In this document: positions 1-64,000 of the stretch, one piece after another | How positions within the stretch are numbered: the stretch's first letter is position 1 | Layout of the letters: each line of letters starts with the position of its first letter | Source of the DNA: Halobacteriovoraceae bacterium | GTDB taxonomy: Bacteria; Bdellovibrionota; Bacteriovoracia; Bacteriovoracales; Bacteriovoracaceae | Assembly: GCA_963719505.1 (NCBI GenBank) | Contig: CAVRCF010000001.1 | Span: 896,001-960,000, forward strand | Reading direction: 5' to 3' | Length of the DNA stretch: 64,000 nt | Program-made: the position numbers and the translations under genes | The notes under the pieces: generated by a model | Database searches by the model: none | What the model was told of the DNA's origin: nothing | The model's input: only the letters and a program-made list of their open reading frames with translations

Positions 1-684
1 GCTTCTATGATTCACCGAATGTTAACTCGATGGGCTGAATCAAAAGGCTTTAAAGTTGAAGTGCTAGACCATCAATATGGAGATTCGGCCGGTATTAAGT
101 CGGTGACATTTACTGTTTCAGGAAACTACGCTTTTGGACTTATGAAGTCTGAAACCGGTATCCATAGATTGGTTAGAATCTCTCCCTTTGACTCTAACGC
201 GAGGAGACATACCTCATTTTGCTCGGTGTTCGTCTCACCTGAAGTCGATGACACAATTGAGATTGAAATTTTAGATAAAGATATAAGAATTGACGTCTAT
301 CGCTCTGGTGGAGCTGGTGGACAATCTGTTAACACGACGGATTCTGCGGTTCGAATCACCCACAATCCTTCTGGAATTGTTGTGACCTGTCAAAATGAGA
401 GAAGCCAGCTGCAAAATAAAATGACGGCCATGAAAGTTTTAAAGTCCCGTCTCTACGAGAAAGAGATGGAGAAGAAAAGAGCAGAGCAGGCTGAGCAAGA
501 GGCGAATAAGAAAGAAATTGGTTGGGGCTCACAGATTAGATCTTACGTTTTACATCCTTACAAAATGGTGAAAGATCACCGGACAAATTGCGAAAGTGGA
601 AATGCGGATAAAGTTCTAGACGGTGATATAGACGACTTCCAAAAGTCATTTTTACAGTGGCGAGCCCTCAGCGATTCAGAGTAA
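1..684 (+). CDS. prfB: Peptide chain release factor 2, 5'-partial
   Basis: SPF tripeptide ([15 protein letters not shown]), GGQ motif ([15 protein letters not shown]), WGSQIRSYV; directly upstream of lysS. Confidence 0.97.
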
Positions 685-767
685 TTAATTGCCATATACT
701 GGGCAAATCGTTATTATCTTTTCCACATCTAAACACTGTAATTTAAGCCGAAAATAAAGGATATGAC

Positions 768-2315
768 GTGAAAGAAAAGTATATTTCTCAATGGGAAAAT
801 CTCTATAGCGAACAAATGAATGTTAGACGCGATAAAAGAGCGAAACTAATCGAGCAGGGCTCACATCCTTATAAGCACAATATTAAACCATCCATTAAAG
901 CAAAAAAGCTTATCGAACTCTACAGTGATAAAGCAAAAGAAGATATCGGCGAAACAGAAGATTACTCCGTTGCAGGTCGCGCCCTTTTAGTTCGTGACTT
1001 TGGCAAGGCAGCCTTTATCCAAATAGACGATGGTTCCAGCCGTTTTCAACTTTATGTTAAGAAAAGCATCACCAGCGAAGAGGGATTTGCTGATTACAAA
1101 CTTTGTGACTACGGTGATATCGTTTATGCAAAAGGTAAAATGTTTAAAACAAATAAAGGTGAGCTTACACTTGAGGCTCATGACTTTAAAGTTGTAACAA
1201 AGTCATTAAGACCACTTCCAGAAAAATTTCACGGATTAACTGATACTGAGTCTCGTTATAGAATGAGATATGTCGATCTTATTATGAATCCAGAGTCGCG
1301 CGAAAAGCTAATGCTTAGGTCTCGAATTGTCAGATACATAAGAGAATTCTTCTATAAGGATAATTGGCTTGAAGTTGAAACTCCTATGATGCATTCAGTT
1401 GCTGGTGGAGCTGTAGCGAAGCCTTTTAATACTCATCACAATGCTTTAGATATGGAGCTCTTTATGAGAATTGCTCCTGAGCTTCATTTAAAAAGACTTA
1501 TTGTTGGTGGCTATGAAAAAGTATTCGAGATGAATAGATGTTTCAGAAATGAAGGACTCTCGCTAAAGCATAATCCAGAGTTTACTTCAGTTGAGTTTTA
1601 CCAAGCTTATGCAACTTATGAAGATCTAATGGTTTTAACAGAAGAGCTTATCCATGGTTTGGCAAAAGATGTCATAGGTAATCCAACTATTACTTTTGGT
1701 GAAAATAAAATAGACTTTGGAAGCAAGTTTAGACGTCTTCCAATGGCCGATGCTGTGGTTGAATACACTGACCTATCTCACGATGATCTCCAAGATAAAG
1801 ACAAAATGATCACTCTTTTACTTTCTAAAAAAGAGCTCGGAGCTAAAAAAGATGAACTTGGAAAACTTAGTCCAGCAAAACTAATGGTTCTTTGTTTTGA
1901 AGAATTTGTTGAAGAAAATTTAATCAATCCAACTTTTATCACTCATTACCCGACAGAAATTTCTCCACTATCAAGAAGAAATGATGACAATGGCGACTTT
2001 GTAGATCGTTTCGAACTTTTTATTAACGGTTGGGAAATTGCAAATGCCTTTAACGAGCTTAATGATCCAAGCGATCAGCTGAGCCGTTTTGCAGATCAAG
2101 CGGTCTTGAAAGAGGGGGGAGATGACGAAGCCTGTGATCCAGATTATGACTTCGTTAGAGCTCTAGAGTATGGAATGCCTCCAACTGCGGGAGAAGGAAT
2201 TGGTATCGATAGACTTTGTATGTTGTTAACAAACAGTACAACAATAAAAGATGTCTTATTATTTCCACTTCTTAAAAAAGAAACTTTCTTTAGTGAAGAC
2301 GAGGGCGAGGCTTAA
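768..2315 (+). CDS. lysS: Lysine--tRNA ligase (class II)
   Basis: KSLRPLPEKFHGL, FRNEG, HNPEFT and YGMPPTAGEGIGIDRL motifs. Confidence 0.98.
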   Translation: MKEKYISQWENLYSEQMNVRRDKRAKLIEQGSHPYKHNIKPSIKAKKLIELYSDKAKEDIGETEDYSVAGRALLVRDFGKAAFIQIDDGSSRFQLYVKKSITSEEGFADYKLCDYGDIVYAKGKMFKTNKGELTLEAHDFKVVTKSLRPLPEKFHGLTDTESRYRMRYVDLIMNPESREKLMLRSRIVRYIREFFYKDNWLEVETPMMHSVAGGAVAKPFNTHHNALDMELFMRIAPELHLKRLIVGGYEKVFEMNRCFRNEGLSLKHNPEFTSVEFYQAYATYEDLMVLTEELIHGLAKDVIGNPTITFGENKIDFGSKFRRLPMADAVVEYTDLSHDDLQDKDKMITLLLSKKELGAKKDELGKLSPAKLMVLCFEEFVEENLINPTFITHYPTEISPLSRRNDDNGDFVDRFELFINGWEIANAFNELNDPSDQLSRFADQAVLKEGGDDEACDPDYDFVRALEYGMPPTAGEGIGIDRLCMLLTNSTTIKDVLLFPLLKKETFFSEDEGEA

Positions 2316-2327
2316 TCGCCCTCCCTT

Positions 2328-3518
2328 ATGAAGCTTTCTTTTACTTCATTTTTAAAAATCCTACTTGAGGGAAAGTCCGCAAAAAGATTTTTGGTTGGAG
2401 TTATAGGAAGCTTCGGCTTCTCGATCTCAGTTATCCTGAGCACGATCGGCCTCATGGACGGTTTTGAATCAACACTTATTGAATCTTTAAAAAACTCTAA
2501 CGGTGATCTCATCGTTAAAAAACGCTCGGGCTTTTTCCTTTTTAATGATGAAATAAAGTCTTTAAAAAATCTTGATTATATTGAAGAACTCACACCAATT
2601 GTCCAAGTTGAAGCTTTTGCTATTACAGAGGGTGCAGCTTCTGGAGTTCTTGTTAAAGGGATAGAGCCTAAAAGTTTCGAGCAAGTAACGAACCTTGGAA
2701 TTAAATTGAAACAAGGACAAGTTGCTATCGGGGTAGAACTCTCTGAAAAATACAAGCTCTCGGTTGGTGACTCTATAACTCTTACTTTTGCTTCAAATCA
2801 AAAAGTTAATCAGGGTGCTCCTATTTTGAAAAATTTTATCATCGGAGATATAGCCAATCATAGAGTGTATGAAAAAGATCTGCGTTTTATATACGCCGAC
2901 AAAAAAGAACTCTTAGAGGTTTTGAATTACAAAGAAGAAACAGCAAATACTTTGCTCGTCACAACATCAAAGTATGAAGTGCCAGAACTTTTGGAGGCTT
3001 ATCAAGAATTATTAGAGAAAAAGCTTGATCAAGACTTCACTGTAAGTACTTATTGGAGTGAGTTTAAAGTTCTTTTAAACGCCGTTGAAGTTGAGAAGTT
3101 TTCAATCTCCCTTATTCTTCAGTTGATAGTTATTGTGGCCATCTTTAATATTATTGCTTTTATTATCTTTATTTCAGAAAAAAAGTCTCAAGAGTTTTTT
3201 CTCTTAAGAGTTTTGGGAATAAATCTTAAAACAGTCGTTCGTTTTTGGCTTTTTATGCTGGGGTTCTTGTGGCTGGTCTCATGCGCTGTGGCTTTGGTAC
3301 TAACCTATATCTTCGATATTCTTATTGCAAACCTCTCCTTTTTTAAACTGCCTGGAGACATCTATGTTTTAAGTCGCTTGGGCATTGACCTGGAGTTTAC
3401 AGACTACCTGTTGGTTTTTGGATTAGCACTGGTTTGGATCTTCCTTATAGGAACGCTAAGTATATTGAAATTAAAAAAGAAGACCCTTTTACAAGGGTTG
3501 AGACAGGAGTTTAATTAG
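2328..3518 (+). CDS. LolC/E-like (FtsX/MacB family) ABC permease
   Basis: N-terminal TM, large periplasmic loop, three C-terminal TMs, LPGDIYVLS motif; adjacent to a lolD-like ATPase. Confidence 0.85.
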   Translation: MKLSFTSFLKILLEGKSAKRFLVGVIGSFGFSISVILSTIGLMDGFESTLIESLKNSNGDLIVKKRSGFFLFNDEIKSLKNLDYIEELTPIVQVEAFAITEGAASGVLVKGIEPKSFEQVTNLGIKLKQGQVAIGVELSEKYKLSVGDSITLTFASNQKVNQGAPILKNFIIGDIANHRVYEKDLRFIYADKKELLEVLNYKEETANTLLVTTSKYEVPELLEAYQELLEKKLDQDFTVSTYWSEFKVLLNAVEVEKFSISLILQLIVIVAIFNIIAFIIFISEKKSQEFFLLRVLGINLKTVVRFWLFMLGFLWLVSCAVALVLTYIFDILIANLSFFKLPGDIYVLSRLGIDLEFTDYLLVFGLALVWIFLIGTLSILKLKKKTLLQGLRQEFN

Positions 3519-4177
3519 TGGGATTTATAAAAGTTTCTGATGTAAGAAAGTCATTTGGAAAAACAAGTGTTCTCAATGGTGTTGATTTTGAAATCAATAA
3601 AGGCGATCAAGTCTCTTTGGTGGGGATGAGTGGATCGGGGAAATCGACTCTTCTGTACTTGCTAGGCGGATTAGATAAGCCAAGTTCTGGAAAAATTGAA
3701 ATAGACGGAAAACTTATATCGACGTTAGCAGATGATGATTTAGCGCGCTTTAGAAATCAAGATGTGGGCTTTGTGTTCCAATTTCACTATCTTCTTCCCT
3801 CAATGAATTGCCTTGATAATTTACTTTTGCCCGCCAAAATTGGTGGCGCGGATCTTACTTCGGTAAAAAAATATGTGATTGAATTGAGCGAAAAGTTGGG
3901 GGTTGGGCACTGTTTGGAAAAATTTCCTTACGAAATCTCTGGCGGAGAGCAGCAAAGGGTTAATATTATTCGAGCAGTCTCTCTCAATCCAAGTTTGATC
4001 CTGTGCGACGAGCCAACTGGTAATTTAGATTCGAAGAATTCCGCATTAGTTGTGGCTTTATTGCGAGAGATAAGTGAAAGAATTAACGCGACACTAATCC
4101 TTGTAACGCACGATCCAACCATCGCGTCGCAGCTTCAGAGAAAAATATCAATTGAAGATGGTCGGATAATTGGTTAG
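3518..4177 (+). CDS. lolD: LolD-like ABC ATP-binding protein
   Basis: Walker A GMSGSGKST, GFVFQFHYLL, SGGEQQRV, DEPTGNLD. Confidence 0.9.
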   Translation: MGFIKVSDVRKSFGKTSVLNGVDFEINKGDQVSLVGMSGSGKSTLLYLLGGLDKPSSGKIEIDGKLISTLADDDLARFRNQDVGFVFQFHYLLPSMNCLDNLLLPAKIGGADLTSVKKYVIELSEKLGVGHCLEKFPYEISGGEQQRVNIIRAVSLNPSLILCDEPTGNLDSKNSALVVALLREISERINATLILVTHDPTIASQLQRKISIEDGRIIG

Positions 4178-4230
4178 GATAGCCTCAAGTTATTAATTTT
4201 AGTAGAGAACAATACAAGGTTGTTCGCTTA

Positions 4231-6542
4231 ATGAAAAATATCAGTAGGGGTTATTGTCCTATTGATCCCAATATATCAATTGCTCAAGATTCATTTGGTA
4301 ATTTTAAAGAACTGTTTAAAATAGAAGAAATTAAAATCGTCGGGGCAAAAAAAGTTGAACCCGAGGCAATCTCCGAAAAACTCACGTTAAAAAAAGGTAC
4401 AATTGCTGACAATTGTACTTTGCGCTCAGATATTAAGACAATTTATGAAATGAAGTACTTTGAATCAGTGGAAGCTCATCAAGAAACCATAAAGGGTAAA
4501 AAAATTCTCGTGATTAGAGTTATGGAAAAGCCCATTATTAGCGTTATCCGGTTTGAAGGAAACGACGAAGTTTCAGCAGATGATCTTAAAGAGCAACTGA
4601 AAACTAAAGAATATAATATCTTGGATGTCAACACGATTAAAGGTGATGTCGTCCTTCTGCAGAAGTATTACGAGGAAAAGGGATACTTTCTCGCCAATGT
4701 TGACTATGAACTAGTTAAAAATGAAGTTGGCGGTCTAGATCTTGTCTTAAAGTTAAAGAGTTTTATAAAGTACGAGTTAAGAAAATAATCTTTCTAGGAA
4801 ACCAAGAAGTTCCGGATAATGAACTCAAGCCTATTATGGAAACCCAAGAAGAGACTCTTTTTTCTGGTTTCAGTGGTTCTGGAAACTTTAAAGAGTTCTA
4901 TCTTTCAAACTGATATTGAAAGACTTAAGTACTTTATAAGACTAAAGGATATTTACAAGTCAATATAGGAAATCCTCAGATCACTGTTTCAGAAGATAAG
5001 AAGTGGATTTTTATTACTATAAGAGTAAAAGAAGGACCAAAGTTCACCGTCAATGATATCTTTTATAATGGTGAGCTCTTATTCACTGAAGGTGAACTGA
5101 GAGAGAAGACTCAGCTGCAAGGCGGAGACACCTATTCTGAAGAAGAACTTCGCCATGATATTCAAATGTTGACTGAGATGTATCAAGATAAAGGGTACGC
5201 TTTTGCCAACGTTCTCAGAACTCTTGAAATTGTTCCAGGTGAAAATAAAGTGGATATTTACTACTCTTTTGAAAAAGGTAATATCGCTTACTTTGGAAAA
5301 ATAATTGTCAAAGGAAACACAAAAACAAGAGATAAGGTTGTTAGGCGAGAGCTGAGAATTACCGAAGGAATGATGTATTCTGGAAGTAAGCTTAGACGAT
5401 CAAAAGCAAATGTTAACCGTCTTGGGTTCTTTGAGCCAAATAGTGTTATTTTCAACACAGTTTCTCCTAAAGGAAAAGACAATGTTTTAGATGTTGAAAT
5501 TTCTATTAAAGAGAGACAAACAGGGCAGATTTCATTGGGAGCTGGTTACTCCACTGCAACAAAGGGATTTTTTCAAGCTTCGATTGCACAAAATAACTTT
5601 ATGGGTAAAGGTCAAAACCTAAACTTTAACATCTCTCTAGCTGAGCAGCAAAAAACCTTTAACCTCGGTTTTACCGAGCCTTACTTTCTCGATAGTCTTT
5701 GGACAGCTGGTGGAGATATCTATCAGACACAAAACGGGTTATTGACTTCTTTCTCGTCAAAAAAATGGGGAGCAGATGTTCGAGTCGGTTATCCAATTGG
5801 AGAATACACCAGAGTATTCCTCACGGTTAGACATGAAAAAACTGAAATTGAAAATGTAAGAAATCCAACGATCGATGTTGATATTGAAAATGGAACAGCG
5901 GCAACGGTTAAAACCTCTGTTCGCTATGATAAAAGAAATAACGTATTTGAACCAACTGATGGAGTCTATGGAAATCTCTCTGTTGAGTATGCAGGTCTCT
6001 ACGGTGATCAAGAATGGTTGAAAGGATCTGCAGAGTCTCGATTCTACTATCCAGTTGCTGGTGAGCTCATTTTTAGAAGTCGATTCTTAGTTGAGCAGCT
6101 GATTAAAACAACTGATAGAGCCCTTCCAAGAACGGAAAAGTTTCAACTTGGTGGTTCGAGAAATATGCGTGGATACAACTTTGAAGACGTTGGTCCAAAA
6201 ATTGAGCGCGTTCCAAGAGATGAGGAAGATGATCCGAATGCTGAAACTCAAGTTTTCAATGTCGGTGGTGTTTTCTCTGTTCTTGGTACTTTTGAATTTG
6301 AACATCCTCTTATTAAAGAAGCCGGATTAAAATGGGTTCTTTTCTACGATGTAGGTAACGTATATGCTGACGCAAGCGGAAATGATGGAGAGTATGACCT
6401 TCGCCAGGATTATGGTTTTGGATTTAGATGGTTCTCACCAATTGGAGTTTTGAGGTTTGAATTTGGATACCCAATTGATCCAGAACCAGGACTAAATCAA
6501 GAGGGGCAGAAGTTCCACTTTGATATTGGACAGCTATTTTAA
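4231..6542 (+). CDS. bamA: Outer membrane protein assembly factor BamA, split by several apparent indels (about 4235-4280 and 4750-4940)
   Basis: POTRA repeats in 4231-4788; coding-like intervening frames (KVRVKKIIFLGNQEV..., QTDIERLKY..., KTKGYLQV...); C-terminal barrel with MRGY, WFSPIGVLRFEFG and terminal FDIGQLF. Confidence 0.93.
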
Positions 6543-6584
6543 TTTATTTTTACAACGATATAAAAGAATCTACAGGAGATACAC

Positions 6585-7085
6585 ATGAAACAATTTATTT
6601 TAATGACAGTTTTGATCCTATCAGTCTCAGCTTTTGCCGAGGTCAAAGTGGGAATCGTCAATATCCAAAAGGTCATTACAACAATAAAAGCTGGTAAGAG
6701 TGTAATGAAAACTTTAGAAAAATCATTCAAGTCAAAGCAAAAACAACTTAAACAAGAAGAATCAGAAATCAAAAAACTTCAAGAAAGTATCCAAAAGCAA
6801 GCTTCTCTTTTGTCAAAAACGGCTCTCGCAAAGAAGGATCAAGAGATGAGAACAAAAATTCAAGCTCTTCAACAAAAGACAATGCAATATCAAAAAGAAA
6901 TTCAAAAACAAGAGGCTGAGCTAAAGAAGCCAATTCTTGATAAGCTTAAACCTATTATTGATGAAGTATCAAAAGAGATGAAAGTGGCTTTAACTTTTGA
7001 AAAGTCAGCTTCACCAGTGGTCTATGCCGAAAGTGAAATTGATATTACAGATGCGGTTATTAAGGCTTACGATAAAAAGAACTAA
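6585..7085 (+). CDS. skp: OmpH/Skp periplasmic chaperone
   Basis: Signal peptide, KVGIVNIQKV, coiled coil, DITDAVIK; located between bamA and lpxD. Confidence 0.92.
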   Translation: MKQFILMTVLILSVSAFAEVKVGIVNIQKVITTIKAGKSVMKTLEKSFKSKQKQLKQEESEIKKLQESIQKQASLLSKTALAKKDQEMRTKIQALQQKTMQYQKEIQKQEAELKKPILDKLKPIIDEVSKEMKVALTFEKSASPVVYAESEIDITDAVIKAYDKKN

Positions 7086-7088
7086 ATT

Positions 7089-8117
7089 GTGAAAGCCCAA
7101 GAACTAAAAAATATTGATAAAAGCTTTAATATTTGCTTTGGAGATGAGGCCTCAGTTGAGGTCTCTTCTATTTCTCACGCCTATGAACCCAATGATGAAA
7201 CGTTTATTTTTATAAAAAATAAAAAGTTTCTTTCAGAAATTGGAAGGCTTTCAAAAAATATTAAATTTTTAAAAACGGGAATCGTTTTTGAGAAAAGCTT
7301 TTATGAATCTCTGACAGACATTTCAGACCTAAAAGAAAAATTCCTTTGGTTTGCAACCGTTGACGACGTCAACCGAGCAATGTGCCACTTTTCAAAACCT
7401 TTTTATGATAAAAAATATGGAGAGCTCAACTACTTTGTCGATGGTCGCCAAATGGGCTCGGCTAAAATTGATCCTTTCTCCGATATAGCTCAAAATGTTT
7501 TTATTGGAGAGAATGTAATAATTGAAAAAAATGTGCGCATTTATCCAGGCTCAGTTATTTTGCCTCATTGTCATATTTCCCAAGGAACAATTATTTATCC
7601 AAATGTAACTCTTTATCCATTTTCAAATATTGGAGAAAATTGTCGGATTCATTCGGGAACAACTATTGGGACTGATGGCTTTGGCTATAATTTTTTTGAC
7701 GGCTCTCACCATAAAGTTTGGCACTTAGCTGGTGTGGAAATTTCTTCAGATGTAGAAATTGGAGCTTCAAGTAAAATTGATGGTGGAGCATTTATCCCTA
7801 CTCGTATTGGGAAGGGAACAAAAATTGATAACCTTGTGCAAATTTCACACAATGCTCAAATTGGTGAGCATAATATATTTGCGGGTAAGTCTGGAGTCGC
7901 TGGCAGTGCCGAGACAGATAGTTATTGTGTGTTTGCGGCTTCATCAGGAACCGCTCCCGGGGCAAGACTAGGCAAGGGATGTCAAGTTGCAGCTTTAAGT
8001 GTCGTTAGTGAAAATGCAATTGTAGCCCCAGGAAGTATTTTGAGTGGGCATCCAGCGAGACCTTTAAAAGAATGGCTTAAGTCTCAAGCAAAATTAAGGC
8101 AACTTATTAATAAGTAA
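7089..8117 (+). CDS. lpxD: UDP-3-O-acyl-glucosamine N-acyltransferase
   Basis: Hexapeptide repeats, IGTDGFGY, TKIDNLVQISHN. Confidence 0.93.
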   Translation: MKAQELKNIDKSFNICFGDEASVEVSSISHAYEPNDETFIFIKNKKFLSEIGRLSKNIKFLKTGIVFEKSFYESLTDISDLKEKFLWFATVDDVNRAMCHFSKPFYDKKYGELNYFVDGRQMGSAKIDPFSDIAQNVFIGENVIIEKNVRIYPGSVILPHCHISQGTIIYPNVTLYPFSNIGENCRIHSGTTIGTDGFGYNFFDGSHHKVWHLAGVEISSDVEIGASSKIDGGAFIPTRIGKGTKIDNLVQISHNAQIGEHNIFAGKSGVAGSAETDSYCVFAASSGTAPGARLGKGCQVAALSVVSENAIVAPGSILSGHPARPLKEWLKSQAKLRQLINK

Positions 8118-8122
8118 AAGGG

Positions 8123-8629
8123 TTGATTATGTTACTAAATGATTTTGAAGTAAAAAAGTTTCTTCCTCACAGAGCACCTTTTCTTTTTATTGATACGGTA
8201 GGCGAGTTGATCGTTCCCGATTCTTTCAAAGCTATTGAGAATCCAGGAACCCGAGATTTAATCGGAATTAAGGTTGTCGCTCATTTTGAAGTAAAAGAAG
8301 ATTTGGAGATACTAAGAGGGCATTTCCCAGGAAACCCAATCCTTCCTGGTGTTGTTCAGGTAGAGATGATGGCGCAAGCTTCAGCTTTTATCTCGCTTCC
8401 TCTTAATAACCTCTCCATTACTGGACTCGATGTTGAGACTCTTTTAGTAAGTGTCGAGAAATCAAAGTTTAGAAAGCCAATCGTTCCAGGGATGAAGCTT
8501 GAGATCCATGCAACAATGACTAAAAACCGAGGAACAATAGCGAGTTATCAAGCAGAAATTTTTTGTGATGGAGAAAAGACTTCCGAAGCAGAGTTTTTAG
8601 CAAAATTAGAAATAAAAAAGGAAAAGTAA
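8123..8629 (+). CDS. fabZ: 3-hydroxyacyl-ACP dehydratase
   Basis: LPHRAPFLFID, GHFPGNPILPGV..EMMAQ, KFRKPIVPG. Confidence 0.95.
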   Translation: MIMLLNDFEVKKFLPHRAPFLFIDTVGELIVPDSFKAIENPGTRDLIGIKVVAHFEVKEDLEILRGHFPGNPILPGVVQVEMMAQASAFISLPLNNLSITGLDVETLLVSVEKSKFRKPIVPGMKLEIHATMTKNRGTIASYQAEIFCDGEKTSEAEFLAKLEIKKEK

Positions 8630-8630
8630 A

Positions 8631-9425
8631 ATGAGTGTTAAAATTCATCCAACAGCAATTGTTGAAGAGGGTGCCCAGTTCGGAGAAAATGTCATCATAG
8701 GACCATATTGTATGATTGGCCCGAACGTAAAGATCGGAAGTAATACGGTCTTAAAGTCTCATGTGGTTGTTGAAGGCCATACAACGATTGGAGAGAATAA
8801 TGAATTCCATCAGTTCTCATCTATAGGAGTGCCTCCCCAGGATAAGACTTATAAAGGAGAGCCGACTCAGACGATCATTGGTGACAATAATCTCTTTAGA
8901 GAAGGGGTTACAATTCACAGAGCCACAACGAAGCAAGACCTTAAAACAATTGTTGGAAGTAACGGCTACTATATGGCCAACGTGCATATCGCTCACGACT
9001 GCGTAATAGGAAATAATATAACTTTGGCCAATGCTACTATGTGTGCTGGGCATGTTATTATTGATGACTTTGTTCAAATGGGTGGAGCTTGCGGTGTCAC
9101 ACCTTTTTGTCATGTTGGACAGGGATCTTTCATCGGAGCAGCTTCTGCGATTGATAAAGATGTTCCTCAGTACACAACTGCTTTTGGAAATAGAATCAAA
9201 TTAAAAGGCGTTAATATTATTGGAATGAAAAGAAGAGGCCACTCAAAAGATAAGATTTCTGAGTACGTTGATTTTTTCAGAATGATGGAGTCTTCGGCTT
9301 TATCTCCGAAAGCTTTTGTGGATCATCCAGAGTTTATGGATGAATATAAAACAAATGAAATTGTTCAAGAAGTAGTCGCTTTCATTAAGAAAAGTGAAAT
9401 CGGTCTTGCTCCGTTCATGTCTTAA
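8631..9425 (+). CDS. lpxA: Acyl-ACP--UDP-N-acetylglucosamine acyltransferase
   Basis: IHPTAIVE, PQDKTYKGE, REGVTIHRAT, HIAHDC. Confidence 0.96.
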   Translation: MSVKIHPTAIVEEGAQFGENVIIGPYCMIGPNVKIGSNTVLKSHVVVEGHTTIGENNEFHQFSSIGVPPQDKTYKGEPTQTIIGDNNLFREGVTIHRATTKQDLKTIVGSNGYYMANVHIAHDCVIGNNITLANATMCAGHVIIDDFVQMGGACGVTPFCHVGQGSFIGAASAIDKDVPQYTTAFGNRIKLKGVNIIGMKRRGHSKDKISEYVDFFRMMESSALSPKAFVDHPEFMDEYKTNEIVQEVVAFIKKSEIGLAPFMS

Positions 9426-9440
9426 AAAGTAGAGGTTTAG

Positions 9441-10391
9441 ATGAGTAAAATAAAAGTTGCAGTTTTAGGTTATGGACACTTGGGAAAGTGGCATTGTCAA
9501 AAAGTAGATGTCTGTGAAGAATCTTTTCTTTATGCGATTGTTGAGCCGTTTGAAAAAAATCAAATAGCAGCACGAGAAAATCATCCAAGCGCTAAGATCG
9601 TCTCTAGTATTGATGAGGTCATTGATGAAATTGATGCAGGAATCATAGTTACGCCGACCTCAACACACTTTGAAATGGCAAAAATACTACTAGAAAATAA
9701 AAAACATATCTTCTGTGAAAAACCACTTTGTTCTTCTTCTGAGGAAGTGGCAAAACTTGTCCCACTTCTTTGCGAGGATAAGGTTTTTCAAGTTGGACAC
9801 AGTGAAAGATGTCATAAAGCTTGGGAAGAACTCAGTGGCTACTTTAACGATTTATCGGGGCCGTTTAGCGCTGACCTAAATCGAGTTGCAGCTTTCAAGG
9901 GGAGAGCTACGGATGTCGATGTTGTCCAAGATCTGATGATCCATGACTTAGATTTAGTTCTTTTTCTCCTCAAGAAGAAACCCATTAGTGTTAAGGCTTA
10001 TGGTCATAAAATTAGAACAATTAAGTGGGACCACGCTACGGCCATTTTAGATTTTAAAGATGGAAGTATGGCAAAGGTTACTTCAGGAAGAAACCACGTG
10101 AAAGAAATTAGAGCTTTTGAACTCATGAGCGAAAAAGGATGTCTCTATGTAGACCTTTTTGAGAACTCATATGCTATTGGTACAAGTTCGGAGTTTGATA
10201 ATGGAGAGTTTGTCGAAAAGAAGAATTACGAAAAAAGAGATCATCTTCTTATTGAACATCAAAGTTTCTACTCATCGATCATTAACAAAGAAGAGCCAAT
10301 GGTTACTTTTGAACAAGGTGCTGCGATCGTTGAGTTAATTGATAGCGTGCTAAAGTCTCTTGATAAGAATGAAAAAGTTCTTTTGGATTAA
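9441..10391 (+). CDS. Gfo/Idh/MocA oxidoreductase, GnnA-like
   Basis: GYGHLG Rossmann motif, CEKP, QVGHSER, DVDVVQDLMIHDLD; located between lpxA and lpxB. Confidence 0.85.
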   Translation: MSKIKVAVLGYGHLGKWHCQKVDVCEESFLYAIVEPFEKNQIAARENHPSAKIVSSIDEVIDEIDAGIIVTPTSTHFEMAKILLENKKHIFCEKPLCSSSEEVAKLVPLLCEDKVFQVGHSERCHKAWEELSGYFNDLSGPFSADLNRVAAFKGRATDVDVVQDLMIHDLDLVLFLLKKKPISVKAYGHKIRTIKWDHATAILDFKDGSMAKVTSGRNHVKEIRAFELMSEKGCLYVDLFENSYAIGTSSEFDNGEFVEKKNYEKRDHLLIEHQSFYSSIINKEEPMVTFEQGAAIVELIDSVLKSLDKNEKVLLD

Positions 10392-10393
10392 GA

Positions 10394-11527
10394 ATGTCTA
10401 ATTCTCAATGTCTCATTATTGCTGGAGAGAAGTCAGGGGAAGATCACGCTATGACTTTTTTTCCTGAGCTGAAATCGCTCGTTCCAAACACTCAGTTTTT
10501 TGGAGTGGGGGGAGATAAATTGCAAAAACAAGGCGTTGAGCTCCTTTACCACACCAGAGACTTTTCAAGTGTTGGTATTACCGAAGTGGTGGGAAAGCTT
10601 AGATTTTATTTTAAAGCATTAGATCTTATTGTTAATGAAGTAAAAAAAAGAAAGTGTAAGACCGCTATATTGGTTGATTTCCAAGGATTTAATTTAAAGC
10701 TCGCAAAAAAATTAAAGAAAATGAACGTTGATGTTCTTTATTATGTTGCTCCTCAAGCATGGGTTTGGAAGCCTTGGAGAGCGAAAGCTATTGAAAAAAA
10801 TGTCCATACGTTATTTACAATTCTTCCTTTTGAAAAGAAATGGTTTCAGGATAGAGGTGTCAAGAAAATCAAAGGGGTTATTCACCCTTTAAAGGTTGAG
10901 TATGGAGAAGCCATCTCATTAATACGCAAAAGAGAATTTTCAGACTTTCAAAATAGGAATATAAGACTTCTTCTCTTGCCAGGAAGTCGACGCTCTGAGA
11001 TAGAGAGTCTCTTTCCTATTTTTATTGAAGCGGTAAAGCTTCTCAAAGAAGAAGGCTTTAGTCTTGATATTGGTCTTGTAAAAGTTGAAACTGTGGATGA
11101 GAATCTCTACCAATCTGGACAAACGTCCCTTTCTAAAACTTGGGACTCCCATCAATTGGAAGAAGCTTTTGACTGGGCGGATATTTGTTTTGCTTCTAGT
11201 GGAACTGTAACATTAGCGACGGGTCTATTTCAATTACCCACTGTCGTGGCTTACAAAATATCTTTGATAAACGAATTTCTTTTAAAATTACTTATTCCTT
11301 ATAAAGGTCCTGCGAGTCTTACTAATATTATTTTAGACGAAATGGTCTTCCCTGAAGCTCTTCAGTACCAAGCAGATAGGTACAACTTAGCAAAGTTTGC
11401 TAGAGAACTCTTAACGAATGAACAGTACTATAATTCTACGATACAAAAACTATCTCAAACAAATGAGCTGATAAGTGGTGATGATTTTTCTACCCCAGAG
11501 TACATGGCAAAGGTGATTTTAAAGTGA
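10394..11527 (+). CDS. lpxB: Lipid-A-disaccharide synthase
   Basis: AGEKSGE, YYVAPQAWVW, ILPFEK, LLPGSRRSEI, SGTVTL. Confidence 0.95.
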   Translation: MSNSQCLIIAGEKSGEDHAMTFFPELKSLVPNTQFFGVGGDKLQKQGVELLYHTRDFSSVGITEVVGKLRFYFKALDLIVNEVKKRKCKTAILVDFQGFNLKLAKKLKKMNVDVLYYVAPQAWVWKPWRAKAIEKNVHTLFTILPFEKKWFQDRGVKKIKGVIHPLKVEYGEAISLIRKREFSDFQNRNIRLLLLPGSRRSEIESLFPIFIEAVKLLKEEGFSLDIGLVKVETVDENLYQSGQTSLSKTWDSHQLEEAFDWADICFASSGTVTLATGLFQLPTVVAYKISLINEFLLKLLIPYKGPASLTNIILDEMVFPEALQYQADRYNLAKFARELLTNEQYYNSTIQKLSQTNELISGDDFSTPEYMAKVILK

Positions 11528-12591
11528 GCACGATAAGATCCAAAATTTTAAAAACGACACTCTTGAAGCCACTATCGACTCTTTGGGAAAATGTATACCG
11601 AATGAGACGCTCGTTTTATGAATATGGAATATTGAAAAAGGAATATTTTAAGGTTCCTATTATTTCTGTCGGTAATATTACTTTCGGCGGTACGGGTAAA
11701 ACTCCAATGATTGTTTATTTAACTCAGAAAATGGCTGAGCTTGATTTAACTCCTGTTGTTTTAACCAGAGGATACAAAGGCGAACTTGAAAATGAATCCG
11801 GTATCATAAAGGGCGGTCAACGATTTAGATCTAACCCAAAAGAATTTGGAGACGAGCCTCTTCTTATCTCTAGAAAAATGGACCGAGGTGCTGTTATCGT
11901 TGGGAAGAGAAGAGCGCAGAACCTCAAGCGATATTTCCATGAAGTGTCGCCAGATGTCGTTTTCTTGGACGATGGGTTTCAGCATATTCAGCTGTATCGA
12001 TCATTTAATATTGTTCTTTTCGATGCGGCCCTTCCACTTGATCGCTATAAAACTGCACCGATGGGGTATCTCAGAGAGGGCCTAACGGCTTTGAAAGATG
12101 CTGATGCTATTGTGTTAAGTAGGGCTGATCAAGTCACAAGCGAGAAAATGGGCGAACTTCTCTCTCTTCTCAAGAGTTATCACAGAGAGGGAATACCCAT
12201 CGCTAAGTTTGGTTATAAGCCAGATGGACTTTTCGACAGTTTTGATAAAAAAGTATTCGCTATGGATGAGCTGCAAGGAAGAGAAGTTATAGCTTTGAGT
12301 GCTATTGCTTCGCCGGATTCTTTTTATCAGTTATTAGAAAGCCATGGTGCCTCTATAGTGGAAAAAATTGTCTACCCTGATCACTATCTTTTTACTCAAA
12401 ATGATATGAATGATGTTCTTTTGAAAAGTGCTCAAAGAAATGCTCTCGTTGTTACCAGTGAAAAGGACATGGTTAAAGTGCGACGAGTAATCCAAGACGA
12501 TAGGATCGTCTATGTTAATATATCAGTCTCTTTTGTTTCAGGAGAGGAAGAGCTTATGAATGGATTAAGACAAGTTATTCATCTTGATTAA
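11524..12591 (+). CDS. lpxK: Tetraacyldisaccharide 4'-kinase
   Basis: SVGNITFGGTGKTP, GDEP, LDDGFQH, PDHY, SEKD. Confidence 0.95.
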   Translation: MSTIRSKILKTTLLKPLSTLWENVYRMRRSFYEYGILKKEYFKVPIISVGNITFGGTGKTPMIVYLTQKMAELDLTPVVLTRGYKGELENESGIIKGGQRFRSNPKEFGDEPLLISRKMDRGAVIVGKRRAQNLKRYFHEVSPDVVFLDDGFQHIQLYRSFNIVLFDAALPLDRYKTAPMGYLREGLTALKDADAIVLSRADQVTSEKMGELLSLLKSYHREGIPIAKFGYKPDGLFDSFDKKVFAMDELQGREVIALSAIASPDSFYQLLESHGASIVEKIVYPDHYLFTQNDMNDVLLKSAQRNALVVTSEKDMVKVRRVIQDDRIVYVNISVSFVSGEEELMNGLRQVIHLD

Positions 12592-12639
12592 GATTATAAT
12601 TGGCTTACAATAAGACAATATTTTTATTAAGGCGAATCT

Positions 12640-13701
12640 ATGAAACAAAACGTTTTTACTCTGGTATCTACTCTTTTACTTCTTTCAAGTTGTTCGAGTT
12701 CCATCAGTGATTATTTTAAGAAAAAAGAAAATTCGAAAGTAAGAAATGAAGAATTAATAAAGTCTTTTGAAGGTGAAGAAGAAGTTCTAGAGAAGTTTAC
12801 AGAAAAGGAAATACCTCCAGTCGTCGAGAAGGTAGAAAAGAAACCAAAGAAAGATGTAAAGAAAATCTCTCAAAAGAAAACTCCTGTAAAGACGGTGGTC
12901 AAAGTTGTTCCTAAAAAAGTTGTTATAAAGAAATCGAAGTACCCAAAAGATCATCCTCCCGAACTTATTGCTATAGACAAGTTGACTCGTAAGTTTTGGA
13001 CATCATTTAAGCCGACTCTTTTTGTGGGTGAACAAGTTATTATGGATATCAATTACATGGGAGTGAGCACAGGAAAAATTGCAATTACAACAATGCCTTC
13101 AAAAGAGATTGGAGGAATTGATACCTATCACTTTCATGCCAGAGCAAAAACTTCTTCATACTACTCATACCTTTATGAACTCGACGATAATGTCGATTCC
13201 TATGTCGATAAAAGTAGTTTTACTCCTGTAAAGTTTAGTTTAATACAAAGAGAGTCAGGGCAAAACATAGATGATCTTCAGTTATTCGATAAAGACAAAC
13301 TGAAAAGTTATATCTTTTATAAAAGAGATAGAGACGGTAAAATTAAAAAGAAAAAAGAAGTCGAACCTACTCCTATGCGATTTCAAGATGCCTTCTCCAT
13401 TCTTTTTTTCCTGAGAGGACTCCCCTATAACAGTCAAGAAATTTATACTGTTCCAATGATGAATAAAGGAAAGGTTCTTCTTTTACAAGCCAAGTCCGGT
13501 GGAATTGAAGAAATTGACACAGAGATCGGAAAGATGAAAGCGATAAAAGTTATCGCATCGACTCAGTACTCGGGTGACACTCTTAAAAGTGGAGATATGA
13601 CTTTTTGGTTTTCAGCCGACGATAAAAGAATATTTTTAAAATTTGCAGCTAAAATAAAGATAGGTTCTATCAGCGGCGAAATCGAAAAATATGAGAGATA
13701 G
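12640..13701 (+). CDS. DUF3108-like lipoprotein
   Basis: Lipobox LLSSC, Lys-rich linker, beta-rich C-terminal domain (QDAFSILFFLR, TFWFSADDKRI). Confidence 0.7.
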   Translation: MKQNVFTLVSTLLLLSSCSSSISDYFKKKENSKVRNEELIKSFEGEEEVLEKFTEKEIPPVVEKVEKKPKKDVKKISQKKTPVKTVVKVVPKKVVIKKSKYPKDHPPELIAIDKLTRKFWTSFKPTLFVGEQVIMDINYMGVSTGKIAITTMPSKEIGGIDTYHFHARAKTSSYYSYLYELDDNVDSYVDKSSFTPVKFSLIQRESGQNIDDLQLFDKDKLKSYIFYKRDRDGKIKKKKEVEPTPMRFQDAFSILFFLRGLPYNSQEIYTVPMMNKGKVLLLQAKSGGIEEIDTEIGKMKAIKVIASTQYSGDTLKSGDMTFWFSADDKRIFLKFAAKIKIGSISGEIEKYER

Positions 13702-14815
13702 AGTTACCTCCAAAAACTTAAAAATTCTTATTGTCTGTCCCAGTCAAAGTTTTACTTCTGTTGATCAAAAAGCAATTTCTGATGCGCTCTATCTCCGAGA
13801 TATTGGGGGAAATCCAACTCTGTACTGTTTAAAAGATTCTTTTATTGAAAGGGAGGCAGAGAGTCTGTCTTTAACTCGAATTTTGTTTAGAGGTGTTAAG
13901 TCGCCAAGGCTCCTTCACATTAGTTATTTTTTAGATATTAGAAAAGTCTTAAAAGAAGATGACTGGGATGTTGTCCACTGTTATCACAGGTCATCTCTTT
14001 GGTCGTTATGTCTTTGGCTTTTTTATAAATCGAAGACAGCCTTGTTCTTTAGTTTTAATGAATTTTTCACAAGAAGCGCACCAGTTTTCTGGGCACCCTT
14101 TTTGCTAAAAAGAGTTGATGGCGTTTTTACATTTGGAGAGACTGTTTCTCAGAAGTTTCATCAACACTTTCAATACCCGTTAAGGAAAATTTTCAACACC
14201 GGTTCTGGCGTTGAACTGGGAATGCCTATCAATCAAAGACTTGAGCACTTTACAATTGGAGCCTTTCTCAACGACGAAAGTGAAATTGATAACTATAGAA
14301 CCTTATTGTTTTCTCTATCAGGGATAAAAGAGTCACTGACAGAGAGCGAGATTCGAATCAATATAAAAACCTTTAAGCCTATCAAGGATTTTTATCTTTA
14401 TAGTGAGGTTAAAAAGTACTCAGACTCCTTAGGGCTGACTGATAGCATTAACTATATCGATTGCTCCAATGATCAGTTCTTTCGTTCTATAAACTTTTTT
14501 GTCTCCTTCGCCTTTCATGAACCGGTGAACTGTCATGAGATAAAAGCGTTAAAGACTGGGTTAAAGGTCGTTGCGCCGCGCACCGCATTTCGGGCAGAAA
14601 TGTGTGAGTGCTCAAACATCAAAGCACTAGAGACCTACTATTTTCAAGATGCTAGGGCCTTCAAAGAAGCCGTTTTAAAGCTTGTTGAGGATCAAACTGA
14701 ACAAGAGGTGCAATTTGAGCAAAATCAAGAGTTGGAGGCCTACATCGATATTATTCATTCCCAATATGAGTTAGCTTTTGAAGCCCGTGGTAGACTTGGT
14801 GCCATAAGATCCTAA
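13691..14815 (+). CDS. Divergent GT-B glycosyltransferase-like protein
   Basis: KILIV start, DVVHCY, degenerate EP..EIKALKTGLKVV motif. Confidence 0.55.
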   Translation: MRDRVTSKNLKILIVCPSQSFTSVDQKAISDALYLRDIGGNPTLYCLKDSFIEREAESLSLTRILFRGVKSPRLLHISYFLDIRKVLKEDDWDVVHCYHRSSLWSLCLWLFYKSKTALFFSFNEFFTRSAPVFWAPFLLKRVDGVFTFGETVSQKFHQHFQYPLRKIFNTGSGVELGMPINQRLEHFTIGAFLNDESEIDNYRTLLFSLSGIKESLTESEIRINIKTFKPIKDFYLYSEVKKYSDSLGLTDSINYIDCSNDQFFRSINFFVSFAFHEPVNCHEIKALKTGLKVVAPRTAFRAEMCECSNIKALETYYFQDARAFKEAVLKLVEDQTEQEVQFEQNQELEAYIDIIHSQYELAFEARGRLGAIRS

Positions 14816-14840
14816 AACCCTAATTAACCGGTCGTTTTCA

Positions 14841-14869
14841 TTGACTAAATTGGCTTTAGAGCTTATAAA
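14841..14869 (+). promoter_or_regulatory. Sigma70-type promoter of rpsA
   Basis: TTGACT-17 nt-TATAAA. Confidence 0.6.
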
Positions 14870-14948
14870 GTCACATCTTTAAAATTGTATTTTACAAGGT
14901 TTAAAGACTTCGTTTTTAACGAAGCTATTAAAATTTAAGGTGGTCACT

Positions 14949-16670
14949 ATGACAACTATGCAAATCCCCGCGTGGGCAAAAGAATTTGAGGTTGTAACAG
15001 CAGCAGAAGCTGAAACAACAAATGTAAACGAAGAGTTTGAGGCTCTTTTAGGTAAAGCTACAACTGGTAACTTTATTGAAGGTGAAGTTTATAAAGGAAA
15101 AGTAATTTTTGTTACTGATGACTTTGTAACTGTTGACATCGGATATAAGCAAGAAGGTTTAGTTTTCGCAAAAGAATTTAGAAACTATGACGGTACTTTA
15201 AAAGTAGCTGTTGATGATGAAATTGAAGTTTATCTTGAAAAACTTGAGTCTCATCTTGGTAACTTAGTTCTCTCTAAAGACAAAGCAGAAATACTTAAAG
15301 CTTGGGATAAAATCTCTGAAGCTTGTGATAAAGGTGATCCGGTTAAAGGAACAGTTATCGCTAAAGTTAAGGGTGGTTTATCAGTAGATATCGGTGTTAA
15401 GGCTTTCTTACCTGGTTCACAAATTGATATTCGTCCAACTAAAAATCTTGATAAATTCATTGGTAAAAACATGGAATTCAAAGTTATTAAGTTTAACAAG
15501 AAACGTGGAAACATCGTTCTTTCTAGAAGAGCAATTCTTCAAGAAGAAAGAGGGAAGTTAAGAGACGAGACACTAGGTCAAATCCAAGAGGGTATGATTG
15601 TTAAAGGTATCGTTAAAAATATCACTGACTACGGTGCATTTATTGACCTTGGTGGTGTTGATGGTCTTCTTCACATTACAGATATGTCATGGGGAAGAGT
15701 TAAGCATCCATCTAACCTTCTAGCTGTTGGTGATGAGATTGATGTTAAGATCCTTAAGTATGACTCTTCGAAAGAAAGAGTTTCTCTAGGTCTTAAGCAA
15801 GTTCAACCAAACCCTTGGGAAACTGCGAAAGATAACTACACTGCAGGAACAAAAGTTTCTGGAGAAATCGTTTCAGTTAAAGACTATGGAATTTTCGTTG
15901 AACTTAATGATGGAATCGAAGGTCTTGTTCACGTTTCTGAAGTTTCATGGACAAACCCTAAGGGACCAATCAAAGGTCACAATGTAGGTGATACTATTGA
16001 AGCACAAGTTCTTGAAGTAGATGTTGAGAACAAGAGAATCTCTCTTGGACTTAAGCAACTTCTAGATAACCCTTGGAAAGCTCTTTCAGAAAAATACCCA
16101 GTAGGTAAAGAAGTTGAAGGAACTGTTAAAGCGATCGTTGACTTTGGTGTATTCGTTGATCTTGGAGATGATATTGACGCTTTAATTCACGTTTCTGATA
16201 TTTCTTGGACAAGAAAAAACATTAATCCAAATGATGAATTTAAAGTTGGGGACAAAGTAAAAGCAGTTGTTTTAACTGTTGACTCTGAAACTTCTAAATT
16301 CTGTTTAGGTATTAAGCAACTTGACGAAGATCCTTGGAAGAAAATTGACCAAAGACTACCAGTTGGTATGTTGTTGAAGGTGAAGTTGTAAGAGTAACTG
16401 ACTTTGGTGCTTTTGTTGAACTTGAAACTGGTATTGAAGGTCTAATCCACATCTCTGAACTATAGTGACGAGAGAGTTGAGAAGCCGGAAGATGTAGTTA
16501 AAGTTGGAGAAAAAGTTAAAGCTCTAGTTATGTCTATCGATAAAGCTGATAAGAAAATTGCTCTATCTAAAAAGAATGCAGCTAACGCTGACCTTGGTGG
16601 ATACAGTAAAGAAGAATCTGGAAGTACTTCTGCTCTAGCAGAAAAGCTGAAAGGTTTCTCAGTAGACTAA
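14949..16670 (+). CDS. rpsA: 30S ribosomal protein S1; two apparent indels near 16370 and 16460
   Basis: Tandem S1 repeats ([22 protein letters not shown]). The sixth repeat continues in shifted frames ([41 protein letters not shown]...) to TAA at 16668-16670. Confidence 0.95.
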
Positions 16671-16694
16671 AATTAATAAATTTAGATACTTAAG

Positions 16695-16724
16695 AAGGGC
16701 TCTCCAATTGGAGGGCCTTTTTTT
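16695..16724 (+). terminator. Rho-independent terminator after rpsA
   Basis: AGGGCTCTCC-AATT-GGAGGGCCT hairpin followed by a T-run. Confidence 0.85.
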
Positions 16725-16806
16725 GGTCTTTTTTACAATAAACCTCAGAATTGTTGTTGTCGAAAGCAAATACGAGTAAAACCTCCAAAAAACAATGGAG
16801 GAATTT

Positions 16807-17340
16807 ATGAAATCGAAAATAATGAATTTTGCTGTCGCACTATCAATTCTTTTTATGAGTCAGCTTATCACTTCAAAGAAATCAGAAGCAGCAATTGGTC
16901 TATTGATGGGCAAGAAAACAGCTGTTACGGTTGGTGGTATCTCAACAGGTACAGTAGCTGTCTCTTTAGTTCTCACTCAGGCAGGTGCTTTTACTTTTTC
17001 TTTGGGCGGAGCTGTTCTTTATGCATTGGGAGTTTACGTTTTTGGAGGTCTTGGACTAATTATCTTGGATGATGATAAGCTGGCTGATATTGAATTTCAA
17101 AAAGTGAAAGGCGATGAGCTGAATGACAAATTTGATAGTGAGGCGATTGCTATCTATAATGATGAGATTGAACAATTGAATGCAATAAGAAAAACAATGC
17201 AGTCGGAACTAACAGATGATTCATCTCTGGAAGAATCAAAAAATTTATGGAGTCAATACAGTAGTTACCTTAGCCCAGAGACAATAGAAATCGCTGGTGA
17301 AATGGCCGATAGGTTTGTTTCTAGAATTAGAGTAAAATAG
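16807..17340 (+). CDS. Secreted hypothetical protein with Gly-rich hydrophobic hairpin (paralog of 19831-20379)
   Basis: GAGG RBS, signal peptide ending SEA-A, Gly-rich hydrophobic segment, acidic helical C-terminus. Confidence 0.8.
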   Translation: MKSKIMNFAVALSILFMSQLITSKKSEAAIGLLMGKKTAVTVGGISTGTVAVSLVLTQAGAFTFSLGGAVLYALGVYVFGGLGLIILDDDKLADIEFQKVKGDELNDKFDSEAIAIYNDEIEQLNAIRKTMQSELTDDSSLEESKNLWSQYSSYLSPETIEIAGEMADRFVSRIRVK

Positions 17341-17452
17341 TTTTATATCAAAAATGGCCGGTTTCATTTTGGAACCGGTAAATTTCCCTCTAATATGACA
17401 TTCCATATTGTGATAGAGTAAAAGCATATAGATTCTAAATTTTGAGGTATAT

Positions 17453-18799
17453 ATGACTAAATTACTTGCACTTATTTCTATGACCCTTTTCTCTCTATCC
17501 GCCTTGGCCAATTTGCATCTCGCGCCACCGAGTTTTGATTACAAAGATGGCAAAGCTGTCTTCATGGACATTACCGAGGGCACTTATGACATTAAATACT
17601 TCCCTTCAAAGTTGAGTTCGAGTGTGAAAACAACATGGAAAGTTAATCTTGCACAAGAGGGCTATCCACTTTTTGATTTTGTTCCTTCAAGAATTGGAAT
17701 AAAAGTAAATGGTCAGTGGGCGAGATTTTCAAGTGTTGATTCTCCTGATGGGGTTACGAGTTACAGAGTTATAAATACTAAGCTAAAAGCTGGAAGTCAT
17801 ACGATTGAACTTTACACAAAAGTGAAAAGAGGAACAACTTACGGTTACAAATCTGTTAACTCTGGCTTCTTCATAAAAGATCTTTCAGAGAAAAAGTTTT
17901 TAGAAAAATATGTACCAGCAAATCTTGAGTACGATCAGTATCCAATCACTTTCAACGTCAAAATCTATTCGAGCTATAAGCACAAAGTTATCGCCAACGG
18001 CTCTATAGTAGAGACAGGTTGGAACGCTTATACTGTAAAATATCCAAGTTGGTATTCTTCTTCATCTGTATACTTCCATACATTCAAAAAAGGTAAGTAT
18101 TGGTGGATCTATAAAGAGTTTAAATCAATCTCTGGAGAGACTATTCCTGTCACGATTTATACAAAATGGTTTTTAAATGCAGATAAGTTTTTAGCAAAAA
18201 CTCAAAAAGTTTTCCATGAACTTGAAGCTGATTATGGAGCCTATCCCCATAAACATCTTATTATCTATGGTATGGCGTTGAGAGGTGGAATGGAATATCC
18301 AGGAGCCACAGCGACAAGTTTGGTTTCACTAGGCCATGAGATGTTTCATTTTTATTTTGCAAAATCAGTTATTCCAGCAAATGGGAATTCAGGCTGGATG
18401 GATGAAGGGTTAGCTTCTTGGAGAGACAAAGGATACCAAACTTTAAATGCACCTACTCATGGAGCTTTTAACTTAGGAAATCATTCACTATACAAAAGAA
18501 ACACAGACGATAATTCATACAAAGTTGGAAGAGGATTCTTCGCCTTTTTAAACTCAAAAGTTAATCTTAAAGCTTTGCTAAGGGATTATTTTTCAGAGTA
18601 TAAAAACTCACTTGTAACAACTGATAGCATGATCAACTTCTTTGAGGGACAAACAGGTCAATCTTTAAGAGGTGATTTCGATCAATATGTTTTAAACTCT
18701 AGTTTTTCCTCAAAAAGAGCAAACTATGTTGAAAAAGAAGCGGATGAAAATCTCCATCATATCGACTACACCCAAGAGGAACTAGACGAAATTTTATAG
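17453..18799 (+). CDS. Secreted M1/gluzincin-family metallopeptidase
   Basis: Signal peptide, GGMEY, HEMFH followed by WMDEGLA. Confidence 0.88.
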   Translation: MTKLLALISMTLFSLSALANLHLAPPSFDYKDGKAVFMDITEGTYDIKYFPSKLSSSVKTTWKVNLAQEGYPLFDFVPSRIGIKVNGQWARFSSVDSPDGVTSYRVINTKLKAGSHTIELYTKVKRGTTYGYKSVNSGFFIKDLSEKKFLEKYVPANLEYDQYPITFNVKIYSSYKHKVIANGSIVETGWNAYTVKYPSWYSSSSVYFHTFKKGKYWWIYKEFKSISGETIPVTIYTKWFLNADKFLAKTQKVFHELEADYGAYPHKHLIIYGMALRGGMEYPGATATSLVSLGHEMFHFYFAKSVIPANGNSGWMDEGLASWRDKGYQTLNAPTHGAFNLGNHSLYKRNTDDNSYKVGRGFFAFLNSKVNLKALLRDYFSEYKNSLVTTDSMINFFEGQTGQSLRGDFDQYVLNSSFSSKRANYVEKEADENLHHIDYTQEELDEIL

Positions 18800-18892
18800 T
18801 CTAAGTCGTTGTTTTTTCATGAGCTTGTCTGTATAAATTGCACAAGCTCTCTTTAAAATTGATCAAAATTCTAAAAACGCTATCATGCGACC

Positions 18893-19819
18893 ATGTTAAA
18901 AATTGCCTTTCTTTTTATGACAATTTTCATGAGTGCAAGTTACGGCGGAGATCTCGTCTTTCTTACTTCATTGCCCAAAGAACAACTTAAGACGACGCTC
19001 AAGCTCAATAAAATAATTCAAAAGAAGCTCAGTAAGATTAAAGATCATAAAATAGTTATTATTAATAATTCTGATCAAGAAACCTTGTACAAGTATTTAA
19101 ATTCTCCAAAAACGATTTCATTGGTTTGGTTAGGGCACGGTGCTTTTAAAGCACAGCCTGACAATCAAGCTCTTCGCGCGCAAGCCATACTCCTTGATTA
19201 TAAGAGGGACAATATTGCCAAAGTCTTTCAGCGAGTTCATCCCAATATTAAATTTCTATCGATTGTAGGGTGCAACTCGTCTCAAATTGTTGAACCTTAT
19301 ATATTAAAGGGTCAGTTTGTTGACTCTTATATTCCCGATCGAAAAGTGATAGCGACTTGGGCTCTGAGAAAAGCTATTAGGAAATTAAAGAGAAGCTTAT
19401 CTAAAATTTCAGAAAATTTTCTTTCTGAAGATATTGTTAATCATGGATATCCGCTTGAGGTCGTTAGAGAAATTACAACTGACACAATGAAGTCGGTAAG
19501 GCTTATTGTTGGAGGTTCTTTAGTTGGCATACTCCCGCGAGGGATAAAAGGTGACATACAGAGAAAGGTTTTCTATATCCAAGCAAAGAAAAACATGAAG
19601 CGTAGCGAATTAAAAGTCATAGTAGAGTCTGGTCAATCAGCTTTCGACACAGAAGATAATTTTGGAAATATTAATTTATCTATAAATCATTTAAATCTTT
19701 GGACGCTTTTTAGTAAAGCTAACGGAGAGCCCTTTGGAACCAATGAGAGAATATTCTTATTTAATTCCGAAATCATAAATATTGGAGAGGCACAAGACTA
19801 TGCCCTCTACTCTTACTAA
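18893..19819 (+). CDS. Secreted hypothetical protein
   Basis: Signal peptide; WLGHG and IVGC motifs loosely resemble a caspase/CHAT-like His-Cys dyad. Confidence 0.7.
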   Translation: MLKIAFLFMTIFMSASYGGDLVFLTSLPKEQLKTTLKLNKIIQKKLSKIKDHKIVIINNSDQETLYKYLNSPKTISLVWLGHGAFKAQPDNQALRAQAILLDYKRDNIAKVFQRVHPNIKFLSIVGCNSSQIVEPYILKGQFVDSYIPDRKVIATWALRKAIRKLKRSLSKISENFLSEDIVNHGYPLEVVREITTDTMKSVRLIVGGSLVGILPRGIKGDIQRKVFYIQAKKNMKRSELKVIVESGQSAFDTEDNFGNINLSINHLNLWTLFSKANGEPFGTNERIFLFNSEIINIGEAQDYALYSY

Positions 19820-19830
19820 GGAGAGACTAC

Positions 19831-20379
19831 ATGAAAAATAAATTTTTATCACTGTTTATGGCTTTTTCTATTTTCTTTATGGCCCAAAACTTTATCGCAC
19901 CAAAGGCCGAAGCTGCAGTCGGTTTGATTATAAAACATCAAACTGCGACAACAGTTGGGGGAATTGCAGCGGCTGGAAGTGCTGGTGTCTTGGGAGGAGC
20001 AATTTTACTAGGACAGTTAGGTGTTGTTAACTACAGCTTAGGTGGCGTTATCCTTTTATTATTTGGAACCGCTTTCGTGGCTGCTGTAGGGCTTATTGTT
20101 CTTGATGACAAGACAGTCGCAGATATGGATTTTGTTAGGTTGAATAACAAAAATAATATATCCGATTTTGATCACTATACTGTTGAAGTTTACAACTCAG
20201 AAATTAATGAGTTAAACGCTATTAGAAAAACAATTCAAAGTGAGCTATCAGAAAAAAGTACTGTAGAAGAGTCGAGAGATAAGTGGAATGAGTATAAAGA
20301 GTTCTTAAGTTTAGAAACTATTGAAGTCGCTGAATTTATGGCCCAAAATCTTGCTAAAGATTTTAAAATAAAAAAATAA
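19831..20379 (+). CDS. Secreted hypothetical protein with Gly-rich hydrophobic hairpin (paralog of 16807-17340)
   Basis: Shared motifs EAA.GL, TVGGI, SLGG, GLI.LDD, YN.EI..LNAIRKT.QSEL, LS.ETIE.A. Confidence 0.8.
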   Translation: MKNKFLSLFMAFSIFFMAQNFIAPKAEAAVGLIIKHQTATTVGGIAAAGSAGVLGGAILLGQLGVVNYSLGGVILLLFGTAFVAAVGLIVLDDKTVADMDFVRLNNKNNISDFDHYTVEVYNSEINELNAIRKTIQSELSEKSTVEESRDKWNEYKEFLSLETIEVAEFMAQNLAKDFKIKK

Positions 20380-20416
20380 ATTGTTTAATAAGTTCTTATT
20401 CAGTTAGAATCCTCTA

Positions 20417-20929
20417 ATGAATAAGAACTTACTTAAAGCTATCGATTTCCTGATCAAAAGATCAGAATCAAAATCAGGAATTCTTACTATTGAAAAACTT
20501 TTCAAAATAGGAATTCCTTTCAATAAACCCCACGGAATATCTTTTAAAAAGCTCAGCTCCTTCGAAAGTGTCATGACAATGAAAAATAAAAGAGGCAATC
20601 ACAATCACTTGGGAGGAATCCACGCTTGTGCCATTGCAACTGTTGGAGAGTTCTCAGCTGGAATTTTGCTTTGCAAAAACTTTGAGATGAATTCTTTCAG
20701 AGTCATTATGAAAGAGATAAGTGTTACTTACTCGTCTCAAGCAAGAAAAGATATCATCTCAACGGCAACAATTGACGCGTCAGTCGTCGAGGATCTAAAG
20801 AAAAGAATTGTTCTTGATGCACAGGCAGATGTCGATTTAGTGTCTGAAATAAAAGATATAACAGGTAAAAATATTGCGCTTGTTAAAACCAGCTGGCAGT
20901 TAAAGTCATGGAAAGAGGTAAGAAATTAA
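20417..20929 (+). CDS. Hotdog-fold thioesterase (PaaI/DUF4442-like)
   Basis: NHNHLGGIHACAIATVGE motif. Confidence 0.8.
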   Translation: MNKNLLKAIDFLIKRSESKSGILTIEKLFKIGIPFNKPHGISFKKLSSFESVMTMKNKRGNHNHLGGIHACAIATVGEFSAGILLCKNFEMNSFRVIMKEISVTYSSQARKDIISTATIDASVVEDLKKRIVLDAQADVDLVSEIKDITGKNIALVKTSWQLKSWKEVRN

Positions 20930-20936
20930 ATTACTA

Positions 20937-21290
20937 TTGTTAACGATTTTTATATCAAGTTGTGCGACTTTAGAAATGGAGCCGACCGACTACTCAGGTG
21001 ATAACTCATTTTTAAAAAGTATTCTTGTCAGTGCAACTCCTAGGTTAAGAACTTGCTTTGAAGATTATTTGCAAGGTAATCCTAAAACACCAATCTCCTT
21101 TTCCACTCAAGTCATAGTCGATAATAGTGGACAGGTTGAGTCGGTCACTTTGAGTAGAACTTTTCCAAACAAGTTAGATAATTGCTTCAAATACTCCTTT
21201 TATCAATTAAAATTCCCACCCAACACTTCACCAGGTGCAAAGGGTTTTGAGATTAATCAACCTTATAAATTGTTTCCCGTCCCTAGATAG
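20937..21290 (+). CDS. Small lipoprotein with AgmX/PglI (TonB-C-like) domain
   Basis: ISSC lipobox, LRTCFE, VDNSGQV, C...LKFP, INQPYKL pattern. Confidence 0.6.
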   Translation: MLTIFISSCATLEMEPTDYSGDNSFLKSILVSATPRLRTCFEDYLQGNPKTPISFSTQVIVDNSGQVESVTLSRTFPNKLDNCFKYSFYQLKFPPNTSPGAKGFEINQPYKLFPVPR

Positions 21291-21398
21291 GGAAGCTTAT
21301 TTGTCAGGTACTAAAGTAAGAAACAAATAGTTTTCAAACTAAATTCACCGTGACAGTATTAAACCTCGAACACTAGAAACCAAGGATAAGGTACTAAT

Positions 21399-22577
21399 AT
21401 GAAAAAATTATGGATGATTTGTGCTCTGGCACTTACGACCTCGGCATTTGCCAAAGACGTTTACGTCACAATCGGAACTGACGCAGTTCAATCTTCAACA
21501 AAAAGTTTCTCAAATATGAAAGCATTAGATCATTTTGATGGGATTTCTGTTTTAAAAATAGAGACTGATCAAATTGAAGAATTATCTCAGCTTATGCATG
21601 ATAAATTTCACAGATGTGGTGGTTTTATCGTTCACGACAGTAAGTCTGAAGCCCTTGAGGTTTTAAGTAACACAGCGGTGAGAAAATTTGCTAAAAATTC
21701 TATTAATATTGATTATTCAATTACTGAAGGTGCAACCACTACAGCAATGGTCAGTATGGTTAAAGAGTTCAATATCAGAGCGACAATTGAAAAGCTTTCT
21801 TCTTTTAACAATAGATATTATAAAGCTCAAACGGGGCTAGACTCTCAGGCTTGGCTTAAGGGTCAGTGGGAATCAATGTCTACTGGAAGAAGTGATGTAA
21901 AGGTTGAATACTTCAAGCATTCAAGTTTTCCTCAACCATCAGTCATAATGACTGTTGAAGGAACAGTAAAAGCTGATGAAATTGTTGTCATTGGTGGACA
22001 TGCAGACTCTATCGCCGGTTTTTGGGGAAGAGAAAGAGCTAGAGCGCCAGGGGCTGATGATAATGCTTCAGGGATTGCGACAGTGACTGAAACAATCAGA
22101 GTCTTAATGGAGACTGGTCATAAGCCACAAAGAACAATTAAATTTATGGCTTATGCTGCAGAAGAAGTTGGACTTTTAGGTTCTAAAGATATTGCGAATA
22201 GCTTTAAAAAAGATGGGAAAAATGTTGTTGGTGTTATGCAACTTGATATGACTAACCACCCAGGAACGGTTGGTAAAGATATTGTCTTTATGACTGATTA
22301 TACTAACCAAGCGCAAACAGAGTTCATGGGAAAATTAATTGATACTTATGTAAAAGTTCCTTGGGGATATTCTAAATGTGGATACGGATGTTCAGACCAT
22401 GCTTCTTGGCATAATGCTGGATACCCAGCGAGTATGCCATTTGAATCGACAATGCAAGATATCAACGGTAAGATTCACACAAAGAATGATACCATCGAGC
22501 AATCTGGTGGAGACGCTACTCACGCTGAGAAATTTGCAAAGCTTGCAGTTTCTTTCTTAGTGGAGCTAGGTAAATAA
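21399..22577 (+). CDS. Secreted M28 leucyl aminopeptidase (Vibrio LAP type)
   Basis: HRCGGF propeptide, GGHADS, APGADDNASG, AAEEVGL, QLDMT, CGYGCSDHASW. Confidence 0.95.
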   Translation: MKKLWMICALALTTSAFAKDVYVTIGTDAVQSSTKSFSNMKALDHFDGISVLKIETDQIEELSQLMHDKFHRCGGFIVHDSKSEALEVLSNTAVRKFAKNSINIDYSITEGATTTAMVSMVKEFNIRATIEKLSSFNNRYYKAQTGLDSQAWLKGQWESMSTGRSDVKVEYFKHSSFPQPSVIMTVEGTVKADEIVVIGGHADSIAGFWGRERARAPGADDNASGIATVTETIRVLMETGHKPQRTIKFMAYAAEEVGLLGSKDIANSFKKDGKNVVGVMQLDMTNHPGTVGKDIVFMTDYTNQAQTEFMGKLIDTYVKVPWGYSKCGYGCSDHASWHNAGYPASMPFESTMQDINGKIHTKNDTIEQSGGDATHAEKFAKLAVSFLVELGK

Positions 22578-22595
22578 TTAAAAAGAAGAGAGAAT

Positions 22596-25298
22596 TTGAA
22601 TTTAGAAAAATTTTTTGAAGAATTAAAAGTTGGCCTTCCTCTAACATACAAAGTGTTTCAAAAAACATCTTTGTCTGAAGAGGAGGGCCATCTTCGTTCT
22701 ACAGACGAAGCAAAAATAATATTAGAAACCATCAAGAAAATTTCTCTTAAAAGAGAAGAGTTTCTCAAGGCACAGCCAAGTCTTGAGTCGATCTATGAAA
22801 AAGATTATGGTCCAGTAAAAGACCATACAGATCGAGAGTCTATTCTTGAGATTTGTTTTCTTGATGACTATCTTTTTCCATCAACAGAAGCTTACCCCTT
22901 TAGTAGCGAGCAAGTTGTAACTGAAGAGCTTCTCGATAATTACGAGATATCTTTTTCTGAATGGATGAATGAAAAAATTGAAGGACATCTCAAAGCTCAA
23001 AATAAAATTCACCACGACTTTCATATAGACCTTAAACCATCAGAAATTGGATGTGGTTGTACAAAATGTAATGGTGATTTTAGAGCAAAAATTAGAGACT
23101 CTGTCTTTAAAGATCAGGTTGCTATTATCGACCAAAGTGAAGAGGCTCTTCATGATCTCATTTTAACTGAAAAGATTGTTTATATCGCAGACTATGTTCA
23201 GAAAATGAAAAAACGTCTGGATAAAAATTCTCATAAAGTTCGATACAAGTTGAAAAGAGGCTCTTTAAATAAACTCGATGCAGATGTTAAAGCTTATTTT
23301 AAATCTAAGTTTGGTTTTAACTCAGAGCTAGGATTGGTATATAAGGAGAGGCTGCTAACATTCTTTAATCAGGTTTTAGCTGAAAGAGAATTGATGGCAG
23401 ACCTTGTGTCTCCAGAAGAATACGAACGATTTTTTACTCAACTTGGTATTGGCATTTGGAAGGCACCAAATTTTCTTAAAAAAGAATTTGAAAAGCTAGT
23501 CAATGCTGTCATGACTTTCAAAAGAAAAGATATTTCAGGAACAATACTGAAAGACTACTTAGGACAGTTTTGGCTTCACTCAGTCGCGAGACATAAAACG
23601 AGAAAAATCGTTTATCATATGGGACCCACAAACTCTGGAAAAACCTATAATGCTATAGAGGCACTTTCGAAAGCCAAAGATGGTTGCTACTTAGCGCCTC
23701 TAAGACTTCTTGCCAGTGAGCTTTATGACACCCTTAATGAAAAAGGTTGTAAGACTACTTTGTTAACCGGAGAAGAGGTTATTGAGACAGAAGGGGCAAC
23801 CCACTTTTCTTCAACTATCGAAATGGCCAGGCTGAACGAAGAATTTGACTGTGCTGTTATTGATGAAATTCAAATGATTACTGACACTCAAAGAGGTTGG
23901 GCTTGGACAAGGGCCCTAGTTAATCTCAATGCAAATGAAGTTCATCTATGCGGAGATCAATCAGTTTTAGAACTCGTTGAGAAAATACTTAAGCTTACGG
24001 GTGATGAGCTTGTCGTTCATAATTATGAGAGAAAAACAGAACTTAGTGTTATGAATAAAACGATTAGACTCGTTGACCTTGAGAAGAATGATGCTCTCAT
24101 TGTTTTTTCAAGAAGAAATGCACTTAAGTATAAGAGAGATCTTGAAAACTTAGGTTTCAAGGTTTCTATCGTCTACGGAAGACTTAGTCCTGAGGTTCGA
24201 CGAGAGCAGGCGAGAAAATTTGACCAAGGTGAAACCGACATTATGGTCTCTACCGATGCCATCGCTATGGGGATGAACCTTCCAGTTAAGAGGATTGTTT
24301 TCTCTACACTTTCAAAGTTTTTTAATTCAAAGGAACATCCGATCACCGTCAGTGAAATTAAACAAATTGCTGGTCGGGCGGGACGCTTTCAAAGATTTCC
24401 AGAAGGTTTTACAACCACTTTAGCAAAAGTGGAAGACGGACTTGATCGTTTAAATGAAGCTCTTGATTGCAAACTTGATCAAAAAGAGCTAGCAATGGTT
24501 GGGCCAGACCTTGATATTTTTAGATCAGTTAATGAAGCCCTTGAAGAGAGTAGTTTACCAACGCTAAGTTTGACTGAGTTTTTAAGACTTTTTAACACGA
24601 TGACATTTGAAAAACCTTTTTACTGTGTCGACATGAAAGAGATGATCGAAGTTGCAGAGATGGTTGAGTCCAATGATGAAGATGGCGTCCTCAGCGATTC
24701 CGAAATTTTTGGTTTTGCTTGTGCCCCAGTTAACTTAGGCCTAACAGATCATGTTCAGTATTTTGTATGGATCCTGAGCCACTATGTCAGTGCACAGTCC
24801 ATTGTGAATGAACCTATTGATCATGACTCTGACGATATTGACTACCTTGAGACGGCCATAAAGTGTGTCGAGCTCTACCAGTGGTTGGCGCGACATTTTG
24901 ATAATAACCATTTTGCATTTTCTGAAGTAGACCTTTTAGAAAATAAATCTATGGCCATTGAGTCTTTAAACTCACTGTTATCAGAGAAAATTTCAGCAAA
25001 ATGTTCATCATGTGGATGTAAACTTCCAGATTCTCATAACTATAATATTTGTGAAAACTGTTTTGGCCAAAGACGTCGAAGACGTGGACCTAAACATTAT
25101 GATGCAAAAGGGAATAAAGAGGGAGCCTCTAGCGGAGGAGGAACCTCTCATAGACGTGGCAAGAGTTCTAAGAAGAGTGGTTCAAAATCCGGTTCTTCTA
25201 ATGCTTCTGATTCTCGATTTTCTAGCGCAAGACCAGCTAAAAAGTCTGGTAAAAAGAAAAGTAAAAAGAATAAAGCTGATGCTTTTAAAAGAGGCTAG
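22596..25298 (+). CDS. SUV3-like SF2 helicase with N-terminal extension and basic tail
   Basis: GPTNSGKT, APLRLLA, DEIQ, RGWAWTRAL, TDAIAMGMN, QIAGRAGR; C-terminal CxxC..CxxC and Lys/Ser-rich tail. Confidence 0.92.
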   Translation: MNLEKFFEELKVGLPLTYKVFQKTSLSEEEGHLRSTDEAKIILETIKKISLKREEFLKAQPSLESIYEKDYGPVKDHTDRESILEICFLDDYLFPSTEAYPFSSEQVVTEELLDNYEISFSEWMNEKIEGHLKAQNKIHHDFHIDLKPSEIGCGCTKCNGDFRAKIRDSVFKDQVAIIDQSEEALHDLILTEKIVYIADYVQKMKKRLDKNSHKVRYKLKRGSLNKLDADVKAYFKSKFGFNSELGLVYKERLLTFFNQVLAERELMADLVSPEEYERFFTQLGIGIWKAPNFLKKEFEKLVNAVMTFKRKDISGTILKDYLGQFWLHSVARHKTRKIVYHMGPTNSGKTYNAIEALSKAKDGCYLAPLRLLASELYDTLNEKGCKTTLLTGEEVIETEGATHFSSTIEMARLNEEFDCAVIDEIQMITDTQRGWAWTRALVNLNANEVHLCGDQSVLELVEKILKLTGDELVVHNYERKTELSVMNKTIRLVDLEKNDALIVFSRRNALKYKRDLENLGFKVSIVYGRLSPEVRREQARKFDQGETDIMVSTDAIAMGMNLPVKRIVFSTLSKFFNSKEHPITVSEIKQIAGRAGRFQRFPEGFTTTLAKVEDGLDRLNEALDCKLDQKELAMVGPDLDIFRSVNEALEESSLPTLSLTEFLRLFNTMTFEKPFYCVDMKEMIEVAEMVESNDEDGVLSDSEIFGFACAPVNLGLTDHVQYFVWILSHYVSAQSIVNEPIDHDSDDIDYLETAIKCVELYQWLARHFDNNHFAFSEVDLLENKSMAIESLNSLLSEKISAKCSSCGCKLPDSHNYNICENCFGQRRRRRGPKHYDAKGNKEGASSGGGTSHRRGKSSKKSGSKSGSSNASDSRFSSARPAKKSGKKKSKKNKADAFKRG

Positions 25299-26878
25299 TT
25301 GATAGCCTTAAATTTAGCAGCACAACTTCTATAGACAATTGAACTAAACGAGTACTTATTTTTTATTTTATTAAAATAAGCTTTCGTAAAGACTTGCTTC
25401 ATCTTCTCTTTTGTAAGCCAACCATTAACATTACCATAATAGATGGCACCACCAATTCCAGTTGCGATAAGAATCGGTCTGGCCATTGGGATTCCCATCA
25501 GCTCCAATCCTACGCCGGTGACAGAGAAAAAAGAAAGCATTGAAGCTCTTGAGCGAGCCCAATTTTCAATTCTTTTCAAAGCTTTGTGCGAATTCTTACC
25601 AATGATATGTTCCGAACCAGGGGTCTTTAATTTCTTAATTTCTGCGATGAGTGCATCTTTATTTTCGACTGCCACTTTACCCAGTGTTACTGCCTCAAGA
25701 AGTTCATCGACCTTTTGAAGTTTTCTTTTTTGAATAGCGATGTCGCCTGGACCTTGGGCAAGCATTCCAAACGTACTTCCTGTTAAAATATCTGCCGCAG
25801 CACCGGCAAAGCTAGTAGCGCCACCTATACCGGCAACAGCTTGTGGGATCTTTAAGGCAAAGGTTGTAAAAGCCACTTCTGTGGCAAACCATTTTACGTA
25901 TTCATCTGCCATTGTGAGCTTTTTGGCAATTGCTGCAATTCGATTTGTTTTGTTCTCAACAATATCAGTCGTTACTTTTCTCACTTTTTGCTCAAACAGC
26001 TCTGGATCATTGAGATAGAGGTCAGGTCTTGCTTTGGCAAAAAACTTTTTATTATTAAGAAGATGCTTTTCAAAGTTTGGAACATTGAGCCCCATTGCTC
26101 CTCTTAAAATTTTGGCAAATTTTTTATCAGACTCTAGAACCCACTTAGACCAGCTTCCATTGGTAATGAATTTTCCATATGACCCGTTAAAGTATGTTAT
26201 GGCCCCACTTGCAGCGCCAGGCCAAAAGGCCACACTTGCGGCAATTCCTGGAGCGACCCCCTCGACTAGGGTTAAGGCTGCAAATGTTGGTATGGCCCCG
26301 ATTGTGAAGCGGGTGAATGTCCAAAACTTCTGACCAGGAGAGAAAGCATTAGGTTCTCTTGTGTTATAGGAATCAGAATTAAAGAAAACTGTTTGGGGAA
26401 TAGATTCAAATTTCTTTGTTGATTTCTCTAGCTTCAAAGTCTTTATGATTTCTTCTAATACTTTTGAATCATCTGTCTCTTTCGCAGAGATGCTAAGAAT
26501 TTCTGGATGAAAATTCCGATTAGATTTTCTCTCATCTTCGACCATCTCAGCAAGGTATTGAAGTCGTTGTTGGGCTTCTGGACTTTCGTCGTAGCTTCCA
26601 AAGTAGTATTCAATAACTACTGGGTTTGTTGCATCTTGGTTCTCCTCATACTGAGGGGTGGTATACAAATAACCAATATCGTCAGGTCTCAAAGAGTCTT
26701 GCTGATCGGGAGAAACATCAAGAAACGCATTCAGGTTTATGTAGCCTTCGCTTGCTAGAGGAGAGTTTGAAACAAAAATGAGGGTTAAAAGGCATATTAT
26801 TCTTATCATGTACTCGTATCGGCTTGATATCAGGCTTCCTTTAGGACAAATTACTTGGATTTTGAGTCGATTGGACAT
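25295..26878 (-). CDS. Hypothetical membrane protein
   Basis: Long ORF with a signal-like segment and several Gly/Ala-rich hydrophobic helices. Confidence 0.75.
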   Translation of the reverse strand: MSNRLKIQVICPKGSLISSRYEYMIRIICLLTLIFVSNSPLASEGYINLNAFLDVSPDQQDSLRPDDIGYLYTTPQYEENQDATNPVVIEYYFGSYDESPEAQQRLQYLAEMVEDERKSNRNFHPEILSISAKETDDSKVLEEIIKTLKLEKSTKKFESIPQTVFFNSDSYNTREPNAFSPGQKFWTFTRFTIGAIPTFAALTLVEGVAPGIAASVAFWPGAASGAITYFNGSYGKFITNGSWSKWVLESDKKFAKILRGAMGLNVPNFEKHLLNNKKFFAKARPDLYLNDPELFEQKVRKVTTDIVENKTNRIAAIAKKLTMADEYVKWFATEVAFTTFALKIPQAVAGIGGATSFAGAAADILTGSTFGMLAQGPGDIAIQKRKLQKVDELLEAVTLGKVAVENKDALIAEIKKLKTPGSEHIIGKNSHKALKRIENWARSRASMLSFFSVTGVGLELMGIPMARPILIATGIGGAIYYGNVNGWLTKEKMKQVFTKAYFNKIKNKYSFSSIVYRSCAAKFKAIN

Positions 26879-26889
26879 ATATTTTTCTT

Positions 26890-27699
26890 ATGAAACTCAG
26901 TGAATTTACAGACAAAATTTTAAATGGAGGTGAACTCTCTGATAAGCTTTATTATCCGAAGCAAATAGAGTTTGATCAGTCCCCACAAAAGAGAATCTTA
27001 AGCCCAAAACGAGAGGGGAAGATAGAGTTTTCAGATAAACAAGCAAAATTTCCAAAAGGTCATTTTCACGAAAAAAAACGAACGGCGATGGCGCTTAATG
27101 CTTTTGCTAATCACGAACTTCTGGCCGTTGAGATCATGGCTTATGCTTTAAGTATTTTCGATCATAATACACCAGAACTTGTACGCTTTAAAAAAGGAAT
27201 CCTTTCAGCGTTAAAAGATGAACAAAAACATTTTAAGCTATACGCCAATAGAATGAAACAACTAGGATATGAGTTTGGGGACTTTCCTTTAAATGACTTT
27301 TTTTGGAATCATATGAAAGATATGAAAACACCAGAAGAATACCTTTCGATGATGGCCATGACCTTTGAGGCCGCGAACTTAGATTTTTCTTTTCACTATG
27401 AGAAAATTTTTAGAGATCTAGGTGATGAGAAAACAGCAGATATTTTAAAAGTGGTTTATGAAGATGAAATAAGTCATGTGGGCTTTGGTGTGAACTATCT
27501 AAACCGATGGAAAGAAGATCAGTCTCTTTGGGATTATTATAAAAGTTGTCTTCCATTTCCTCTTACACCTGCCAGAGCAAGAGGAAAGAGCTTTGATAGA
27601 GAAAGTCGTGTTAAAGCCAAGATGGATGATCACTTTATTTCACATCTTTTAAACTATAAAGATGACTACAAAGTTACGGCCAGAAAAGAGTGGAAATGA
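26890..27699 (+). CDS. DUF455 ferritin-like di-iron protein
   Basis: FANHELLA.E, DEQKH, FEAANLDF, DEISHV motifs. Confidence 0.88.
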   Translation: MKLSEFTDKILNGGELSDKLYYPKQIEFDQSPQKRILSPKREGKIEFSDKQAKFPKGHFHEKKRTAMALNAFANHELLAVEIMAYALSIFDHNTPELVRFKKGILSALKDEQKHFKLYANRMKQLGYEFGDFPLNDFFWNHMKDMKTPEEYLSMMAMTFEAANLDFSFHYEKIFRDLGDEKTADILKVVYEDEISHVGFGVNYLNRWKEDQSLWDYYKSCLPFPLTPARARGKSFDRESRVKAKMDDHFISHLLNYKDDYKVTARKEWK

Positions 27700-28682
27700 G
27701 TTTTGCTTTTAATGTAGACTTTGAAGACTTTTTAAAAAGTGATAAAGAAAACTATAAGTATACTTCGTCCAAGCAAACCCAAGAGTTTGAGTATTTTATC
27801 CTTTGGCTGGAGAGTTCTCCCCTTTATACAACGAAAAGTTATCATCCTGAATATCTCAACTTTATTAAAAAGTTTAATCCTTTTCAATTAACGAGTTCAA
27901 ACGCGAATCTTAAAATGTGGATTTGTGACATCTACGATAAAGAGGAGCAAAAAAAACTAAACTCGAAAATGGCGACGAGCTCTTTTGCTATTGAAAATAA
28001 GCTTGCCCACCCAAAGACCACAATTGAGTTGGAAAAGTCTCACTTTGAACAAGGGTATATTTACAAAGAAGAGTTCGGAGTAAGTGGGGTCGGTATCTCA
28101 AAGTCGAGTCCCTCGTATGAAAGACTAGAGTTTCCAGTGGTGAAAGAACCTCTGTTAAACAGAACCTTTGACTTTAGTGCTCTTTTTTATGGAGATAAAA
28201 CTTTAATTTATCAAAACCATATCGATGACTCCTTTCACTATAAAGGCACCACCTTAGGATTGAACTTTGAATACTTTGACTGGATTGAAGAATACAAGGT
28301 TAAGATTCAACTGATTAAAGATCAATTCTACACAGGGCACAACCCCATGAGCATTGATTCTTTTATTTATGAAGAAGATGGAAAAGAGCAGGTCTATATA
28401 TTGAGCGAAGTCAATAATAGAAAAACGATGGGATATTGCGCTTTGATGTTAAAGGATAAACTTGGAGGAGATTATCGATATGCGAGACTTCGGCTTTTTA
28501 ACTCGAAAAAATTGAGAAAAAAATTCTCTCATAATGATCTCTATAACTATTTTGATAAAAAAATAATTCCACTATCTCCAATCGATAATTTATTTGTGAC
28601 ATTTTTGATCTTAGAAGACTCTTTAGGGGAACTTAACGAATTAGAGGATCTACTGGTTTCGACTTTTTTTAAAGATCTCTAG
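27690..28682 (+). CDS. Hypothetical protein, degenerate ATP-grasp-like
   Basis: K..FGVSGVG, VKEP, DFS, SIDSF, EVNNRKTMG; overlaps the DUF455 gene stop. Confidence 0.55.
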   Translation: MEMSFAFNVDFEDFLKSDKENYKYTSSKQTQEFEYFILWLESSPLYTTKSYHPEYLNFIKKFNPFQLTSSNANLKMWICDIYDKEEQKKLNSKMATSSFAIENKLAHPKTTIELEKSHFEQGYIYKEEFGVSGVGISKSSPSYERLEFPVVKEPLLNRTFDFSALFYGDKTLIYQNHIDDSFHYKGTTLGLNFEYFDWIEEYKVKIQLIKDQFYTGHNPMSIDSFIYEEDGKEQVYILSEVNNRKTMGYCALMLKDKLGGDYRYARLRLFNSKKLRKKFSHNDLYNYFDKKIIPLSPIDNLFVTFLILEDSLGELNELEDLLVSTFFKDL

Positions 28683-29306
28683 AATGATTTTACCGGCTTC
28701 CTCACAGCTTGAGCCATAGGCGATAATACCGTCTTGATGACCTTTCATAACAAAGATGCCAGAAGTCTTTTCACCAATACATTTGGAAGCTTCCTCTCCC
28801 ATACTCTCAGTTCCATAGGAAACTTTCTCGCTTGTCGCGTCCATGTCGTGTTTGATCATATAGTTCCAAAGAATAGGGTCGTGAATATGGAAGATAGAAT
28901 TAATTTGGGAACAACTTGAATAAATAGCGTGATGGGTAAGTGTTTCACTTGAAGGGGCAATAGGCCCTTTGGCTTCAACACTCATTTTCTTTAGGTTGCA
29001 TTTAAGGATATGAGTGTATTGACCACCAGAAAGATTTGGAAATTTTCCCGTTTGAGTGCCCGTGATAACAAACTGGTCACTTTTGGGATCTACTTTTTTC
29101 GATAGATTACCATAGCCAACCTTCTCAACTGGGTATTCACCAATTAAACCCATTTTAAAAAGAATCACTCGCCACTTCTCAAGATCAATATACTCGTTGG
29201 TCTCCAACGGCTTGGAGAGTTTTAAATTATATTTGAATTTTATGACACCTTCGTCGAGTGTTTTAGTCATGTATTGCCAATGAAATAAATTGCTTATAAA
29301 AAACAA
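28650..29306 (-). CDS. Class II aldolase/adducin family protein
   Basis: DEGVIKF, GYGNLS, PSSETLTH, HIH, GHQDG. Confidence 0.85.
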   Translation of the reverse strand: MFFISNLFHWQYMTKTLDEGVIKFKYNLKLSKPLETNEYIDLEKWRVILFKMGLIGEYPVEKVGYGNLSKKVDPKSDQFVITGTQTGKFPNLSGGQYTHILKCNLKKMSVEAKGPIAPSSETLTHHAIYSSCSQINSIFHIHDPILWNYMIKHDMDATSEKVSYGTESMGEEASKCIGEKTSGIFVMKGHQDGIIAYGSSCEEAGKIILEIFKKSRNQ

Positions 29307-29380
29307 GTATTTATAATATCATATAAGGATACAACGATAAAGTTAGTGGGGCGAGTATTTTAGGTAATCTAAAAGATAAA

Positions 29381-30898
29381 TTGAAGGATTTAACTAAAAA
29401 GTTTAAGAAATCCGATGATGGAGATATCGAAGAAGTTTTGGACGCAGAAGATGCGACCGGAGACATCGATATATCCGCTCTTGAGCAAGAGGTTACAAAA
29501 ACAGAATTTAGAACGCTGCCTGAAGCAGACATCGATACTGGCGTCCACAATAGTTTTGAATCAAGTTTAGAAGACCTTGAAGATGAAGAAGATTCAATTG
29601 ACCTAGAAGAAGAATTTCCAGAAGATGAGCAGTTTGATGATGAGCAGCTTGAAGATGAAATTGAAGAAGAACAAAGTCCCGTTTTAAAATTTCTACAGTC
29701 GCAATTGCCCTTTGTTTACAATCTGGTGAATAAAGCGAAAAGTTCTAAAGTCGATAAAAAGAAGGAAAAGAAATCTTCTAAAGATAAGAATGAGATCGAT
29801 GATGACGAACTCGATGATGATAATGCACCTCAAAGTTTTATTGAGAAGCAACTCCCATTTTTGGCCAAATTTACAAAGAAGAATAAAAAGACTGATCAGG
29901 AAAGTGATGAAGAGGATGAAGACCTTGAAGATGGTGAAGAAGTTCCCAAGAAAAAGCGAAAACTCAATGTTATTCAACTACTTATTATCATCGCTGTCGT
30001 TTTCGTGGGGCTCGAATTTTTGTTTCCTGAAGAAGAGCCGGTTGCTATTCCTGTCCTAAAGAAAAGACCTCGGCCAGTGCCACAAGTTCAACAACCTGTT
30101 GAACCTGCGCCTGTACCTGCGCCTGAACCTGAACCAACAGCACCATCTGAAGTGGTAGACACTACAGATTCACCTAATCCTCAAGTTGATTCACCGGTAG
30201 AGAATATTCCAGTCGAAGAGCCAATGGTTGATCCCGTTGGGGAAACTATTGGGGAAGAACCTGTTGAGCCAGTGAGTGAAACAGTTGATACTCCTACGAA
30301 TACTGAAGAGGACTTAGGAGAGCTTTTTGATGAATCAAATCAGCCTGTGAGCGATGTTGATGACCCGCAAACAACTGATGAGGATGAGCCAGAAACAACA
30401 CCAGCTCCAGAGCCAGTAGAGTTGCCCGTTGTTGATGAAGATCCAAATTTTATTGACGATGAAGAAACAGATGTTCCAACAACTCCAAAGCCACTAGAGC
30501 AACCCAGCGATGATGAAATCTTCAACGATGGAATCATTGATGAAGTTGTCGATACTTCAGTGTCTCCTAATATAACGGATTCAATTTTAAAGAGTCTAGA
30601 AGAGAAGATAAATAGCAAGAAGGAAGCACAAGTTTTAGTGATTGCAGTCAAACCAACAAATCCTCCAGAGTATGACTTTTTAGGTCGAGGCTTGGTTTAT
30701 AATTGTACGGGTAAGCACTGGGCATGTATTGATTCAGTAAGTTTTACAAAGTGCGGAGAGAATTTTTCTTGGAATACAAAAAGCTCTAATGCTATTGAGT
30801 GTTATCCAAGTGAGTTATACGATAGCGTCGAAGATTGTACAGTGGTTCAGCAATTTAAAATTGATAATGTTGCTGAAACTAAATTCTGTGGACCTTAG
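29381..30898 (+). CDS. Bitopic acidic, Pro-rich membrane protein with C-terminal Cys domain
   Basis: Acidic N-terminus, one TM, P/E/D-rich stalk, GRGLVYNC..KHWAC domain. Confidence 0.75.
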   Translation: MKDLTKKFKKSDDGDIEEVLDAEDATGDIDISALEQEVTKTEFRTLPEADIDTGVHNSFESSLEDLEDEEDSIDLEEEFPEDEQFDDEQLEDEIEEEQSPVLKFLQSQLPFVYNLVNKAKSSKVDKKKEKKSSKDKNEIDDDELDDDNAPQSFIEKQLPFLAKFTKKNKKTDQESDEEDEDLEDGEEVPKKKRKLNVIQLLIIIAVVFVGLEFLFPEEEPVAIPVLKKRPRPVPQVQQPVEPAPVPAPEPEPTAPSEVVDTTDSPNPQVDSPVENIPVEEPMVDPVGETIGEEPVEPVSETVDTPTNTEEDLGELFDESNQPVSDVDDPQTTDEDEPETTPAPEPVELPVVDEDPNFIDDEETDVPTTPKPLEQPSDDEIFNDGIIDEVVDTSVSPNITDSILKSLEEKINSKKEAQVLVIAVKPTNPPEYDFLGRGLVYNCTGKHWACIDSVSFTKCGENFSWNTKSSNAIECYPSELYDSVEDCTVVQQFKIDNVAETKFCGP

Positions 30899-31644
30899 GC
30901 AGCGTCTTTGTCATACATCTCATTCATAAGTGGAATAAAGAATTGGTTTTCACCTTTTGCTTTTTCTTTTTTCATGCCACTGATGAAATGTTTAACTAGT
31001 CCTGGATCAAATTGAGACCCTGAGAATTCAATGAGTTCATTGAAGGCAACTTCATAAGGAAGACCTTTTCTATAGACTCTTGTCGATGTCATCGCATCAA
31101 AAGTGTCAGCGATTAAAATAATTCGTGCAAACATAGGGATATCTTCACCTTTAAGTTGGTCAGGGTATCCTCTTCCGTCATATCTTTCGTGATGGTGTTT
31201 TGCATTTCTCGCAACTTTTTCAAAAACGTCAAAGTCCTTGAGTATTTCATAAGACATTGAAGGGTGTTGTTTCATTATATCGAATTCGTGATCTTCAAGT
31301 CTTGATGGTTTGTTTAAAACAGCATCAGGAGTTCCAATTTTTCCGATGTCATGAAAAAGAGCGGAAAGTTGAAGGTCGTACATTTCCACATCAGATAGAC
31401 CTAGTTGCTTTCCAACAACCATAGAGAAGTAAGTTACGCGCATACTATGACCATAGGTATAGCTATCCTTGGCATCGAGTGCTTTTAAGATAGTTCTTGC
31501 GGCCATCTCACAAACTTTTTGTTTCTCAGTTTTAAGTTCCTCGATACGTATTGCCATATTAACAATTGATGCCGCAGGAGTGCTTTTTTGAAACTTCAAA
31601 AGGTTGTCTTTCTTTTTAACTTTTCCCATCGCTTTCTCTCTCAT
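30895..31644 (-). CDS. HD-GYP cyclic dinucleotide phosphodiesterase
   Basis: YTYGHS.RV, HDIGK, HHERYDGRGYP, ADTFDAMTS.R.Y, GSQFDP. Confidence 0.95.
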   Translation of the reverse strand: MREKAMGKVKKKDNLLKFQKSTPAASIVNMAIRIEELKTEKQKVCEMAARTILKALDAKDSYTYGHSMRVTYFSMVVGKQLGLSDVEMYDLQLSALFHDIGKIGTPDAVLNKPSRLEDHEFDIMKQHPSMSYEILKDFDVFEKVARNAKHHHERYDGRGYPDQLKGEDIPMFARIILIADTFDAMTSTRVYRKGLPYEVAFNELIEFSGSQFDPGLVKHFISGMKKEKAKGENQFFIPLMNEMYDKDAA

Positions 31645-31811
31645 ATAAATATAATACAGCGCAACTTAACTGCGCCCTTAACCTAATCGGTTGTTATTAG
31701 GAAAAATAAACAGTAAAATGAGAATTATTTAATATTTTGCACCTAATTTATTGAAATTACTGAGAACTCTGGGCACAATATTTAGATAGATTTTAATTGA
31801 ATAGAGGCTAA

Positions 31812-32924
31812 ATGATAATTATTGATAAGCAACATGAATTGGCAGATTTTCTCCAAAACATCCAGTTTGATGGTTTGGGAGTGGTAAAGCTGGATAAGGT
31901 CTCTTTTGAGCTTAGCTCATCTGTTATTGACGAGGTTACTATTATTCATAGTGATGTCCTTAAATCTTTAAATTCTTCATCACTGGCGAGACTCTCAGAG
32001 CTCACGCTATTATTAGTCTTTCAAAAAGACTCTACAGAGGACATAAACTTAATTGATAATATTGTGGATATCATAACACCCCAAACTCCCAAAAGACTTT
32101 TTGAAAACAAGATAAACCTTCTTACTGACCTTATAAAAGAGCGGCAGGTATTGAAGTCTCAGTTGATCACCATAAATAATGAGCTGACGGAAACGATGGG
32201 AAATGTTGAAGTGGAGCTTTTGAAAATAAAAAAAATCTACGAGAAAAAAGCGCCAAAAAGATTTAATGATTTAAAGGGAATTCAAGTTTTCAGCAAGTAT
32301 TCAGCCGGCGAAAATATTGGTGGAGAGTTCTTCGATATATTTGTTGACGGTAATCAGGCTTTTGTTGTGATGAGTTCAACTTCATCCTATCTTGCCTCTA
32401 GCATGATCCTGAAACTTTTCGCCGACTTTAAAGCTGAAGGTGTCATCGGTAAGAAAGAGGTTCAGGATTTTATAGAGGATACCAAATCGAATATAAACGA
32501 GTTGAATACCACGAAAAAGAAAGAGATTGAAATCCATCTTTTTACTGGAATTGTGGATTTTAACAAACACTCTATTGAGGGAAATATATTTGGGGATTTT
32601 AAAATACTCAGTTCAAAAGTGAAACAAAACCCAAGGGAATCTATCCCACTACTCTCTGGAGATTTTGTTGCAAGTGCTTTTGCGAAAGATTTTCAAAGAG
32701 AGGAGAGAATACTTCTGTGTTCTCCAGGTTTTTTAAAAAATTGGAAAAAACTAAATCCAGAATTTATGATGGAAGAACTAATGATGGATAAAAAAATAAA
32801 GCCTATTGATGTATTAGATGAAGCATTTTTTCAATTAAAGAAAGATGCAACAGGTCCTTTCTTGTCATATGATGCATCGGCAATCTTCATGGAGGTTAGA
32901 AAAAATGCAATGGTCGAAGTTTAG
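31812..32924 (+). CDS. Degenerate SpoIIE/PP2C-like domain protein
   Basis: Coiled coil followed by IGGEFFD, LLCSPG and YDASAI (metal-binding Asp residues partly lost). Confidence 0.6.
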   Translation: MIIIDKQHELADFLQNIQFDGLGVVKLDKVSFELSSSVIDEVTIIHSDVLKSLNSSSLARLSELTLLLVFQKDSTEDINLIDNIVDIITPQTPKRLFENKINLLTDLIKERQVLKSQLITINNELTETMGNVEVELLKIKKIYEKKAPKRFNDLKGIQVFSKYSAGENIGGEFFDIFVDGNQAFVVMSSTSSYLASSMILKLFADFKAEGVIGKKEVQDFIEDTKSNINELNTTKKKEIEIHLFTGIVDFNKHSIEGNIFGDFKILSSKVKQNPRESIPLLSGDFVASAFAKDFQREERILLCSPGFLKNWKKLNPEFMMEELMMDKKIKPIDVLDEAFFQLKKDATGPFLSYDASAIFMEVRKNAMVEV

Positions 32925-33612
32925 TGTTTTACTATTATTACTTTTCAGCCTTTCTGCTTTAGGACAGGAGCGGTTCACATCTGTTCAATGTTTAAACTCA
33001 AACTTTGAAACTTCAGTCAAAAATGAAGGGAAGTTCTTTGGACTAGTGAAAAATGACTTACTCATCAAAAAAGAAAAGTGCTTGGTTGAGGTTACATTCA
33101 AAGGAATTTTGGAGACTGTATGGGTTGTTGATATTTGTCGAGAGCCGATCCATATGAAGGTGAAAAGCAAAGGCAGCCAAAGTGTTTATAAAAGAAAAGC
33201 CATGTGCAATAAAGAAGATAAGTCAGATTACTGCTATTTTAGAGATGAATTAATTTTAAATCTTCAAGATCAGGGGCTTATTTTTGCAAAAGGGCTAAAA
33301 GAGAATCTCTCCGATGCTCATGGACAAGTTTACTGCTCTTATTTGTTGCTAAAAAAGTACTTGGATGAAGGCCATCTTTTTTCTCAGTACGATAAAGAAG
33401 TGGATCTTTATAAAAAGGGAAATGATAAAGGTTGCGAGGTTGTGAAGGATTCTAAACCAGAGTACTCAACTCAGGAGCCGGTCAAAGGATCCCTTCGAGA
33501 TCAATTAGATGACAAAAAGCGAAAGAAAAAGTCAGATTTAGACAAAAGTGTAGAAAACTACACAATTCCCGAGACAAAAGGTGATATAAAGAAAGATGAG
33601 CCTCGGTTCTAA
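32905..33612 (+). CDS. Secreted Cys-rich hypothetical protein
   Basis: GGAGG RBS, signal peptide, multiple Cys. Confidence 0.7.
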   Translation: MQWSKFSVLLLLLFSLSALGQERFTSVQCLNSNFETSVKNEGKFFGLVKNDLLIKKEKCLVEVTFKGILETVWVVDICREPIHMKVKSKGSQSVYKRKAMCNKEDKSDYCYFRDELILNLQDQGLIFAKGLKENLSDAHGQVYCSYLLLKKYLDEGHLFSQYDKEVDLYKKGNDKGCEVVKDSKPEYSTQEPVKGSLRDQLDDKKRKKKSDLDKSVENYTIPETKGDIKKDEPRF

Positions 33613-33664
33613 TTAATGTCTAACTTTTTGGCGTTGATAAAACACCATAACTGTCGATAATAGG

Positions 33665-33952
33665 TTGATGATGATTAAACATTTTGTCACATTCTTCGTT
33701 GTTGCTTCGCTTTTTTTGTGGATGCCAACTGTTACTGTGAAGAAGGACCTTCGTGGGATGGCAAACACAATCGTCGAAATTGTAGAATTGGTTGAAGAGT
33801 ACCAAGGTAATTCAGATCTTGATGAGAAAATCGTTCTCGATTACTCTGATGAAGTTAGCATAGAAAAATTTTGTGATTACAAAGAAGATATCAAATTTAT
33901 ATCGTCTCAGACGGCCTTTGAGGTCTTCACACCACCTCCAGACAAAGCCTAA
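33665..33952 (+). CDS. Small membrane protein ending in FTPPPDKA, putative leader of carbonic anhydrase
   Basis: N-terminal hydrophobic helix, acidic middle, C-terminal polyproline. Confidence 0.65.
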   Translation: MMMIKHFVTFFVVASLFLWMPTVTVKKDLRGMANTIVEIVELVEEYQGNSDLDEKIVLDYSDEVSIEKFCDYKEDIKFISSQTAFEVFTPPPDKA

Positions 33953-34060
33953 AAACATTTTCAAACTGTTACTTTCAGTTCTTTAATAAGCGATTTGAAA
34001 ATAATTTCAATTGATTAAGTTTATACATTTACTAATAACTAATTTACCCAAGGAGTCGAA

Positions 34061-34645
34061 ATGACAGCTAACAAAGGTTACAACAACTACAAAACGAAAA
34101 CTCTTGCGTCCATCAAGGATTCAATCAATGGTATCAGTGCTGGTCAAAGTCCTGAAACTCTTTTTATTACGTGTTCAGACTCGAGAATCATGCCTAATCA
34201 ACTTACAGACACAAAACATGGAGAGCTTTTCGTTATTAGAAATGCTGGGAACTCTGTTCCATCTCAAAGAGAAGTAGAAGGAAGAGGGGACTCTGATGCT
34301 GCGACTGTTGAGTATGCTGTCAAAGCTCTTGGGGTAAAAGAAATTGTCGTGTGTGGACATAGTAACTGTGGGGCCATGGGAGCTTTATGCTCTGGAGTTG
34401 ACGCTTCATTGGTTAATATCAATACATACTTAAAAAGACTTGATCCTCTAAAGGCGACGTTTACTGAAAAGACAACTGTTGAAGAAGCTATTAACGAAAA
34501 TATCAAATATCAACTAAACAATCTTATGACATATGATTTCGTCAAAGAGGCAGTAGAGGCAGGTAAGTTATCTCTCTTGGGATGGATGTATAACCTCGAT
34601 AGTGGAGAAGCAGAAGAGATTCATTCAATCTCGAATAATAATTAG
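34061..34645 (+). CDS. Beta-carbonic anhydrase
   Basis: CSDSR, GELFVIRNAGN, EYAV, CGHSNCGAM. Confidence 0.96.
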   Translation: MTANKGYNNYKTKTLASIKDSINGISAGQSPETLFITCSDSRIMPNQLTDTKHGELFVIRNAGNSVPSQREVEGRGDSDAATVEYAVKALGVKEIVVCGHSNCGAMGALCSGVDASLVNINTYLKRLDPLKATFTEKTTVEEAINENIKYQLNNLMTYDFVKEAVEAGKLSLLGWMYNLDSGEAEEIHSISNNN

Positions 34646-34730
34646 AAATTTAATGATTGAGATAAAAAGCTATCTTGTTTTACGGATAGCTTAATTTAGT
34701 CTTTGATTATTCTCATTCACTTGTTAAGTC

Positions 34731-34767
34731 AGCGCTTCCTGTTCTATAAAGGAGGCGCTTTTTTTTT
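34731..34767 (+). terminator. Rho-independent terminator
   Basis: AGCGCTTCCT...AGGAGGCGCT hairpin followed by a T-run. Confidence 0.75.
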
Positions 34768-34942
34768 CGTTTAAACAACTTCATTTTTTTATTGTCAGTT
34801 GAACTGTTGAGAAAGTAAGTTTTTTTAGATTGAGTTGATAGACTATTAAAATATGTCGCCTTAAACAAAGTCTTTTTGATTCAACTTGTCTATTTCGGTC
34901 AAAAGCTTATTTCGAAATTTTTCTTTCAGTAGTAACTATTCT

Positions 34943-35761
34943 TCACTCCAATCGACTGAAAATACTAAAAATTCCAAGACCAACTGTCAATAAGAAGACT
35001 AGCCCTAAGCACACCTGATAAAGATTGAGAACGGACCTGTGCTCATCGGTTTTACTCGTTAGAGAAAGCAATAGAAAAAAGAGGGACGACATAAATGGAA
35101 AGAGAAATGCATAGTGGCCGTTTGCAAGGAAAATGACTTGGGCAAAAACTCCACCAGTAATAAAGCTGAGTAAGATATTTATACGCATTTTTAAGTCTTT
35201 AAATTCTTTTGCTTGTCTCTTTTTATCTCTTACAAAGAAAAGGTAAAGATTTGTCCCTACATCAGTGGAAAGTCCTGTCATATGAGTAGGTTTTAAGAAT
35301 CCTCCTGTTGCGAGGGAAGATGAAGAGTTTTGAATACCACAGCAGAAAGAGAGGAGAAAAAGCATAAAGGTGTGGGAAAGTTTAATATACGTCTCTGAGT
35401 TCGTGATTAGATCAAGCTCTGATAGGGTTAGTACTATCCCGAAAAAAATAAACTTAACGAACATAACTAAAGAGAAATTTGTATTCTCTCCTTTTTCTTC
35501 TTTGTGTTTTATATGAAAACCTGAGAATCCAGCGCCAAGAATAAAAGACAAAAGTATAATAGTAAATGTAATGAAAATTTTAGGGTCTAATTCCGCCACA
35601 CCCATACCGATCATTGTGGAAGTTCCGGTGACATGTGATACAAAATACCCAGCTGAAATATTAAAAGCGGCAGCATTTATATATCCAGCCTGAAAAGGAG
35701 CCAACAAATACAAAAAATGGATATAGCTTTCACTGTATGCAGTTCTATCTAATTTAATCAT
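34943..35761 (-). CDS. YoaK/DUF1275 membrane protein
   Basis: AGYINA, FVSHVTGT, GIQN, THMTGLSTD.G motifs. Confidence 0.88.
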   Translation of the reverse strand: MIKLDRTAYSESYIHFLYLLAPFQAGYINAAAFNISAGYFVSHVTGTSTMIGMGVAELDPKIFITFTIILLSFILGAGFSGFHIKHKEEKGENTNFSLVMFVKFIFFGIVLTLSELDLITNSETYIKLSHTFMLFLLSFCCGIQNSSSSLATGGFLKPTHMTGLSTDVGTNLYLFFVRDKKRQAKEFKDLKMRINILLSFITGGVFAQVIFLANGHYAFLFPFMSSLFFLLLSLTSKTDEHRSVLNLYQVCLGLVFLLTVGLGIFSIFSRLE

Positions 35762-36070
35762 TTAGAGACCTCTTAATTTTACTACTTTCTTTGGAAAATA
35801 ACTTATTTTACATCTAAATAATTATATTGTCACATGAGGAAACTATGAAAACTAATAATTGTCTAATGGATAAAAGAGTTTAAGCCATGAAGCAGATTGT
35901 CAGAGGGGGCAAAAATATTAGGTCTGAAGAGATTTTTATAATTTAAGTCAAGGTGCTATATGTGCTTGATTTTAAATTTTGTAAGTGTTTTGATTTATGA
36001 TATTCATCAAAGAGAAATAAACAATTGATAACGTGGAAATTTGTTAGTAACGAGTAGCATTTTTTATATT

Positions 36071-36140
36071 CTCTCAGTTGGATTGAGTTGAGCTTTGTCC
36101 AACTGAGAGCTGCTCACAAATTGAAGTGGACAAAGCTCAA
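36071..36140. repeat. Two interleaved perfect inverted repeats (12 bp and 14 bp)
   Basis: CTCTCAGTTGGA 36071-82 pairs with 36098-109; TTGAGCTTTGTCCA 36088-101 pairs with 36127-140. Confidence 0.85.
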
Positions 36141-36241
36141 AAGTCATAAAAATCTAAAATTATAGGTTGGAGTATAATGTCTTTATTACTTATCCCACAA
36201 TAAAAAATCTTTAACTTCATCAATGTGATGGAGCCAAGCTT

Positions 36242-37375
36242 TTAAAAGGCTTTTTCTAAGTCTTCGATTAAATCTTCAACATCTTCAATCCCAACGCTTA
36301 GCCTAATGAGATTATCGTGTATCCCAATTTCTTCTCGAATATTCTTTGGTACTGATGCATGAGTCATAATTGCAGGGTGCTCAATGAGAGATTCCACGCC
36401 GCCTAAACTTTCGGCAAGAGCAAAAAGTGAGACCTTTTCTAAAAATCTTTTTGATTCTTTGAGGCCACCTTTTAAAAAGAACGTAATCATTCCACCAAAA
36501 CCACTCATCTGCTTTTTTGCAATGTTGTGTTGAGGGTGGGATTTAAGACCGGGGTAGATGACTGACTCAACCTTTGGGTGGGCCTCTAGATACTTGGCAA
36601 TTTTAATAGCATTCTTTTGATGAGCTTCCATTCTGATCGCAAGAGTCTTTATCCCTCTAAGAACAAGCCACGAGTCAAAAGGGGATTGGCTTGGACCAAT
36701 TGAGTTTTGAAGGGTCAACACCTTATCAAAGAAAGGCTTACTATTTGTCATTAAGGCGCCGCCGACAACATCGGAATGACCATTTATATATTTTGTCAAA
36801 GAGTGAACCACGACATCAGCTCCTAGCTCCAAAGGCTTTTGAAAGTAGGGAGACATAAAAGTATTATCGACGAATGTTTGAACTTTATAAGCTTTGGCCA
36901 AGTCACAAACTTTTGTTATATCCGTTATTTTCAACATGGGATTGGTCGGAGTTTCAAGCCAAATAATCGAGGGCTTGAATTCTTTCATTTGCTTTTCGAC
37001 GAGTTTTAAATCCGTTGTATCAATAAACTTTATATCGTGAATCTCATTAAAGACTGTGGTGAATAGTCTATAGGTTCCACCATAAACATCATCACCACAA
37101 AGCACGCGAGATCCCTTAGGGAGAGAATGCATGATAAGAGTCATGCAAGAGAGTCCAGAAGCCGTAACAAGGCAATGCTTAGCGCTTTCAAGGCTTGCTA
37201 AGTTTGTTTGAAGCCTCGTTCTGGTGGGATTATGGCTTCTTGTGTACTCGTACCCATTATGTTTTCCAGGACTTTTTTGCACATATGTTGAAGTTTGAAA
37301 GATCGGAGGCATTATTGCCCCTGTCTCCTTGTCGGGTTCACCACCAACATGAATAACTTTCGTTGAAAATTTCAT
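36242..37375 (-). CDS. Cystathionine gamma-lyase/synthase (PLP-dependent Cys/Met metabolism family)
   Basis: YEYTRSHNPTR, DVYGGTYR, VDNTF, HSLTKYINGHSD, LAESLGGVESL. Confidence 0.95.
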   Translation of the reverse strand: MKFSTKVIHVGGEPDKETGAIMPPIFQTSTYVQKSPGKHNGYEYTRSHNPTRTRLQTNLASLESAKHCLVTASGLSCMTLIMHSLPKGSRVLCGDDVYGGTYRLFTTVFNEIHDIKFIDTTDLKLVEKQMKEFKPSIIWLETPTNPMLKITDITKVCDLAKAYKVQTFVDNTFMSPYFQKPLELGADVVVHSLTKYINGHSDVVGGALMTNSKPFFDKVLTLQNSIGPSQSPFDSWLVLRGIKTLAIRMEAHQKNAIKIAKYLEAHPKVESVIYPGLKSHPQHNIAKKQMSGFGGMITFFLKGGLKESKRFLEKVSLFALAESLGGVESLIEHPAIMTHASVPKNIREEIGIHDNLIRLSVGIEDVEDLIEDLEKAF

Positions 37376-37389
37376 TTTCTCTATTTTTT

Positions 37390-38433
37390 TTATATGAGCT
37401 TCCCGTTATCACCAATGATATCTAAGATTTTGCTATCAAGATCATCTTTACTTGTTTCTAAAGTATAACCTTTCTCTCTCATCCAATCATCGTTAAAGAC
37501 TTTCCCAGCATATTTACTTCCGTGATCGTGAAGAAGAACAAGAATTCTCTCTGGCTTTTCAAGCTTTTCAGCATATCTAATTGCGGCCATTACAGCAGCT
37601 CCAGCTGATCCACCAGTATAGATACATTCCTCTTTAAGGAGCTTTCTAGTAAAGTGAAAAGATTCTTCATCTTCGACCATAAGAAATTGATCAATGACTT
37701 CCATTCTGACGTTTTTGGGAATGAAATCTTCTCCAATTCCCTCAAGGGCATAAGAGTGGGCTTCTCCCATTTTTCCCGTTTCATGATACTCTTTGAGAAT
37801 AGAGCCTTTACAGTCAACGCCAATGATCTTAACGTTCTCCATTTTTTCTTTTAAAAATTTACCAACTCCTGAAAGAGTTCCACCCGTACCAACGGGTGCG
37901 ATAAAAGTGTCAAACTGACCGCCCGTTTGATTATAGATTTCAGGACCTGTTTGTTGATAGTGACATTCTCTATTTGATTCATTGTCGTATTGATTGACGA
38001 AATAAGAATTGGGAAGCTTTGCCAGGCTTGCCGCAACTGAATAATAAGATCTTGGATCTTTTGGCTCAACATTTGTCGGGCACACGATAACCTTTGCACC
38101 ATAAGCTCTTAAAGCATCAATCTTTTCTTTAGACTGCTTGTCGGCCATAACAAAAACACACTTGTATCCATGCATATTTGCATAGAGAAGAATACCAATT
38201 CCAGTATTGCCTGATGTACATTCAACGATGGTTCCACCTGGTTTAAGATCACCTCTTTCAACAGCTTTCTCAATCATAAAAACACCCATGCGATCTTTTG
38301 TTGAGCCACCTGGGTTTAGCATTTCTAATTTTACATAAATTTCAGAATCTATATGTTTCGCTACATTTTGCAGACGAATTATTGGAGTGTTCCCAATTGC
38401 GCTGATGATGTTTGTGTTTTTAAACTTATCCAT
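37390..38433 (-). CDS. Cystathionine beta-synthase / cysteine synthase family
   Basis: NPGGSTKDR, TSGNTG, GTGGT, EGIGEDF; paired with the gamma-lyase. Confidence 0.93.
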   Translation of the reverse strand: MDKFKNTNIISAIGNTPIIRLQNVAKHIDSEIYVKLEMLNPGGSTKDRMGVFMIEKAVERGDLKPGGTIVECTSGNTGIGILLYANMHGYKCVFVMADKQSKEKIDALRAYGAKVIVCPTNVEPKDPRSYYSVAASLAKLPNSYFVNQYDNESNRECHYQQTGPEIYNQTGGQFDTFIAPVGTGGTLSGVGKFLKEKMENVKIIGVDCKGSILKEYHETGKMGEAHSYALEGIGEDFIPKNVRMEVIDQFLMVEDEESFHFTRKLLKEECIYTGGSAGAAVMAAIRYAEKLEKPERILVLLHDHGSKYAGKVFNDDWMREKGYTLETSKDDLDSKILDIIGDNGKLI

Positions 38434-38448
38434 TTTTTCCCCTTATCA

Positions 38449-39513
38449 TTAATTTAAATTTTCTTGTGTTTTTATTTTCCAAAGTTGTATGAGTTCAACG
38501 ACCTGCTCAGCGGCTGAAATTTTTATGATTTCTGGAAACTCTATCATATGTTTAAAATGTTTTTTTAGATCACTTTTTAAATTGTTTTCACGCTTCAAAA
38601 AGTCTTCTTTTAATGCATATTCTAAACTTTCACCGGGAGCGACTTCCCATTCATCGAGTCTTTTTTGAAGACATTTATTTAAAACGACATAGCTTTTATC
38701 ATTAAGAAAGTCTTTTGCACTTGAACTAAGGCTAAGAGCTTCTTTAATTTTATTTTGATCCACACTTGTAACAAGAAACCAGTTGGCTTGTTCAGGGTCT
38801 TTTAAGTCTTCTTGGAGTTTCAAAGCAGAGATGAAGACATCTTTTGTTTCATATATTGCACCGATGGCCTTCATGAAATCTTCAATGAATTTTCCACCAG
38901 TTACTTTTTGAAGGTATCCTAAAAGTTTTTTTACTCCGCTTGAGACGACCATTGTAAAGATTTTTTTCCCAGCCTTCATCTTTTGTTTTTCACCGTCACC
39001 AATATAGTTGAAGATATCGATAAAGCTTTGGTCAAAAAATGTTTGAATCTTAGAAGTACTTTCAAGAAAGTCTAGAAAGTGACTCCCCGGAGGAGTATCT
39101 AAAACAATGGTTTGGTAGATATCTTTATCAAGGTTTAGCTGAAGTTCAACAATGGAGAATATCTCATTGAGCCCACCATAAGGTTTGCTTAAAATCGATA
39201 AGATTCTATTATTTAAAACCGTCGGAGATCCTGTTTTATCAGATATTTTTTTTAAGGTTTTTGCTGGGTTCATTAGGAGGGCATCAAGACTTATCTCTTG
39301 GCCTTGGCCTAAAGGATTATTGATGGTCGTAACTTCTCCCGCCTCTTCGTCTTTTAAGCCCAAAAGATCTTTTAAACGCTTGGCTGGATCAATCGTAATA
39401 AGGAGAACCTTTCTTCCCTCGGAGGCTAATTGAATCGCTCGACTTGTAGCCATTGTAGTCTTTCCAACTCCACCGGTACCGCTGAATATTTCAAATTTTT
39501 TAATCAGATTCAT
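38449..39513 (-). CDS. ArsA/GET3-family ATPase
   Basis: GTGGVGKTT, TIDPAKRL, VLDTPP. Confidence 0.9.
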   Translation of the reverse strand: MNLIKKFEIFSGTGGVGKTTMATSRAIQLASEGRKVLLITIDPAKRLKDLLGLKDEEAGEVTTINNPLGQGQEISLDALLMNPAKTLKKISDKTGSPTVLNNRILSILSKPYGGLNEIFSIVELQLNLDKDIYQTIVLDTPPGSHFLDFLESTSKIQTFFDQSFIDIFNYIGDGEKQKMKAGKKIFTMVVSSGVKKLLGYLQKVTGGKFIEDFMKAIGAIYETKDVFISALKLQEDLKDPEQANWFLVTSVDQNKIKEALSLSSSAKDFLNDKSYVVLNKCLQKRLDEWEVAPGESLEYALKEDFLKRENNLKSDLKKHFKHMIEFPEIIKISAAEQVVELIQLWKIKTQENLN

Positions 39514-39521
39514 TGGGAATC

Positions 39522-40361
39522 TTATACTAAATTTTTCATTGAAGGTACAATGGAGTTTATAAGGCTTTGGCTTGTGGATTCAATAGAGTGGGCTATTGTT
39601 ATATCAATTTGTTTTTCGTGCTTTTTACAGAGCTCTTTTTCATTTTCAATTTTTTCTCGTAAAAAATCGGGGAGGGCTGCCCCCTCTATGTTATTGATAT
39701 CTTTATAGGTATTATTAACAATTAAGCTTGTCTCTATTTTTTGTATGGCTTGAAGCTTCGCTTCAAGCTCTATGCTTTCATTGATGGCCATTTGTGCGGG
39801 AAGAGCAACGATGTTTAGCTTCATGAAATTTTCTTTGTAGAGAAGGTCGATCATCTTTTTGGTATCTTCGAAAACGATACCAGCTTGGAAGATATCTCTG
39901 AAGTTATGCGTAGCTTCTAGCATCGTGAGAGCATGTCCAGAAGAGGGGGAGTCAAGCACGATAATCAGTGACGGGTCTTCATTAAGGAGCTCTAAAATTT
40001 GCCCGAGATAAATCAGATAATTGAATCCTGGAATCATATTAATTAAAGCTTTAAAGAATGGAGTTTTAATCACCCATTTCCCAAGTGTCTGGGACTTGAG
40101 CTTTTTGCCAATATAAATCTCTGCACTTTGGTTTAAGTTCAGAGGTAAGCAATCAATTCCAAGGCTTTGAGCCTCGTCTACAATAGCTTCCGATCGGGTG
40201 GGAGTATCACCAATTGAACTTGTTTGAAAGTAGGCGTATTTTGCTTTTTTATTTTGATCGCTTAGGTGTTTTACGAAAGCAAGAGATAGAGTTGTCTTAC
40301 CAACTCCACCTTTACCTGTAAAAATATAGAATCTTTTTAATTGGTTCAAGTCTTCAAACAA
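39522..40361 (-). CDS. ArsA/GET3-family ATPase (second copy)
   Basis: TGKGGVGKTT, LDSPSSGH. Confidence 0.88.
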   Translation of the reverse strand: MFEDLNQLKRFYIFTGKGGVGKTTLSLAFVKHLSDQNKKAKYAYFQTSSIGDTPTRSEAIVDEAQSLGIDCLPLNLNQSAEIYIGKKLKSQTLGKWVIKTPFFKALINMIPGFNYLIYLGQILELLNEDPSLIIVLDSPSSGHALTMLEATHNFRDIFQAGIVFEDTKKMIDLLYKENFMKLNIVALPAQMAINESIELEAKLQAIQKIETSLIVNNTYKDINNIEGAALPDFLREKIENEKELCKKHEKQIDITIAHSIESTSQSLINSIVPSMKNLV

Positions 40362-40949
40362 TTAGATTTGGTACATTGCTGTAAGCAATAGCTTAAAGTA
40401 TGAGCCTCTGATGTCATCAGTTTCTTCTTGTTTAATTTCAAAAGGCTTGTGGTACTGAGTCATGATTCCAATGATAACTTTATCATTAAGTCTCAAGTCC
40501 ATTCCGGCACCCAGATTAAACCCAAATGTGTTTTTCATATCAGATTTTTCGTCATCCTCTTTATCTTCTATTTGAGGAGCATAAAAACCAAGTCCACCTA
40601 AAATGAAGGGACTAAAAGCATCAAACTCATAAGAGCGAGCTTTAATACTCATAACATAACCAGTTAAATTCACCTTTTTCTCTTTATATTCGTGAGTTGA
40701 ATAGTGAATATTAACTAACACATCAAAAGAATAGCTGGCAGTATAGCTATAAAGGAAATCTCCAGTGATCTGATCGGCACCGTAGTTTTCAAATTGTCCC
40801 AAAAGAAAAGTTTGACCAAGGCCAATTCCTATAGCGTGTTTGTGAATTTCACGTTCAACGCTTGTCTCTTCTTTGGCAAATGAGTTTGTACTTAAAACAA
40901 AAAAACTCATGATCAAAAGGACCATGAGTTTTGAGATATGATTAAACAT
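40362..40949 (-). CDS. Small outer-membrane beta-barrel protein
   Basis: Signal peptide, amphipathic strands (PFILGGLGFY, FGFNLGAGMD). Confidence 0.8.
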   Translation of the reverse strand: MFNHISKLMVLLIMSFFVLSTNSFAKEETSVEREIHKHAIGIGLGQTFLLGQFENYGADQITGDFLYSYTASYSFDVLVNIHYSTHEYKEKKVNLTGYVMSIKARSYEFDAFSPFILGGLGFYAPQIEDKEDDEKSDMKNTFGFNLGAGMDLRLNDKVIIGIMTQYHKPFEIKQEETDDIRGSYFKLLLTAMYQI

Positions 40950-40972
40950 ATATTATTTCTCTTTTTTTATTA

Positions 40973-41383
40973 TTAGTTAAGAGTTGTAGGAGTTTCCATG
41001 TTGTTCATGTTGTTTGTGTTGTTCATGAAAACAGGAGCCATTTCTTCAACTGGCTTTTTCTCTTCAACGATTGCTTTAGGGAAGTCTAGACCCATTTCAG
41101 CTTCAAGACCTCTGATATAACCAGTAAGAGTTCCTTCTTCAGATCTAATAACTCTTTTAAGAAGTTCAGTGTCACCAGCTTTAAGTGACTTTCTTTCTTG
41201 GTCAGCTAGTAATTGAAGTTGAGTCGTATAAGTAATATCGTTTTTAGTTTTATTATCGATAACTTGGATTTCATTTCCTTCTCTAACGATTTGAGAAATC
41301 TCTTCTAAAGTTACGTAGCAAGATTGGAAAGTGTCATAAAGCTTTCTGTTTTGGTATCTTTTGATGATTCTAACGTCTTTCAT
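40973..41383 (-). CDS. PhaR-type (PHA synthesis regulator) DNA-binding domain protein
   Basis: IIKRYQNRKLYDT..SCYVTL...DNKT..DIT. Confidence 0.9.
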   Translation of the reverse strand: MKDVRIIKRYQNRKLYDTFQSCYVTLEEISQIVREGNEIQVIDNKTKNDITYTTQLQLLADQERKSLKAGDTELLKRVIRSEEGTLTGYIRGLEAEMGLDFPKAIVEEKKPVEEMAPVFMNNTNNMNNMETPTTLN

Positions 41384-41680
41384 TTTAGTTATCCCCTATT
41401 TTATTTTTCCCTTAAGTTAGTTCCTTAAGGCAGTTTACGTTAATATTTTATAAGGCCAGTTAGCTATAAATAAGAATTATCTATAAATAACGCTAGCGCT
41501 AATAATCTTGAGTGAACATGTAGTACACGAAGATACCGAGGGAAGTCAACCCACTAAGTCAAATAAACGTCAATTTTTTGAAACTTTAACGCAAATAAGT
41601 ATTTTTTATACGGTGCATAGTGTTGTTTTTACATGCCAATAGGCAAATATGACCGTTTAGAGCCGATTCAAGCACTTTTC

Positions 41681-41707
41681 TAAAATCAGCTCCTGGTCAG
41701 CCGATAA
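41681..41707 (+). promoter_or_regulatory. Sigma28 (FliA) promoter
   Basis: Exact consensus TAAA-15 nt-GCCGATAA. Confidence 0.8.
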
Positions 41708-41725
41708 GAGGATGTAGGCCTCTTT

Positions 41726-43591
41726 ATGGTGAGGGGTAGAATTTTTAGGGATTATTTCATGATGAAATTTGTACGATTTGGACTTTTACTATCAATTTTA
41801 ACGTTTGTGTTTTCATGCGCTACTCAAAGCGAGAAGAAACCAGAAGCTGCAAAAGTTGAAGAGAAGTTATCTTTTGAACAAATAGACAAAAATCTAGAGA
41901 AACTCGTATTAGAAGCAAAGAAAGCAGGTCCAAAAAAGGTTAAGTTCTTCTCAGGTGACCTTTTCCTTAAAGCCAATGCTGCATCTATGCAGGGAGATTA
42001 TAAAACGGCAAATCTTATTTATAAGCACCTAGTCGAACTTGTTCCAAATGATGATTTTGTAAATAAAAAATTCGCGGTCAGCCTCATTAGAACTGGTGAG
42101 CTTAAAAAATCAAAAAATCTTTTAACGACAGTCTTCAATAACTCTGAAGCCCTAGATTCGCAGACCGGTCTTCTTTTAGCTGGCGTTCACTCTAGCCTTG
42201 GAAACTCAAAAGAGGCGAAAACTATTTATAAGAGATTGCTAGCAAAAAATCCAAAAAATGAAGAGGCTTGTGTATTCCTTGGAAAAGCCTATGCACTAGA
42301 AGAGCAAACCAAAAGCGCTGTTAAAACACTGAAGAGTTGTGAAAAAAGAATGAAGGGACAAGGAATTTTCTCTTATTATATTGGAAAGTTATTTGTTGAT
42401 AAGGGTGATCTTAAGACTGCTATGAAGTATTTTAAAAGATCAGCTAAAATTGAGCCAAGTTTTAGCCAGTCAACAATGGCGATCGGTGTTGTCCACGAAG
42501 AAGAAAAAAGAAATGAACAGGCCGCAAAAGTTTATAAGAACTTTTTAACAAAATACCCAAATGATTCATTAATTTTAAATAGAATCGTTCAGCTTTACTT
42601 CTCAACGGAGCAGTTTAAAAAAGTTATCCCGTATGCTGAGAAACTCAGTGACCTAGAGCCTGAGAATTTAAATCTCAAGGTTAAGCTTGGCATTCTCTAT
42701 ACAGATGTAAAAAAATACGATCAAGCAATTTATACTTTTAAGTACCTTTTAAAAAGTGTGCCAAAAAATGATAAGATTCTCTACTATTTAGGAGCGATCT
42801 ACCAAGAAACGGCAGAATATGAAAACGCTATCGAGTACTTCACGTTGATTGGGCCAGACAGTGGCCTTTACCAAGACAGTTCAGTTCAAGTGGCTCAAAT
42901 GCTTTCAAGTCTTGCTAAAGCTGAATCGCAGACAAGTAAGAATGGACCAAACCACGAAAAGTTTGTGACGTTTATCGATAAAAAAATTGGCGAAGGTGAC
43001 CTTGTCGTAGAATTTAGCATTATTAAGGCAAGTTATATGGAAGCTGTTGAGGACCTTCAGCAATCTATAAAGTCTCTAGAGAATGTTGCACAGCTGGAAA
43101 ACTTTACTGACAATCACAAGTACTACTTGGCTTCTTTATACGATAAAGTTGAAGACTATCAGAACTCACAGAAACTTATTTTTAAAATATTAAAAGACGA
43201 TCCACAAAATGCACATGCTTGGAACTTTCTTGGATATTCATTGATTGAGAGAAATGTAGATATGGATAAAGCCTTTGAGTACATATCCAATGCTGTTGAA
43301 ATTGCACCTGAAGATGGTTTTATTAGAGACTCACTTGGATGGTACTACTTTAAGGTGGGAAAAATTGATAAGGCCCTTGATGAATTGCTTGCAGCAATAA
43401 AGGCTGAGCCTACTGATGTTTCTATTCAAAAGCATCTCGCCATCATTTATTCTGAAAAAAGAGACTTTAAAACGGCAAAGAAGCATATTGTTGAAGCGAT
43501 TCGCTACTCTCGAGAAGAGTCAGAGAAACAGGAGCTCAATAAGCTCTTTCAAAATATTGAATCAAAGAGGCTCCCAGCATCATTTAAATAG
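41726..43591 (+). CDS. TPR-repeat lipoprotein
   Basis: Lipobox VFSC, many TPRs, AWNFLGYSL..., DSLGWYYF. Confidence 0.9.
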   Translation: MVRGRIFRDYFMMKFVRFGLLLSILTFVFSCATQSEKKPEAAKVEEKLSFEQIDKNLEKLVLEAKKAGPKKVKFFSGDLFLKANAASMQGDYKTANLIYKHLVELVPNDDFVNKKFAVSLIRTGELKKSKNLLTTVFNNSEALDSQTGLLLAGVHSSLGNSKEAKTIYKRLLAKNPKNEEACVFLGKAYALEEQTKSAVKTLKSCEKRMKGQGIFSYYIGKLFVDKGDLKTAMKYFKRSAKIEPSFSQSTMAIGVVHEEEKRNEQAAKVYKNFLTKYPNDSLILNRIVQLYFSTEQFKKVIPYAEKLSDLEPENLNLKVKLGILYTDVKKYDQAIYTFKYLLKSVPKNDKILYYLGAIYQETAEYENAIEYFTLIGPDSGLYQDSSVQVAQMLSSLAKAESQTSKNGPNHEKFVTFIDKKIGEGDLVVEFSIIKASYMEAVEDLQQSIKSLENVAQLENFTDNHKYYLASLYDKVEDYQNSQKLIFKILKDDPQNAHAWNFLGYSLIERNVDMDKAFEYISNAVEIAPEDGFIRDSLGWYYFKVGKIDKALDELLAAIKAEPTDVSIQKHLAIIYSEKRDFKTAKKHIVEAIRYSREESEKQELNKLFQNIESKRLPASFK

Positions 43592-43633
43592 GTGCACCTT
43601 GATTTTTGATTAAGATGAGGTCATAGTTTTGAG

Positions 43634-44242
43634 ATGAAAATATTATCTCTATTATGTCTCTTTCTTGTCACTTCTTGCTCGCTTTTAGAGCAGAAGAAAG
43701 TAACCTCTAATATAGACAACGAAATCCCTAAAATTTGTTTAAGCGCAAGTGGTCGTGGACGATTAATTGTATCAGGACATAAATTTCTTTTTAAGTTCAG
43801 ATCAGCACTAGAGCAGGACACCAACGAATGGTTCATGTCTTTGGTCTTTCCCCTTTATGGAGAAGAGAGCTTCTCTATTGAGTGGGATGCACAAAAAGTC
43901 ATCAGCTATAACGCGACCTTTGAAAATAAAATTCTTCAGGACAAAAAGAAAGTTGATCCAGAGGCTTTGAACTCATTTCTTGAAAAATGGGCCGAATTGG
44001 TTTGGGAGATAACAAGGTTTAAGAACCAACAGAAGTTCGATCCAAATTTTGAGTGGAGCACCACTTCGAAAAAGCTTTCAGCATTTAAAAAGCTCTCTGA
44101 TAAATCTTCAATTAAACTTGAATTTAAAAATTTAACGGCCCAAGGATATTTTGGTCGATACGACGTTTTTATGCGCAGCGAGTTGGAAGATGCAGTTAAA
44201 CTCGAACTAATTGTAAGGAAATGTTTGGAAAAGCCCGAGTAA
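43634..44242 (+). CDS. Hypothetical lipoprotein, possibly LolB-like
   Basis: LVTSC lipobox, beta-rich, about 200 aa, follows the TPR gene. Confidence 0.6.
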   Translation: MKILSLLCLFLVTSCSLLEQKKVTSNIDNEIPKICLSASGRGRLIVSGHKFLFKFRSALEQDTNEWFMSLVFPLYGEESFSIEWDAQKVISYNATFENKILQDKKKVDPEALNSFLEKWAELVWEITRFKNQQKFDPNFEWSTTSKKLSAFKKLSDKSSIKLEFKNLTAQGYFGRYDVFMRSELEDAVKLELIVRKCLEKPE

Positions 44243-44394
44243 AAGTGTCGGAATGGGGCTAAAATATTAAAATTATAAGTGTCAAATTGCACTTATTGTC
44301 ATGACCGGACACATTTAATAAAACACTTTTAAATATTTGTAGTAGTTTAATAACGTTTTTTTATAAATTTAATAAGTTAAAGGCGAGGATCAAA

Positions 44395-46155
44395 ATGATT
44401 AAGAACTTAATGGTAGTTTTAGGCGGAATTATGATTCTGAGTACAAGTTGTACGAAGAAAGTTAATTTAGATGAGAAGACTCTATTTGTGAATGTTGGAG
44501 CTAAAGTAAAAGGCTTTGACCCGGTAAATGCTGGTGATACCTATTCTAGCAATGAGATCTCCCGAATTTATGAAGGACTTCTTACGTATCATTACCTTAA
44601 AAGACCTTATCAGTTAATTCCAAGTCTTGCAGAGGCAATGCCAGAAGTAACAAACAATGGACTCACTTATACTTTTAAAATCAAAAAGGGAGTTTTCTTT
44701 CACGACAATAAATGTTTTCCAAAAGGGAAGGGACGCGAGCTAAAGGCAAAAGATTTTGTCTATGCTGTTATGAGAATGGCCGACACCAAAAATGTTTCAA
44801 CTGGTTGGTGGCTTCTCGATGGAAAGCTTAAAGGTCTCAATGACTGGAGAGACAAATATAAAACTAAAGATGCGAACTACGATGAGAAAGTTGAAGGTGT
44901 TAAAGCTCTCGATGATTATACAGTTCAGTTTAACTTAAGCCAGCAGTACCCTCAGTTCTTATACTCACTTGCGATGGTTTACACTTTTGCTACACCGAGA
45001 GAAGCTGTTGAATACTATGGAGATGACTTTATTAATAACCCGGTTGGAACAGGCGCTTTCATTACAGGTCCTTACACGCAAGCTTCAAGAATTGAGTACA
45101 CTAAAAATCCAAACTACAGGGATGTTTTCTACCCAACTGAAGGGACAGAGGAAGACAAAAAAGCAGGTCTTTTAGCAGACGCTGGAAAAAAACTTCCATT
45201 GGTAGATAAAATTGTTGTCTCAATTATGACTGAATCTCAGCCAGCGTGGCTTTCTTTTGAGAAAGGAAAACTGGACTTCAACAGCATCCCTAAAGACAAC
45301 TTCGACCAAGTTGTTAGTCCTGATAAAGGTGTTACTGATGCCTACGCAAAAAAGGGAATTGTTCTTGAGACCACTCCAGATTTAGATATAACTTATATCG
45401 CTTTTAACCACGAAGACCCTTTATTTAAAAATAATGCTAAGTTAAGACAAGCAATGTCGATGGCTTATGATGGTGAAGAAGCTAACAAACTTTTTTACAA
45501 TGATACTGCTATCTTGGCGCAAACAATCCTTCCTCCTGGAATCCCAGGCTATGATCCTGATTATAAAAATCCTTATAGACAATTTAATGTTGAAGGAGCA
45601 AAGAAACTTTTAGCAGAAGCTGGTTATAAAGATGGAAAAGGTCTTCCTGTTATACAGTATGACACAACAGCAACAACTGTTTCACGTCAGATGGCCGAGT
45701 ATCTAAAAAAACAAATGGAAAGAATAAACGTTAAGATTCAGATTAATACTAATACCTGGCCACAGCTGACAAAAAAAGTGAAAACGAAACAGTCACAAAT
45801 GTTTGGAATGGCATGGCTTGGAGATTATCCTGATGCTGAAAACTTTTTACAATTAACGTATGGACCGAACGCAGCTCCAGGTCCCAATGGTTCAAACTAT
45901 AACAATAAAAAGTTCAACGAAGGTCTAGCAAAAGCATCAAAGATGCAACCAAGTCCTGAAAGAGCAAAAATCTACGCTAAACTTGCTCAAGATTCAGCTG
46001 AAGATGTGGCTTATATTTACGGTGTTCACAGAACAAGTTTTGTAGTTAAACATTCTTGGTTAAAAAACTATAAATTTTCTACTTTCTCTGCTGGTAACTC
46101 TAGATACCTTAATCTTGATATGAAGAAAAAAGCTGAAATGATTAATAAGCTATAA
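44395..46155 (+). CDS. Opp/Dpp ABC substrate-binding lipoprotein
   Basis: IYEGLL, P.LAE, YTFKIKKGVFFHD, PVGTG, WLGDYPD. Confidence 0.93.
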   Translation: MIKNLMVVLGGIMILSTSCTKKVNLDEKTLFVNVGAKVKGFDPVNAGDTYSSNEISRIYEGLLTYHYLKRPYQLIPSLAEAMPEVTNNGLTYTFKIKKGVFFHDNKCFPKGKGRELKAKDFVYAVMRMADTKNVSTGWWLLDGKLKGLNDWRDKYKTKDANYDEKVEGVKALDDYTVQFNLSQQYPQFLYSLAMVYTFATPREAVEYYGDDFINNPVGTGAFITGPYTQASRIEYTKNPNYRDVFYPTEGTEEDKKAGLLADAGKKLPLVDKIVVSIMTESQPAWLSFEKGKLDFNSIPKDNFDQVVSPDKGVTDAYAKKGIVLETTPDLDITYIAFNHEDPLFKNNAKLRQAMSMAYDGEEANKLFYNDTAILAQTILPPGIPGYDPDYKNPYRQFNVEGAKKLLAEAGYKDGKGLPVIQYDTTATTVSRQMAEYLKKQMERINVKIQINTNTWPQLTKKVKTKQSQMFGMAWLGDYPDAENFLQLTYGPNAAPGPNGSNYNNKKFNEGLAKASKMQPSPERAKIYAKLAQDSAEDVAYIYGVHRTSFVVKHSWLKNYKFSTFSAGNSRYLNLDMKKKAEMINKL

Positions 46156-46171
46156 GAAGTAGGACTTTTTA

Positions 46172-47116
46172 ATGAATGGAAATTGGAATTATATATTTAG
46201 AAGACTTCTCTACCTCATCCCGGTTTTGCTAGGGGTTTGTGGGCTGGTCTTTGTTCTTTTTAATGTGGTTGCAGGAGATCCGACAATGCTTCTTTTAGGA
46301 AAGCATGCGGATGCTCAGCAGATGGCAGACTTGAGAGCGCAACTTGGCCTTGATAAAAGCATGATTGCACAGTATTTTGATATTGTTCAGTCTGCTTTTA
46401 CTTTTGACTTTGGAAGAAGCTGGGCCACGAAACAACAAATAAGTGAGATGCTTGTTCAAGGTGCGATCCCTTCTTTGACACTTACGATCCCAGGGTTCTT
46501 CTTGTCTTTTGTGATTAGTCTTACACTCGCTATCGTGGTTGCATACTATAGAGGGAGAGGAATCGATCTCTTTATAAGATTTTTAGCTATCGCTCTCATG
46601 AGTATTTCATCCTTAGTTTACATCTTAGTCTTTCAAAAGTGGTTGGCTTTCGAGCTTGGTCTCTTTGAGATTTCTGGCTATGAATATGGCTTCCCAAATT
46701 TTATCCCTTACATAGCACTTCCCGTCATCATTTGGGTTGTTTTGAGTATTGGTCCCGATGTTAGATTTTACCGAACAATTATTTTAGATGAGATCTATCA
46801 AGACTATGTTCGTACAGCTAGAGCGAAGGGCTTAGGTGAGGGAACAATTCTTTTTAAGCACGTTTTGAGAAATGCTCTTATTCCTGTTATCACTTACACC
46901 GTCGTTCAGTTGCCTTTTTTAATTCTTGGAGCTCTCCTTTTAGAGAGTTTTTTCAGTATTCCAGGGCTCGGTGGTATGGTTTTATCAGCGGTCAACGCAT
47001 CAGATTTTCCAGTGATTAAAGCCATGGCAATCCTTTCAGCTATTGCCTATATCCTATTCACATTGGTGTCGGATATTTTATACACTTTGGTCGATCCAAG
47101 AGTTAAACTTAATTAG
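46172..47116 (+). CDS. Opp/Dpp ABC permease B
   Basis: DYVRTARAKGL, HVLRNAL, DPRV. Confidence 0.93.
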   Translation: MNGNWNYIFRRLLYLIPVLLGVCGLVFVLFNVVAGDPTMLLLGKHADAQQMADLRAQLGLDKSMIAQYFDIVQSAFTFDFGRSWATKQQISEMLVQGAIPSLTLTIPGFFLSFVISLTLAIVVAYYRGRGIDLFIRFLAIALMSISSLVYILVFQKWLAFELGLFEISGYEYGFPNFIPYIALPVIIWVVLSIGPDVRFYRTIILDEIYQDYVRTARAKGLGEGTILFKHVLRNALIPVITYTVVQLPFLILGALLLESFFSIPGLGGMVLSAVNASDFPVIKAMAILSAIAYILFTLVSDILYTLVDPRVKLN

Positions 47117-47136
47117 AAATAGATAAGGTTAGATAA

Positions 47137-48051
47137 ATGAATACAGAAGTTTTATTAAAAGAAGCAGATCCACAAGCCGCTCTAGAAGTGACAGAGAGTC
47201 GCTCTTTATGGGCCGAGGCTTGGGTTCGAATTAAAAAAGATAAAATTGCCCTGACATGTCTTATTGTCGTCCTCCTTTATGGACTCGTTGGTATACTCTC
47301 ATCCTTAGGGTTAATAGCGGCAGATTGGGCGCGAGAAGTTGGACCAAGCTACGCGCCTCCTTTTGAGAACTGGGATTATATTCTAGGAACTGATATTTTT
47401 GGTCGCGATGTTTTAAAGAAAGTTATTCATGGTACTCAGGTTGCCATGAGTGTTGGACTTGTTTCTTCCTTGATAGCGATTCCAATTGGACTTACCTTAG
47501 GTGCTCTTGCAGGATATTTTGGTGGCTGGGTCGATGAAGTCATCGTTTGGTTTTATACAACAGTTTCAAGTATACCGAGTATCATTCTTCTTATGAGTAT
47601 CGCCTTTGTTTTAGGTAAAGGGCTTACGACTGTCTATATCGCTCTTGGTTTAACGAGTTGGGTAGGGCTTTGTCGCCTTATTCGTGGTGAAGTTATTAAG
47701 CATAAAAATAGAGAATATGTTCAAGCTGCATCTGCACTAGGTGCAGGACATGGAAGAAAGCTCTTTAAGCATATTGTTCCCAATGTTACTCATATCGTGA
47801 TTATTTTTACATCACTTCAATTTCAAGTGGCCATAAAATCTGAAGTTATTCTCTCTTATATCGGACTTGGAGTTTCTGGACAACCAAGCTGGGGGACAAT
47901 GATTGATGATGCAAAAATGGAACTTGCCAGAGACGTATGGTGGCAGCTGTTTGGAGCAACAATTGCTATGTTCTTTGTTGTTTTAGCATTTAATATTCTA
48001 GGGGACGCACTACGTGATGCTCTCGATCCAAAACTTAAAGGAAAAGGTTAA
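47137..48051 (+). CDS. Opp/Dpp ABC permease C
   Basis: LGTDIFGRD, EYVQAA.ALGA, GDALRDALDP. Confidence 0.93.
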   Translation: MNTEVLLKEADPQAALEVTESRSLWAEAWVRIKKDKIALTCLIVVLLYGLVGILSSLGLIAADWAREVGPSYAPPFENWDYILGTDIFGRDVLKKVIHGTQVAMSVGLVSSLIAIPIGLTLGALAGYFGGWVDEVIVWFYTTVSSIPSIILLMSIAFVLGKGLTTVYIALGLTSWVGLCRLIRGEVIKHKNREYVQAASALGAGHGRKLFKHIVPNVTHIVIIFTSLQFQVAIKSEVILSYIGLGVSGQPSWGTMIDDAKMELARDVWWQLFGATIAMFFVVLAFNILGDALRDALDPKLKGKG

Positions 48052-48056
48052 TATCA

Positions 48057-49787
48057 ATGAGTGATTTATTAAGTATTAAAGATCTATGTGTTGATTTCAA
48101 TACTGGCGACGGAATAGTTCGTGCCGTTAATAATGTTTCGTTTGATGTACCAAAAGGTAAGACGATCGGTCTTGTTGGTGAATCAGGTTCAGGAAAGTCA
48201 GTCACAAGTATGGCCGCAATGAGACTTATTCCAAATCCTCCAGGGAAAATTACTGGCGGACAAATAATGTTCCAAGGAAAAGATTTAGTTAAAGCGTCTG
48301 AGGATGAAATGAGAAAGATTAGAGGAAAAGAGATCTCTATGATTTTTCAAGAGCCTATGACTTCTTTGAATCCAGTGTTTAGAGTCGGAGATCAGGTCGC
48401 TGAAATTCTGATTCTTCATATGAATATGACAAAAAAGCAGGCTTGGAATAGAGCTGTGGAACTTCTAGATCAGGTTGGAATTCCAGATCCGAAAAGAAGT
48501 GCTCTTAAATATCCACATGAGATGAGTGGGGGACAAAAGCAAAGAGTTGTTATCGCTATCGCTATCGCTTGTGAACCAAAACTACTTATTGCTGATGAGC
48601 CAACGACAGCTCTTGATGTAACGATTCAGAAACAAGTTTTAGATCTCATGTTTGATCTTCAACAGAAATATAAAATGGGTCTTCTTTTTATTACCCATGA
48701 TTTAGGTGTTATTGCTGATATTGCTGACGAAGTTGTTGTTATGTACAGAAGTAACCTTGTTGAGTCTGGTGGTACAAAAAAGATTTTTACAGCGGCGGGA
48801 CATCCTTATACGAAAGGGCTTTTGGCTTGTCGACCAGCTCTTGATAGAAATCCAGAGAGACTTTTAACTGTCAGTGACTTCATGAATGAAAAGGGAGAGG
48901 AAATCCTTCTTGATGAATCAAAAGTTAAAAAGATCGATAAAAAGTTTGAATTCACCGAGCAAAAAAATCCTGTTCTTTTAGAGGTAAATAACCTTCATGT
49001 TGATTTTCCCATTAAAGGTGGGATTTTTGGTAGAACTGTAAATCATTTCAAAGCTGTAAACTCTGTTTCTTTTAAGCTGAGAAAAGGAATGACTCTGGGA
49101 CTTGTTGGAGAGTCTGGTTGTGGAAAGACGACCCTAGGAAGAGCGATCCTTCGCCTTATCGAGCCAAGTGAAGGTCAAGTTCTCTATAACGGAATTGATG
49201 TAACAAAATTAGATAAGAAACAATTAAGAGAGATGAGAAGTAAAATTCAAATCATTTTTCAAGACCCGTATTCATCTTTAAATCCAAGAATGACTATTCA
49301 AGAGATTTTACTAGAGCCAATGGATCTTCATAAGATTGGAGCTAATAAAGCGGAGAAAATTGAAAAAGCGAAATGGTTAATGGAAAAAGTTGGATTGAAA
49401 TCAAATCAACTCTCTCGTTATCCTCATGAGTTCTCAGGTGGGCAGAGACAAAGAATTTGTATCGCTCGTGCCTTAGCAGTTAATCCTGAATTCATTATCT
49501 GTGATGAGTCTGTTTCAGCTCTTGATGTTTCAGTTCAAGCCCAAGTTTTGAATCTTCTTTTAGATCTTCAAGAAGAATTTGGACTGACTTATGTCTTCAT
49601 TTCTCATGATCTGTCTGTTGTAAACTTTATTTCAGATGAAGTGGCCGTTATGAATAGTGGAGTAATTGTCGAGCATGATCATGCAAATGAAGTTTATTTG
49701 CGTCCTAAAAAGGATTACACAAAAGCTCTGCTTTCAGCCATCCCAAAAGGGATACCAAAAGAGCTTTTAGCGGAACAAAATAGTTAA
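48057..49787 (+). CDS. Fused double-domain Opp/Dpp ABC ATPase
   Basis: Two Walker A motifs (GESGSGKS, GESGCGKT), two YPHE.SGGQ signatures. Confidence 0.94.
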   Translation: MSDLLSIKDLCVDFNTGDGIVRAVNNVSFDVPKGKTIGLVGESGSGKSVTSMAAMRLIPNPPGKITGGQIMFQGKDLVKASEDEMRKIRGKEISMIFQEPMTSLNPVFRVGDQVAEILILHMNMTKKQAWNRAVELLDQVGIPDPKRSALKYPHEMSGGQKQRVVIAIAIACEPKLLIADEPTTALDVTIQKQVLDLMFDLQQKYKMGLLFITHDLGVIADIADEVVVMYRSNLVESGGTKKIFTAAGHPYTKGLLACRPALDRNPERLLTVSDFMNEKGEEILLDESKVKKIDKKFEFTEQKNPVLLEVNNLHVDFPIKGGIFGRTVNHFKAVNSVSFKLRKGMTLGLVGESGCGKTTLGRAILRLIEPSEGQVLYNGIDVTKLDKKQLREMRSKIQIIFQDPYSSLNPRMTIQEILLEPMDLHKIGANKAEKIEKAKWLMEKVGLKSNQLSRYPHEFSGGQRQRICIARALAVNPEFIICDESVSALDVSVQAQVLNLLLDLQEEFGLTYVFISHDLSVVNFISDEVAVMNSGVIVEHDHANEVYLRPKKDYTKALLSAIPKGIPKELLAEQNS

Positions 49788-49803
49788 ATTCGAGGGTCTA
49801 GAT

Positions 49804-51252
49804 TTAGACCCTTTTTTTATCAAAAATTTGACCTTTCAAAATAAGAAAAAGAGTGGATATCCCAAAGCCCCAATAGACATTCCATTGCCATGGCCACTCA
49901 AGAAGACTGGTGTTGATATAAACGGCTATCGCTCCAAGAATATATGATCCAAAAACACTTTTGGCATCTAAGTTAACCAAAGTCATTGCAGGCCAAATAA
50001 CACTAGCGAAGAAAAGGGCCAGTAGTGATCCTGCAGTCCAAGAGGTGATTTGAAGTCCCAAGATAAGAAGTCCATCTGACTTTGAAGCGACAAAGGCTAC
50101 AATAAGGAGTAGGGCAGTGATGACCAGTGTATCCCTTTTATAGAAGAAGCTTATTTTATCTCTATCATGTGTCGTGTGATGGGCTATATCATTATAGAAA
50201 CAAGAAGAAAGGGCATTTATAGTTGAGTCAAGAGTACTCATTGTCGCCGCTAAAACACCTGCAACCATAAGACCTTTTAAGCCCGAGGGAAAGTATTCAG
50301 TAATGAAAAAAGCAAAGAGCTTGTCGTTAGAAATATCTGGGGGCGTGTGAGTTTGATAATAGCTCCAAAGCAATGCTCCTATGCTTAAAAATAAAAATCC
50401 AACAGCAATCGATAGAAAGGTTGATGTTATTATTGCCTTTTGAGCAGTTTTCATCGAGCGATTTGCCGTAAGTCTTTGCGCAAAGTCTTGATCTACACCA
50501 TGAGTTGCCATGTCAAAGAGAATTCCCCCTACGACACCTGTAACAAAAGGCCAAGGATTTGAAAAATTAAAGAAGCTTGTTTTATCGTTATCAAAAGCGG
50601 TCGTCATTAAATTCATCCAAGAGTCACCAGCTAAATCGGGAATGAGATAATGGGCCACGAGTCCCCCTAAAATAAAGAGACCCATCTGTACCATATCCGT
50701 TCTAACAACAGCTTTTAGTCCACCAATCAAAGTATAAAAGAAAGTGATAATACAAATGAGAGCTACAGCGAGATAAATACTGACGTTGAAAAATTCAGCC
50801 ACTAAGATGGAACCAGAAAAGAGCCTTACTCCCACCGCAAGTAATTTATTCAAAAAATAAAAACTTGCCACAGTTCTTTGGCCATTTTTATTTCCTCTCT
50901 TGGCCATAACAGAATAGATCGTGATGCCTTGGTCATAAACTTTTGGAAGGATGACAACGGCAATAAGGATTCTTCCAAATAGAGCACCCATGTATATTTG
51001 AATAAAGGAGAAGTCTGCACCATAAGCAAAAGCGGGTATTCCTAAAAATGTTAAAGCTGAAACTTCAGTTGCGATGATTGAAAAAAGACTTTCTGAAAAA
51101 GTCAGGCTTTTATTGGCCAGGTATTGTTCCTCAATAAGGTTATCACCATTTTGACTGGCCATCTTGCCAGACTTAAAAGCTAGAATAAAGATTCCAACTA
51201 GATAGAGGAGTATGACAGTATAATCAAGCGCGGAAATTTCAATATTTTTCAT
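49804..51252 (-). CDS. Sodium:solute symporter
   Basis: ATEVSALTFLG.P, GGLKAVVRTD..Q, DQDFAQR, AATMSTLDS. Confidence 0.92.
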   Translation of the reverse strand: MKNIEISALDYTVILLYLVGIFILAFKSGKMASQNGDNLIEEQYLANKSLTFSESLFSIIATEVSALTFLGIPAFAYGADFSFIQIYMGALFGRILIAVVILPKVYDQGITIYSVMAKRGNKNGQRTVASFYFLNKLLAVGVRLFSGSILVAEFFNVSIYLAVALICIITFFYTLIGGLKAVVRTDMVQMGLFILGGLVAHYLIPDLAGDSWMNLMTTAFDNDKTSFFNFSNPWPFVTGVVGGILFDMATHGVDQDFAQRLTANRSMKTAQKAIITSTFLSIAVGFLFLSIGALLWSYYQTHTPPDISNDKLFAFFITEYFPSGLKGLMVAGVLAATMSTLDSTINALSSCFYNDIAHHTTHDRDKISFFYKRDTLVITALLLIVAFVASKSDGLLILGLQITSWTAGSLLALFFASVIWPAMTLVNLDAKSVFGSYILGAIAVYINTSLLEWPWQWNVYWGFGISTLFLILKGQIFDKKRV

Positions 51253-51308
51253 GCTTTTTGATACCTGAGTAGAATACTTTTAGCAATGAGAAAAAGAGTA
51301 TAAACCTT

Positions 51309-51335
51309 TAACAAATCTTAATATTCTTCCGATAA
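51309..51335 (+). promoter_or_regulatory. Probable sigma28 promoter
   Basis: TAAC-15 nt-TCCGATAA, two mismatches to consensus. Confidence 0.5.
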
Positions 51336-51372
51336 GCCCATAAGGGATTTAAGGATAAGTCCCAGAGGATTT

Positions 51373-52317
51373 ATGGAATATAAAGTTGATGGACTAACAT
51401 TCACAGACAAAGATCTGGACGCAAATTTTGTGGTGCCAAAAATTGGTGGAATCTCCAGTGCTTTTTATTTCTTTATTCCTAAACATTCTTCAAAAGCATT
51501 TACCCTTTTAAAACCAGGTCAATATATCTCAAAAGAAATAGGAAGTAGACTTGGCGCAAAGCAAACCTATAGTTTTACTTTTTGCGATAATCAATTCTGT
51601 AAAGAGCTAGAAGAGGCTCTTCACGCTTTAAAAAATTCAACAAATCAGATCGAGAGAATTCGTACAGGGCTTTTTCTAGAAAAAACGATTATGGAAAGCT
51701 TTGATGGCTCTTTAAAAATAGGTCTCTCTCTTCTTAAAACTTTCTTTGAAGAGTTTTATGAAATGAATCCAAAAATCGCTTATCTTCTAGATCAAAAAAG
51801 TGAAGTTCTTTTTCAACGATCTCTTTGTGTTGCAAGCTTCTCCATCATTTATTCTCTTCGCTGCGGGATTGTGGATTTTAATTTTTTAAAGAAAACCTTC
51901 AATGTTTTAATATGTCTTGATATCGGACTCGTCCTTGATGAGGAACTGACTTCCAATACCCTTGTTGCCTGTGAATTAGAGCGTAAGATAAGCGGACAAG
52001 GCCAAGAATTTATAAAACATCTTTCAATAAAAGAGCAAGATTTATTCCTTTCTCATCCTCAAAAAGGGGTGGATTTTCTTTCGAGGGTCCTTGATCAAGA
52101 CGAGTATGACTCTGTTGTCGAGCTAGTAGGGGGGCATCATCAGTACGGAAGTTCTAGCGGCTTTCCAAAGTCTTTTTCGTCAGCAGAACTTACAAACTTT
52201 GAGCAGATAGTTTTGTTTTGTGATTCAAAAATTCCTTTCATAGATGATCTTCTTGAATCTCAAAAAATATTTAAAACTATTTTAAATTTTCTAATGAATG
52301 AAAAGGAGGCTGCTTGA
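51373..52317 (+). CDS. Degenerate HD-GYP-like protein
   Basis: LDIG in place of HDIG, HPQKG, HHQYGSSSGFP. Confidence 0.6.
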   Translation: MEYKVDGLTFTDKDLDANFVVPKIGGISSAFYFFIPKHSSKAFTLLKPGQYISKEIGSRLGAKQTYSFTFCDNQFCKELEEALHALKNSTNQIERIRTGLFLEKTIMESFDGSLKIGLSLLKTFFEEFYEMNPKIAYLLDQKSEVLFQRSLCVASFSIIYSLRCGIVDFNFLKKTFNVLICLDIGLVLDEELTSNTLVACELERKISGQGQEFIKHLSIKEQDLFLSHPQKGVDFLSRVLDQDEYDSVVELVGGHHQYGSSSGFPKSFSSAELTNFEQIVLFCDSKIPFIDDLLESQKIFKTILNFLMNEKEAA

Positions 52318-55300
52318 AAACTGTCCTTCTTTATGACATAGAACTAGATAAAATGGTTGTGAAGACTCTAGAGTCTTTTGGCCTTACTTTAACGACTCAG
52401 ACAGATGATCCCAATTATATTATTTACTCAGGTTCTGAAAAAATTGATGAGATTGAGCAAACATACGACTTGAGTCAAGGTGAAATAAAACTAATTCATA
52501 TTGGAGAAGTCAATCATAAGGACAAGTTCTTTATGAACGGTGGCTCTTTGATTATATCAGAAGATAAATTGGATAAAGAAGAATCGTTCAACATTCTTGA
52601 ACAATTCTTCAGTGGTGATAATGCTCTAAGACTAGCTCAAAGGACTTCATTTGAGCCTGAACAAGAGCCAATAATTATTACGAATCATCTTCAAACAGGT
52701 TTGTCTTTTGACACGATCGTCACCTCAGCTTTTGATCATGATTTTGATCCCTTACTAGTGAGGGGATATCTCGATCACACGATTGGCTTTTTTGCCCACC
52801 TTGTTCAAAGTGGGCTTGGTGCAGTTCCATTTGAGCTTGAGTGGTGCTTTAAGGATAATATTTTTGTTTTAAATACTTACCTCAAGGTTAGAAATTTCTC
52901 AAAAGAGTTTATCGTAGATAGTCTTTCTGAAGTTGGTGGTTCAAAACCTTTAAATTACCTTCTCTCAGTGGCTTCAAAAAGCTGTGAACATCTAGATATA
53001 TCCTATTTTGAAAAAAGCGATAAACTGTGCTTTACAGCTTATTGGGATAGATCTGCTCCCTCCTTTTTGCCATCGATCTCAGTGAAAAATATTTACTCAG
53101 TAGTACAGAAAAAAAATATTTTGGCCAAAAAGATGAAAACTCTTGAGGATCAATTGGCATCCTCTGAAAAAAGTTTTGCCACTCAAGAAAACTTAAAAAA
53201 GAAAGAAATACCAAACGGCTTTCTTATAAAAGCTCAGTTTGAGAGTAAAGAGTTAATTGAAAACCCAGACAAGACAAAGAATATCCTTGAGACACTGGTC
53301 AAAGAAACTGTTGGGGCAGGTGAATCCGTAGGAGAACTAACAGAGAAGAGATTAAAACAAATAATAGACGCAATGGATTCAAAAGACAAAATAGAGGGGC
53401 TTTCTGAAAGTGGTCTCCTAGAATTAAAAAATGCTGTAAAAAGCTCAAGATCTACTGAAGCCCTTCAAAAAGAAGTCGCTACAGCATCAGTGGATGATGA
53501 TGAAGATGTCTCTACAGTTGTTAGCGAAAGACTTGTTGAGGAAGTTACTTCTCGAGCTTCGAAAAATCTCAGTAAAGATAAGGTTAAAGCACTCCTTGAA
53601 GACGAGACATCCACAGTCTTGAAGGGGCAAAAAGAAAAAGAAGAATTCAAGCGAGTCATAAGGAGCGAGAAAGAAAAGCCAGAAACGATAAATCGCATTA
53701 AGGGTGAGTTTGCAGATCTAGGAGATAACTTTAAAACTGTTATTCGCTCTTCTTCTGCTGAAGAGAGTAAAAAAGGTCTCTTTCGAAACCTAATCGATTC
53801 AAAGGTCTCAGCACTATCGTCAAAGCTTCCTGGTCTTGACCAAGGAGGACTAGATAAATTTGTTGAATCGATCCTTCCTAGAGAATTAGAACTTGGCTTA
53901 GAAGAATTTGCACTTGGAAAAGGTAAAGATCTTAGTGATCTCAGTGATGACGAAATTAATGAGTTTCAGGATCAAAAGATTCCTAATATCATCTCGAATC
54001 TTTTAGAAAGTGAGTCATTACAAGAAGAATATAGTGAATCCATAGAGACAAATGAGCCATGGGATATTGACTTCAAGTTCAGAGACAAACTGCGGGAAAA
54101 ATTCATAGATTCAAATAGCATAGACGACTTAGAAGACGAAGAATTTCTAGCGGTTGTCAAATCAACACTAGAGGACTCTATTGCCTCGGATATCGTAAAA
54201 ATCGATTCAGAGAATCATAGTCAACAGGACAAAGAAAAAATGCTTTCTAAAGTCCTTGGAGGCTTCGTTACTGATAAAGAGGAAGTACAAAGAATTACAA
54301 GTAGCTCTATTGATTCAGCACAAGAGATAAGAAATGAAATCATTCATCAGTCGTTCAAGGAGTCACAGGACTCTTTGCCAACTGAAACCTCTAGTCCTGT
54401 CGAAAAAGAGCTCTTTAATAGTTTAAAAGCTGAAAAAGCTTTGAGAAAGAAAATTGAAAATGAATTGGCGGTGGCCAAAGGACAAGTTGAGGCTTTTAAA
54501 AATACAGCAAAGAGAATTGAAGAGACTCAAAGAAAAGTCGCTGAAACGATTGTTAAAGATCAAAGCGATTTAACAGAAGATAATCAAAACCCTGAAGATA
54601 AAGTGAAGATGCTAGAACTTGAATCAAGGCAAAAGGATGCTCTTTTTGGTACAGAGATAGCTAAGTTAGAAAGAACAATCAAAGGCAAAGAGATTATTCT
54701 AGAAAAAACCAAAGCGGCATTTGAGACGAGATTGCAAAGCTTTGCTGAAGAAAATAAAGAATTAAAACAGGCAGTTCAAAAGCTTGAAGAGAATGGATCG
54801 AAAGAGGTGGTAAGTTCTCTCAAGCAGCAACTTATAAGTCTGAAAAAAGAGAATGACCTTCTTGCTAAGAGTTCATCTTTAGTTAAAGAGAGGCTTGATG
54901 CCGTTTCTAAAGGTCAGGAGTCCCAGGCACGCGTTGATCGTGTCGATGATATTATTGAAGAAAATAAAAAAATGAAAAATATAAACACTGAGCTCTACAA
55001 TAAATCTCAGGTTTTAGAAAAAGATAAAAAAGCTCTTGAGTCACGCTTGGCTTCCTTAGAGCTTCGAGAGAGTAATTTAAGAGAAGAGGCCATTAAAGCA
55101 AAGCAAAGAAGTATTGATGCAGAAGCAGAGATGAGACTTTTTAAGCAAACCGAATCGAGTAGAATGAATGATGCAGTTGCTGCTCAAGCGAAGGATCACG
55201 ATTCGATGATTTCTAAAGAATATAACGCCTTAAAATCTCAAAATTTGCAATTGCAAAAGAAGATCAAGGATTTAACCGACAGAGCGACTGGCGGAGGGGC

Positions 55301-55544
55301 CGGATCAAATGGAAAACCGAACTTATCAGCTAAAGAGAGGCATCTTGAGAAAGATAAGAAGAGACTTCAGACAGAGCTATCAAAGAACAGAGCAGACCTG
55401 GATGATGCTAAAAAAGTGATGATGAAGTTTAAAGGTGAAAATATTAAGATGAAGAACGAGCTTGAAAAAGCAAAAAGAGATAACGATAGGATGGAGCGGA
55501 AGCTTAGAAGCTTAGCATCAAAAACAGACAAAAAAGCCGCTTAA
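52314..55544 (+). CDS. Large hypothetical protein with long C-terminal coiled coil
   Basis: 1076 aa, heptad E/K/L-rich C-terminal third, ends KKAA; overlaps the upstream stop. Confidence 0.8.
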   Translation: MKTVLLYDIELDKMVVKTLESFGLTLTTQTDDPNYIIYSGSEKIDEIEQTYDLSQGEIKLIHIGEVNHKDKFFMNGGSLIISEDKLDKEESFNILEQFFSGDNALRLAQRTSFEPEQEPIIITNHLQTGLSFDTIVTSAFDHDFDPLLVRGYLDHTIGFFAHLVQSGLGAVPFELEWCFKDNIFVLNTYLKVRNFSKEFIVDSLSEVGGSKPLNYLLSVASKSCEHLDISYFEKSDKLCFTAYWDRSAPSFLPSISVKNIYSVVQKKNILAKKMKTLEDQLASSEKSFATQENLKKKEIPNGFLIKAQFESKELIENPDKTKNILETLVKETVGAGESVGELTEKRLKQIIDAMDSKDKIEGLSESGLLELKNAVKSSRSTEALQKEVATASVDDDEDVSTVVSERLVEEVTSRASKNLSKDKVKALLEDETSTVLKGQKEKEEFKRVIRSEKEKPETINRIKGEFADLGDNFKTVIRSSSAEESKKGLFRNLIDSKVSALSSKLPGLDQGGLDKFVESILPRELELGLEEFALGKGKDLSDLSDDEINEFQDQKIPNIISNLLESESLQEEYSESIETNEPWDIDFKFRDKLREKFIDSNSIDDLEDEEFLAVVKSTLEDSIASDIVKIDSENHSQQDKEKMLSKVLGGFVTDKEEVQRITSSSIDSAQEIRNEIIHQSFKESQDSLPTETSSPVEKELFNSLKAEKALRKKIENELAVAKGQVEAFKNTAKRIEETQRKVAETIVKDQSDLTEDNQNPEDKVKMLELESRQKDALFGTEIAKLERTIKGKEIILEKTKAAFETRLQSFAEENKELKQAVQKLEENGSKEVVSSLKQQLISLKKENDLLAKSSSLVKERLDAVSKGQESQARVDRVDDIIEENKKMKNINTELYNKSQVLEKDKKALESRLASLELRESNLREEAIKAKQRSIDAEAEMRLFKQTESSRMNDAVAAQAKDHDSMISKEYNALKSQNLQLQKKIKDLTDRATGGGAGSNGKPNLSAKERHLEKDKKRLQTELSKNRADLDDAKKVMMKFKGENIKMKNELEKAKRDNDRMERKLRSLASKTDKKAA

Positions 55545-55549
55545 TTCCC

Positions 55550-55578
55550 TTGTCAAAATGACCAAAAATATTTATAAC
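55550..55578 (+). promoter_or_regulatory. Sigma70-type promoter of tRNA-Leu
   Basis: TTGTCA-17 nt-TATAAC. Confidence 0.65.
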
Positions 55579-55602
55579 TTATAACTACTCTTTCGAATTT
55601 AT

Positions 55603-55687
55603 GCTCGAGTGGTGGAATTGGTAGACACGCCAGACTTAGGATCTGGTGCCGTAAGGTGTGAAGGTTCAAGTCCTTTCTCGAGCACCA
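55603..55687 (+). tRNA. tRNA-Leu(TAG)
   Basis: Acceptor stem GCTCGAG/CTCGAGC, anticodon arm CCAGA-CTTAGGA-TCTGG, long variable arm, GGTTCAAGTCC, encoded CCA. Confidence 0.97.
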
Positions 55688-55703
55688 TAAATTTAAGAAA
55701 GAT

Positions 55704-55737
55704 AAAAAGCCCTGTCTAACCCACAGGGCTTTTTTTT
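55704..55737. terminator. Bidirectional terminator
   Basis: AAAAAGCCCTGT...ACAGGGCTTTTT between convergent genes. Confidence 0.85.
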
Positions 55738-55748
55738 CCCTTTATTTT

Positions 55749-56159
55749 CTACAAAGATAATGAACAAGTCCCTTCAGTTCCTTCCTCATTGTTGAGAGAT
55801 GCTTTAAACTCGATTAAGCCGTCTACCACTGCAACAGGCTCTTTCAGGTCAATCGAAACTACGTACTTCATGTACTCAATTCCATCAGACTCATCATAGT
55901 TAAAAAATGAAACTGATAAAGTTTGTGAAGGAGTCTCATCCACAACTGCGAGGTCATCACCAGGTCCAGCCTCTACTGAACCATATTTGTAGCTCGTTTT
56001 GTAGACTGTAGATTCACCGGCACTAATTGTCGCTGTGAGAGCAGCTGATGGAGTAAAGTTAATCTCTGATACTCCAAACTGACAGTGACTTAATTGAACT
56101 TCGGTTGCAAAAGCTGTAATTGCTCCCATTGAAAGTAAAACACATAATAATTTTTTCAT
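55749..56159 (-). CDS. Small secreted hypothetical protein
   Basis: GAGGAG RBS, MKKLL..AFA signal peptide. Confidence 0.8.
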   Translation of the reverse strand: MKKLLCVLLSMGAITAFATEVQLSHCQFGVSEINFTPSAALTATISAGESTVYKTSYKYGSVEAGPGDDLAVVDETPSQTLSVSFFNYDESDGIEYMKYVVSIDLKEPVAVVDGLIEFKASLNNEEGTEGTCSLSL

Positions 56160-56640
56160 TTGTTCTCCTCGAGCTTTAAGCCCATTTAAGAAATTTATTT
56201 TCCTATTACACTTGTATGTTTAGCAGTGCGTAAAGCGGAGAAAAAGTTGTGACAATCTATGCATTTGGAAAATTTTATTTGTTAAGATAAAAATAATGAG
56301 AATAGGTGAGATCGGCTAGTTTTAGAACGATTAACAAATTGTCAGTGTTTGGTGATATTTATTTACTTTTTATGCCGTATTGTATTAACGCAAGCAACTT
56401 GAAGTTAACCTTATCAATTATCGAAAATCGATTAGTGTAAGTACTTGCTCTGTGCGAGGAGATGATAGTTATTTTATATGAGCCAATGACTTTGGTATGC
56501 GTTTTAATATCTATTGGTTATTGGTATAAGCATTGGAAGTTAATCGTAAAAATAAAGTCTTTTATGAGTCATGGTTGTTAATTCCAGTCTAGGCTTGATA
56601 AAAAAAAGCTATCGAGCCTAGAAGGCAACATCTTACTCAA

Positions 56641-57125
56641 CTAATTTTGATAGGCATTTTGCGTTGCAGACTTTCTTTTTTGGCTGTCTGTTTCGTCACC
56701 ACATTTATCAATACACTCACCCTTTAGATTTGTTCGGTGGTCTACAATACTCAACTTATCCACTTCTTTTGTCGAGCAAACATATGAAAAATCGGAGCTA
56801 TCATTTGTAAAAATGGGGCTTGATTTAGATATCGACAATGTTAATTGTTTATCCTTAAGGCTTTTTATTTTGAGCTTATATTTTTCACTTTGCTTAAAAT
56901 AGTAGTCTTCTGAAGAAATTTTAACAGACTTGATTCCATTGGTTGACTTTACAATTACTTCTTGGGGAGCACCCGCAAGTAAATCCATCGTATAAGACCT
57001 TAGACTATCAAAACTTTTAACCCTACGAGATTGAAGATTCGAGACGTTTTACTTTTGCACTCCAATTCAAAATTTTGTGAGAACGCTGAAAGCGATATTA
57101 AACCAATAATTATAATTTTATACAT
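56641..57125 (-). pseudogene. Frameshifted secreted hypothetical protein
   Basis: ATG at 57125 gives signal peptide MYKIIIIGLISLSAFSQ; the frame shifts near 57030-57050 into ORF 56641-56988; total 485 nt is not a multiple of 3. Confidence 0.65.
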
Positions 57126-57181
57126 TTATTAATCCCTATCCTAAATTAATTACTCTTTATTGGATTGGACCCCGTTTTAGG

Positions 57182-57985
57182 CTACCTTTGATTTTCTAAT
57201 AAATACTCTTTCGGGCTCAACATGCCAAGCCCTGAATGAGGTGCTATTTCATTATAATCTTTCATCCAACCCTTGATCATCTTCAGCACTACATCCGCAC
57301 TGTAACAGTCGCTGTTGTAGACATAGTCTCGCTTGATCGTTTTCACAAAAGCTTCACTCATTCCATTTGATTCTGGGCTATAGGCAGCTGTATAACAGCT
57401 TTTTAAACCAAGATGGTTCGCCAAATTCTTAACAGAATGGGCTCGATAAATACTTCCTCTATCCGATAAAAATTCTATCGTTCTCAAAGTTTTGTAATCT
57501 TTAAACCTGTATTTAACTGCTTTCAGCATCAGACTCTCAATATCAGTCGCAAGCAGTGGTGATTTTGAAGCTACAAATGAGAGAACCTCTCTGTCACATG
57601 TATCTAAAACAAAAGAAACAAAAACTTTTTCTCCGTTAAAGCACTTAATCTCAAAACAATCACTGCACCACCTTGTATTTGAATGCAGAGTCATTACTTT
57701 GCCAGTTGGAGTGTGAGTTCTCGTCACAGCAGACTTTGGAAGAAGAAGTCCATTCACTCTCATGATCCTGTAGATACGCTTCTTATTAAGCCTTGGATGC
57801 CCCAGAGTAAGTCGAAGACGATTGACCATGGCCGTAACTCGTTTATAACCATAAGTTGGTCGTAAGGAAACAATTGACCTAATCTGGCTTAGTATTTCTC
57901 CATCTTCAGCTTTAAAGTAAAATTTCTTTGAGCTAGTCGTTTTATAAATTGATTTTGAGTGGACTCCAAACATTTCACAGATCAT
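57182..57985 (-). CDS. IS3-family transposase OrfB (DDE)
   Basis: PTYGYKR, RWCSDCFEI, LDTCDRE, SDRGS, SPESNGMSEAF, PHSGL. Confidence 0.95.
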   Translation of the reverse strand: MICEMFGVHSKSIYKTTSSKKFYFKAEDGEILSQIRSIVSLRPTYGYKRVTAMVNRLRLTLGHPRLNKKRIYRIMRVNGLLLPKSAVTRTHTPTGKVMTLHSNTRWCSDCFEIKCFNGEKVFVSFVLDTCDREVLSFVASKSPLLATDIESLMLKAVKYRFKDYKTLRTIEFLSDRGSIYRAHSVKNLANHLGLKSCYTAAYSPESNGMSEAFVKTIKRDYVYNSDCYSADVVLKMIKGWMKDYNEIAPHSGLGMLSPKEYLLENQR

Positions 57986-58347
57986 TTTTTTTGATCCTTT
58001 CTTTTTGAGTTTGATGAATTCTTTTGCTCGATCAACTCCTGTTCCAAGATCTTTTTTTTATAAAAATCGATGATATCCTGAGCGACCTCTTCTCTGAGGG
58101 TAGATTCACCAACTTTCTTGAGTAGTTTATCTTTGTCTTTTTTAAGTTGATCAATTTGTTTCAAAAGGTCAGCAACATCGATATTAGTATCAGGTTTGTC
58201 TTTCATAGCTCTTTTCCATTGGTATAAAGTTACTGCATTTATATCATGGACTCGTGCTAAAACTGAAATTGGAACACCTTTTGAACGATGTTCCTGTAGA
58301 ATTTGGATTTTTTGATCTTCGGTAAATCTTCTTCTTTTTCTTTCCAT
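57982..58347 (-). CDS. IS3-family transposase OrfA (HTH)
   Basis: RRRFTEDQK..., LAR.HDI..TLYQWK; A8 slippery run at 57985-57992 at the orfA/orfB overlap. Confidence 0.92.
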   Translation of the reverse strand: MERKRRRFTEDQKIQILQEHRSKGVPISVLARVHDINAVTLYQWKRAMKDKPDTNIDVADLLKQIDQLKKDKDKLLKKVGESTLREEVAQDIIDFYKKKILEQELIEQKNSSNSKRKDQKK

Positions 58348-58466
58348 TTTTTCCTCCGTTAAGAGGTAGCCGTCAAAAGGGGGTCACGAACATTATCTAT
58401 TCGTCAAACTTTAAAAAAAACTTTAAAATTTTCTTTAATATTAATGAATATTTATTTGATGCTCAC

Positions 58467-58916
58467 TTATTGAGCTATTCCGATAGTGCGGTAATCACAT
58501 TCAAATGTTAAAGGTGTGACCATTGCTTCACCAGATATACTAAAGCTCTTTGAATAGTCGCTATAGCTATCAGTTTTTATATAGTCCAGTCTCAGCGTCG
58601 GATATTCACTGATGCCTTCAAGAGAAACTGGTCGAACCATTGTTTTCTTATACCTCTAGAAATATGTACAACCTTCCCGAGCTTTGGTTTGATAAAATTA
58701 AACCAATCAATTATGATCTTCTTATCGCAGTCTTCGTAAAAAGTTACTGTAATGCCCGATAAGTAATTTGTAACTTCGAGCTCCACTACCAGTTAAATGC
58801 GAATATACTTCGATCGTTTTACCTTGATAATCAGGAGAAGTACATTTCATCTCATCGGCATAAGATGAAATTGAAAGCGCGAAAGTCAATAAAATCAATT
58901 GTTTTGTATTTTTCAT
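58467..58916 (-). pseudogene. Secreted hypothetical protein in three frame fragments
   Basis: Signal peptide MKNTKQLILLTFALSISSYA, middle fragment ELEVTNYL..., final fragment ...LDYIKTDSY...GIAQ-stop back in the original frame (450 nt). Confidence 0.55.
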
Positions 58917-59108
58917 TTGTTACCCTTTTTTTTATTAAAATTTTTTAAAAATATTTAGTTAAACTATATAATTATTGATCAGTGCCAGTTTTAATCCTCG
59001 AATTCCTTGTCTATACTTGTGTATATTATGGAGCTTCTTCCTAAAAAGTTTACAATAAGTAACCTTCCACAGATCTGACTCATCAAAAAAGCTACATTAA
59101 AAATATCT

Positions 59109-59145
59109 AAAGTTTATTCAAGAAAATTTCTATTGAATAAACTTT
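59109..59145. terminator. 13-bp perfect inverted repeat downstream of the 59157 gene
   Basis: AAAGTTTATTCAA / TTGAATAAACTTT. Confidence 0.5.
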
Positions 59146-59156
59146 GAGTTTCGCTA

Positions 59157-59582
59157 TTATCTTTTCACTGCAGATATTTTTGACTTGTGCTTCTTGTATT
59201 TCTTGAATTCAATGTCGCGATACATGGTATCATGTACTAATTCACATTTTCCTTTTGCAAATAAGGAATAGTATTCAAATCTAGATTCACGCTGAGAGTT
59301 TTTACAAACAACTAAACTTTTAGAGTTTCTTCTATCTGTAAAAAAATTTCGAGTAATCCCATGACTGATTAATTCGCAAGAGTGAATCATGTCGTCGCTG
59401 TAGTCCTCAAGTTTCTGTTTTATAATTGTTTCGTTTTGTTCGAGGCAGTTAATTATAGCACGAACTTCTACTGACGGTGTGTGTGGCCCCCGTGTGGCTC
59501 TGGGACTTTGTCTAAACCTTGGAACCTGAGCAATAGCTTCTGCACTAAAAGTGAAAAATATTAATAATTGAAGAAAATTCAT
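59157..59582 (-). CDS. Small secreted hypothetical protein
   Basis: AAGGA RBS, MNFLQLLIFFTFSAEAIA signal peptide, four Cys. Confidence 0.65.
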   Translation of the reverse strand: MNFLQLLIFFTFSAEAIAQVPRFRQSPRATRGPHTPSVEVRAIINCLEQNETIIKQKLEDYSDDMIHSCELISHGITRNFFTDRRNSKSLVVCKNSQRESRFEYYSLFAKGKCELVHDTMYRDIEFKKYKKHKSKISAVKR

Positions 59583-59660
59583 TTTAAATCCTTTCGCCCA
59601 TCTAGAGGAGGCATGTAAAAGTTGTCTTGTCTTTATATCTATTAACAAATTAAGTTTTTT

Positions 59661-59987
59661 TTAAAAATTAATACAGCTTCCTTCACCTAAGCGAATAGTT
59701 GTATCATTTAATTCTTGAACTTTAAGTGTACCGTCATTGCGAAAACTTAATTCACCAATTGCTCGACTGCCATTTGAAATTTTATCACAGTGAGCGTTGG
59801 CTTCTGTTGCAATAACTTTCATGATATTATTCTCCTCACTGCTTAATAAAGTTGATGTGATATCTACAACTTTTGGATCTTCTAAAGGTGCAGATAACGT
59901 TTTCACACAGAAAAAGTTACATAAAGTACCCGCGTAAGAAGTTAAACTTCCTAAAACTAAAATTCCTAGCAATAATTTTTTCATCAT
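59661..59987 (-). CDS. Small secreted hypothetical protein
   Basis: AAGGAG RBS, MMKKLLLGILVLGSLTSYA signal peptide. Confidence 0.75.
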   Translation of the reverse strand: MMKKLLLGILVLGSLTSYAGTLCNFFCVKTLSAPLEDPKVVDITSTLLSSEENNIMKVIATEANAHCDKISNGSRAIGELSFRNDGTLKVQELNDTTIRLGEGSCINF

Positions 59988-60247
59988 AAACTCCTTGAAC
60001 ATTACGTCCATTTAAAATTTAGATACAACATAAAGGCCAAGTAAAACACCTATGGACTATTTTTCGTCATAATCCTTCGTTACCAACACAATAGCGGAGA
60101 AAGTAAATTGATTTGAATAAAAATTGTGACATCTTTATAAACGACATAGATGCTCCTTGTTTTAACCTTTATATTAATATTCGGGGCAAAGTAGCCATTC
60201 AGTAATTGGCATGTTGAATTGAAAATATTACTTATTTAAAAATTAAG

Positions 60248-60272
60248 CTTAGACTAAATGGGGTCCAATCTA
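60248..60272 (-). mobile_element. Orphan IS3/IS2-like terminal inverted repeat
   Basis: Reverse complement reads TAGATTGGACCCCATTTAGTCTAAG; 12 of the first 13 nt match the IS end at 57161. Confidence 0.65.
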
Positions 60273-60497
60273 AACTTGAGGTCTATTTAATTTAAATATA
60301 ATTAGAGAGAAGTATTATTCAAGTGTCACAATTTTTTTTTATATCTACTCTCTTCCTAGGCTAGTTTTCGGATAGAAAATATATGCTGACTCCTACATTC
60401 CTTCTATACATAGCTGTTCTGGTACGTGCAGTTTAATGTGTGCGTTCACGGTAATGGAGTAATCAATCGGCTTGCTTAACAAATTAAAGAACTTTTT

Positions 60498-60896
60498 ATG
60501 AAATCCGAGCCTAGCGTTTATAACTATAGAAGTTTTAGGAAATACTTAAATGACTGGATTCTCTATGGGAGAGGTAATCCATACTTTTCCTTGGGAGTTG
60601 TTACAAGGGACATTGAGCTAAGTTCGATAGCGGAATTTTCGAACATTTTAAATGGAAGAAGAACTGTAAGTTCAAGGCTTTTACATAAAGTTATAAATTA
60701 CCTTAACCTCAGTCCTAAAGAATCATCTTTTTTAGAGCTTATAGGCGGGATTGATAGAAATAAAAAAGACATATTTATTTGTGATGTACTTGTAATGTGC
60801 GCTGATTTTCTTGTCTCTGTTGAAAAAGGGAATTTAGAGAGATCGGTTTCTTGTATCTATTGTAATTCTAGTTTTACTAAAACTAAAAAAGATTAA
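60498..60896 (+). CDS. HTH protein resembling the N-terminal part of the TIGR02147 family
   Basis: Y..FR.YL...NPYFSL...RDI...SNILNGRRTVS...L.L...E..F pattern. Confidence 0.6.
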   Translation: MKSEPSVYNYRSFRKYLNDWILYGRGNPYFSLGVVTRDIELSSIAEFSNILNGRRTVSSRLLHKVINYLNLSPKESSFLELIGGIDRNKKDIFICDVLVMCADFLVSVEKGNLERSVSCIYCNSSFTKTKKD

Positions 60897-60949
60897 AGGC
60901 TTTTATATATAAAAGAGATTCCAAGTGGATCGTTTTCGGAGGAAAAGTT

Positions 60950-61360
60950 TTGAAGGTAACTAAGGGCCGCGTTCTATCGGTGTTGCTGGTTGAGGATGAG
61001 TGTGAATTAAGATCTGTTATAGCATTACTTATACATTCACTAGAGATTTTTTCATTCGTTGTTGAGGCACGCGATGGAAAAGAGGCAATACAAAAAATGA
61101 CTAATCAAAAGTTTGATTTAATAATTATAGACTTGAATATGCCGAAGTTAGGTGGATTAGAACTTTCAAGGTATATAAAACAGGATCAGAAATTAGCTGG
61201 CACAAGTATTATCATTATGTCAGGAATGATTTCAGGTAAAGACGTCCAAGAATTGAAAAATATTGGCGTAACATCGATTTTGACTAAGCCTGTAGGACTT
61301 ATAAAGCTAAGAGAAACGATAAGCAAAGCCTTGAAGCCAGCTCTTTTAGCTCAATTTTGA
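60950..61360 (+). CDS. Single-domain response regulator (CheY-like)
   Basis: LLVEDE, DLIIIDLNMPKLGG, MSG, LTKP. Confidence 0.92.
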   Translation: MKVTKGRVLSVLLVEDECELRSVIALLIHSLEIFSFVVEARDGKEAIQKMTNQKFDLIIIDLNMPKLGGLELSRYIKQDQKLAGTSIIIMSGMISGKDVQELKNIGVTSILTKPVGLIKLRETISKALKPALLAQF

Positions 61361-61545
61361 ACTATCCTATATTTAAGGGAGCTAAAAGCATTCTTCAAAT
61401 TACTGATATTACGTATAGATATGTTATATGACTTGAATTTTTTGATCTTAAACCCTTACCAAGAAATGCGTCACAATTTTTGCTCCGCGTTATTATGTAT
61501 TTATTTAAAATTAATAAGACAAACTAACCAAGGGAGAACATTATT

Positions 61546-62670
61546 ATGAAAAAATTATTAACAGGAGTTTCATTTTTAGTATGTATTTTAAATTTTACTT
61601 CTCAAAAGACAATCACAAGTACTTTTCAATCTAATCTCAGTTTTTTAAGGTCACCATCTTCAGTCGAAGACGTTGGTATTATAGGCCCTGAAGGCGATGT
61701 CATTTTATTTTAAAAAGACAAGGATCGCATCATTGTAAAGAACTGTGGAACCAACACAATTCTTGGACACACTCCTGCTGAGGCAAGAAAAAACTGTGAT
61801 GGGCCTGTAAATAAGGTTCCTATAGAATCTTTTAAAAATGCTTTAAGAAGTTTAGTTTCTACTGATCGTTTGAATGTGCTTAAACCACTTACACCAGAAG
61901 AAGTTGATGCTTATAATAAAAATGAGCCAAGTTTAGATCAGATTGAGAAAATGGGTATTGAACTTGATCGTATTAATGCTTTTATAACGGCTTATGGTGC
62001 AGAGAACGCCAACCTTGTACGAAAAGAGGAATTAGTAAAAGCACTTAGATCATCTTCGACTCGTGTTGATGCAATTAAAAAAATTAATGTAGAGATTAAA
62101 AATACATTTACACTAATAACAAGCCAAACAAAACTAACTCTTGCAAAATTTAATACAGATAAAGACAAGTTTCTTTATACTGTTTTGAAAAACTTTGATC
62201 CAACTCAGAAATTTCCATGTGGACTTAAAGGTTCTGTGGATGAAAGAATTAAAGACTGCTCTTATCAATTAACTTCTGAGAAAGAAGGCTTTGTTCTGGT
62301 GACAAGATCAAAAGACTTTAAAGAAGTTCATAAAGAAGTTTCAACAGGTCTTTTTTGGAGTGATAGACTTCCAAAAACTATGAATCATTACAGCGCAGAA
62401 AAAGCTTGTAATTCAAGCTTAAAAGAAGTTGCAGGTATTTCAGGCGTTACTTGGAGACTTCCATCAAAAGAAGAATACGAACAAGCCGAGAAAAATGGTA
62501 TCCGCAAGGCACTACCAAATATGAGCTACTGGTTCTGGTCTTCTTCGGTGCACCGTAACAACTCTGACTACGCGTGGCTGTTCAACGGCTACGACGGCTT
62601 CGTTGACTACTACTACCGCAGCGACGGCAACGACTACGACTACTACTCGGTTCGGTGCGTAGCGCGCTAG
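61546..62670 (+). pseudogene. DGR target protein: signal peptide plus C-terminal CLec/DUF1566-type domain, with in-frame TAA at 61711-61713
   Basis: GGGAG RBS and ATG at 61546 are in frame with ORF 61870-62670; TGLFW, A...C, WRLPS.EE, FWSSS, AW.F, SVRCV motifs. Confidence 0.85.
62524..62670 (+). repeat. DGR variable repeat (VR) with GC-rich IMH-like 3' end
   Basis: 31 of the last 49 sense codons are NNC; all adenines in 62524-62658 are at positions 1-2 of NNC codons; abrupt GC increase. Confidence 0.88.
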
Positions 62671-62705
62671 GCGTGGAAAAGTATGATTTGATTATTTTAT
62701 AATTT

Positions 62706-62724
62706 GGACCGCGACTAGCGGTCC
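62706..62724 (+). promoter_or_regulatory. GC-rich hairpin/cruciform downstream of the VR
   Basis: GGACCGC-GACTA-GCGGTCC, 35 nt after the stop codon. Confidence 0.75.
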
Positions 62725-62755
62725 TTTAACTTTTTATGAACATGGAATTATTTGA

Positions 62756-62932
62756 GTGGCAAGATTTCAACATTTACCATTGTATAAAGCAACTTATAGT
62801 CTGTGCTTGAATGCCCATAGACTCAAATTAAAAATGCCAAAACGTCTAAAGCATGATGCTGGGGAAGCATTTGTAAGCAATTGCTTGAAATGTGTGAAAA
62901 TAATAATTATTGCAAATCAAATACAAGAAAAA
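62756..62932 (+). pseudogene. avd: Truncated Avd-like four-helix-bundle gene; the ORF runs on into unrelated sequence to 63139
   Basis: MARFQHLPLYKATYSL...MPK..K...G...I..AN...EK matches the N-terminal half of Avd-type proteins; similarity lost after about residue 59. Confidence 0.7.
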
Positions 62933-63220
62933 TATAACGAGACGACTTTTTCCCAACTTTTCAGGACCGGGCGACGAGCTGGTCCAAATTCTAATATCAT
63001 AGCCTGGAAGCATTCGGGCTTTTGTATCCAAACTTTGAATAGAGTTTATATTCTCGTTAATAACCTTCATAGATCCATTTTAAGCAACACAAAAAATGGA
63101 TTTTATCGTTTTGTATACGTGCTCGTATTTATCATTTAGAAAATGGAATATTTTGCAAAATGGGGAGGGGGGACTATAAGTAAATATTCAATGTGTCGAT
63201 AAAGCATTAAGGGAGATTTT

Positions 63221-63868
63221 ATGAAATTTATTTTTTTATTTTTGTCGATTACTTTTACTTTTTCATCGTTTGCACAATTAAATGAGAAACATATAAGACC
63301 TTACAGTGACTTTCCCGAAGAAGGTTATCCAGAATTTGAAAAAATTGGAATTCCAATAGGAACAACTTTTAATTTTCAAAAGCCAAAAAAATCCGAACTT
63401 GACTGTGAGCCTGGTATTGCAAAGGGGGGGAGCGAAAGGTTAAATGAACAGGATGCAGCGGTGTAAAAGTTCTATACTTCTTCTGGTGAGCAGGTCTGTA
63501 ATAAAACATGGGAATTTTTAAAGCTACTTGCTTTAGGGGGTGATGCTTGTTCACTTTTTTACTTTAAAAATTCACCTTCTAATATGAGCTGCACTTTAAG
63601 AACTATTTTACCTGATTGGGATACTTTAACTTATATCTTTCAAGAGAAAAACTGCCCTATACTTTCGTGTAGAGCAGCTCTTGCCCCTAGGTACAGAAAC
63701 TTCACCAGGGAAATAAATGATAGTTTAGGGAAATATGTCTCATTTGAAGTTAACAGAGCTTCTACTGACGAGGCACAATTGGTCAATTCTAATAGAGAAA
63801 ATGGCAAAAACTTTGAAACTGAGTCTAAGCCCAATAAAGTTAGACATCACAATGCAACTGAACAGTAG
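63221..63868 (+). pseudogene. Secreted hypothetical protein with in-frame TAA at 63464-63466
   Basis: ORFs 63221-63466 and 63584-63868 share one frame, and the intervening codons are open (KFYTSSGEQVCNKTWEFLKLL...). Confidence 0.7.
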
Positions 63869-64000
63869 ATACACCATTTCAAATATGATGTTTACGGTAG
63901 GTTGTAGCCCAATTATCAAATATACACTTTCTCCATCTTCAAAGAAGTCAGAAATGACAAGGGGTAAAGGCGAGATACACAACAAATAGAACCTAGAGGA

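What the first reader, a model, noticed from the sequence alone, without database searches (positions are those of the whole stretch)
61546..62932. Diversity-generating retroelement target cassette (target-VR-hairpin-avd) in a probable predatory bacterium
Seen: a signal-peptide gene ending in a C-type-lectin/DUF1566-like domain (WRLPS..E, FWSSS, AW.F, SVRCV). Its last 50 codons abruptly switch to NNC codons (31 of 49), with no adenine in structural codons and none at a third position across 62524-62658. A GC-rich 3' end, a 7-bp GC hairpin and an Avd-like gene follow. Established: DGRs (Bordetella phage BPP-1, Legionella, Treponema) mutate adenines of AAC codons in a template repeat and paste the copy into a VR with this layout. 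Inference: an exported hypervariable ligand-binding protein, possibly for prey or surface recognition in a Bdellovibrionota predator.
Basis: partly seen in the sequence, partly recalled or inferred. Interest (0 to 1): 0.93.

Follow-up and report, generated by a model that had tools for sequence, protein, structure and literature searches.

The report
Orphaned DGR variable-region cassette
This is the receiving half of a diversity-generating retroelement: a surface-protein gene with a hypervariable lectin-like tip, its hairpin and a stub of the helper gene, but the reverse transcriptase and template that would mutate it are missing from this genome.

Summary
Window 61546-62670 (+) encodes a secreted protein with a C-terminal Lcl_C/DUF1566 lectin-like domain. 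Its last 48 sense codons (62524-62667) hold 31 NNC codons and are 57% GC in a 37% GC genome. A is absent from 16 of the 17 other codons. A conserved 7-bp hairpin (62706-62724) and the first ~60 codons of an avd gene (62756-~62935) follow.

Orthologues in Bacteriovoracaceae differ in this stretch mainly at codon positions 1-2. Relatives carry intact target-avd-RT/TR cassettes, in which 19 of 19 TR/VR mismatches lie at TR adenines. So this is a genuine DGR variable region.

Here the donor half is missing. Avd homology stops near 62936. No template repeat (BLAST, A-tolerant scan) and no reverse transcriptase (Pfam RVT_1, tblastn) is found in the 3.69-Mb assembly.

The target frame also has a TAA at 61711-61713 where orthologues have Tyr. 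This may be a real mutation or a consensus error, because the assembly is noisy.

The VR shows no synonymous decay (26 C-ending to 0 T-ending codons), so the loss looks recent.

Verdict: an orphaned acceptor cassette of a known DGR class, of moderate interest.

The parts
61546..62670 (+). DGR target gene: signal peptide, about 200-aa N-terminal module, C-terminal Lcl_C lectin-like domain. The frame is interrupted by one TAA.
   Evidence: ORFs. Read-through translation and Pfam. Orthologues at 68-75% identity.
61711..61713 (+). In-frame TAA stop where the orthologues read here have Tyr. Either a real nonsense mutation or a consensus error.
   Evidence: Tyr in orthologues. The assembly is noisy: rpsA needs two frameshifts and the rRNA copies differ by 0.15-0.44%.
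62335..62661 (+). Lcl_C (formerly DUF1566) C-type-lectin-like domain.
   Evidence: PF07603 at E 1.0e-11 at this place and E 1.8e-11. AF2 model (pLDDT 68.8): top Foldseek hit is the Legionella Lcl C-terminal domain, followed by C-type lectins.
62524..62670 (+). Variable region (VR). AAC-derived NNC codons sit on an A-free scaffold. The 5' limit is approximate because no TR is available.
   Evidence: Orthologues differ here mainly at codon positions 1-2.
62647..62676 (+). GC-rich, conserved 3' end of the VR running across the stop codon (IMH-like segment).
   Evidence: Conserved across 7 orthologues in alignment A2. IMH identity cannot be shown without a TR.
62706..62724 (+). 7-bp GC-rich hairpin with a 5-nt loop, 36 nt after the stop codon.
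   Evidence: Fold. 98.2% of cells paired in 7 orthologues, with 2 pairs changed on both sides. It also scores as terminator-like.
62756..62935 (+). Avd stub: GTG start plus about 60 codons homologous to residues 1-59/61 of full-length Avd.
   Evidence: tblastn: residues 1-59 of 127, 80-81% identity. HMMER: 1-61. NF033474 profile positions 1-52 of 104, E 0.0095.
62936..63220 (.). Unrelated sequence after the breakpoint. The ORF from 62756 reads through to 63139 with no Avd homology. Relatives have the rest of avd and the RT here.
   Evidence: Contigs of runs X1 and X3 diverge from the window here. No similarity to any fetched locus or to the rest of the genome. RT follows avd in L071 and L069.

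Best explanation
This is the acceptor half of a diversity-generating retroelement of the DUF1566/Lcl_C (CLec2, 'category d') class in a Bacteriovoracaceae chromosome. It has lost its donor half.

Inferred history, from the established DGR mechanism: an adjacent avd-RT-TR module transcribed the template repeat. The RT with Avd copied it into cDNA, misincorporating at template adenines. The cDNA replaced the VR, guided by the GC-rich 3' end and the hairpin. That rewrote the ligand-binding face of an exported lectin-fold protein.

Shown here: a rearrangement or deletion near 62936 cut avd after about codon 60. No RT or TR remains in the assembly. The VR is therefore a frozen variant, and the target may be a pseudogene if the TAA at 61711 is real.

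Inferred: the loss is recent, because the VR has not begun to decay synonymously.
For: VR signature:
- 31 of 48 codons are NNC.
- 16 of the 17 non-NNC codons lack A.
- GC is 57%.
- Among two-fold Y-ending codons, C:T is 26:0, against 18:58 in the gene body and 29% C genome-wide.

Domain: Lcl_C hits above Pfam's cut-off. The model has a lectin-like fold.

Hairpin: conserved in 7 orthologues with compensatory changes.

Orthologues: summed over 7 pairwise comparisons, the VR shows 150 differences at codon positions 1-2 and 54 at position 3. The gene body shows 630 and 962 (odds ratio 4.2). The pairs are not independent.

Close relatives in runs: contigs of run X1, about 92-96% identical in the flanks, break at the VR start (62532). 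In 21 VR letters they differ at 10, of which 9 are at codon positions 1-2 (my count).

Intact relatives:
- L069 and L071 have target, hairpin, a full 126-127 aa Avd and then an RT. The Avd hits Pfam bAvd at E 2e-10 and NF033474 at E 8.7e-14. The RT carries IGNLTSQ and YMDD motifs.
- G213 and G023 have TR/VR pairs with 19 of 19 mismatches at TR adenines over 125 nt.

Donor missing here:
- Avd aligns only over residues 1-59.
- BLAST of the VR finds only itself, plus 14-24 nt chance hits.
- An A-tolerant ungapped scan finds only the VR itself (141 of 141). The next best, 113 of 141, lies in an A-rich Lys/Ala gene.
- PF00078 gives 0 matches at E<=1.
- tblastn with the L071 and G023 RTs finds nothing at E<=0.01.
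Against: The assembly is rated 83.5% complete and has consensus errors. A donor on an unassembled replicon cannot be excluded, and the TAA may be an error.

The complete lack of synonymous decay in the VR fits continuing rewriting in trans as well as it fits recent loss.

No raw reads of the source sample were available, so I could check neither the junction near 62936 nor VR heterogeneity.

No TR of the closest orthologue group was recovered anywhere. Adenine-specific mismatch could therefore only be shown in more distant relatives.
Confidence: 0.78

Rival explanations
1. The cassette is still an active DGR target. A compatible TR-RT lies on unassembled DNA, a plasmid or a phage, and rewrites this VR in trans.
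For: Completeness is estimated at 83.5%. The VR has 26 C-ending and 0 T-ending two-fold codons, so no decay. The GC-rich 3' end and hairpin are intact. From recalled literature, not seen here, DGRs with targets remote from the TR-RT are known.
Against: In the complete or nearly complete related cassettes seen here, avd, RT and TR lie beside the target. Here avd itself is cut. No TR or RT is found in 3.69 Mb. The low completeness probably reflects frameshift errors in a 5-contig assembly rather than missing DNA (inference).
Confidence: 0.1
2. Assembly artefact. The organism has an intact DGR, and the junction near 62936 and the TAA at 61711 are a mis-join or strain mixture and a consensus error.
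For: The assembly has errors: rpsA needs two frameshifts within about 100 nt, and rRNA and IS copies differ slightly. Relatives in runs X1 and X3 read on into avd where the window diverges. The neighbouring gene also has an in-frame TAA in a similar TAAAA context.
Against: If this were only a mis-join, the missing avd 3' half, RT and TR should be assembled elsewhere, and they are not. Independent avd stubs beside VR-bearing targets occur in other genomes: G211:C99, G213:C16, and L036 with an IS. Truncation is therefore a recurring natural state.
Confidence: 0.08
3. Not a DGR feature. The stretch is a Tyr/Asp/Asn-rich low-complexity tail with local codon bias, followed by an ordinary intrinsic terminator.
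For: NNC-rich windows are not rare in this genome (about 120 clusters). The hairpin with its T-rich tail scores as terminator-like.
Against: There is no tandem repeat. The scaffold codons are A-free. Orthologues vary at codon positions 1-2. An Avd homologue lies directly downstream. Homologous cassettes carry an RT and an adenine-mismatched TR.
Confidence: 0.02

Closest known systems
Legionella pneumophila DGR with the LdtA target (category 'd' / CLec2 targets of Wu et al. 2018, PMC5758913; passages seen)
   Same: The VR overlaps DUF1566/Lcl_C with a weak Fib_succ_major match. The VR sits at the extreme C-terminus. The orthologues have a lipoprotein-type signal ending in Gly-Cys (read by eye), as described for LdtA in the passage read.
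   Different: No RT or TR is present here and avd is truncated. The N-terminal module is unrelated to any Pfam family. The host is a Bacteriovoracaceae bacterium. The window's own signal peptide lacks the canonical Gly-Cys box seen in its orthologues (by eye).
Bordetella phage BPP-1 DGR (Mtd, bAvd, Brt), the prototype; recalled, no paper read here
   Same: Same logic of a VR at the 3' end of a lectin-fold gene, a GC-rich 3' end plus a downstream hairpin, an Avd helper and adenine-specific mutagenesis. The last is shown here only in relatives. The Avd of relatives hits Pfam bAvd.
   Different: This one is chromosomal, with no sign of a phage. The target is an Lcl_C-type protein, not Mtd. In the closest intact relative the gene order is target-avd-RT, with the TR not between avd and RT. 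The donor half is absent here.
Intact Bacteriovoracaceae DGRs found here (L069/L071 metagenome contigs; G213:C3, G243:C59, G023:C7)
   Same: Homologous target (48-75% identity for the orthologue group), the same hairpin and the same Avd (80% identity over residues 1-59). The G023 target shares the N-terminal module (BLASTP E 4e-19).
   Different: These keep a full Avd and an RT, and G213, G243 and G023 also show their TR. The L069 and L071 contigs end within the RT. G023 couples the shared N-terminal module to an FGE-sulfatase-type VR domain and an HRDC gene.
Bdellovibrio bacteriovorus MAT fibre Bd2740 C-terminal lectin-fold tip (PMC10769870; passages seen)
   Same: A surface-displayed lectin-fold domain in a predatory bacterium. 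It is the third Foldseek hit to the model (E 1.8e-2).
   Different: The structural match is weak, on a model of pLDDT 68.8. Bd2740 is a trimeric fibre tip that is not known to be DGR-diversified. There is no sequence homology and no evidence for a role in predation here.

Membership tests
Diversity-generating retroelement (complete, functional element) | A DGR-clade reverse transcriptase in the locus or genome | tested here: not met
   PF00078 gives 0 matches at E<=1 in G000, while the control rings in 4 of 14 genomes. tblastn with the RTs of L071 and G023 finds nothing at E<=0.01. The assembly is rated 83.5% complete.
Diversity-generating retroelement (complete, functional element) | A TR/VR pair whose mismatches lie at TR adenines | tested here: not met
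   There is no second copy in G000 by BLAST or by the A-tolerant scan. The feature is met in relatives: 19 of 19 mismatches at A in G213 and in G023.
Diversity-generating retroelement (complete, functional element) | VR at the 3' end of a target gene, with AAC-derived codons on an A-poor scaffold | tested here: met
   Orthologues vary at codon positions 1-2.
Diversity-generating retroelement (complete, functional element) | Accessory gene avd, intact | tested here: not met
   Only residues 1-59/61 of 127 are present. NF033474 matches profile positions 1-52 of 104 at E 0.0095, far below the cut-off.
Diversity-generating retroelement (complete, functional element) | GC-rich IMH at the VR 3' end plus a downstream hairpin (features recalled from the literature) | tested here: inconclusive
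   The hairpin is present and covaries, and the GC-rich end is conserved. An IMH can only be defined against a TR, which is missing. The hairpin could also be a terminator.
DGR target proteins of category d (DUF1566/Lcl_C, CLec2) | The VR overlaps a DUF1566/Lcl_C or Fib_succ_major match | tested here: met
   PF07603 at E 1.8e-11, 44.8 bits against a 34.9-bit cut-off, residues 156-264 of 266. PF09603 is weak at E 0.01. TIGR02145 hits at E 8.7e-5.
DGR target proteins of category d (DUF1566/Lcl_C, CLec2) | C-type-lectin-like fold | tested here: inconclusive
   The model has pLDDT 68.8. The best Foldseek hit, 8q4e (Lcl C-terminal domain), has E 2e-3 and TM 0.45/0.53, and many C-type lectins follow, none at E<=0.001.
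Avd (Pfam bAvd PF22296 / NCBIfam NF033474) | Full-length four-helix-bundle protein that matches the family profile above its cut-off | tested here: not met
   The window's stub has no Pfam hit. The full-length relative L069 passes Pfam (41.5 against 40 bits) but not the NCBIfam cut-off (51.7 against 80). The stub is 80-81% identical to residues 1-59 of those relatives.

The most novel reading that the evidence does not exclude
Bacteriovoracaceae predators may use a family of DGR-diversified surface lipoproteins with an Lcl_C lectin tip to recognise prey or surfaces. Lineages may then repeatedly 'freeze' a successful variant by deleting the donor half (3' avd, RT, TR) while keeping an intact acceptor (VR, GC-rich end, hairpin). 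Such an acceptor could be re-diversified if a related DGR arrives by transfer. The recurrent avd stubs beside VR-bearing targets (this window, G211:C99, G213:C16, L036) would be traces of that cycle rather than random decay.
Probability: 0.15. Interest if true: 0.6.

Novelty: new member of a known kind. Interest (0 to 1): 0.35.

Why it matters
DGRs are the only known natural system in prokaryotes for targeted protein hypermutation. My two full-text searches found no paper that mentions them together with Bdellovibrionota or Bacteriovorax. Supplementary tables of the large DGR surveys could not be read and may list such elements.

Intact and orphaned copies occur side by side.

This particular locus is the orphaned state. 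It is useful as a natural 'frozen' VR for dating the loss and for asking whether acceptors outlive donors. It is not evidence of ongoing hypermutation or of a role in predation.

Tried and rejected
- Viral contigs: no relative of the target and no match to the VR scaffold pattern.
- Genome contigs: no close relative of the L069 Avd. The scaffold pattern finds only the two known VRs and no TR.
- TR searches with each orthologue's own VR in G021, G041 and G042: self only, plus short chance hits. blastn-short of four VRs against all fetched loci finds no TR.
- PDB sequence searches with the C-terminal domain and with profile A1: nothing below E 0.6.
- Runs X2 and X13: only 37-42 nt matches under 90% identity to the GAC/TAC-rich part, taken as other organisms' sequences. 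No contig of the four runs covers 62929-63225 or 61400-61709, so nothing follows from that. Whether the relatives have the TAA at 61711 could not be read, because the one contig reaching it starts at 61710.
- A second GGACC...GGTCC hairpin-like site at 62964-62985 is not better than shuffles (z -0.42).
- Tandem repeats: none.
- The other GC-rich clusters that I translated and the second Lcl_C gene (G000:C5:849687-850061) show no VR-like stretch.
- A count of same-frame split ORFs genome-wide (352) could not separate errors from adjacent genes.
- The post-breakpoint DNA and the upstream spacer have no similarity to any fetched locus or elsewhere in the genome.
- The search of earlier findings returned nothing.
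- The only RT in G021 (C21) sits among membrane-protein genes and matches the G213 DGR RT only weakly (E 1.5e-6), so I did not take it as the donor.

Full report
**What is in the sequence**

The window is G000:C1:896001-960000 of a 3.69-Mb, 5-contig assembly with 36.8% GC, rated 83.5% complete. On the + strand, 61546-62670 is one reading frame with a signal peptide. It is interrupted by a single TAA at 61711-61713, so the ORF list shows 61546-61713 and 61870-62670.

The C-terminal 109 residues match Pfam Lcl_C (PF07603, formerly DUF1566) at E 1.8e-11, above the curated cut-off. Fib_succ_major matches weakly.

From 62524 the codon usage changes abruptly:
- 31 of 48 sense codons are NNC, against 33 of 326 upstream (Fisher p 7e-16).
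- Third-position A is 1 of 48, against 126 of 326.
- GC is 57% against 33%.
- Of the 17 non-NNC codons, only GTA at 62659 holds an A.

NNC-rich windows as such are not rare in this genome (about 120 clusters). Only 25 clusters of 144-nt windows reach 55% GC, and the 18 others that I translated are Gly-rich or ordinary coding regions or RNA-gene-like stretches. There is no tandem repeat.

A 7-bp hairpin lies at 62706-62724 (-9.1 kcal/mol, z -4.4).

**Is it a DGR variable region?**

Four lines of evidence say yes.

1. Orthologues. I read ten: three from representative genomes (G021, and the MAG records L036 and L037) and seven on metagenome contigs (L066-L071 covering the whole VR, 48-75% identical; L072 only in part).
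   - They share the scaffold and the GC-rich 3' end but differ in between, also in length.
   - Summed over 7 pairwise comparisons, differences in the VR are 150 at codon positions 1-2 and 54 at position 3. In the gene body they are 630 and 962 (odds ratio 4.2). The pairs are not independent.
2. Hairpin. It is conserved in 7 orthologues, with 98.2% of cells paired and two pairs changed on both sides.
3. Avd. The ORF that starts at 62756 is 80-81% identical over its first 59 residues to full-length Avd proteins of two metagenome contigs, L069 and L071.
   - Of these two, L069 was scanned: it hits Pfam bAvd (E 2e-10, above the cut-off) and NCBIfam DivGenRetAVD (E 8.7e-14, below the cut-off).
   - In L071 the avd overlaps the start of an RT that carries IGNLTSQ and YMDD motifs. 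That these motifs are DGR hallmarks is recalled, not tested.
4. Complete DGRs in the same family.
   - G213:C3 and G243:C59 have target, avd, TR and RT.
   - G023:C7 has target, an HRDC gene, avd, RT and TR.
   - In G213 and in G023, 19 of 19 TR/VR mismatches over 125 nt lie at TR adenines.

A model of the last 160 residues (pLDDT 68.8) is closest to the Legionella Lcl C-terminal domain (E 2e-3), followed by C-type lectins. The fold evidence is weak but coherent.

This matches 'category d' targets of Wu et al. 2018, exemplified by the Legionella lipoprotein LdtA (PMC5758913, passages read).

**What is missing**

The donor half is not there.
- BLAST of 62500-62700 against the whole assembly finds only itself, plus 14-24 nt chance matches.
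- I ran an ungapped scan that accepts either identity or an A in the candidate template. The VR scores 141 of 141 against itself. The next best is 113, in an A-rich Lys/Ala gene.
- PF00078 finds nothing at E<=1.
- tblastn with the RTs of L071 and G023 finds nothing at E<=0.01.
- Avd homology ends after residue 59-61. The rest of the ORF, to 63139, is unrelated read-through.

Contigs of two public runs (X1, X3) come from relatives about 92-96% identical in the flanks. They follow the window to 62928 and then continue differently. Allowing for a 6-nt indel, which I judged by eye, seven more letters agree, so the breakpoint lies at about 62935/62936. Translated, the relatives' continuation resembles the next Avd residues of L069.

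The DNA after the breakpoint has no similarity to any fetched locus or to the rest of the genome. Downstream genes are ordinary chromosomal ones (short-chain dehydrogenase, DTW, Band 7).

**State and age of the relic**

- At the TAA at 61711-61713, the orthologues read here have Tyr.
- The assembly has consensus errors. rpsA needs two frameshifts within about 100 nt. The two rRNA operons differ by 4 mismatches and 1 gap in 3348 nt and by 8 mismatches in 1828 nt.
- I therefore cannot say whether the stop is real.
- The VR has not decayed. Among two-fold Y-ending codons it has 26 C-ending and 0 T-ending, against 18:58 in the gene body and 29% C genome-wide.
- In the X1 relative, a 496-nt contig ends exactly at the VR start (62532). 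In addition, 21 VR letters differ from the window at 10 places, 9 of them at codon positions 1-2, while the adjacent 302 nt differ at 12 (my count).

Diversification therefore went on after these close strains split, and the loss here is recent. Alternatively, but less likely, a donor still acts in trans.

**Recurrence**

Orphaned copies are common in the family.
- With the L069 Avd as query, 6 of 237 genomes match at E<=1e-5, counting G000.
  - Matches cover most of the length in G213:C3 and G243:C59 (43-44% identical) and in G047 (26% identical, not examined further).
  - They are partial in G000 (residues 1-61), G213:C16 (1-54, with a TAA) and G211:C99 (1-39).
  - The G051 match is cut by a contig end.
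- G211:C99 and G213:C16 each have a VR-bearing Lcl_C target followed by the stub and unrelated genes.
- G211 (rated 100% complete) has no match to the G213 RT at E<=1e-5.
- In L036 the avd remnant has stops and is followed by a transposase gene. In G021 no avd start follows the hairpin in the 170 nt before the contig ends.

**Verdict**

This is a real DGR acceptor cassette of a known class, in a clade for which I found no published mention. My searches were 'diversity-generating retroelement(s)' with Bdellovibrio, with Bdellovibrionota and with Bacteriovorax. The first returned 2 papers; I read one and it only cites a DGR paper in its reference list, and the other I saw only in the search listing. 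The other two searches returned nothing. Supplements were closed.

In this genome the cassette is orphaned and possibly a pseudogene.

A role in prey recognition is speculation. The only link is that a Bdellovibrio lectin-fold fibre tip, Bd2740, is the third structural hit.

Noticed in passing
window 15000-17200: The rpsA (ribosomal protein S1) frame is broken by two frameshifts within about 100 nt (near 16380-16480). For an essential gene this points to consensus errors in the assembly, and probably explains the low completeness estimate.
   Followed up: partly
window 63221-63868: The next gene, a signal-peptide protein of unknown family, also has a single in-frame TAA (63464-63466) in a TAAAA context like the one at 61711. 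This could be a shared error mode, or a second pseudogene.
   Followed up: partly
window 57161-58392: A 1.2-kb insertion sequence with two overlapping ORFs, which I took by eye for an IS3-family transposase. Besides this copy, the genome has 6 near-identical copies (99.8-100%) and one at 92.6%.
   Followed up: partly
window 55603-55687: tRNA-Leu, followed up to the DGR relic by small signal-peptide ORFs without Pfam hits, the IS and a lone response regulator (60950-61360). This may be a variable island. It was not tested.
   Followed up: no
L032 (G023:C7:7000-16000) 2941-6470: A complete DGR whose target shares the N-terminal ~200-aa module with the window's protein (BLASTP E 4e-19). It ends in an FGE-sulfatase-type VR domain instead of Lcl_C. 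One N-terminal module is thus coupled to two classes of lectin-fold VR.
   Followed up: partly
L080 5545-6313; L082 5132-5832; L083 1760-3327: Small gene pairs that look by eye like toxin-antitoxin modules. In G213:C3 they sit between avd and TR-RT. In G213:C16 and G211:C99 they sit directly after the avd stubs. They may mark the rearrangement sites. This was not tested with a family search.
   Followed up: no
L036 7058-9141: The avd remnant has stop codons. It is followed by a 396-aa transposase gene flanked by what looks like an 8-bp direct repeat (by eye), then a recombinase-like fragment and tRNA-His on the minus strand.
   Followed up: partly
L037 4600-4740: In this orthologue the VR's stop codon is lost and the frame runs on for 8 codons. 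The DNA just downstream repeats a mid-gene segment of the target. A rearrangement replaced the hairpin and avd.
   Followed up: no
L066 7274-7711; L033 2850-3107: An HRDC-domain gene lies upstream of the target in some orthologous cassettes, as in the G023 DGR. None lies beside the window's target; the only tblastn match in G000 is far away at C1:74775-74963.
   Followed up: partly
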